A DNA stretch of 32,074 nt, taken from an uncultured bacterium. Its GTDB lineage: Bacteria > Hydrogenedentota > Hydrogenedentia > Hydrogenedentales > JAEUWI01. The notes beneath the pieces were generated by a model. That model did no database searches, was not told the origin of the DNA, and saw nothing but the letters and a program-made list of their open reading frames with translations. The DNA is taken from NCBI GenBank assembly GCA_963977445.1, contig CAXBPH010000053.1:1-32074 (forward strand), read 5' to 3'. Both the position numbers and the translations under genes were made by a program. How positions within the stretch are numbered: position 1 is the first letter of the stretch; each line of letters starts with the position of its first letter. Below, piece by piece: positions 1 through 32,074 of this stretch.

Positions 1-2237
1 GTCCGGGCGAGGCCATCACCGAAGAGATGTTCCCAGACCCGATTGGCTGCGACGCGGGCTGTGAGGGGATTTTCGGGGGCCACAATCCATCGGGCGAGAT
101 CCAGGCGATCGGGCGTTTTGTCACGGGGAGGTAACGGAGGGAAGACAGCGGGGGTGTGTGCGGTCACGACGTCCCCGGGTTGCAGGAAATCACCCCGGTT
201 GTGAATGCGGGTTAGGGGTGGATCGGGATTCTTTGCGAGGGCCATCGTGATGGAGTCGATCGGTTTTGGAGGCCCATCTTCCAGCGCCTTCACTTCGTCA
301 TAAAGTTTTTTGTAGGTTTCGTCGTTTTGCCCAAAGGCGTGTAGCAGTGCGTCCTCTTGTTCCGGCGTGCGCGCTGTGGCTTCTGTGACGAGGGCTTCGG
401 TCACGGCATCGGAATAGAGGATATTGGCCGGTTCGTTGCCTGTTAACGACAGGCGAAAGCGGCCGATATTGTGAAACAAGCCATACCGTTGCTCCATCGT
501 GATGGTCAACAGGGTGCCCTGACCGTAGCCCACGGGTTCTTCCAGGGTAAAGGCAGCGGTATAGTCCCCACTCGTTTTCGAGCCCGGTCCAATAGCCCAG
601 CCGGAGCTCAGGTCGCCATCAAAGGCCCCTTCAATGGGGTAGCCATCCTGGGCATAGGTGGCCGTGGCCGAAGCGATTTTCAGCGGCGTCGTGTCGTGGG
701 GCGCGTTGGCAGGAGAGGCGACTATCGAAATCTCACCGAGGACGAAATTCGCATTGGGTGAGCGTCCGGGGCCATTTTTCGGCAGGGATTCGTGGGTCAG
801 GGCCTCCAGACGGATGCCCTTGATGGCCGCCGCGTTTGACCGAAGTACCACGGTATAGGTATCGGCGGGTGGCATATCTCCTACCAGCAGGAGCGAATGG
901 TCCTCCAGGGCTTGGAAAGATGCGCCACCCCGGGAGGCGAAAGAGCGTGGTGCCGCGATGGTCCACCCTTCTTCCGGTTTGGTGAGGCCCGCTTCCCATG
1001 CCGGGAGCCCGGCCAGGAGGGTGGGCTTGTAGGCCGCCAATTCCGCTTCCTTCGCGGCGAGGGCGGCCTCATGTTGTTCCACCGCCGCAGCATAGGTCGC
1101 TTCTTCACCGGGAAGGGGCGAGGGCACATCAGTTTCGATGGCGTTATTGAAGAAGGCATACATGCCGAAGTATTCACGCTGGGTAATGGGGTCATATTTG
1201 TGGGTGTGGCACTGGGCGCAGGCCATGGTGAGGCCCATGAACACCGCCCCCGTCGTATTGGTCCGGTCCACGGCCTGTTTTACCCGGTCTTCCTCCGGGT
1301 CGATGCCCCCTTCCCGATTGGTGAGGGTGTTTCGGTTAAAGCCCGTCGCGGTTTTCTGGGCCAGTGTGGCATCGGGGAGGAGGTCACCTGCCAGTTGTTC
1401 GATGACAAACTGGTCGTAGGGCAGGTCGTTATTCAGGGCGTCGATGACCCAATCCCGATAGCGATAGGCGTAGGGGCGGGGGTTGTCCTTCTCATAGCCA
1501 TCACTGTCCGCATAGCGGGCCAGGTCCAGCCAATGCCGTCCCCAACGCTCTCCAAAATGGGGTGATGCGAGGAGGCGATCGACCAGGTTTTCATAGGCCT
1601 GGGGCGATTCGTCGGCTAGGAAGGCGTCGATCTCGGCCGTTTCCGGGGGAAGTCCCAGCAAATCAAGGTAGAGCCGACGGAGCAGGGTCGGCTTGTCTGC
1701 CGGGGAGCTCGGATCCAGGCCCGCGCCTTTTAGTCGATTGGCCACAAAGGCGTCAATCGGGCTGCTCCCCCAGGATTCGGTGGACATGGGGGGCACTTCG
1801 GGGCGGGACACGGGCTGAAAGGCCCAGTGGTCTGATTTTACCTGGGCCTCGTCGCCCAAGTTTTCGGGGAGAACGGCACCTTCGGTCAGCCATTGCTGAA
1901 GGACCGCTACGGATTCGGCGGACAAGGGTGCGCCTTTGGGCGGCATGATACGCTCGGTGTTGGATTCGGTAACCCGTTGAAACAGGACACTTTCTTCCGG
2001 CTTGCCACCCAGGATGATCTTGCCATTGTCACTGCCGCGGACAAGACCTGCCGCGGAATCCAGACGAAGTCCGCCTTTTTGCTCCATCGGGCCATGACAC
2101 TTAATACAGTTGGCCGCCAGAATGGGGGCCACATCCTGCTCAAACGAAGTGGCCTGGGCCCACGCAGTGCTCCACAGGAGGGCGGCTACCGCAGTGGCAG
2201 TGATGGACGAAGAACGGTATGGCGCGATAGGGTTCAT
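1..2237 (-). CDS. Planctomycete-type cytochrome c / DUF1549 (PSCyt2) / DUF1553 (PSD1) secreted protein, 3' end runs off the window
   Basis: Not in the ORF track; translated by hand from ATG at 2237. It starts MNPIAPYRSS..AALLWSTAWAQ (signal-peptide-like), then has FEQDVAPILAANCIKCHG (CxxCH), HWAFQPV, PIDAFV, LLRRLYLDLLGLPP, GERWGRHWLDLARYADSDGYEKD, a second CAQCH and NPLTARVAANRVWEHLFG near position 1. These are typical motifs of this family. Confidence 0.9.
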   Translation of the reverse strand, partial: MNPIAPYRSSSITATAVAALLWSTAWAQATSFEQDVAPILAANCIKCHGPMEQKGGLRLDSAAGLVRGSDNGKIILGGKPEESVLFQRVTESNTERIMPPKGAPLSAESVAVLQQWLTEGAVLPENLGDEAQVKSDHWAFQPVSRPEVPPMSTESWGSSPIDAFVANRLKGAGLDPSSPADKPTLLRRLYLDLLGLPPETAEIDAFLADESPQAYENLVDRLLASPHFGERWGRHWLDLARYADSDGYEKDNPRPYAYRYRDWVIDALNNDLPYDQFVIEQLAGDLLPDATLAQKTATGFNRNTLTNREGGIDPEEDRVKQAVDRTNTTGAVFMGLTMACAQCHTHKYDPITQREYFGMYAFFNNAIETDVPSPLPGEEATYAAAVEQHEAALAAKEAELAAYKPTLLAGLPAWEAGLTKPEEGWTIAAPRSFASRGGASFQALEDHSLLLVGDMPPADTYTVVLRSNAAAIKGIRLEALTHESLPKNGPGRSPNANFVLGEISIVASPANAPHDTTPLKIASATATYAQDGYPIEGAFDGDLSSGWAIGPGSKTSGDYTAAFTLEEPVGYGQGTLLTITMEQRYGLFHNIGRFRLSLTGNEPANILYSDAVTEALVTEATARTPEQEDALLHAFGQNDETYKKLYDEVKALEDGPPKPIDSITMALAKNPDPPLTRIHNRGDFLQPGDVVTAHTPAVFPPLPPRDKTPDRLDLARWIVAPENPLTARVAANRVWEHLFGDGLAR

Positions 2238-2537
2238 AATATCTGACTCTCTGGCTTGCATCGATCCGGTCAGCGTCACACTAACACAGTTTTATGCGAT
2301 GTGCCAGTGTGTCAATGATCCGTGGTCGGTCTACGAGCCAGAATTCAACAAATAGCCCAATCTGTAGTTGCGCATAATTCTCAGCTACCGTCCTGAATGG
2401 AAGTGGATTGCGGCGCGCGCCATGGGGTATCCTTCAATGAAAGCGTGGCCATCGTGATGGTCTGAGAGTTCGGGGTGCTTGACGATGTGGAAATCTGCGG
2501 CTTCCCATATATACGAGGGTAAGAGTTTCACCTCTGC

Positions 2538-4181
2538 ATGCGTAGTGATTCACACATATTAATCGTCGACGATAACATTCAGATACAGTCGTTGCTTCAG
2601 GAGCTATTGTCTGTTTCCGGTCATTCCACGGAGGCGGCATCGTCCTGCGAAGAGGCCCGCGCCCTCCTCGACCAGCATACTTTTTCGAGTGCCCTCATCG
2701 ACTTGGGTCTTCCGGACGGTAATGGCCTTGACTTGTTGCCTGCCATTAAAGAGAATCACCCCTTTCTGGTGCCCATTATCCTTACGGGGGATGGTCGCGC
2801 CGATACCATCATTGAGACCATGCGGGCGGGTGCCTTCGACTTTCTGATTAAGCCCTTTGTGACGGCAACGCTCCAGGCGGCCATCAATCGTGCCCTCGAC
2901 TACCACCGCGTGCTCCGTGAGCGGGACGAATTGATTCATCTCCTTTCCGAAGAACGGGAACAGCTGAAGGTACGGGTGGAAGAAGCCACGGCCGCCATTC
3001 GCCAAAAAGCCGAACATGTCGAATTGGTAAGCGCCCGCCTTCATTCTCTGGTTCGCCTGACCCAGGTGGCCTCCGGGCAATATACGGATGAAATGGTTTT
3101 CCGCAGTATCGTGGACGAACTCGAGAAATATTTTCCCCTGGATTGCGTTGTGTTGCAGTCTGCTGCGGGCACGGAGTTTCTCTGCGCCCAGCAGGACGAA
3201 CATGGCGAAATCGGGGTGATCATGGTGGAAGGCGCGATCCACAACCCCGACAACGGGGTGGATTCAGAAAAGCGTCTCCGCGAGATGGTCACCAAGCATG
3301 CGTCCATGCGGAACCAGGATTCGGCAGCCTACTTGTATCCCCAGAGCTATTGGGGCAAGAAAGCCTGCACCGTCGCCTTTTTTCTGGACAACGACTTTGA
3401 AGTCGACGCCGATTGCGATCAGTTTCTGAGCATGTGCGCCCACTTTCTTGGATTTGAATGGCAGGATGCCCGGCTTTCTCTGCATGCCACGCAGCAGGCG
3501 AGCCTCGGGAATATTGCGGTCGAAATTTCAAAGGGCCTGATTCAGGGCCTGACCGCCATCCGGACCACGGCCGATTATGTGAGTGAAACGGAAGTGACGC
3601 CCGAAGCGTTGGAAGGGCTGAACCACATTCGGGGCAGTGTCGATAGTCTGCACAGCCAGATTAAGGATTTCCGACAGCTTTCGCTGCCGCAGAAGGATTC
3701 GGTGCAGACGGTTCGCCTGACGGACTATCTCAATCAGGCGGTTGAAATTTTGAGCCGGGCACTCCAGAATAAGAGTATTACCATTGAGCGACACTTTGAG
3801 GAGGATAGTCCTTGCGTGTTGCTGAACGGTGCGAGCCTTGCCCGTACCTTCCTGGACTTGATTTCCGCCACGGTGAGGACGGTTGACGTGGGTGGCACCA
3901 TCACCCTGCGTCTGTCGGAGGCCGAGTCGAATCATGTTTTTGTGGAAATCAGCCACGAATCCGGGCAAACAGAACTTTTTGGTATCGAGATAAATGGGGC
4001 CCATGTGAACAGTTCTCTGCTGGTAGAAAGCCACCCACAATTTATACTGTCCCAACGGACCGTGCAGCGATGTGGTGGACGTTTGATGCTGAAATGCGAT
4101 CATGAAACCCATCGCGCTTTTCACATCATCTTGCCAAGAGATCCTCTGGCGGCGCAAAGTAAGACTGAGAAACGCCCATGA
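2538..4181 (+). CDS. Response-regulator receiver fused to a degenerate histidine-kinase-like (DHp/CA) region
   Basis: The N-terminal REC is canonical (ILIVDD, ALID55, ILTG, IKPF). It is followed by a coiled coil and a GAF-like segment. The C-terminus follows the HisKA/HATPase layout but lacks the catalytic residues. Confidence 0.8.
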   Translation: MRSDSHILIVDDNIQIQSLLQELLSVSGHSTEAASSCEEARALLDQHTFSSALIDLGLPDGNGLDLLPAIKENHPFLVPIILTGDGRADTIIETMRAGAFDFLIKPFVTATLQAAINRALDYHRVLRERDELIHLLSEEREQLKVRVEEATAAIRQKAEHVELVSARLHSLVRLTQVASGQYTDEMVFRSIVDELEKYFPLDCVVLQSAAGTEFLCAQQDEHGEIGVIMVEGAIHNPDNGVDSEKRLREMVTKHASMRNQDSAAYLYPQSYWGKKACTVAFFLDNDFEVDADCDQFLSMCAHFLGFEWQDARLSLHATQQASLGNIAVEISKGLIQGLTAIRTTADYVSETEVTPEALEGLNHIRGSVDSLHSQIKDFRQLSLPQKDSVQTVRLTDYLNQAVEILSRALQNKSITIERHFEEDSPCVLLNGASLARTFLDLISATVRTVDVGGTITLRLSEAESNHVFVEISHESGQTELFGIEINGAHVNSSLLVESHPQFILSQRTVQRCGGRLMLKCDHETHRAFHIILPRDPLAAQSKTEKRP

Positions 4182-5575
4182 GTATCGGCGAGAAAATGAG
4201 TTTAAAAGACATTGACGTGTCGAAAGCGGATGGTCGCCTTCGGCTTTTGGTGGTGGATACGGATCCCAGCGTCTGCTGGTCGCTGGAAAAAGGGTTGGGC
4301 CTGTCTGGCTACTCGGTCCAGTCGGTGAACAATGCCAACCAGGCCGTCGCCCAGATTCGCGACGGCAACTATGCGGGCGTGCTTCTGGAGATCATGCCGG
4401 AAGCCGGGCTTACGGTTGAGGTGCTGTCGACCTTGCTCGACGGTGAGAACCCACCCAACGTCGTCTGCGTGTCTATTGATGCGCCACCCAACGTGGTTAT
4501 CGATTGCATGCGACGGGGGGCCACCGACTTTCTGGTAAAGCCCTTCAGTCTGGCGGAGGTCCGTTCATCTATCGCTAAGGCGGTGAATGGTGCGCAGGAC
4601 AAGCGTACCAATTCGCTTGATGCGATTGAATTGTCCCCCGAGTCGGCGTCTTCTCTGTTGGTGGGTGTGAGCCCGCCCATGCAGGAACTGCGGACGATTG
4701 TGAAGCAGGTTTCCCAGACCGACCTTAATTGTCTGATTCGGGGCCAGAGCGGCTCGGGTAAAGATGTAATTGCCCGGGAGATCCATCGGCTTTCCCGTCG
4801 TTGTGATAAGCCCCTGGTGAAGGTAAACTGCAGCGCCCTGCCAGAGCACTTGCTGGAAAGCGAGTTATTTGGCTATGAGAAGGGTGCCTTTACGGGTGCA
4901 AGCACGTCTAAACCCGGCCGTTTCAGTCTGGCCAATGAGGGCGTTATTTTTCTCGATGAAATTGGCGAAATGCACCCCAATCTCCAGGCAAAACTACTTC
5001 AGGTGATCGAGCACAAAGAGTTTACCAAGCTCGGCGGCCGAAAATCGGTAAAAGTGGACGTGCAGATTATCGCCGCCACCAATGCGGACATCGAGGCCAT
5101 GACCAAAGATGGTCGGTTTCGGCAGGATCTCTATTTCCGCCTGAATGAAGTCTGCATCTGGGCACCACCGTTGAATGAGCGAAAAGAAGACATTCCCTTG
5201 CTGATAAAGCACTTCGCGAAGAAATACAGTAGTTTCGCGGGTGATCGCCCCTTCAATATTACGGGGGAAGAGCTTACGAAACTTACCGAACAAAATTGGA
5301 GCGGTAATGTTCGTGAGCTGGAGAGTACGATTAAACGCTGGCTGGTCCTGGGCAAGGCCGACGCGCCGATTCCGCCCAAACCACGTTCGGCCACTGCAGC
5401 ACCGGCTGCCGCGCCGCGTTCATCGGCGCCTCGCCGGGACGTGACGCCCGCAGAAATTCGGGACGCGCTGGAGCAAAACCAATGGAACCGCCGGAAAGCC
5501 GCCGAAGCGCTGAACATCAGCTATCAGGCCCTCCGTCGTCGTATCGAGAAATATAAGCTCGATCAGCCCAGCTAA
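4178..5575 (+). CDS. NtrC-family sigma54-dependent transcriptional activator (REC-AAA+-Fis HTH)
   Basis: Walker A GQSGSGKD, ESELFGYEKGAFTGA, FLDEIGEM, FRQDLYFRL, GNVRELE and C-terminal HTH NRRKAAEALNISYQAL. ATGA overlap with the upstream gene. Confidence 0.93.
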   Translation: MSIGEKMSLKDIDVSKADGRLRLLVVDTDPSVCWSLEKGLGLSGYSVQSVNNANQAVAQIRDGNYAGVLLEIMPEAGLTVEVLSTLLDGENPPNVVCVSIDAPPNVVIDCMRRGATDFLVKPFSLAEVRSSIAKAVNGAQDKRTNSLDAIELSPESASSLLVGVSPPMQELRTIVKQVSQTDLNCLIRGQSGSGKDVIAREIHRLSRRCDKPLVKVNCSALPEHLLESELFGYEKGAFTGASTSKPGRFSLANEGVIFLDEIGEMHPNLQAKLLQVIEHKEFTKLGGRKSVKVDVQIIAATNADIEAMTKDGRFRQDLYFRLNEVCIWAPPLNERKEDIPLLIKHFAKKYSSFAGDRPFNITGEELTKLTEQNWSGNVRELESTIKRWLVLGKADAPIPPKPRSATAAPAAAPRSSAPRRDVTPAEIRDALEQNQWNRRKAAEALNISYQALRRRIEKYKLDQPS

Positions 5576-5595
5576 TCGCGGCAGGGTTGGTATCC

Positions 5596-6315
5596 TCAGG
5601 CCGGATGGCCCAGGGCTACCAGAATTTCCCGCACGGCACCTTCCAGCCCTATAAACACGGCCCGGGCGATAATGTCGTGTCCTATGTTCACTTCATGTAA
5701 ACCGGGCAGGGCTACGATGGGTGCAAGATTGGCTACGGTAAGTCCGTGGCCCGCATGGAAGGTCATGGGCGTTTCGGCCAGACAGTCGGCCGATTTCTGG
5801 AGCCGCAGTAGCTCAATCTCCACGTCATCCCCCTGGGCATTGGCATAGGCCCCGGTGTGCAATTCAACACAGTCGGCTCCCGTTTCCAGGCTGGCTTGAA
5901 TCTGCGCGATTTCCGGGTCGATGAACATGCTTACCCGAATACCGTTTGCATGCATTCCGGTAACGACCTCGGTCAGCCACGGTATCTGGCCGGCCACGTC
6001 GAGGCCACCTTCGGTGGTAATTTCTTCACGATTTTCGGGGACAAGGCATACCGTTGCAGGGCGGATTTCGTGGGCAATGGCGATCATCTCGTCCACCGCC
6101 GCCATTTCGAAGTTCATGCGGACCTTGAGAGATTTGGCCAGGCCGTAGATGTCGCGATCCTGAATGTGCCGTCGATCCTGGCGCAGATGCACGGTAATCT
6201 GATGGGCACCCGCCTTTTCACAGAGGGCTGCGGCATCCAGGACACTGGGTACGGCACCTTTTCGGGCTTCGCGCAATGTCGCCACGTGATCGATGTTTAC
6301 ACCGAGCTCAATCAT
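5596..6315 (-). CDS. pdxJ: Pyridoxine 5'-phosphate synthase
   Basis: LGVNIDHVATLR, ITVHLRQDRRHIQD, TTEGGLDV, VELHTG, HAGHGL, EVNIGH. Start moved to ATG 6315, preceded by an AAGGA SD. Confidence 0.96.
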   Translation of the reverse strand: MIELGVNIDHVATLREARKGAVPSVLDAAALCEKAGAHQITVHLRQDRRHIQDRDIYGLAKSLKVRMNFEMAAVDEMIAIAHEIRPATVCLVPENREEITTEGGLDVAGQIPWLTEVVTGMHANGIRVSMFIDPEIAQIQASLETGADCVELHTGAYANAQGDDVEIELLRLQKSADCLAETPMTFHAGHGLTVANLAPIVALPGLHEVNIGHDIIARAVFIGLEGAVREILVALGHPA

Positions 6316-6435
6316 GGGTATTTCCTTCGTAACCTTCGACGCTGATGGATTGGTTAAACCTTCGGCAGGGACGGGCATGGTGCCGTCGTCCGACACCCTT
6401 CACCGGGCCATGCGCACTACGATGGGTGGAGTATG

Positions 6436-7779
6436 CTAGAGCTTGGCTACCTGATCGGCCAGTTGACGGCATAGATCCTGGGCGGCACGGGCATCCTGAT
6501 GTTGGACCATGACCCGCACAATGGGTTCGGTCCCCGACGGTCGGATGACGACCCGTCCCTTGCCCTCGATTTGGTCACGAATGACATCCACCAGGGCATC
6601 GAGTGATTCTTGTGCCGGTTTGGGCTTGTTGCCCAAGGGCACTTTCTGGTGGCTTTCCGGCATTTCCTGGTAGGCTTGGGCAAGGGTCGCGAGGGGTTGC
6701 TCTTTGCGGACGATAATCGCCAGGATCTGCAGGGCAGCAATGATGGCGTCGCCCGTGGTGTTGTGATCCAGGATGATCATATGTCCCGAAGATTCACCAC
6801 CGATGGTCAGCCCCTGATCACGCATGGCTTCAACGACGTAGCGGTCACCGACCTGGGTATGGACAACCGAGCCGCCCCAGGGCTCCAGTGCCCGTGCCAG
6901 GCCACCGTTGGCCATGATAGTGGTGACGATGGTCTTGTGGGGCAGTTCACCCCGCTCCAGGCTGTCGATGCCGAGGACCGCAAGCAGGGCGTTTCCGTCC
7001 AGGAGACGTCCGTTGCCATCGGCCATGACGAGACGGTCGCCGTCGCCGTCGAAGGCGATTCCGAGGTCGGCCCGTTCACGGATGACCATCGCCCGCATTT
7101 CTTCGGGGTGTACCGAGCCAACACCTTTATTAATGTTCATCCCGTCGGGGTCGTTGCCGAGGGCGATAACGGTGGCCCCCAATTCTTTGAGTGTATTGGG
7201 GCCCGCTTTGTAGGTGGCCCCGTGGGAGCAATCGACCACAATTCGGAGGCCATCGAGGCGCATGCCTTTGGGGAAAGACGCCTTTACAAACTCGATATAT
7301 CGCCCAACGGCGTCGTCGATACGGCGTGCAATGCCGATGTCGGAGCCCGTCGGCGGGGTTCTATCTACGTCGCCAGAATTAATCAGGCGTTCGATTTCAT
7401 CTTCCAGTTCGTCGGCGATTTTGTAACCGTCCCGTCCGAAGAGCTTGATACCGTTGTCTTCATAATCGTTGTGGGAAGCCGAAATCATGATGGCCCCATC
7501 GCAGCGGAGGCTCCGCATGATATAAGAGACACCGGGCGTGGGTAGTGGGCCGGTGAGGAGCACGTTAATACCCACGGAACACAGCCCTGCCGTGAGGGCA
7601 TTTTCGAGCATGTAGCAGGAACGGCGGGTATCTTTTCCAATGAGTATCGTGTGGCGGCCACTGCCATTTCGAAACAGGCGGCCTGCCGCCCGACCCACCT
7701 GGAGGGCCATCTCGGCCGTCATCGGGTGGACATTGGCTTTACCCCGGATTCCGTCCGTTCCGAATAAGCGCTCTCCCAT
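6436..7779 (-). CDS. glmM: Phosphoglucosamine mutase
   Basis: LFGTDGIRG, ISASHN (phospho-Ser), DGDGDR metal loop, GGESSGH, RPSGTEP. Follows folP as in many bacteria. Confidence 0.96.
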   Translation of the reverse strand: MGERLFGTDGIRGKANVHPMTAEMALQVGRAAGRLFRNGSGRHTILIGKDTRRSCYMLENALTAGLCSVGINVLLTGPLPTPGVSYIMRSLRCDGAIMISASHNDYEDNGIKLFGRDGYKIADELEDEIERLINSGDVDRTPPTGSDIGIARRIDDAVGRYIEFVKASFPKGMRLDGLRIVVDCSHGATYKAGPNTLKELGATVIALGNDPDGMNINKGVGSVHPEEMRAMVIRERADLGIAFDGDGDRLVMADGNGRLLDGNALLAVLGIDSLERGELPHKTIVTTIMANGGLARALEPWGGSVVHTQVGDRYVVEAMRDQGLTIGGESSGHMIILDHNTTGDAIIAALQILAIIVRKEQPLATLAQAYQEMPESHQKVPLGNKPKPAQESLDALVDVIRDQIEGKGRVVIRPSGTEPIVRVMVQHQDARAAQDLCRQLADQVAKL

Positions 7780-7894
7780 GCTTCTCTCCTTTCATGCTTT
7801 CGCAAGACGCCGTGGCCCCTTAGTTGGCAGGACCTGGCCCATAATAAGTATTTTTCAGTTGCCCGAAAAGATCCGTCGACAGCACGGGACGGAA

Positions 7895-8755
7895 TCAGGC
7901 GTCAAACCCATGTTCAATGGCTTCAATCATGCGCACGATGCGACTCATGGCACGGACATCGTGCACACGGACGCACTGGGCACCCTTCATCACGGACCAA
8001 GCGACCGTGGCCGCCGTTCCTTCCGTGCGATCACCGACATCGGTATTCAAGACGGTGCCAATGGTCGATTTATTCGATGTGCCAATCAGCACGGGTAATC
8101 CAAATTGTCGAAAGGTGCTCAGTTCACGCAACAGCACCAGATTATGCGTCACGGTCTTACCAAAACCAAAACCGGGGTCGAGCCAGAGCTGTTCCCGGGC
8201 AATCCCAGCGCGTTCGGCGGCCCCAATCCGTTCCTCAAAAAAGCGGAGTATCTCTGAAACCACCTCTTCATAATGGGGGGCCTGTTGCATGGACCGTGGC
8301 GTGCCCTGCATATGCATCAGTACACAGGGGCAACCGGATGCTCCAATAACCTCGGCCATGGCCGGGTCGTGTCGGAGCGCACTGATGTCATTAATCAGGG
8401 TTGCACCGTATTCCAGGGCCTGTCGTGCCGTTGCCGCATGGTAGGTGTCGACAGAAACGGGTACGGGACAGTCGTGCAGCCGCTCCAGAAGGGGGGCGAG
8501 ACGCTGCCATTCGGCATCCGGATCCAGCGGTGCCGCGCCCGGTCGTGAGGACTCGGCACCCAAATCCAGAATGTGGGCACCCTCATCGACCAATGTCATG
8601 GCGTGGCGGTAGGCGGCCTCGGGTGTAGGGAGACGACCCCCATCGAAGAAGGAGTCCGGGGTGACATTCACCACCCCCATCACGAGCACGCGCCCCCGTT
8701 TTAAGACGGGGGCGGCGTACCAGGGTAAAAAACGCTTCGATGGGTCAATCATCAT
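7895..8755 (-). CDS. folP: Dihydropteroate synthase
   Basis: VMGVVNVTPDSFFDGG, GAESSRPGA, DPGFGFGK, GTSNKS, RVHDV. Exact start uncertain (8752/8755/8773). Confidence 0.95.
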   Translation of the reverse strand: MMIDPSKRFLPWYAAPVLKRGRVLVMGVVNVTPDSFFDGGRLPTPEAAYRHAMTLVDEGAHILDLGAESSRPGAAPLDPDAEWQRLAPLLERLHDCPVPVSVDTYHAATARQALEYGATLINDISALRHDPAMAEVIGASGCPCVLMHMQGTPRSMQQAPHYEEVVSEILRFFEERIGAAERAGIAREQLWLDPGFGFGKTVTHNLVLLRELSTFRQFGLPVLIGTSNKSTIGTVLNTDVGDRTEGTAATVAWSVMKGAQCVRVHDVRAMSRIVRMIEAIEHGFDA

Positions 8756-8796
8756 GCCGTGCGCAGCTCCCACTACGGGTGCGTCGCAATGCCACC

Positions 8797-10788
8797 CTAA
8801 ACCGTATCCGGCACGATACCGCCAGACGATACCTGGTCGGAACCACCGTCTTCATCAATATTTTCGTCAATGCTCTTCCGGCTGGATGCGTCATCACCGG
8901 GAGCGATTACCGTTCCTTCGTCCGGGGTCGTCGCGGGCTCGGGATCGGCGGGAATCAGGTCGGGACCACCCACGCGGCGGATAATTTCATTTACTTCCGC
9001 CGCATCCAGGGTCTCGCGCTCAAAGAGTTCGTCGCCGAGGGTCTTCAATATGTCGAAATGAGTTTCCAGTAAGTTTTTTGCGTCGCGGTAGGCTTCTTCC
9101 AGCAGACGGTGGACTTCGCGGTCAACGGCCGCGGCAGTTTCGTCACTGTGGTCGCGGGTCTTGCCGAAATCCCGGCCGATGAACACTTCGTCGCCGCCAC
9201 CAAAGGAGATAGGGCCCAATTCGCTCATGCCCCACTCACAGACCATGCTGTGGGCGCGGGCGGTGGCCACCTTGAGGTCGTTGGAGGCACCGCTGTTGAA
9301 TTCGCCATAGATGAGTTCTTCGGCGGCACGGCCACCCATGGTAACCCGCATATTGGCGAGACACCATTTCCGGGAGGCACAAAACTTGTCTTCAACGGGT
9401 AGATAGCTCGTTACGCCCAGGGCCGGTCCACGGGGGATGACGGTAACCTTGTGCATGGGGTCGGCATGGGGCAGGAGCTGACACAGGAGGGCGTGGCCGG
9501 CTTCGTGGTAGGCCGTGGCGAGTTTCTGTTCCTGACTCATGATCAGGCTGACTCTCGCGGGACCCATCATGACGCGATCTTTGGCATCTTCGAAGTCGAT
9601 CATCTGGACCACTTCCTGATCACGGCGGGCCGCGAGGAGGGCCGCTTCATTGACCATGTTGGCCAGATCGGCACCGGAAAATCCGGGGGTGCCCCGTGCC
9701 AGAACCTTGGTATCCAGTTCGGGCCCGTAGGGTACCTTCTGATTCTTGATGTGGATATCGAGAATTTGCTGACGGCCTTTAATATCGGGATTGGCGACAA
9801 CCACCTGGCGGTCAAAGCGGCCGGGGCGGAGGAGGGCGCGATCCAGTACGTCGGGGCGGTTGGTCGCGGCGATAAGGATGACGCCGTCGTTGGTGTTGAA
9901 ACCGTCCATCTCGACGAGAAGCTGATTCAGGGTCTGTTCCCGTTCATCATGGCCACCACCGAGTCCGGCGCCACGCTGCCGTCCCACGGCGTCAATTTCA
10001 TCAATAAAGATGATGCAGGGGGCGTGTTTGTGGCCCTGTTGAAACAGATCCCGGACGCGACTGGCACCCACACCGACGAACATCTCGACAAAGTCGGAGC
10101 CACTGATGCTGAAGAAGGGCACACTGGCTTCGCCGGCCACGGCACGGGCGAGGAGGGTTTTACCCGATCCGGGAGGGCCCACGAGGAGGACGCCCCGGGG
10201 GATCTTACCGCCAAGGCGGGTGAATTTCTTGGGCTCTTTGAGGAACTCGATGATTTCGTGGAGCTCTTCTTTGGCTTCATCGACGCCGGCCACATCATCG
10301 AAGGTGGCGGTCTTGTCACCCTGGTTGACCATGCGGGCCCGGCTTTTTCCGAAGGACATGGCCTTGTTGTTGCCGCCCTGCATCTGGCGAATCATGAAGA
10401 ACCAGAAGGCACCGATGATGAGGATCAGGATGAAAATCTGAAACAACATCTGCCCGATAAAGGGATTGTGCTCGGTATAGATGACACCAACGCTGTTTGC
10501 GTCGAGTTTGGTTTCCCAGGTTTTGTCAAATTCGGGAACGGTGAAGTTCAGCTCTCGCTGTTTGGCTTCTCCTACGGGTTCCTTGAATTTGGCATAGACC
10601 TGAACCGAATTGTCGCCGGTCGTTACCTTGACCGGATCATCGATGTTGTTGAGGTCCATTTGTTCCAGAAAACCGCGCTGGCCCGTTACGGTTGGCTTGG
10701 TATTCATCTGGGAGAACTGGGTCAATACAAGGACGACGATAATCGCCATGACAACCCAAAGGGATACTTGTTTGAATACACCATTCAT
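8797..10788 (-). CDS. ftsH: ATP-dependent zinc metalloprotease FtsH
   Basis: Two N-terminal TM helices, [19 protein letters not shown] ([20 protein letters not shown]) and HEAGH zinc motif. Confidence 0.98.
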
Positions 10789-10948
10789 GAGTAAGCAATG
10801 TACCTTATCTTAGTCGCCGCAATCGCTTTACGCGTGCGGGACAATGCATCGGTGCAGACAGCTGGGCGTCACCTGCAAACGCAATGGTCTGGCGCGCTCG
10901 CGGCCTGTAGCTGCCCCTGATATGACCCCATACTCGAAGCCGATTGTG

Positions 10949-10977
10949 ATCATACCATAGGCGTCACGAGCATACAA
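10949..10977 (-). promoter_or_regulatory. Putative sigma70 promoter for ftsH-folP-glmM-pdxJ
   Basis: Minus strand TTGTAT-17 bp-TATGAT with an extended TGn -10. Confidence 0.5.
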
Positions 10978-11006
10978 TTTCACGGGGAGGCTCTAAAATG
11001 CGTGTT

Positions 11007-11036
11007 TTGCGTAGGGACCATGCCACGGGGTATGAT
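11007..11036 (+). promoter_or_regulatory. Putative sigma70 promoter for the MFS gene
   Basis: TTGCGT-18 bp-TATGAT, about 60 bp before the ATG. Confidence 0.4.
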
Positions 11037-11098
11037 CGCCCAACTCGGGGGTCTGTGAAATTCCCCGTTGTTTCCTGCCTGATCCACGCGAATGTACC

Positions 11099-12466
11099 AT
11101 GACCAAAACACGCTCTAATAACTCGTCTACTACTACGTCACCGGCCCGACCCGTATTACGGATCGTTTTCGTGACCTTATTTCTTGACCTCATCGGTTTT
11201 TCCATCATTTTTCCGCTTTTCCCGGCTATGTTGGAATACTACAGTGTCCACGAATCTTCGGGGGGGCTGTTTGCCGCGTTTTATGGGGCGTTGATCCATG
11301 TAACGCAGGCCATGGGTATTGAAGAGAATCACTGGGGCATCATCGTGCTCTTCGGGGGCGTCCTGGGCTCGCTCTATTCGCTCCTTCAGTTTCTGGGCAC
11401 GCCACTCTTCGGCGCCATATCGGACCGCGTCGGGCGTAAGCCGGTTTTGATCTTTTCGCTCTGCGGCATTCTCATATCGTATTTCATGTGGTTTTTTGCC
11501 GGGAATTTCGCACTTCTCGTAGTGGCGCGGCTGCTCGGCGGCATCATGAGTTCCAATATCAGCACGGCGACCGCCATTGTGGCCGATGTGACCCCAACCA
11601 ATGAACGATCCAAAGGAATGGCCATAGTGGGCATTGCCTTCGGCCTCGGTTTTATCTTGGGGCCGGCCTTGGGCGGTATAACGTCCCTCGTGGATCTCAC
11701 TACTCTTTATCCCGGTTTGGCGGCTTTTGGTGTCAACCCCTTTTCCATGCCGGCCGCCGTCGCCATCGTGCTGACCCTGTTTAATCTGGCCTATGTGTAT
11801 TTTAAATTGCCGGAAACGCGGACCTTCGACGGGGGAAACCAGACCCAGCGCACGATGAACCCCTTTTCCCTGCTGCGCACGGTGGACTATCCTGGCGTGA
11901 CCCGGACCAATATGACCTATTTCCTGTTTCTCCTGGCCTTTTCCGGCATGGAATTCTCCCTGACCTTTCTTGCCCATGAGCGGCTGGAATACGGTCCCGG
12001 GCAGAACGCGCTCATGTTTCTTTTCGTGGGATTCATCCTGGCGGGTATACAGGGGGGCTATGTGCGGAGGAAGTCTGAGACCATTGGGCCCCGTCGCATG
12101 ACCTTGCAGGGACTGATCATGGTCGTTCCCGCCCTCATGCTGGTCGGACTGGCGGGGTATTTTCGCAGCTCCATCGTACTTTACATGGGGCTATTCCTCC
12201 TGGCGGCAGGCTCCGCCCAGGCGACGCCCTGTCTGACCGCCCTCGTGAGTATGTATACGCCTGCGGAAGAGCAGGGTCGTGTCCTCGGTATATTCCGGTC
12301 TCTCGGTGCCCTGGCCCGTGCCCTGGGCCCCTTGGTTGCCGCTGCCCTTTACTGGTGGATCGGACCGACGATTACCTATCTGCTGGGAGGGCTCTTCATC
12401 CTGGTCCCCCTGACCATGGCCCTGCGTTTGCCGGCGACTGAAGCCCCCGAGACCGTCGAAGCGTGA
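11099..12466 (+). CDS. MFS transporter, TetA/DHA1-like family
   Basis: About 12 hydrophobic helices, FLDLIGFSIIFPLFP (motif D1), GAISDRVGRKPVL (motif A), GFILGPALGG (motif C). Confidence 0.9.
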   Translation: MTKTRSNNSSTTTSPARPVLRIVFVTLFLDLIGFSIIFPLFPAMLEYYSVHESSGGLFAAFYGALIHVTQAMGIEENHWGIIVLFGGVLGSLYSLLQFLGTPLFGAISDRVGRKPVLIFSLCGILISYFMWFFAGNFALLVVARLLGGIMSSNISTATAIVADVTPTNERSKGMAIVGIAFGLGFILGPALGGITSLVDLTTLYPGLAAFGVNPFSMPAAVAIVLTLFNLAYVYFKLPETRTFDGGNQTQRTMNPFSLLRTVDYPGVTRTNMTYFLFLLAFSGMEFSLTFLAHERLEYGPGQNALMFLFVGFILAGIQGGYVRRKSETIGPRRMTLQGLIMVVPALMLVGLAGYFRSSIVLYMGLFLLAAGSAQATPCLTALVSMYTPAEEQGRVLGIFRSLGALARALGPLVAAALYWWIGPTITYLLGGLFILVPLTMALRLPATEAPETVEA

Positions 12467-12506
12467 CGTTTACCGCGAAGTGAAGGCGATTTCCATGAGG
12501 CGGCCT

Positions 12507-12541
12507 CACGGGCAAGTCTTGCCGGCTTGACCGTGCCACCC
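12507..12541 (-). repeat. REP-like imperfect hairpin
   Basis: Minus strand GGGTGG-CACGGTCAAGCC-GGCAA-GACTTGCCCGTG: a GTGG tetramer followed by an imperfect stem. Confidence 0.45.
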
Positions 12542-12647
12542 AGACGAATCTTATCCTTCGTGGGTAGGTTGCGTCGAATCCATTGCCCCCGAATTTCTCA
12601 AGCCGTTTCCTTGTCGTGCGCATATTGATGGCAGAGCACAAATTATT

Positions 12648-12680
12648 AAAAAAACCCGCCGACCATGTCGGCGGGTTTTT
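12648..12680. terminator. Bidirectional rho-independent terminator between the convergent MFS and aminotransferase genes
   Basis: AAAAAAA-CCCGCCGAC-CAT-GTCGGCGGG-TTTTT: perfect GC stem with A/T tracts on both sides. Confidence 0.9.
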
Positions 12681-12697
12681 GATTGCGCTGTTGAGGT

Positions 12698-14020
12698 CTA
12701 TATGTCGCCGAGGGCGGAATAGGTTGGGGGTTTCTTGCCTTTGGCCGTGCGCAATTCGTCGATATTGTCGACTACTTTCTTCACGGCGGCGACAACATCA
12801 TCCATGTCCTTCTTGCTGTTCATCAGCAGCGTATGGTGTACGGTCAGACCGGATTTGCCATGGGCGTCCGTACAAACAGGGAGCTTATGGCGTTTGGGGG
12901 ACAGGGCCTTCCAGTATTCCTTGTTCAATTTGTGGCGCACTTTGGTCTGGGGCTTGTAGAGACCGCAGTTATTGAGGGGTTCATAGGGGGCCATGAAGCC
13001 GTTGCCCAGGCTCAGCTCGGCATTCAGCGCGGCACAGAGCTGGGTGTTGGATACCTTCAATTCCTTCGGATCAATGCGGAAGCTGAAATTGAAATAGCTC
13101 TGTTGGGTGACCTGGGGACGGCGCCGCATGGGCAGCACACCGGGGATTTCGGCGAGCAGACTATTCAGATAGATGGCGTTTTCGTCGCGCAATTTAACCT
13201 GGTCGTCCAGGCGACGGAGACCACCGAGCAAGAGGGCGGCCTGCAATTCGGTGACCCGATAGTTACCCGACTGGAGGGCCGTTGAGATGTCGACCGGTTT
13301 CTTCAGGCCGAAGACCACGGGGCTTGCCTCATAGGGACGGCCGCAATTGCGGAGACTGTAGAGCTTGTAGAACATCTCCTTGGTCTTGCACATATTAAAC
13401 CCGCCCTCACCGGAAGACATGATCTTGGACTCCTGAAAGCTGAAGGAGGCGGCGTCACCGAAGGAGCCTACGCCTTTCCCTTTCCAGAAGGTACCGTGCT
13501 GGTGGGCGCAATCTTCGATGAGGTGGATGTTGTGTCTCTTGCAGAGGCTCACGAGTTTGGTGATATCGGTTACGCAGCCATAGAGATGGACCACAATAAC
13601 GGCGCGGGTTTTCTTTGTGATGAGGGATTCGACATGGTCGAGATCGAGGTTCCAGGTGTCGGGCTCCACGTCGGCGAGCACGGGAATGGCGTTTACGTCG
13701 GCACACGCGGCGGCGGTAGCCTGCCAGGTCATACCGGGGACAATCACCTCGTCGTAAGCGCCGATCTCCAGGGCTTCGAGGGCCAATTGGATGCCGACCG
13801 TGCCATTGGAGCAGCAGAGTCCATATTTACCTTTTTGATAGGCCGTAAACTTTTGCGCGAAATCCCATTCGTGGGGACCGTCATAGGACCAGCGGTTGCT
13901 CTTGGTTATTTCAGCAATGAGTTTCGCGTCGGCCCCGTCGCTTACGGGCCAGGTCGCCCAATCCTTGGCTTTGGACTTGGCGCGGATTGCCCGGCCACCG
14001 TTAATTGCGAGATTTGCCAT
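12698..14020 (-). CDS. DegT/DnrJ/EryC1/StrS-family PLP aminotransferase (resembles the scyllo-inosose aminotransferase/AHBA-synthase subgroup)
   Basis: MANLAINGG..WATWP start, CSNGT, DEVIVPGMTWQAT, IEDCAHQHG, SFSFQESKIMSSGEGG (PLP Lys), GNYRVTELQAALL. Start moved to ATG 14020. Confidence 0.9.
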   Translation of the reverse strand: MANLAINGGRAIRAKSKAKDWATWPVSDGADAKLIAEITKSNRWSYDGPHEWDFAQKFTAYQKGKYGLCCSNGTVGIQLALEALEIGAYDEVIVPGMTWQATAAACADVNAIPVLADVEPDTWNLDLDHVESLITKKTRAVIVVHLYGCVTDITKLVSLCKRHNIHLIEDCAHQHGTFWKGKGVGSFGDAASFSFQESKIMSSGEGGFNMCKTKEMFYKLYSLRNCGRPYEASPVVFGLKKPVDISTALQSGNYRVTELQAALLLGGLRRLDDQVKLRDENAIYLNSLLAEIPGVLPMRRRPQVTQQSYFNFSFRIDPKELKVSNTQLCAALNAELSLGNGFMAPYEPLNNCGLYKPQTKVRHKLNKEYWKALSPKRHKLPVCTDAHGKSGLTVHHTLLMNSKKDMDDVVAAVKKVVDNIDELRTAKGKKPPTYSALGDI

Positions 14021-14072
14021 GGTGTTTCTCTTCCCGGCGCATTGCGCGCCCTCGTTGTACTTCAATAAAAAA

Positions 14073-14118
14073 TGAAAACGTTCTCGAAATCATACGTTGA
14101 CTACAGGGAGTGCTTCAA
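14073..14118 (-). promoter_or_regulatory. Putative sigma70 promoter with a LacI-family-like operator upstream of the aminotransferase
   Basis: Minus strand TTGAAG-18 bp-TATGAT (14118..14089). Immediately downstream lies TGAAAACGTTCTCG (14073-14086 on +). Confidence 0.45.
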
Positions 14119-14909
14119 TGTTTCCCGTCGGTCTGGGGCGGTGCCCAGGGTGTAAAGGGACCCGCCACGGCCGCATGGAGGTCGGCCGCCAGGGCTTTTC
14201 GGTTGGTTCCTGCGATAGCTTCGGGTCCGAATTGAAGGGTGGCATCGAAGCCCGGATGTCGGAGCAGTCGGCGCACGTGGGCGAAGAAGGGCTCTGGTCG
14301 CCACCAGCCAATAATGCGTGATGCTGGAGGTGAGGTTGGCGGTGTTGTGTAGTTAATGGTCACGTAGTGAATGGCAACACCGTTGTCGATGGCGGGTTGG
14401 ATCAAGGCCGATTTAAAGGGCTCAACCGCGAGGCCGCAGGAGATGCGGCTCTCGGCGAAGACCACCAAGCCGTCGCCTTGCGCCAGGGTGTGAGCGATCC
14501 TTTCGTTGACCCGCACGGCGTCCTCCCGCTTTTCTCTATCAATGAAAAGTACGTGAAGGGAGCGGGTGATCCAGCCGACGATGGGCCAGTGTTGCAGGTC
14601 GCCTCTCGCCACAAAGGTGGAGCCAAGCACGGATGACAGGAGAAAAATATCGAGGTAACTCAGGTGATTGGCAACAAGGTAGTAGGGCGGCTGGGGCAGG
14701 GGGCCCTTGATGGTGACACGCATGCCAATGATTCGCTGAAAGCCCCACCCCCAGACTTTGAGAATCCATCGACGCCGTCGCCGGTCACCTGCTTCCGAAA
14801 AGTGCGTGAGGGGCCAGAAGGCCAGTCGTATGCCCCAGGTGAGGGCGGTCCACAGGAGCAAGAGGGGAAAGCGTATGCTGCTCTGCAGGGTTTCCCGGAA
14901 TGACGTCAT
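14115..14909 (-). CDS. Lysophospholipid / 1-acyl-glycerol-3-phosphate acyltransferase family (PlsC/OlsA-like)
   Basis: N-terminal TM, ANHLSYLD (HX4D), LFIDRE, VFAESR (variant of FPEG), PFKSAL. Confidence 0.88.
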   Translation of the reverse strand: MTSFRETLQSSIRFPLLLLWTALTWGIRLAFWPLTHFSEAGDRRRRRWILKVWGWGFQRIIGMRVTIKGPLPQPPYYLVANHLSYLDIFLLSSVLGSTFVARGDLQHWPIVGWITRSLHVLFIDREKREDAVRVNERIAHTLAQGDGLVVFAESRISCGLAVEPFKSALIQPAIDNGVAIHYVTINYTTPPTSPPASRIIGWWRPEPFFAHVRRLLRHPGFDATLQFGPEAIAGTNRKALAADLHAAVAGPFTPWAPPQTDGKH

Positions 14910-15015
14910 AGATTTCCTGTCTCTACTAAATGATTGGGCGGGATCGGCGGTCGCGGATCCTGTGCCGTGGACGTCTATAATTGTATCTCATTCGTCGTTG
15001 CGTGGGCATCTCTGC

Positions 15016-15045
15016 TTGCCTCATGCCTTTCCGGCTCGCTATCAT
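15016..15045 (+). promoter_or_regulatory. Putative sigma70 promoter for the MBL hydrolase
   Basis: TTGCCT-18 bp-TATCAT, followed by an AAGGAG SD and ATG 15079. Confidence 0.4.
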
Positions 15046-15078
15046 GGGGTTGACCACGACCCAAAGGAGTATTGTTGC

Positions 15079-16029
15079 ATGTCCGCGTCCCACCCCTCGG
15101 TTACGCTTATTGATTGCCAGTACACGGCACCAGAAAAAGCGGCGGTGTATATGATTGTGGAGGGCGAGCGCGTCGCCTTCGTGGACAATAACACCAACCA
15201 GGCGATCCCGCTTTTTCTCGCGGCCTTAGAGGAAAAGGGGCTGACGCCTGCCCAGGTCGACTACTTGATCGTAACGCACATTCACCTTGATCACGCGGGT
15301 GGTACTGCGGCCCTCCTCAAGCTTTGCCCCAACGCGACGGTGTTGGCCCACCCCAAGGCGGCTCGCCATCTGATTGATCCCTCCCGCCTCGTGGCCGGTG
15401 CGAAGATGGTTTATGGTGACGAAGAGTTTGATACACTGTATGGTCGCATCGACGGGGTTCCCGAGGGGCGGATTCGGGTGATGCAGGATGAGGAATCCCT
15501 GACATGGGGAACCCGTACCTTTCGCTTTTTCTTTACTCGGGGCCATGCGAGTCACCATTTTTGCATTCATGATACGGGTAGCGATGGCGTTTTCGCCGGT
15601 GATGCCTTTGGTCTGGCGCGGATGTCAACCGCCCGGCCGGGAATTTCCTTCACCTTGTGCAGCTCATCGCCTCCCGAGTTTGAACCGGATGAAGCTCGCA
15701 TCAGTGTGCAGAAAATTTTGGACACCGGGGCGTCTCGGGCCTTTATTACCCATTTTGGCCAATTTGATGACTTGGAAGTTCGCGCGCGACATCTGCTCCA
15801 TTCCATTGACCAACTGGAGACCATTGGGCGTGCGGCGGCGGCGTCCCATTTCAATGGGGATACCCTGTTCGAATTCTGCAATGACGAAGTGCGTAAGGCC
15901 ACCATCGCGCATTTGGCGTGGTGCGACGTTGAGAATCCGGAGGTCGACATGGCCTGGCTGGATGGCGATTTGTTTCTCAATGCTCTGGGGCTTCGATTCT
16001 ACGCGGAGCGGCTGCGCTTCGAGGAATGA
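15079..16029 (+). CDS. MBL-fold metallo-hydrolase
   Basis: THIHLDHAGG (HxHxDH), GHASHH, FAGDAFG, ITHFG. Start moved to ATG 15079 after AAGGAG. Confidence 0.9.
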   Translation: MSASHPSVTLIDCQYTAPEKAAVYMIVEGERVAFVDNNTNQAIPLFLAALEEKGLTPAQVDYLIVTHIHLDHAGGTAALLKLCPNATVLAHPKAARHLIDPSRLVAGAKMVYGDEEFDTLYGRIDGVPEGRIRVMQDEESLTWGTRTFRFFFTRGHASHHFCIHDTGSDGVFAGDAFGLARMSTARPGISFTLCSSSPPEFEPDEARISVQKILDTGASRAFITHFGQFDDLEVRARHLLHSIDQLETIGRAAAASHFNGDTLFEFCNDEVRKATIAHLAWCDVENPEVDMAWLDGDLFLNALGLRFYAERLRFEE

Positions 16030-16175
16030 GTTTCGGGTGCCCGTTGTGTCGGGCAACTCACGACGCGTCGTGGCAGGAATGCCCAGGCCTTTTTGATGGT
16101 ATTTGTGGGGTATTTTTTGGCATTCGGGTGGGGTAAAGTACATTGGATTCGGTGTGCATATTGAGTGCGCCTTGT

Positions 16176-16199
16176 GTCGGGCAAGAATGCCCAACCTCC
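16176..16199 (-). repeat. REP-like imperfect hairpin
   Basis: Minus strand GGAG-GTTGGGCA-TTCT-TGCCCGAC. A degenerate partial copy lies at about 16044-16085. Confidence 0.45.
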
Positions 16200-16207
16200 T
16201 ATTAATA

Positions 16208-16237
16208 TGGCCCCCAACGCCGCTGCGTTGGGGGCCA
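16208..16237. terminator. Strong hairpin / probable terminator between the convergent MBL and glgP genes
   Basis: TGGCCCCCAACGC-CGCT-GCGTTGGGGGCCA: 13-bp perfect stem with AT-rich flanks. Confidence 0.7.
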
Positions 16238-16263
16238 ATTTACTTTGGGGGTATGGGCTTGGA

Positions 16264-18822
16264 TCAGGCCCAGGTAATCAGCGCGGTCTCGTGTTTCTGG
16301 GCGAGATCGGTGTGACAGGGAATGACCCGTACCATGTAGCCCTGCTGGCCCGTCCGGTCGCATCGAATGGCACCGCTGAAGTGATAAACACCATCGGTTG
16401 GATCGCCTTCGGCTATCATTTCTGCGACACTGCTTCCGACAATCTGGTCTTCGGTGTCGAGGGCACCAAAATAGACTTCGACGGTGACATCCTTTGGGGT
16501 CAGTGACCCGAGGAAGACGTCTGCCGTGACGGGAAGACGAGCACCGACGGGTAAGCTGTCTTCTGTGTTCGCGGTGACCGTGCGGACGTTAACTTTATGC
16601 CACTCACCCTGGATGGTTTGTTTCCAATCGGACAGGGCGATGGCCCGCTTGTGTTTGTCGGCCTTCAGCGCTTTTCTGCGCAGCGAGGAGGGGATGTAGC
16701 AGCGGTCCGTGTATTCCTGCACCATGCGATAGGTATTGAAAACGGGTCCGATGGTTCGAATCGCCGATTTCATGCGATGGATCCAGTTTCGGGGAAGGTC
16801 GTCGTTACCGCGATCATAGTAGGTGGGCACGATCTCTTTTTCGAAGAGCTCGTAGAGGGCCTCACTTTCAACCCGATCCTGTTCCTCCAGGTCGTCATAA
16901 TGTTCGCCCCGGCCGATGCTCCAGCCATTCGGTCCAAGATGCTCGGCCTCACACCACCATCCGTCAGGGATGCTGATATTAAGGCCACCGTTGGCCGATG
17001 ACTTCATACCGCTCGTGCCGCTGGCCTCCATGGGACGACGGGGGGTGTTCAGCCAGCAATCGACGCCCTGGACCATGTAGCGCGCCACGTTGATGTCGTA
17101 GTCTTCCAGAAATACGAAGTGGCGACGCACTTCGGGTTCCTGGGCGAAATGTTTCAGGGCACGGATGAGTTGCTTGCCTGCCGCATCCTGTGGGTGGGCT
17201 TTACCGGCGATAATAAACTGCACGGGAAAGGCCTGGCTTGTCAGAATGCGTGCGAGCCGTTCGGGATCACGCAGAATAAGGGTGGCCCGTTTGTAGGTGG
17301 CGAAGCGGCGGGCAAACCCGATGGTAAGGGCATCGGGGTTGAGCACTTCCCGGCAGATTTTGATTTCTGTATCGGGCGCGCCGCGTTTCTCATATTGCTG
17401 CACCAGACGGTGACGGGCAAAGTTGACCAGACGCTCGCGACGACGTTCGTGGGTACGCCATAATTCCGTGTCGGGCACCTCATCAATGCGTTGCCAGATG
17501 CTGTGATCGTCGGGGCTGTTGACCCAGCCGGGTCCGAGGTAGCGGTCATAAAGGTCGGAAAGATCGCGGGAAATGAAGCTCCGGGTGTGTACACCGTTGG
17601 TAATGGAGGTGATGGGCACCTCATCTTCCGGGATACCCTTCCAGGTGAGGGACCACATGTTTCTGGCCACTTCACCGTGGAGTTTGCTCACGCCATTGGC
17701 ACCCGAGGAAAGGCGCAGTGCCAACACCGTCATGCAGAAGGGCTCGTGGGTATCGCTTGGGTTTTGTCGACCCAGCTGGAGAAAACGCTCGAAAGAGATA
17801 CCGACGTCATTGCAGTAGCCCCGGAAATAACGCTCCACGAGGCTGGGTTCAAACATGTCGTTGCCTGCAGGCACCGGCGTGTGGGTGGTAAAAACACTAC
17901 CGGCTTTGACCGTCTCTGCCGCCTGCTCGAAAGTCATGCCTTCTTCTTCCTTCAGTTCACGGATGCGCTGAAGGGTCATGAAGGCGGCGTGTCCTTCGTT
18001 CATATGGTAGGTGGTCGGGTGGATGCCGAGGGCATGCATGGCCAGCACACCGCCCATGCCAAGGAGAATTTCCTGACGGACCCGGGTCTCGTGATCGCCA
18101 CCATACAACTGGGCTGTGATGGCACGGGCTGCGGGGCTGTTGGAATCATGGTCACAATCGAGCAGGTAAAGGGGGACCCGACCTACCTGACAGCGCCACA
18201 CGTTGACCGTAACGGGACCCTCCGGGTAATTCACGCTAATCGTGAGGGGGTTGCCGGCTTTGTCCCGCTCCTGGGTGATGGGCATGTTGTAGAAGTCGTT
18301 GTGGGGGTAGGTTTCCTGCTGCCAACCGTCGGTACTCAGGTATTGGCTGAAGTATCCGCCCCGGTAGAGGAGACCAATGCCCACAAGGGGCAGCCCCAGA
18401 TCACTGGAGGCTTTGAGGTGGTCACCCGCGAGGATGCCCAGGCCGCCGGAATAAATACGAAGGGATTCATGGAGACCGAATTCGGCGGACATATAGGCGA
18501 CTTGAAAGCCTTCCGGCGCCTCGGTATTCTTGTCCTTCCAGTTGTTGGTGGTCAGGTATTCTTCCAGCTTTTCTGCGACCCGATCCTGATGGGCAAGAAA
18601 ACTGTCATCCTGCGCGAGTTCTTCCAGACGTAACTGGCTGACTTGGCCCAATAGCTTGCACGGGTTCTGGTTGACCGTATTCCAGAGGTCCCGGTCGATG
18701 CGGTGAAAGAGGTCGATGGCGTCGTGGTTCCAACACCACCACAGATTGTGAGAAATATCGAGTAAGACTTCGAGGCGTTCAGGAAGTCGGGGGACAACGG
18801 TATATTTGGATACAGTGGCCAT
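16264..18822 (-). CDS. glgP: Alpha-glucan (glycogen/maltodextrin) phosphorylase with DUF3417-type N-terminus
   Basis: SHNLWWCWN, YSGGLGILAGDHLK, HMNEGH, VFTTHTPVPAG, FARRFATYKRA, EASGTSGMK (PLP Lys). Start moved to ATG 18822 (MATVSKYTVVPRLP). Confidence 0.95.
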   Translation of the reverse strand: MATVSKYTVVPRLPERLEVLLDISHNLWWCWNHDAIDLFHRIDRDLWNTVNQNPCKLLGQVSQLRLEELAQDDSFLAHQDRVAEKLEEYLTTNNWKDKNTEAPEGFQVAYMSAEFGLHESLRIYSGGLGILAGDHLKASSDLGLPLVGIGLLYRGGYFSQYLSTDGWQQETYPHNDFYNMPITQERDKAGNPLTISVNYPEGPVTVNVWRCQVGRVPLYLLDCDHDSNSPAARAITAQLYGGDHETRVRQEILLGMGGVLAMHALGIHPTTYHMNEGHAAFMTLQRIRELKEEEGMTFEQAAETVKAGSVFTTHTPVPAGNDMFEPSLVERYFRGYCNDVGISFERFLQLGRQNPSDTHEPFCMTVLALRLSSGANGVSKLHGEVARNMWSLTWKGIPEDEVPITSITNGVHTRSFISRDLSDLYDRYLGPGWVNSPDDHSIWQRIDEVPDTELWRTHERRRERLVNFARHRLVQQYEKRGAPDTEIKICREVLNPDALTIGFARRFATYKRATLILRDPERLARILTSQAFPVQFIIAGKAHPQDAAGKQLIRALKHFAQEPEVRRHFVFLEDYDINVARYMVQGVDCWLNTPRRPMEASGTSGMKSSANGGLNISIPDGWWCEAEHLGPNGWSIGRGEHYDDLEEQDRVESEALYELFEKEIVPTYYDRGNDDLPRNWIHRMKSAIRTIGPVFNTYRMVQEYTDRCYIPSSLRRKALKADKHKRAIALSDWKQTIQGEWHKVNVRTVTANTEDSLPVGARLPVTADVFLGSLTPKDVTVEVYFGALDTEDQIVGSSVAEMIAEGDPTDGVYHFSGAIRCDRTGQQGYMVRVIPCHTDLAQKHETALITWA

Positions 18823-19210
18823 GGGGTCATATCCTTTCCAGATACAGCCTGCCCCGCTCGGGGTCAAGCTCCAGTACGCTTCTCGCGCAGCACGTTCCTT
18901 GTTATAGGGAGCCATTGCTTTGGCATGCTGCCCCGGAAAATCGTCTCTCAGCCGTCTTGGTGAAATGACCCGGTTTGCATGTAGCAACGTATGTGATAGC
19001 CGCAAGTTCCGCGTCCGGTTTGGGCGCGGAATGTCGTGGTTTGTAGTGACGCTCAACTGTCCGGGCGAACGTTCGTCCGGTGTCCACGTTTCGGCCCGCT
19101 TCCCCGATCGTCCGTGGGCGAATGTGCGGGCTAAGCATAGCATCTATGCGTTTTCCAGGCAACTTGGAGGACGCAGTCTGCCCACGGACCGAGCCATGGA
19201 GCGGCCGCTC

Positions 19211-19951
19211 TCAGACCCCGGGTTCGGGTGTTTTTACCGTTTCCTTGTCGTGGCGATAGTAGCAGCACGATACCAGTAGGGCGAGGAAGGATGCGTCGAT
19301 AATTTCAACCACCAGGCGACCAGGGCTATGGGGTGGGAAGAGAAGTGCAAGGAGGCCCAGAGCAAGAAGAAAGACGCCTGCGAGCCACCCATAAACGGGC
19401 CACGGCGTCTGCACGGGCGTGCAAGTTGGTTGAGTGGGCAGGCGGTGAATCCACCCGAGGATAATAAGGAAGCCGATGAGGGTACTCCCGTGTTGCAGTA
19501 GTTTATACCGGGGCAAGCCCAGTGTCTCCGACTGGAGGAAGGGGACGTGGGAGACGACAAGACCGGTGCCATGGGTGAAGCTATCCCAGATGATATGGGT
19601 CAGCGCGCCCAGTATGACGGCAAGTATCAGCGCACCAACATGCCGTAAACCCTTGGGGTTTTGTTCCGTGGGTTGAATGGGCCACCGCCGTTGGACATAG
19701 GCGGGTAAGCAATCGGGGAGGGCTGGGGAGATGATGAACGTATAGAGACACCAGAGTGCGAGGCCGGCCGGGATACAAAAAAACACGATGCCCGGCAGGG
19801 AGTGGGCAAAATGTCCTGTCGGTTGGAGGCGAAGGAAATACTCCACGTCGGGGCTCATGCTTCCGATAACTAAGGCGGGAAAGGGCAGGCCACGACGGTT
19901 CCATCTATACCCCGCCACGACGGCGGCGGGGTGGGCAAAGGTCAATGGCAT
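19211..19951 (-). CDS. DUF4184-family membrane protein
   Basis: MPLTFAHPAAV, ALVIGSMSPDVEYFL, THIIWDSFTH, LLQHGSTLIG. GGAG SD upstream. Confidence 0.85.
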   Translation of the reverse strand: MPLTFAHPAAVVAGYRWNRRGLPFPALVIGSMSPDVEYFLRLQPTGHFAHSLPGIVFFCIPAGLALWCLYTFIISPALPDCLPAYVQRRWPIQPTEQNPKGLRHVGALILAVILGALTHIIWDSFTHGTGLVVSHVPFLQSETLGLPRYKLLQHGSTLIGFLIILGWIHRLPTQPTCTPVQTPWPVYGWLAGVFLLALGLLALLFPPHSPGRLVVEIIDASFLALLVSCCYYRHDKETVKTPEPGV

Positions 19952-19986
19952 GAGATCTCCCCAAACTGTCGCGCCCGGAAATTATT

Positions 19987-20130
19987 TAAATAAGCGAAGA
20001 GTCATCTCAGATATTTTTCGACACAATCGATTGCCAGCTTACAGAACGGGAGCTTGGGAGCGCAGGCGGCTCACCTGCATTACGTCGAAGACGTAAGAAA
20101 AACGTGCCTTCGGCCCGCCTGCGCTCCCAA
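19987..20130. repeat. Dispersed REPIN/MITE-like element, copy 1
   Basis: 19987-20117 aligns without gaps to 29440-29570. Contains a 16-bp perfect inverted repeat TTGGGAGCGCAGGCGG (20054-20069 / 20115-20130). Confidence 0.8.
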
Positions 20131-20250
20131 TTGCCAAATGCTACTTTAAACGATAGTGGTCTGGCCACCGATACGCTTGCCTGTTGTAGGCGCTTGCGTA
20201 TTCGGACTACGCTAACGAACTGGATTTGATCGAGAGTTATCTTCGCGTAT

Positions 20251-21537
20251 TTAGAAGAAATACCGGCCAAAAAATGAGCCAATCGCATGAAAAAACGAGC
20301 CCACCAGGCCGCGTCGGACCTCGATGCGTCCATTTCGTGCCGCGGAGCGGTATTCGAAGCCGTGCCGGGCCACACCGACCACGGGTGTAAAGGCGGTGCA
20401 TTGCACGGGCTGGGGCATGACGTCTATGCCATCGGGCATGCCCTGGCGGGAAGGTACCTGGAAGACGGCTTCGGCCAGCCGCACCTGATTGCGAATGGAC
20501 GCGGCACCACCGGTCAGGATTATGCCCCGCACGAGATGCTTGGAGAGTCCACGGGAATTGATGAACTGATGCACTTTTTGCAGGAGCTCACGGGAGCGCT
20601 CGAAGATAATCATTTCGAGTACTTCCCGGTCTACGATTTCGGGGGCACCGTGGACGGCGGTCTTCAATTTAATCTGTGCTGCACGGCCCGTGGGGCTATC
20701 AATTTCATCCTCATCGGTCTCATCGATTTCCCGCTGAATGAGCGCTTCGGAGACACCATATTCGAGGACGAGTTCATCGGCTTCTTCAAAGGAAACATGG
20801 AGGCCTGCGGCAACATCACGGGTAATGTGGAAGCCACCCCAATCGAAACACTGGGTGGTGAGGATTCGTCGATCGCGATACATGGCCAGGCTGGTGGTGC
20901 TTCGGCCCATATCGAGAATCGCGACGCCCAACTCCATGTCTTCCGGGGTGAGACAGCCGAGTCCTGCAGCGAGGGGGAGAAAGACCATGTCTTCCAGCTC
21001 GCGCCCCTGGGATTCGATACAGGAAACGATATTGTCTTCAATGACCGAAGGGATTTGGGCGAAATGGACCCGGGTCTTCAGGACACTGCCGCGAATGCCG
21101 ACGGGGTCACTGACGCGGAGGTCATCGACATACCACTCTTGTGAGGTGATGGAGGAAATGACATGTTTGCCCGGAGCGAGGATGTCGCGGGAGGCCAGAT
21201 CGAGGGCTTCTTCCAGATGGGCGAGCTCTACCACATCGCGGTCGAGCTTTACGTTGCCCTCGCGAATGAAGGATTCCACATTCGTGCCACTGAGGCCGCA
21301 AAACAGAGAAGATACCTTGACGCCGGCTTCTTTTTCGGCACCGTGAAGGGCTTGTTTGAGTGCGCGCTGGGCGGCACTCAGGTCCTGAATGAGCCCCTGG
21401 GATACGCAGCCTCGGCCCTGGGCGGTGCCGTGTCCGAGAATCTGGACCGTTCCGTCGTTGCCTTCGAGTGCGATAATGACACGGACTTCCCGGGAGCCGA
21501 AATCAACGGCCCCGACGATTTCACCTTTTCTGGCCAC
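20251..21537 (-). CDS. ftsA: FtsA-like actin-family protein (divergent, orphan)
   Basis: VDFGS phosphate-1, G..vsqGLIqDL, EKEAG, SHS2 1C domain (EWYVDD..DPVGIRG..LKTRVH), PLAAGLGCLTPEDMELGVAILDMG, GGFHITRDVA, IILTGG and C-terminal amphipathic helix SFFHAIGSFFGRYFF. Confidence 0.85.
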   Translation of the reverse strand: MARKGEIVGAVDFGSREVRVIIALEGNDGTVQILGHGTAQGRGCVSQGLIQDLSAAQRALKQALHGAEKEAGVKVSSLFCGLSGTNVESFIREGNVKLDRDVVELAHLEEALDLASRDILAPGKHVISSITSQEWYVDDLRVSDPVGIRGSVLKTRVHFAQIPSVIEDNIVSCIESQGRELEDMVFLPLAAGLGCLTPEDMELGVAILDMGRSTTSLAMYRDRRILTTQCFDWGGFHITRDVAAGLHVSFEEADELVLEYGVSEALIQREIDETDEDEIDSPTGRAAQIKLKTAVHGAPEIVDREVLEMIIFERSRELLQKVHQFINSRGLSKHLVRGIILTGGAASIRNQVRLAEAVFQVPSRQGMPDGIDVMPQPVQCTAFTPVVGVARHGFEYRSAARNGRIEVRRGLVGSFFHAIGSFFGRYFF

Positions 21538-21621
21538 GATCAGGCATTTCCTTCCTGTTGTATACCTGCGGTTCGCACAAACCTGCGCACGCGCCTGATC
21601 AACCAGCGATTTTCCGTTGCA

Positions 21622-23382
21622 CTATTCGGCATGGGCATCGTGCCCGTCGGTCTCATTGCCTTCGTGATCGTTGTGTTCTTCATTCGTGGTCTCGGCCGCT
21701 GCCGGTGCGGCTCCGCCGCCCACATGTCCGATTGTCTTTTCGATATCAAGAATCGAGCTGTTCCGCGATTCCAGTTCGCGCCGGGCGGCGTCGAGCGTAG
21801 TGGTGTGATCGCCGCCTTTTTCCTGCAATGCCTGTACCCGATCGCGGACGCTCTGGAGATTTTCCTGGGCGCCGCCTTCCTCTTCATTGAGGGTATCGAG
21901 CTCGGCCTGCATCCGACTTTCTTCGGTGAGGCTGTCGTCCAATATTTCCTGACAATCCAGGAGGCGTTCCCGTTCGGTTTCGCGGCGAACTTCCAACTCG
22001 GCGATTTGCCGGTCAAGATCAGAAACGGCGCCTTCCGCATTGGATACATTTTCGCGGAGTTGCTGAATATGTTCCCGCTTGCCGTCGAATTCCTGCTGAC
22101 ACTGGGTGCGCTGTTCTTCCAGTGCGCGGAGTCGCTCTTCGGCATCGGCTACGGCCTGTTCGGCGGCGGTAATTTCTTCCGTATTGCTCGAAATGGTCGA
22201 TTCGATTTCGGCAAGATGCGCTTCCGCCTGCTGGGCTTCCAGGCGGGCCATATTCGCGGCAAGCTGGAGCGCGAATACCTTGGCGTCGCCCACATTGCCC
22301 AGGGCCATGGCCTGCTGGGCTGTTTTCCAGAGGGCTTCCGGGGTGCCGGGTTCTGGTTCGGGCTCGGCGACCGGTGCGGGTGCTTGTACGGGGTCGGGTA
22401 TTGGCACTGGCTCGGGAGTGAGCTCGGGTTCTTCCTCCACTTCAGCAGAAAGATCCAGTTCCATGGGCTCGGGTGTTTCCGATTCATTGTCTTCGTTCGT
22501 CGACAACGAGTCGTCTTCTTCTACCGCAGGAGTTTCGCTATCTTGTTCCTGATCAAAGGAAGGCGGATCGAAAACGGTGGGCTCGTCGGCGGTAAAATCA
22601 TTGGACAGAGACATTTCAGACGCGCTGTCATCGTCCGTTCCGTCGATGAGTTCGTCGAGGGAAGGCATCTCTGACGCGAGGGTGCCTGTTGGTGTTGATG
22701 GGGGTGTGCCAAAGGGGCTGTCGTCATCGGTGGTGAAGGCGAAGGGGTCGTTATCTTTTTCGGGCATGGGTGCATGGTGAAATGCTCCCCCATTGTCACC
22801 GGCGAACTGGTCTTCCGAGTTACCAATCAAGGCGTCGAATGCCGAACCGCTTTGGGGTTCGTTGTTGGGTTCCGGTGCAAAGGGATCGGGTGTATCGATG
22901 GTGCGATTTTCGGCGTCCCGCGCGGTCTCTTGCTGACCTTCCCGTTCAAGGGTTGCTTCGTCATCCACGAGGGTGAGCCCGAGGTTGGCCAATGCGTCGA
23001 GGGCGCGTTCGTAGCGTTCGCGCCATTTTTTCATGACGCCGGAGCGCACATTGTCGACGATGAGATCGCCGACCATGAGGCAGAGAATTTCGTAACTGTC
23101 CTTTAAGAAGGGAACACAGTCGGACGCCATGCCTGCATCTTCGTAGGTCTGCAGGATGCGGGCCGTGTCGGTGAGGGCTTCTTTGACGTCTGCCCAGGAT
23201 TCGGTGAGGGCAATTTCGATGCCGATGATGAGTTGATTCATGCACTCATCACACCAGGCCTCCTGGGAGATTCCCTCTTCGGCCCGACCCACTTGGCGTT
23301 GGAACCGGCCCAGTGCGGTCAGTAGACGCTGGGTTGGGTCACCCGCAACCATGGGTTCGTCGGGGGTCTGGGGGGTCGTCAT
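21622..23382 (-). CDS. Hypothetical protein: N-terminal helical domain, acidic Pro-rich linker, long C-terminal coiled coil
   Basis: Long ORF with protein-like composition. The likely start is ATG 23382, with GAGGA 7 nt upstream and a predicted promoter at 23539-23567. No family recognised. Confidence 0.75.
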   Translation of the reverse strand: MTTPQTPDEPMVAGDPTQRLLTALGRFQRQVGRAEEGISQEAWCDECMNQLIIGIEIALTESWADVKEALTDTARILQTYEDAGMASDCVPFLKDSYEILCLMVGDLIVDNVRSGVMKKWRERYERALDALANLGLTLVDDEATLEREGQQETARDAENRTIDTPDPFAPEPNNEPQSGSAFDALIGNSEDQFAGDNGGAFHHAPMPEKDNDPFAFTTDDDSPFGTPPSTPTGTLASEMPSLDELIDGTDDDSASEMSLSNDFTADEPTVFDPPSFDQEQDSETPAVEEDDSLSTNEDNESETPEPMELDLSAEVEEEPELTPEPVPIPDPVQAPAPVAEPEPEPGTPEALWKTAQQAMALGNVGDAKVFALQLAANMARLEAQQAEAHLAEIESTISSNTEEITAAEQAVADAEERLRALEEQRTQCQQEFDGKREHIQQLRENVSNAEGAVSDLDRQIAELEVRRETERERLLDCQEILDDSLTEESRMQAELDTLNEEEGGAQENLQSVRDRVQALQEKGGDHTTTLDAARRELESRNSSILDIEKTIGHVGGGAAPAAAETTNEEHNDHEGNETDGHDAHAE

Positions 23383-23538
23383 GGCGATTTCCTCATGATC
23401 TGTGGCTATAGGTTCCTGTGCCGAGGCCAGGGTAACGGGAGCTTCGACGAGCGTGGGCTCCCCAAAAAAACGGCGGCCAACTGCCGCAAGATTTCGGGTC
23501 TTCTTTCCAAAACGCACCGAGGGCACCTCCAAAGTTTT

Positions 23539-23567
23539 ATTGTAACACAGCGATACCACGGAGGCAA
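23539..23567 (-). promoter_or_regulatory. Putative sigma70 promoter for the hypothetical-ftsA unit
   Basis: Minus strand TTGCCT-17 bp-TACAAT with a TGn extension. Confidence 0.55.
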
Positions 23568-23876
23568 TACATGTTGTGGTTTGAAGGCGGCAACTGGAGA
23601 GTGGCATACTAAATAGCCTGATCTAACAAAATTGCCGCCCCATCGGGAAGTTCCGGGCTTTCGAAACCGGGACCGGGGAGCGCGTTATTTTGCCCGTGAG
23701 GTCATTGTTTTGCGACGGTGACCGGCGGGCCGCGCGCTGGACCCCTCGGGTTTGGTGCGGCGGGTGCGGTGGTACTGATGGTGATGAAAGCTCCTGAATA
23801 CGGGGCTACGTGCAGCCGGAGGGATCACGGTGGCACGGGTTCTGAAGCGGACGCTGTGGAAAAGTTTGATTGGAAT

Positions 23877-23906
23877 TTGACACGGGTGCCCGCTAACGGC
23901 TATGAT
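23877..23906 (+). promoter_or_regulatory. Sigma70 promoter for rpsD
   Basis: TTGACA-18 bp-TATGAT, about 130 bp before the rpsD ATG. Confidence 0.7.
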
Positions 23907-23912
23907 ACGCAA

Positions 23913-24037
23913 CTCTTCAAAGATGGCAGGGACAAATATGTCTGATTGCGCCTGCCGATAATCGATGCAATATACCCGATCAGACGGGGCGTCTTAACTA
24001 AATCGCCCCTCCAACGAAAAGGAAATACGCGAGCGCT
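23913..24037 (+). promoter_or_regulatory. Candidate structured ribosomal-protein leader (S4 autoregulation)
   Basis: Three complementary pairings, two of which cross (see findings). Confidence 0.4.
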
Positions 24038-24646
24038 ATGGGCAAGTATCTTGGACCCAAACACAAATTATGCCGCCGCCTCGGATCTTGTATCTGGGGA
24101 AGTGCGAAATGTCCTTCTAACAAACGTCCCTATGCTCCTGGACAGCACGGCCAAAATATGCGCCGTAAGATGTCGGTTTATGGTGTACAGCTGCTGGAAA
24201 AGCAAAAGATTCGTACGCACTACGGTCTGCTTGAGCGCCAGATGCGCAAGACATTCAAAGAAGCCCAGCGAATGGGTGGTGTTACCGGCACGAATCTTCT
24301 GATGTTGCTGGAATGCCGTCTTGACAGCATCTGCCACCGATTGGGCTATGCGCCTACCATCGGTGCAGCCCGCCAGCTGGTTAACCATGGTCACATCCTT
24401 GTTGACGGTAAGAAGGTAGACATTCCTTCCTTCCTCGTTAAGCCAGGCATGGTTATCGGAATTCGTGAGCGTAGCAAGAAGGTTCCCATGATCGCAGAAG
24501 GTGTGGAGCATCCTCCCATCGCGATTCCGGAATACCTGGACCGCCCCTCCAAGTCATTCGAAGGCCGCGTAACCGCGCTTCCGAATACGGAGACCCTGCC
24601 CTTTAAGCCCGAAACGGCCGGGGTTATCGGTTTCTACTCCCGCTAG
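24038..24646 (+). CDS. rpsD: 30S ribosomal protein S4
   Basis: RPYAPGQHG, YGVQLLEKQKIRTHYGLLERQMR, LECRLDS, AARQLVNHGHILVDGKKVDIPSF, FYSR end. Confidence 0.97.
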   Translation: MGKYLGPKHKLCRRLGSCIWGSAKCPSNKRPYAPGQHGQNMRRKMSVYGVQLLEKQKIRTHYGLLERQMRKTFKEAQRMGGVTGTNLLMLLECRLDSICHRLGYAPTIGAARQLVNHGHILVDGKKVDIPSFLVKPGMVIGIRERSKKVPMIAEGVEHPPIAIPEYLDRPSKSFEGRVTALPNTETLPFKPETAGVIGFYSR

Positions 24647-24771
24647 TCGGAAGTCTTATAGCAGACAGCCAGTTTCATGCGGCGGGCCCCCTCACAGTGG
24701 CCCGCCGATTTTGTGTGTGCCCACCTGTGGGCGCGCGAAGGCAGACAGGCGCGAGGCGCAGAGACGGATTC

Positions 24772-26046
24772 ATGAGCATAGATATCGTTGTAGGTGCAAA
24801 CTGGGGCGACGAAGGCAAAGGCCGCATGGTGGATTTTCTGGCCCAGAAAGCGGACTACGTCGTTCGGTTTCAGGGTGGGAACAATGCGGGCCACACCGTC
24901 GTTAATGAATTTGGCACCTTCAAGCTACACCTTCTCCCGTCGGGCGTCTTTAATCCCAACGTGGTGAACATCCTCGGGCCGGGCATGGTCATCGATCTGC
25001 AGGGTCTTGCAGAAGAGCTTGCCGATCTCAAATCCCGGGGCATCGAGCCAACGATTCGCGTTTCCGACCGTGCCACCATCTGTTTTCCCTTTCACCGCCT
25101 TCAAGATGCGTGGGAAGAGGAACGTCTGGGCAGCAAGGCCTATGGCTCCACGCGACGTGGTATTGCACCCGCCTACGGAGACCGGACGGTGAAGAAGGGC
25201 ATCCAGATTGGGGAATTGCTCTATCCGGAGCGCCTCAAGGAACGTCTGGCCCACATTATCGAATATAAAGAGTTGCAAGCGGGCCTCTATGGTAAGGAAG
25301 GCGAGATTACGCTGGAAGATACCCTGGCCTGGGTGGAGCAATATGGTGCGGCCGTTCGCGATATGATTTGCGATACCACGGTATTGCTCGGCGATGCGGC
25401 GAAGGCGGGTAAAAACATCCTTTTCGAAGCCCAGTTGGGTACCTTGCGTGATTTGAACTTCGGTATCTACCCCTACACGACATCGTCCTGTGCGCTCGCC
25501 GCCTATGCGCCCGTCGGTGGTGGTCTTTTTGGCCACAACCTGGACCGGGTGTTGAGTGTGGTCAAAGCGTTCTCCACGTGTGTTGGTGAAGGTCCCTTCG
25601 TTACCCGCATGGACGAAAGCGACGGCGATACCCTTCGTGAGACGGCCGAAGAATATGGCGCGTCTACGGGCCGTCCCCGGACCATAGGTCATTTTGACGC
25701 GGTGGCTACCCGCTACGGGGTGCGCATTCAGGGGTCGACGGAAGTAGCGTTGACCAAGCTGGACAGCATCACGGGGATTCCCAGCCTGAAAATCTGCAGC
25801 CAGTATTCGTTCAATGGCGAATTGATCGACAATTTCCCCATTAACGCGGTGCTGGACGAATCGAAGCCGGTATATATGGAAATGCCTGGTTGGGAAGAAG
25901 ATATTACGGGTGTGCGCGACTTTTCCGAGCTGCCCCAAGCGGCCCAGAATTATGTCCTGGAAATCGAAAAACAGATCGCGTGCTATATTCGTTACGTATC
26001 GGTTGGTCCAGAGCGTGAGTCACTTATCGACCGAGGCCAGCGATAA
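24772..26046 (+). CDS. purA: Adenylosuccinate synthetase
   Basis: GANWGDEGKG, RFQGGNNAGHTV, EYGASTGRPR, LTKLD, SVGPER. Start moved to ATG 24772. Confidence 0.96.
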   Translation: MSIDIVVGANWGDEGKGRMVDFLAQKADYVVRFQGGNNAGHTVVNEFGTFKLHLLPSGVFNPNVVNILGPGMVIDLQGLAEELADLKSRGIEPTIRVSDRATICFPFHRLQDAWEEERLGSKAYGSTRRGIAPAYGDRTVKKGIQIGELLYPERLKERLAHIIEYKELQAGLYGKEGEITLEDTLAWVEQYGAAVRDMICDTTVLLGDAAKAGKNILFEAQLGTLRDLNFGIYPYTTSSCALAAYAPVGGGLFGHNLDRVLSVVKAFSTCVGEGPFVTRMDESDGDTLRETAEEYGASTGRPRTIGHFDAVATRYGVRIQGSTEVALTKLDSITGIPSLKICSQYSFNGELIDNFPINAVLDESKPVYMEMPGWEEDITGVRDFSELPQAAQNYVLEIEKQIACYIRYVSVGPERESLIDRGQR

Positions 26047-26175
26047 GGCCACGGGGCGCGTGTTTCAGGTGATGCTGGCAACGGGCAATGGCGTACCTTG
26101 TTTCCCCACGGGGCAACGGGGTGCCCTGTATTTGGGCATGTTACGGGCCATTCAACCTGAACGGAACCCAACACC

Positions 26176-29100
26176 ATGGCGGTAGCCATACCCACATTCA
26201 GCACGGTCGATAAAATTGCGCAGCAATTGCAGCGCAAGGATACGCCCCATGTTGAGATCGTGGGGCCCTGGGGTTCGGGCAAATCCCTCTTGCCGCTCCA
26301 GGTGGCGGCACAGCTGGGTGCGCCCCTCCTCTTTCTGACGGCGGGGCGGCTGGAAGCCGAAGGTATACACGATGACTTGTGTACCTTCTCGGACGAAGAT
26401 CAGGCGGCCTTATTTCCCGCGTGGGAAGTCTTACCCACCGACACCATGAGCCCCGCAGACGATATCGTCGCGGAGCGAATGAATACCCTCAAGCGCCTCG
26501 CGGCGGCCCGGGATTCGGATACCCCCATGATGGCGGTTGCGCCGTTGCGGGCCCTGCTGCAGTATGTGGTCAACCCCAAGCGCCTGGCCGAAGACAGCAT
26601 GGCCTTGTCGGTGGGGGAAGAACACGACCTCGACGAATTACTCACACGATTTGTTTCCATGGGCTATAGCCGTGAATCAATGGTGGAACATCGGGGCGAC
26701 ATCAGCGTGCGCGGGGGCATCGTCGACGTATTCCCCATTTCGAGTGAGTTGCCCTACCGTATTGAATTTTTCGGCGATGAGATTGAATCGATTCGCCGCT
26801 TCGAGCCCGAGACCCAGCGCAGTCTTTCCCAGGAAGACAGCCTCCAGATTTTGCCACGCTCGGAAAAAGCGTTGTTGGCGAGCAAAGACGTGGCCAAGCA
26901 ATTCACGGCCCTCACCGATTATTTTCCAAAAAATACGATTATCGTGCTCGATGAACCCCTCCGGTTGAATGAAATGGCGGAGGAGCTCATGGAGCAGCTC
27001 GGGGCGAGCCAATATCACCTTCCCTGGGAAGAGGCCTGTGAGAAGCTGGCCCGATTCAAGCAAATCCACATTGCACAAATCGGCTATGAGCGTACCGATG
27101 AGACCCCGCGTTTTAAGGCACCCATGCAGTCCATTACGGGCTGGGCAGGCCACAGTGGTGACTTCTGGGAGCAGTTGAAGGAGTGGGATCTTCAAGGATT
27201 CACCGTACAACTGCTTTGCGTCAACACCGGTGAGCGCCGTCGCCTCTATGAACTGCTGGAGGAACAAGGGTATCGTCCCGGTGAAGATGCCTTTGACCTG
27301 CGGGTTTCCATAGGGCGACTTCAGGCGGGCTTCACCGCCAATGCCGAAAAGCTGGCCATCCTTAGTGAACGGGAGATGTTTGGTCGCCACTATATGCGGC
27401 GAAAACGTCGGCGCTTTGAAGCCGGACAAACCATCACCCAGTTCAGCGATCTGAAAATGGGCGATTATATCGTCCATGTCGACAATGGCATTGGTCGCTA
27501 CGTGGGGCTCCGTCGTATCCAGGGTAAAATGGGCGACTACATGACGATCCAGTATGCGGGGAGTGACATCATGTATATCCCCGTGTCCCAGATCGACACG
27601 GTGCAAAAGTATTCGGGCGGTGATGGGTCCGTTCCCAAGGTAGATCGTCTCGGGGGAAAAACCTGGGCGAAGAAGAAGGCGAGCGTCAAAAAAGCCGTCA
27701 AAGATATGACGGAAGAGCTGGTCAGTCTTTACGCGGCACGGGAGGGACATCAGGGCCATGCCTTCTCTATCGACACGCCCTGGCAGCGCGAATTTGAAGA
27801 TGCCTTTGAATATGATGAGACCCCCGACCAGGCCCGGGCCATCGACGAAATCAAACGGGATATGGAATCCGCCCGGCCGATGGACCGCTTGCTCTGTGGC
27901 GACGTGGGTTATGGTAAAACGGAAGTAGCGTTGCGTGCGGCCTTTAAGGCGGTGATGGACGGCAAGCAGGTGGCGATCCTCGCGCCGACCACGGTGCTTA
28001 CCCAACAGCACTTTCAGACCTTTACGGAGCGCATGGCCGACTTTCCCGTGCGAATCGAGTTGTTGAACCGGTTTCGCACCGTGTCGCAGCAGAAAGATAC
28101 CATCGATCGGGTGAAGGCGGGTGAAGTCGACATACTGATCGGTACCCATCGTATTGCGTCGAAGGACGTGAATTTCAGCGACCTCGGTCTCGTCGTCATT
28201 GACGAAGAGCAGCGTTTCGGCGTGGTGGTGAAAGAACGGCTTAAGCAGATCCGAACCCACGTGGATGTGCTCACCTTGTCGGCCACACCCATCCCCCGTA
28301 CGTTGCACTTTTCCCTCATCGGCGTGCGTGACATGAGTCTTATCAATACGGCACCCAATGACCGGTTGCCGATCCACACCTGCATCGAGGCGTGGGACAG
28401 CCAGGTGGTGACCGAAGCCATTGAGCGGGAACTGGCGCGGGAAGGGCAGGTTTTCTTCCTCCACAACCGCGTACAGACTATCGAACGCACCGCGGCCCAG
28501 ATAAACAAGCTGGTCCCCCGTGCGCGGGTAGGCATTGGCCACGGCCAGATGGCGAAGCACGAACTCGAAGACATCATGACGGAATTCATCAGCAAGAAGA
28601 TTGATGTACTCGTCTGCACGACCATTATTGGCTCCGGTATCGATATTCCCAACGCCAATACCATCATCGTGGATCGGGCCGACACCTTCGGTCTGGGTGA
28701 GCTCTATCAGATTCGTGGTCGGGTCGGTCGCTATAAGCACCGCGCCTTTGCGTACCTCCTGATTCCTGGTGATAAGGCCCTGAGCGAGGAAGCCCAGCAG
28801 CGGCTTAAGGCCCTGGAAGACTTCTCGTCTCTGGGCTCAGGCTTTCGTATTGCCATGCGTGACCTGGAGATTCGGGGCTGCGGTAATATCCTGGGCGCAG
28901 AGCAGAGTGGCAACATTGCCGCCGTGGGTTATGAGACCTTTAAGGATCTCATTGCCGAAGCCGTGGCCGAACATCAGGGTCAGCCGATTCGCAAGCGGAG
29001 TCTGCCTCCCTTCGACATCCATATCGATACGTTTGTGCCCGACGCCTATATTCCCACGGCCCAGCAGAAGATGACCCTCTATCGTCGCATTGCCGGGGTG

Positions 29101-29442
29101 CAGTCGCCGGATGAAGTGGAAGAGCTTCGGGCAGAACTCAAAGATCGCTTTGGTGCACCACCCGCACCGGTTCGTCGTTTGCTGGATGTTATGACGGTCC
29201 GCGCGCTGGCCGGTGATGCCGGTGCAAAGGGCGTGGTGGCCACCCAGAAGAACGTGGAAATCCGTTTCGAAGCCAATCGTTTTCCCGACAAGCAGGCGCA
29301 GAACGCTTTGTATCAGGCTTTCGGTGATGTAATCGAATTTTCCTGGCGGGACGAGCCTACCATCAGTTGCGTTGTGGACCCTGACGGCGGCGATCCCTGC
29401 AAGACGGCCGCCCAGCTATTGTCCCAGCTCCTCGAGCTCTAA
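26176..29442 (+). CDS. mfd: Transcription-repair coupling factor
   Basis: UvrB-like N-terminus (RGGIVDVFP), CarD-like RID (GDYIVHVDNGIGRY), GDVGYGKTEVA, DEEQRFG, LSATPIPRTL, QIRGRVGR, RDLEIRGCGNILG and TRCF C-terminal domain. Confidence 0.97.
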   Translation: MAVAIPTFSTVDKIAQQLQRKDTPHVEIVGPWGSGKSLLPLQVAAQLGAPLLFLTAGRLEAEGIHDDLCTFSDEDQAALFPAWEVLPTDTMSPADDIVAERMNTLKRLAAARDSDTPMMAVAPLRALLQYVVNPKRLAEDSMALSVGEEHDLDELLTRFVSMGYSRESMVEHRGDISVRGGIVDVFPISSELPYRIEFFGDEIESIRRFEPETQRSLSQEDSLQILPRSEKALLASKDVAKQFTALTDYFPKNTIIVLDEPLRLNEMAEELMEQLGASQYHLPWEEACEKLARFKQIHIAQIGYERTDETPRFKAPMQSITGWAGHSGDFWEQLKEWDLQGFTVQLLCVNTGERRRLYELLEEQGYRPGEDAFDLRVSIGRLQAGFTANAEKLAILSEREMFGRHYMRRKRRRFEAGQTITQFSDLKMGDYIVHVDNGIGRYVGLRRIQGKMGDYMTIQYAGSDIMYIPVSQIDTVQKYSGGDGSVPKVDRLGGKTWAKKKASVKKAVKDMTEELVSLYAAREGHQGHAFSIDTPWQREFEDAFEYDETPDQARAIDEIKRDMESARPMDRLLCGDVGYGKTEVALRAAFKAVMDGKQVAILAPTTVLTQQHFQTFTERMADFPVRIELLNRFRTVSQQKDTIDRVKAGEVDILIGTHRIASKDVNFSDLGLVVIDEEQRFGVVVKERLKQIRTHVDVLTLSATPIPRTLHFSLIGVRDMSLINTAPNDRLPIHTCIEAWDSQVVTEAIERELAREGQVFFLHNRVQTIERTAAQINKLVPRARVGIGHGQMAKHELEDIMTEFISKKIDVLVCTTIIGSGIDIPNANTIIVDRADTFGLGELYQIRGRVGRYKHRAFAYLLIPGDKALSEEAQQRLKALEDFSSLGSGFRIAMRDLEIRGCGNILGAEQSGNIAAVGYETFKDLIAEAVAEHQGQPIRKRSLPPFDIHIDTFVPDAYIPTAQQKMTLYRRIAGVQSPDEVEELRAELKDRFGAPPAPVRRLLDVMTVRALAGDAGAKGVVATQKNVEIRFEANRFPDKQAQNALYQAFGDVIEFSWRDEPTISCVVDPDGGDPCKTAAQLLSQLLEL

Positions 29443-29587
29443 ATAAGCGAAGATTCATCTCGGACATTTTCCAAGTCATTTGGTTTCCAGCTTCCAAGCT
29501 TAAAGCTTGGGAGCGCAGGCGGCTCGCCTGCATTACGTCGAAGACGTAAAAGCAACGTGCCTTCGGCCCGGGGCAGGCGGGCCGCCC
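29440..29587. repeat. Dispersed REPIN/MITE-like element, copy 2
   Basis: Core 29504-29570 differs from 20051-20117 at 4 of 67 positions. The copy begins on the mfd TAA stop. Confidence 0.8.
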
Positions 29588-29640
29588 ACCTTAGGCGCGT
29601 CCAAGACCGGGGGGCAGGGCGTAGTACCGGTGCAACCGAC

Positions 29641-29669
29641 TTGCAGCCCCTGCGCTGCGCCGCTACAAT
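29641..29669 (+). promoter_or_regulatory. Putative sigma70 promoter for the ABC operon (probably leaderless)
   Basis: TTGCAG-17 bp-TACAAT, then 6 nt, then ATG 29676. Confidence 0.55.
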
Positions 29670-29675
29670 CATCCA

Positions 29676-31034
29676 ATGAATCGCCTTTCCTTATATGGGG
29701 CACTACTCGCGTGCCTCAACATTATCGGCTGTGACGCAATCCAGCGGGATAACCCCAACCCGGAGATCACCACGCCGGTGGAAATGGCTGTCTTCGAGGG
29801 CGGCTATGGAATTCACTGGCACAAGAAGATCGCCGAGCAATACAACGCTGCCCATCAGGGGGAAGGCGTCGCCGTTGATCTCTGGGGCGACCCGCGGGTC
29901 ATCGAAAAAGTGAAACCCCGCCTGCTTCGGGGCGATCCGCCTGATCTCATGCTCATGAACTTCCTGCCCATCTGGCGTTTGGTGGCTGCGGGTAAACTGG
30001 CTCCCCTGAATGACGCGCTGGATCGGCCCCTGCCCGGTCGCGATCGGCCCTGGCGGGAAGAGTTCATTCCGGGCACCCTGGACACCTACACAAGCGAGGG
30101 GCAGGTATATGCCATCCCCTCGGCCTTTGGGGCCTATGCCTGCTGGTATGATGCCCGCCTCTTCCGAGAACATGGCTGGGAGCCCCCCACGACCTGGGCG
30201 GAGTTTGAGGCCCTGTGTGAATCCATCAAGGCCGCAGGGATTGCGCCGTTGGCCTTTCAGGGGAAGTACCCCATCTATGCGTGGTGGACCTTCCAGACGA
30301 TTGTGCAGCGGTGTGGCGGGTTGGCGGCTATCAACCGCATTAACGCGATGGAGCCCGGTGCCTTCAGTCACCCCGATGTGGTTCGCGCGGCGGGTCTGAT
30401 GCAGAAATTGGGCGTCGAATATTTTCAGAAGGGTGCCCTGGCCATGACCCACACGGAGAGCCAGCTCCAGTTCATTAACAATCAGGCGGCCATGGTGTTT
30501 TGCGGCCTCTGGCTTTCGAACGAAATGAAGGCGAGTACGCCACCCACTTTTGAGATGCGTTGCTTCAACGTGCCTCCCGTGGAAGGGGGAAAAGGTAACC
30601 CGGCTCTTTTCAACGGCGCAGGTTGGGAATTTATCTACATGAGCAAGAACGCCCGTCACCCCGAGGCGACAGTCGATTTTCTTCGTTACATGATTTCACC
30701 CGAGCAGGCCCCCGACATGGGCCGGAGTATCGGGGTCATTACGGCGATGAAAGGGGCGACACCACGGGATGCGGTCACCCCCCCCTTGCAGTCGGCCCTC
30801 GACATGATAGAAAACGCGGAAGGCATATTCCGCATCCGATTGGAAGACCTCCTGCTCACGTGGCGGGTTCAGGTGATGGAGCCAAGCACGAGTCAGTTGC
30901 TTGCCGGGACTATCACGCCGGAGGAATATTGCCGTCGTCTCGATGAAGGCGTGGCCATCGCGGCGGCCGATCCCGATGCCATCATTCCGCCCCCAGTGGC
31001 CTATGACCCGGCTGCTTTCGGAGAGACGCCATGA
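29676..31034 (+). CDS. Carbohydrate ABC transporter substrate-binding lipoprotein (family 1, NgcE-like)
   Basis: Lipobox-like NIIG-C, AVFEGGYG, GDPPDL, WYDARLFREHGWEPPTTWAEF, GIAPLAFQG. Confidence 0.88.
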   Translation: MNRLSLYGALLACLNIIGCDAIQRDNPNPEITTPVEMAVFEGGYGIHWHKKIAEQYNAAHQGEGVAVDLWGDPRVIEKVKPRLLRGDPPDLMLMNFLPIWRLVAAGKLAPLNDALDRPLPGRDRPWREEFIPGTLDTYTSEGQVYAIPSAFGAYACWYDARLFREHGWEPPTTWAEFEALCESIKAAGIAPLAFQGKYPIYAWWTFQTIVQRCGGLAAINRINAMEPGAFSHPDVVRAAGLMQKLGVEYFQKGALAMTHTESQLQFINNQAAMVFCGLWLSNEMKASTPPTFEMRCFNVPPVEGGKGNPALFNGAGWEFIYMSKNARHPEATVDFLRYMISPEQAPDMGRSIGVITAMKGATPRDAVTPPLQSALDMIENAEGIFRIRLEDLLLTWRVQVMEPSTSQLLAGTITPEEYCRRLDEGVAIAAADPDAIIPPPVAYDPAAFGETP

Positions 31035-31951
31035 GTTTACGTGGCAAAGAGGAGCGCCGTTTTATTCTGGTCTTTCTCGCGCCTGCCTTTTTGCTGTTTA
31101 CGGTGTTGGTGTTTCTTCCGGCTGTGCGCGCCTTGCTCTATAGCCTGCAGAAGTGGGATGGTCTCAGCGCTCCCGAGTGGATCGGCTTCGGAAACTTCGT
31201 GCGCCTGCTGCGGGACGACAATATTTTTATGGTCGCTCTGGGGCACAATGTATTGCTCTTCAGTATTGCGGGGGGACTCACCATTGCCATGGCGTTGTTT
31301 TTTGCTTCCCTGTTGAGTCAGAAGATTGCCGGGGCCTCCCTCTTTCGCATTGTGTTTTTCTTTCCTAACGTCATCGCCATGGTGGCCGTGGCCCTGCTCT
31401 GGATTCTGCTCTATAGCACCACGGATTTCGGGGTCATCAACGCCCTGTTGGGCCGGGTGGAAGTGACGGCGGCGGCCGTGGGACTGCCGTGGCCCGATCT
31501 TGATTTACCTTTCCCCTTCCTTCAATCCAAGTATCTCATGGTATCGATTATTCCCATGATCGTGTGGAGCCTCACGGGCTTTTACATGGTGCTTTTTCTC
31601 GCGGCTATGGGGGGCATTCCCCAAAGCTATTATGAAGCCGCCCGCCTCGAAGGGGCCAGTCACTGGCAGCAGTTTCGCCATATTACCTTGCCCCTCATGA
31701 GGGAAATTCTCGTTGTGGCCGTGGTGTTTTTGATTATCAGCCTCATGAAATATTTTGACCCCATCTGGGTCATGGAAAACGAAGTGCCCAACCGGGAATC
31801 TCATGTGTTGGCGACCCTGCTCTATCAGAAAGTCTTTACGGAATATGACATGGGCTATGCGTCGGCGGTGGCTGTGTTGTTGTTTTTGATTGTCCTCGCG
31901 GCGTCGACCTTCAGCATGATGTGGTCACGCAAAGAACGGATCGAATATTGA
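31031..31951 (+). CDS. Carbohydrate ABC transporter permease (MalF/UgpA-type)
   Basis: FLAPAFLLF, WIGFGNF, FRIVFFFP, EAA loop (IPQSYYEAARLEGAS), GYASAVAV. Confidence 0.92.
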   Translation: MSLRGKEERRFILVFLAPAFLLFTVLVFLPAVRALLYSLQKWDGLSAPEWIGFGNFVRLLRDDNIFMVALGHNVLLFSIAGGLTIAMALFFASLLSQKIAGASLFRIVFFFPNVIAMVAVALLWILLYSTTDFGVINALLGRVEVTAAAVGLPWPDLDLPFPFLQSKYLMVSIIPMIVWSLTGFYMVLFLAAMGGIPQSYYEAARLEGASHWQQFRHITLPLMREILVVAVVFLIISLMKYFDPIWVMENEVPNRESHVLATLLYQKVFTEYDMGYASAVAVLLFLIVLAASTFSMMWSRKERIEY

Positions 31952-32074
31952 TGGCCGCGAAAGAACGCATAGTGCACAAAGAAACCCTCGGGTGCCACCT
32001 ACACGGACACGAGGTACGCGTGGCCTTGTGGGTGCAAGACATGCCGAGGACGTTGACTTCAGGCTGGAGAAACA
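31951..32074 (+). CDS. Probable second ABC permease, N-terminal fragment
   Basis: TGATG overlap with the preceding permease and an open frame to the window end (MAAKERIVHKETLG...). Identity inferred from operon position only. Confidence 0.35.
   Translation, partial: MAAKERIVHKETLGCHLHGHEVRVALWVQDMPRTLTSGWRN

Follow-up and report, generated by a model that had tools for sequence, protein, structure and literature searches.

To our knowledge, two direct partners of FtsA have been described so far, FtsZ and FtsN, the latter a membrane protein. Around the Z-ring, ZipA, EzrA, ZapB and other lineage-specific accessories have an anchor-linker-domain or long coiled-coil build, each in one lineage. 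The first residues of FtsN, which include a central aromatic residue and basic stretches, bind the IA-IC cleft of FtsA. FtsA of Thermotoga maritima forms filaments and binds the FtsZ tail, and its crystal structure 1E4G holds Mg-ATP. We compare with these systems a gene pair from an uncultured member of Ca. Hydrogenedentota, carried by a 32,074-nucleotide stretch of DNA (contig CAXBPH010000053.1, the window): a diverged ftsA and, directly upstream, the gene of an undescribed protein that is likely a new division-ring helper. What is new here is this partner protein. A preliminary description had instead seen a second, ATP-site-degenerate FtsA repurposed for a partner other than FtsZ; its observations are confirmed in part, and its interpretation finds only partial support and mostly does not hold. 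The features of the ftsA gene are as follows:

20251..21537, minus strand: ftsA, 428 aa, sole copy in the genome, strongly diverged
21481..21504, minus strand: FtsA phosphate-1 loop, D12-R19; canonical K17 lost, R19 gained
21061..21288, minus strand: FtsA 1C (SHS2) subdomain, residues 84-159; PF02491 score 31.5, cut-off 25.4
20893..20913, minus strand: FtsA phosphate-2 loop, D209-T215; D209 and G211 kept, G212 and G213 replaced
20755..20790, minus strand: FtsA helix F250-G261; canonical E254 and K257 lost
20587..20610, minus strand: FtsA subdomain 2B, I310-E317, the counterpart of E. coli R300/E303
20254..20298, minus strand: FtsA C-terminal amphipathic helix, predicted from sequence to target the membrane; hydrophobic moment at most 0.55

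In profile searches the protein scores 240 bits against TIGR01174 (cut-off 175.85) and 72.1 against PF14450 (cut-off 31.8). The 1C domain and the C-terminal membrane-targeting helix reported earlier are both kept, the former as a PF02491 match above the cut-off, the latter as an amphipathic tail that, judged from sequence, is alike throughout the order. Mean identity to 122 canonical FtsAs is 27%, and an acidic insertion occupies residues 269-283. Assignments to PilM (TIGR01175, 21.2 against a cut-off of 133) and MreB (MreB_Mbl, 21.9 against 27) were rejected; PilM_2 reaches 28.1 against a cut-off of 27, confined to a 59-residue stretch. The genome's other actin-family matches are MreB and PilM, which have their own genes. 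What had been called a paralogue is therefore the only ftsA of this genome. Five well-assembled genomes likewise have one ftsA locus above the cut-off each; two of the five are single-contig, and a single ftsA is also what the single-contig assemblies of G069, from the same genus, and G034 contain.

We surveyed 135 genomes of Ca. Hydrogenedentota, 133 from the main order and 2 as outgroup. As first reported, no ftsQ, ftsZ or mur gene lies near ftsA among the 20 ORFs scanned in the window. A canonical ftsA had been suggested as a possible neighbor of ftsZ elsewhere; the genome's single ftsZ lies in mid-contig in the order murC-ftsQ-ftsZ-pilT, 138 bp from ftsQ, and is flanked by ftsQ and pilT instead. 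Among order loci, ftsQ adjoins ftsZ in 28/29 and ftsA in 0/29, and both outgroup genomes show the canonical ftsA-ftsZ adjacency. In G000, the FtsQ-like ORF upstream of ftsZ is named by position and anatomy, the PF03799 profile finding no FtsQ there. No order sequence exceeds 254 bits against TIGR01174, compared with 424 and 435 in the outgroups; FtsZ scores are alike in both, and the FtsZ tail motif is intact. SepF, ZipA (ZipA_C) and MinC were each found in 0/135 genomes of the phylum, and ZapA in 105/135, with no ZapA found in G000. With neither SepF nor ZipA found, FtsA probably serves as anchor of the Z-ring. The gene is the sole ftsA, its motif changes are common to the whole order and no dcw-linked copy exists; the idea of a second FtsA is largely refuted.

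The motif readings of the preliminary description (D12-FGSREV-R19, D209-MGRSTT and A253-DELV) are correct. In phosphate-1, the order conserves D12 (122/122), G14 (122/122) and R19 (120/122), where the canonical set has K17 (122/122) and C19 (121/122); the layout seen in the order recurs in 1E4F and 3WT0. On sequence grounds, the lost lysine is offset by the new arginine: the C19-to-R swap makes this position basic, as does the lysine found there in T. maritima and Staphylococcus aureus FtsA. In phosphate-2, D209 is present in 119/125 order sequences (N in the other 6), G211 in 125/125 and R212 in 87/125, and bulky residues after the phosphate-2 glycine are also found in the solved T. maritima and S. 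aureus FtsAs. Position 254 is D in 70/125 and E in only 4/125, and K257 is present in 0/124. FtsA shows none of the traits of the canonical proteobacterial/deltaproteobacterial-type subgroup (TxK, GGG, ExxK, gene beside ftsZ). The actin fold's Mg/phosphate acids and its glycine loops are nevertheless present: D12, G14, A190, D209, G211, G234, G343 and G344 are conserved in the order, the residues matching E. coli E14, A188 and D210, which lie near Mg, are kept, and the one matching Y375, also near Mg, is aromatic in 112/120. Since the Mg-ATP-bound T. maritima FtsA departs at the same three motifs, the term "ATP-site-degenerate" is unsupported; that a sequence deviates from the ATP motifs of E. 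coli is no evidence of a dead site. E. coli R300/E303, which we take to be the FtsZ-tail site, correspond to R314 (120/122) and E317 (119/122) in the order, in a register set via the FtsA of G002. Given the ATP-site parallel with T. maritima and these residues, the partner other than FtsZ that was first proposed is unlikely to be a substitute for FtsZ.

The upstream gene and its control elements comprise the following features:

23539..23567, minus strand: predicted sigma70 promoter with extended -10, upstream of both genes; a consensus match only
23525..23530, minus strand: ribosome-binding site GGAGGT, 7 nt ahead of the GTG start
21622..23517, minus strand: partner gene, 631 aa, net charge -98, without transmembrane segment
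23458..23517, minus strand: partner residues 1-20, conserved basic/aromatic N-terminal peptide, net +5
22957..23343, minus strand: partner residues 59-187, five-helix bundle of the CheA P1 (Hpt) fold without histidine; pLDDT 94.7
22348..22914, minus strand: partner residues about 202-390, acidic proline-rich linker, predicted disordered; pLDDT below 50
21718..22341, minus strand: partner residues 393-600, a short helix and about 190 residues of coiled coil; helices with high pLDDT

The 84 bp gap between the genes was measured as reported, and the suspected two-gene unit is borne out: the partner gene lies directly upstream of ftsA in 122/122 assessable genomes, at a median distance of 80 bp, with varying flanking genes on both sides. 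Translation of the upstream gene starts at GTG 23517, preceded by the ribosome-binding site GGAGGT, and yields 631 residues rather than the 586 first given; an identical 631-aa sequence is in the ESM Atlas, and the 586-aa form is not. The one sigma70-like site announced at 23567-23539 is there (9/12 matches, TG before the -10); such sites number 5 in 4.2 kb versus 1.5+-1.1 in shuffles. The partner is a single-copy gene in 128/133 order genomes and absent from both outgroup genomes (0/2). It is lineage-restricted and undescribed. Its gain coincides with the relocation of ftsA and the FtsA-specific divergence; because only two outgroup genomes date the gain, these three changes fall on a single branch and count as one event.

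The best-conserved letters of the partner are its first six residues. A strict form of the N-terminal pattern occurs in 74/92 loci, 58 of these with a ribosome-binding site, and in alignment A5 the leading columns are R2 (68/73), F3 (62/73) and G4 (57/73); residues 7-20 differ between families. A Tat signal, suggested by the twin arginines, was rejected, as no hydrophobic stretch follows them. The bundle superposes on 3KYJ with Z 17.1 and rmsd 2.5 Å over 124 residues, and a TM score of 0.70 also supports the P1 fold. The domain of the window's partner contains no His at all, and so no phospho-accepting one in helix B; no His is conserved among relatives, the top helix B column reaching 10/69. 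Pfam and PDB sequence searches with the N-domain returned nothing, and feature matches in the Atlas (0.88-0.92) are leads only. Over 70 relatives the linker is 25% D+E and 10% P and varies in length; in families f7 and f13 it contains a separate helical domain of about 110 aa (44/70 full-length partners), for which a second P1-like repeat was rejected (HHalign probability to the N-domain 0.5%). In the monomer model the coiled coil folds back on itself, the break falling within a conserved heptad; it may form either such a hairpin or a long parallel dimer. The 19-residue hydrophobicity maximum (1.42) falls within the helical bundle, and neither a transmembrane helix nor a SPOR match was found in the partner. 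Among other candidates, SMC/Rad50 was rejected (a coiled-coil match only, far under cut-offs, and a model without ABC-type head or hinge), as was a ZapA replacement, given the distribution of ZapA; a chemotaxis accessory is weakened, CheA being present in 69/135 genomes.

We propose, with a rough probability of 0.45, that this sole, order-wide diverged FtsA is still an ATP-binding FtsZ tether and that the partner is a co-expressed, FtsA-binding, lineage-specific divisome scaffold. That FtsA anchors the Z-ring as usual is very probable, and that it binds nucleotide is probable; the partner is likely a lineage-specific divisome scaffold and a putative FtsA binder. Its basic/aromatic N-terminal peptide would dock in the IA-IC cleft in the manner of the FtsN tail, or lie on the adjacent membrane; the histidine-less bundle would be a docking site for a further protein and not part of a phosphorelay; the acidic linker would serve as a flexible spacer; and the coiled coil would oligomerize, so that the partner could cross-link or tune FtsA filaments at the division site. 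As counter-points, the genome encodes a separate FtsN-like SPOR protein whose tail is basic, another likely ligand of the IA-IC cleft; the FtsA position of E. coli S84 is variable in the order (N in 80, S in 16 of 125), and T. maritima keeps the glutamate at 254 that the order rarely has; partner residues 7-20 are not constant across families; and co-transcribed neighbors need not share function. We may also imagine an order-wide rewiring of early division in which FtsA, once out of the ftsZ operon, co-evolved with a soluble FtsN-mimic, the N-terminal peptide switching FtsA filaments and the histidine-less P1 domain docking a response regulator, with signalling and not Min setting the time or place of Z-ring anchoring; this we consider unlikely.

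Alternatively, FtsA may be an ordinary division protein and the partner merely co-transcribed with it, working elsewhere as a polar or chromosome-organizing scaffold or as a hub for CheY-like regulators. The CheA-P1 fold, the SMC- and chemoreceptor-like coiled-coil matches and an acidic linker, typical of polar hubs such as PopZ and FimV/HubP, argue for such a role. However, these coiled-coil matches are unspecific and fall short of the naming bar, the gene adjoins ftsA in every assessable genome despite changing neighbors on both sides, and CheA is far less widespread (2/23 in family f3) than the partner. We hold this reading to be possible, if somewhat unlikely. It is quite doubtful that the partner is instead a second FtsZ tether or Z-ring organizer like ZipA or EzrA, with its basic amphipathic N-terminus on the membrane, the acidic linker reaching to an FtsZ-binding domain and no FtsA contact. 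Residues 8-18 of the window's partner do have a hydrophobic moment of 0.76, above that of the FtsA tail (0.55), the layout is anchor-linker-domain, SepF, ZipA and MinC were not found in the phylum, and EzrA gives a weak match (18.3 versus a cut-off of 39.6); but the gene travels with ftsA and not ftsZ, the peak of conservation at the first six residues suggests a specific pocket, and the f13 peptide often forms no amphipathic helix.

Two further readings concern FtsA itself. It could be the sole FtsA, its capacity to bind or hydrolyze ATP gone or greatly reduced and its assembly now controlled by the partner. Five residues present in 120-122/122 canonical FtsAs (K17, G212, G213, E254 and K257) are lost from nearly all order sequences, which differ overall by 33 fixed swaps and 64 lost positions. 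Against this stand the eight conserved site residues, the basic residue at 19 and the two solved FtsAs with bulky phosphate-2 residues, and we regard such a loss as distinctly improbable. That the real ftsA is missing from the assembly, leaving an ATP-dead second copy for a non-FtsZ partner, is barely credible. In its favor, the assembly has 464 contigs and a completeness of 94%, and the order genome G126 has a canonical ftsA fragment. Yet ftsQ and ftsZ are adjacent in mid-contig, the single-contig relatives have one ftsA, the presumed FtsZ-tail residues are kept, and the G126 fragment points to contamination, because its 3.5-kb contig repeats the murC and ftsQ already beside G126's ftsZ.

If a soluble, order-wide partner has indeed stayed with ftsA during the break-up of the remaining dcw cluster, it would represent a novel type of FtsA regulator, and finding the CheA-P1-like fold within a division protein would be unexpected. 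Partner and FtsA make a defined pair of proteins, open to experiments in vitro or in E. coli without culturing the organism.

By sequence, the best structure matches to the window FtsA (TIGR01174) are the FtsAs of E. coli (7Q6D) and Vibrio maritimus (7Q6F). It shares with them the actin fold with 1C, the Mg-site acids, the glycine loops, the R300/E303 equivalents and the C-terminal helix; it differs in its distance from ftsZ, its low identity, the five lost motif residues, the acidic insertion and a fixed partner gene. T. maritima FtsA (1E4F/1E4G/4A2A/4A2B) shows the same three departures (DIGSRYIK, NLGYNFT and FEESERLII) and also has no helix lysine, yet unlike the window FtsA it retains glutamate at position 254. 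Since it is more distant overall (57 bits versus 136 for Vibrio), the motifs common to the two, as compared in sequence, may be convergent. The tail of FtsN, like that of PilN on PilM, is a short N-terminal peptide, basic and carrying an aromatic residue, of the type that engages the IA-IC cleft; the partner's N-terminal peptide resembles it. The partner has neither the transmembrane helix nor the SPOR domain of FtsN, and the genome has a separate FtsN-like gene. Its domain has the five-helix fold of CheA P1/Hpt (3KYJ, 1I5N and 1TQG; Z 17.1, 16.1 and 13.3), but identity is 6-11%, and histidine, a Pfam Hpt match and kinase domains are all absent. The partner resembles ZipA-, EzrA- and ZapB-type accessories in its modular or long coiled-coil build and its restriction to a lineage; it differs from them in having no homology over cut-off and no transmembrane anchor, in its linkage to ftsA and in its P1-like domain.

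The ftsA gene lies among the following features of the window:

5596-10788, minus strand: an ordinary housekeeping cluster, ftsH-folP-glmM-pdxJ
Downstream of ftsA, by profile search of the window: a DUF4184 gene and glycogen phosphorylase
20251-21537, minus strand: ftsA, 428 aa
20689-20733, minus strand: acidic stretch of subdomain 2B (FtsA residues 269-283), an insertion compared with canonical FtsA
21622-23517, minus strand: the partner gene, directly upstream of ftsA
23470-23487, minus strand: terminator-like hairpin with T run, inside the coding sequence of the partner's N-terminal peptide
Other side of the ftsA unit, divergent, by profile search of the window: rpsD, purA and mfd

FtsA itself belongs to a known family, in diverged form. 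In profile searches it scores 240 bits against TIGR01174 (cut-off 175.85), and its 1C domain is detected. The preliminary description took it for a paralogue; however, its genome (94% complete) carries this ftsA alone, the remaining FtsA-profile matches being MreB, PilM and one weak match. The 758-aa PilM extends into a PilN-like stretch containing a hydrophobic helix (L003:220-2496, contig C37), apparently, from its sequence, a natural PilM-PilN fusion; that frames stay open for 670-812 aa at the PilM-level match in five relatives suggests that the fusion is general. TIGR01174 matches 135/135 genomes of the phylum, 120 of them over the cut-off, leaving aside 351 weaker matches, all below about 65 bits. 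A single ftsA is present in each of five well-assembled genomes, of which two consist of one contig, and the 1C profile detects four of the five. Records of FtsA kin at 83-90% identity bear the name Ca. Hydrogenedentota or Hydrogenedentales, and Hydrogenedentales is presumably the order to which 133 of the 135 genomes belong.

A canonical ftsA beside ftsZ, sought elsewhere in the genome, was not found; the single ftsZ lies mid-contig within murC-ftsQ-ftsZ-pilT, adjoining ftsQ at 138 bp. Across the order, ftsQ precedes ftsZ in 28 of 29 loci (28 of the best-scoring and that of the window's genome) and ftsA is there in 0/29; the ftsZ locus of G034 is without either. No ftsZ lies near ftsA in 125 order loci, nor in 49 loci with flanks of up to 6 kb, while it does in both outgroups (G001 and G002), each of which has a canonical FtsA (TIGR01174 scores of 424 and 435 bits). 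One canonical ftsA fragment does occur within the order (L239, murC-ftsQ-ftsA, on the 3.5-kb contig C184 of G126), but this short contig repeats murC and ftsQ found elsewhere in the bin and is therefore likely contamination. The dcw cluster is fragmented, murC-ftsQ-ftsZ-pilT standing alone behind a prepilin-type gene (contig C94, 13013-19479), where ftsZ overlaps the start of the pilT-family gene (L005:754, C94:14113). A pilT follows ftsZ in 19/31 ftsZ loci (L114-L143), both outgroups included, and ftsQ is missing before ftsZ in G036 and G034 (L267, L269).

Conserved R314 (120/122) and E317 (119/122) align, via G002, to E. coli R300 and E303, which presumably bind the FtsZ tail. Since ftsA is present in one copy, SepF and ZipA are each found in 0/135 phylum genomes and the FtsZ C-terminal motif is retained, FtsA here is the sole recognisable Z-ring anchor. 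A passage of PMC8178401 likewise gives Gracilicutes except Fusobacteria FtsA only. MinC over cut-off is also found in 0/135, so that none of the known systems for choosing the division site turned up phylum-wide; ZapA occurs in 105 of the 135.

The partner, whose GTG start at 23517 is preceded by a GGAGGT site, has 631 aa, longer than first described; the Atlas contains the identical sequence, letter for letter. It is single copy in 128/133 order genomes and found in 0/2 outgroups; the five without a match are 66-88% complete, and two show its C-terminal part before ftsA. The linkage proposed earlier is conserved. The partner lies directly upstream on the same strand in 117/125 order ftsA loci by BLAST and in two more by profile, the other six reaching a contig edge; among 14 further partner loci, those of G033, G104 and G127 run into ftsA, and the other 11 stop no more than 436 bp short of a contig edge. 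Adjacency thus holds in 122/122 assessable genomes, with 0 counter-examples and 11 not assessable. The gap has a median of 80 bp (<=150 bp in 99/117), and the flanking genes vary: glycogen phosphorylase is next in 21/49 loci, and upstream neighbours differ. Because related genomes are not independent, this shows retention since a single event, not repeated gain. The frame is interrupted in L202 (G014), L170 (G078), L257 (G033) and L192 (G106), by assembly error or a real split.

A basic N-terminal peptide opens the partner in 74/92 loci by a strict pattern (several misses are one-letter variants), and residues 1-6 are its most conserved letters. There follow a predicted five-helix bundle, an acidic linker predicted to be disordered and a predicted coiled coil of about 200 residues. 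The partner exceeds the cut-off of no Pfam or NCBIfam family and matches no PDB sequence. Searched with a profile of the N-domain, 1.84 billion representatives yield 201 clusters, 195 at 1e-10 or better, which make up a tight family. In most relatives an EERxALL motif lies near residue 40; the window's copy has lost it and is also without the C-terminal acidic tail ending in LF (54/70 loci, 97/150 representatives), which may serve as a motif for binding or degradation. The linker of families f7 and f13 (e.g. L174, L189, L214) holds an extra helical domain of about 110 aa (44/70 full-length partners), with no detectable relation to the N-domain. The hairpin in the peptide's coding sequence may be chance (9 found versus 4.9±2.0 in shuffles) or an attenuator.

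The nucleotide-site motifs of FtsA read as the preliminary description worded them. In the canonical set (the best 120 matches of G002 FtsA together with both outgroups, n = 122), K17, G213, E254 and K257 are each present in 122/122 and G212 in 120/122 (window numbering); each of these five is missing from 97-100% of the 117 full-length order sequences. Mean identity to this set is 27% for the window FtsA and 57% for G002 FtsA, and FtsZ has not diverged in step. Order sequences hold D12, G14, G343 and G344 (each 122/122), A190 (123/125), D209 (119/125), G211 (125/125) and G234 (124/125), and replace canonical C19 by R in 120/122. Passages of bioRxiv 2022.02.25.482027 place E14, A188 and D210 among the E. 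coli residues near Mg. The departures called ATP-site degeneracy are real and order-wide, but the pattern is compatible with nucleotide binding, because FtsA of T. maritima (DIGSRYIK, NLGYNFT, FEESERLII) and S. aureus (DIGSSSVK, DIGEDVT) departs likewise, and T. maritima 1E4G is described as Mg-ATP-bound, with 4A2B an ATP-gamma-S filament (passages of 2022.02.25.482027, PMC4252000 and PMC7613929). Against binding, position 254 is acidic in only 74/125 and the position of E. coli S84 is variable. A sole but ATP-impaired FtsA is conceivable, though improbable; a true paralogue is hardly credible beside the single copy.

We favor a reading in which FtsA would perform its ordinary division job and the partner would be a divisome scaffold expressed together with it. 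Passages of PMC7613929 describe the first residues of FtsN, with an aromatic center and basic stretches, in the FtsA IA-IC cleft, and PilN in the same cleft of PilM; by analogy, conservation of partner residues 1-6 fits an FtsN-like cleft peptide. The genome has an FtsN-like protein of its own, so that the partner would be a competitor or modulator of it. This FtsN-like protein (L244:1489-2370, contig C439) has a basic tail, one hydrophobic helix, a proline-rich linker and a SPOR domain. An unrelated scaffold, simply co-transcribed, is the most serious alternative, if an unlikely one next to a linkage free of exceptions. An FtsZ tether like ZipA or EzrA is about as doubtful as ATP impairment. 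Hydropathy finds no transmembrane helix in the partner.

Among the titles listed, mostly outside subscription journals and supplements, we found no description of Hydrogenedentota FtsA or cell division. Z-ring accessories specific to one lineage are a known kind. CheA occurs in only 69/135 phylum genomes, and the partner is therefore independent of chemotaxis; its predicted bundle shares the fold of CheA P1 (Z 17.1, the next unrelated natural folds at about 11) and differs from it in that no histidine is conserved among relatives.
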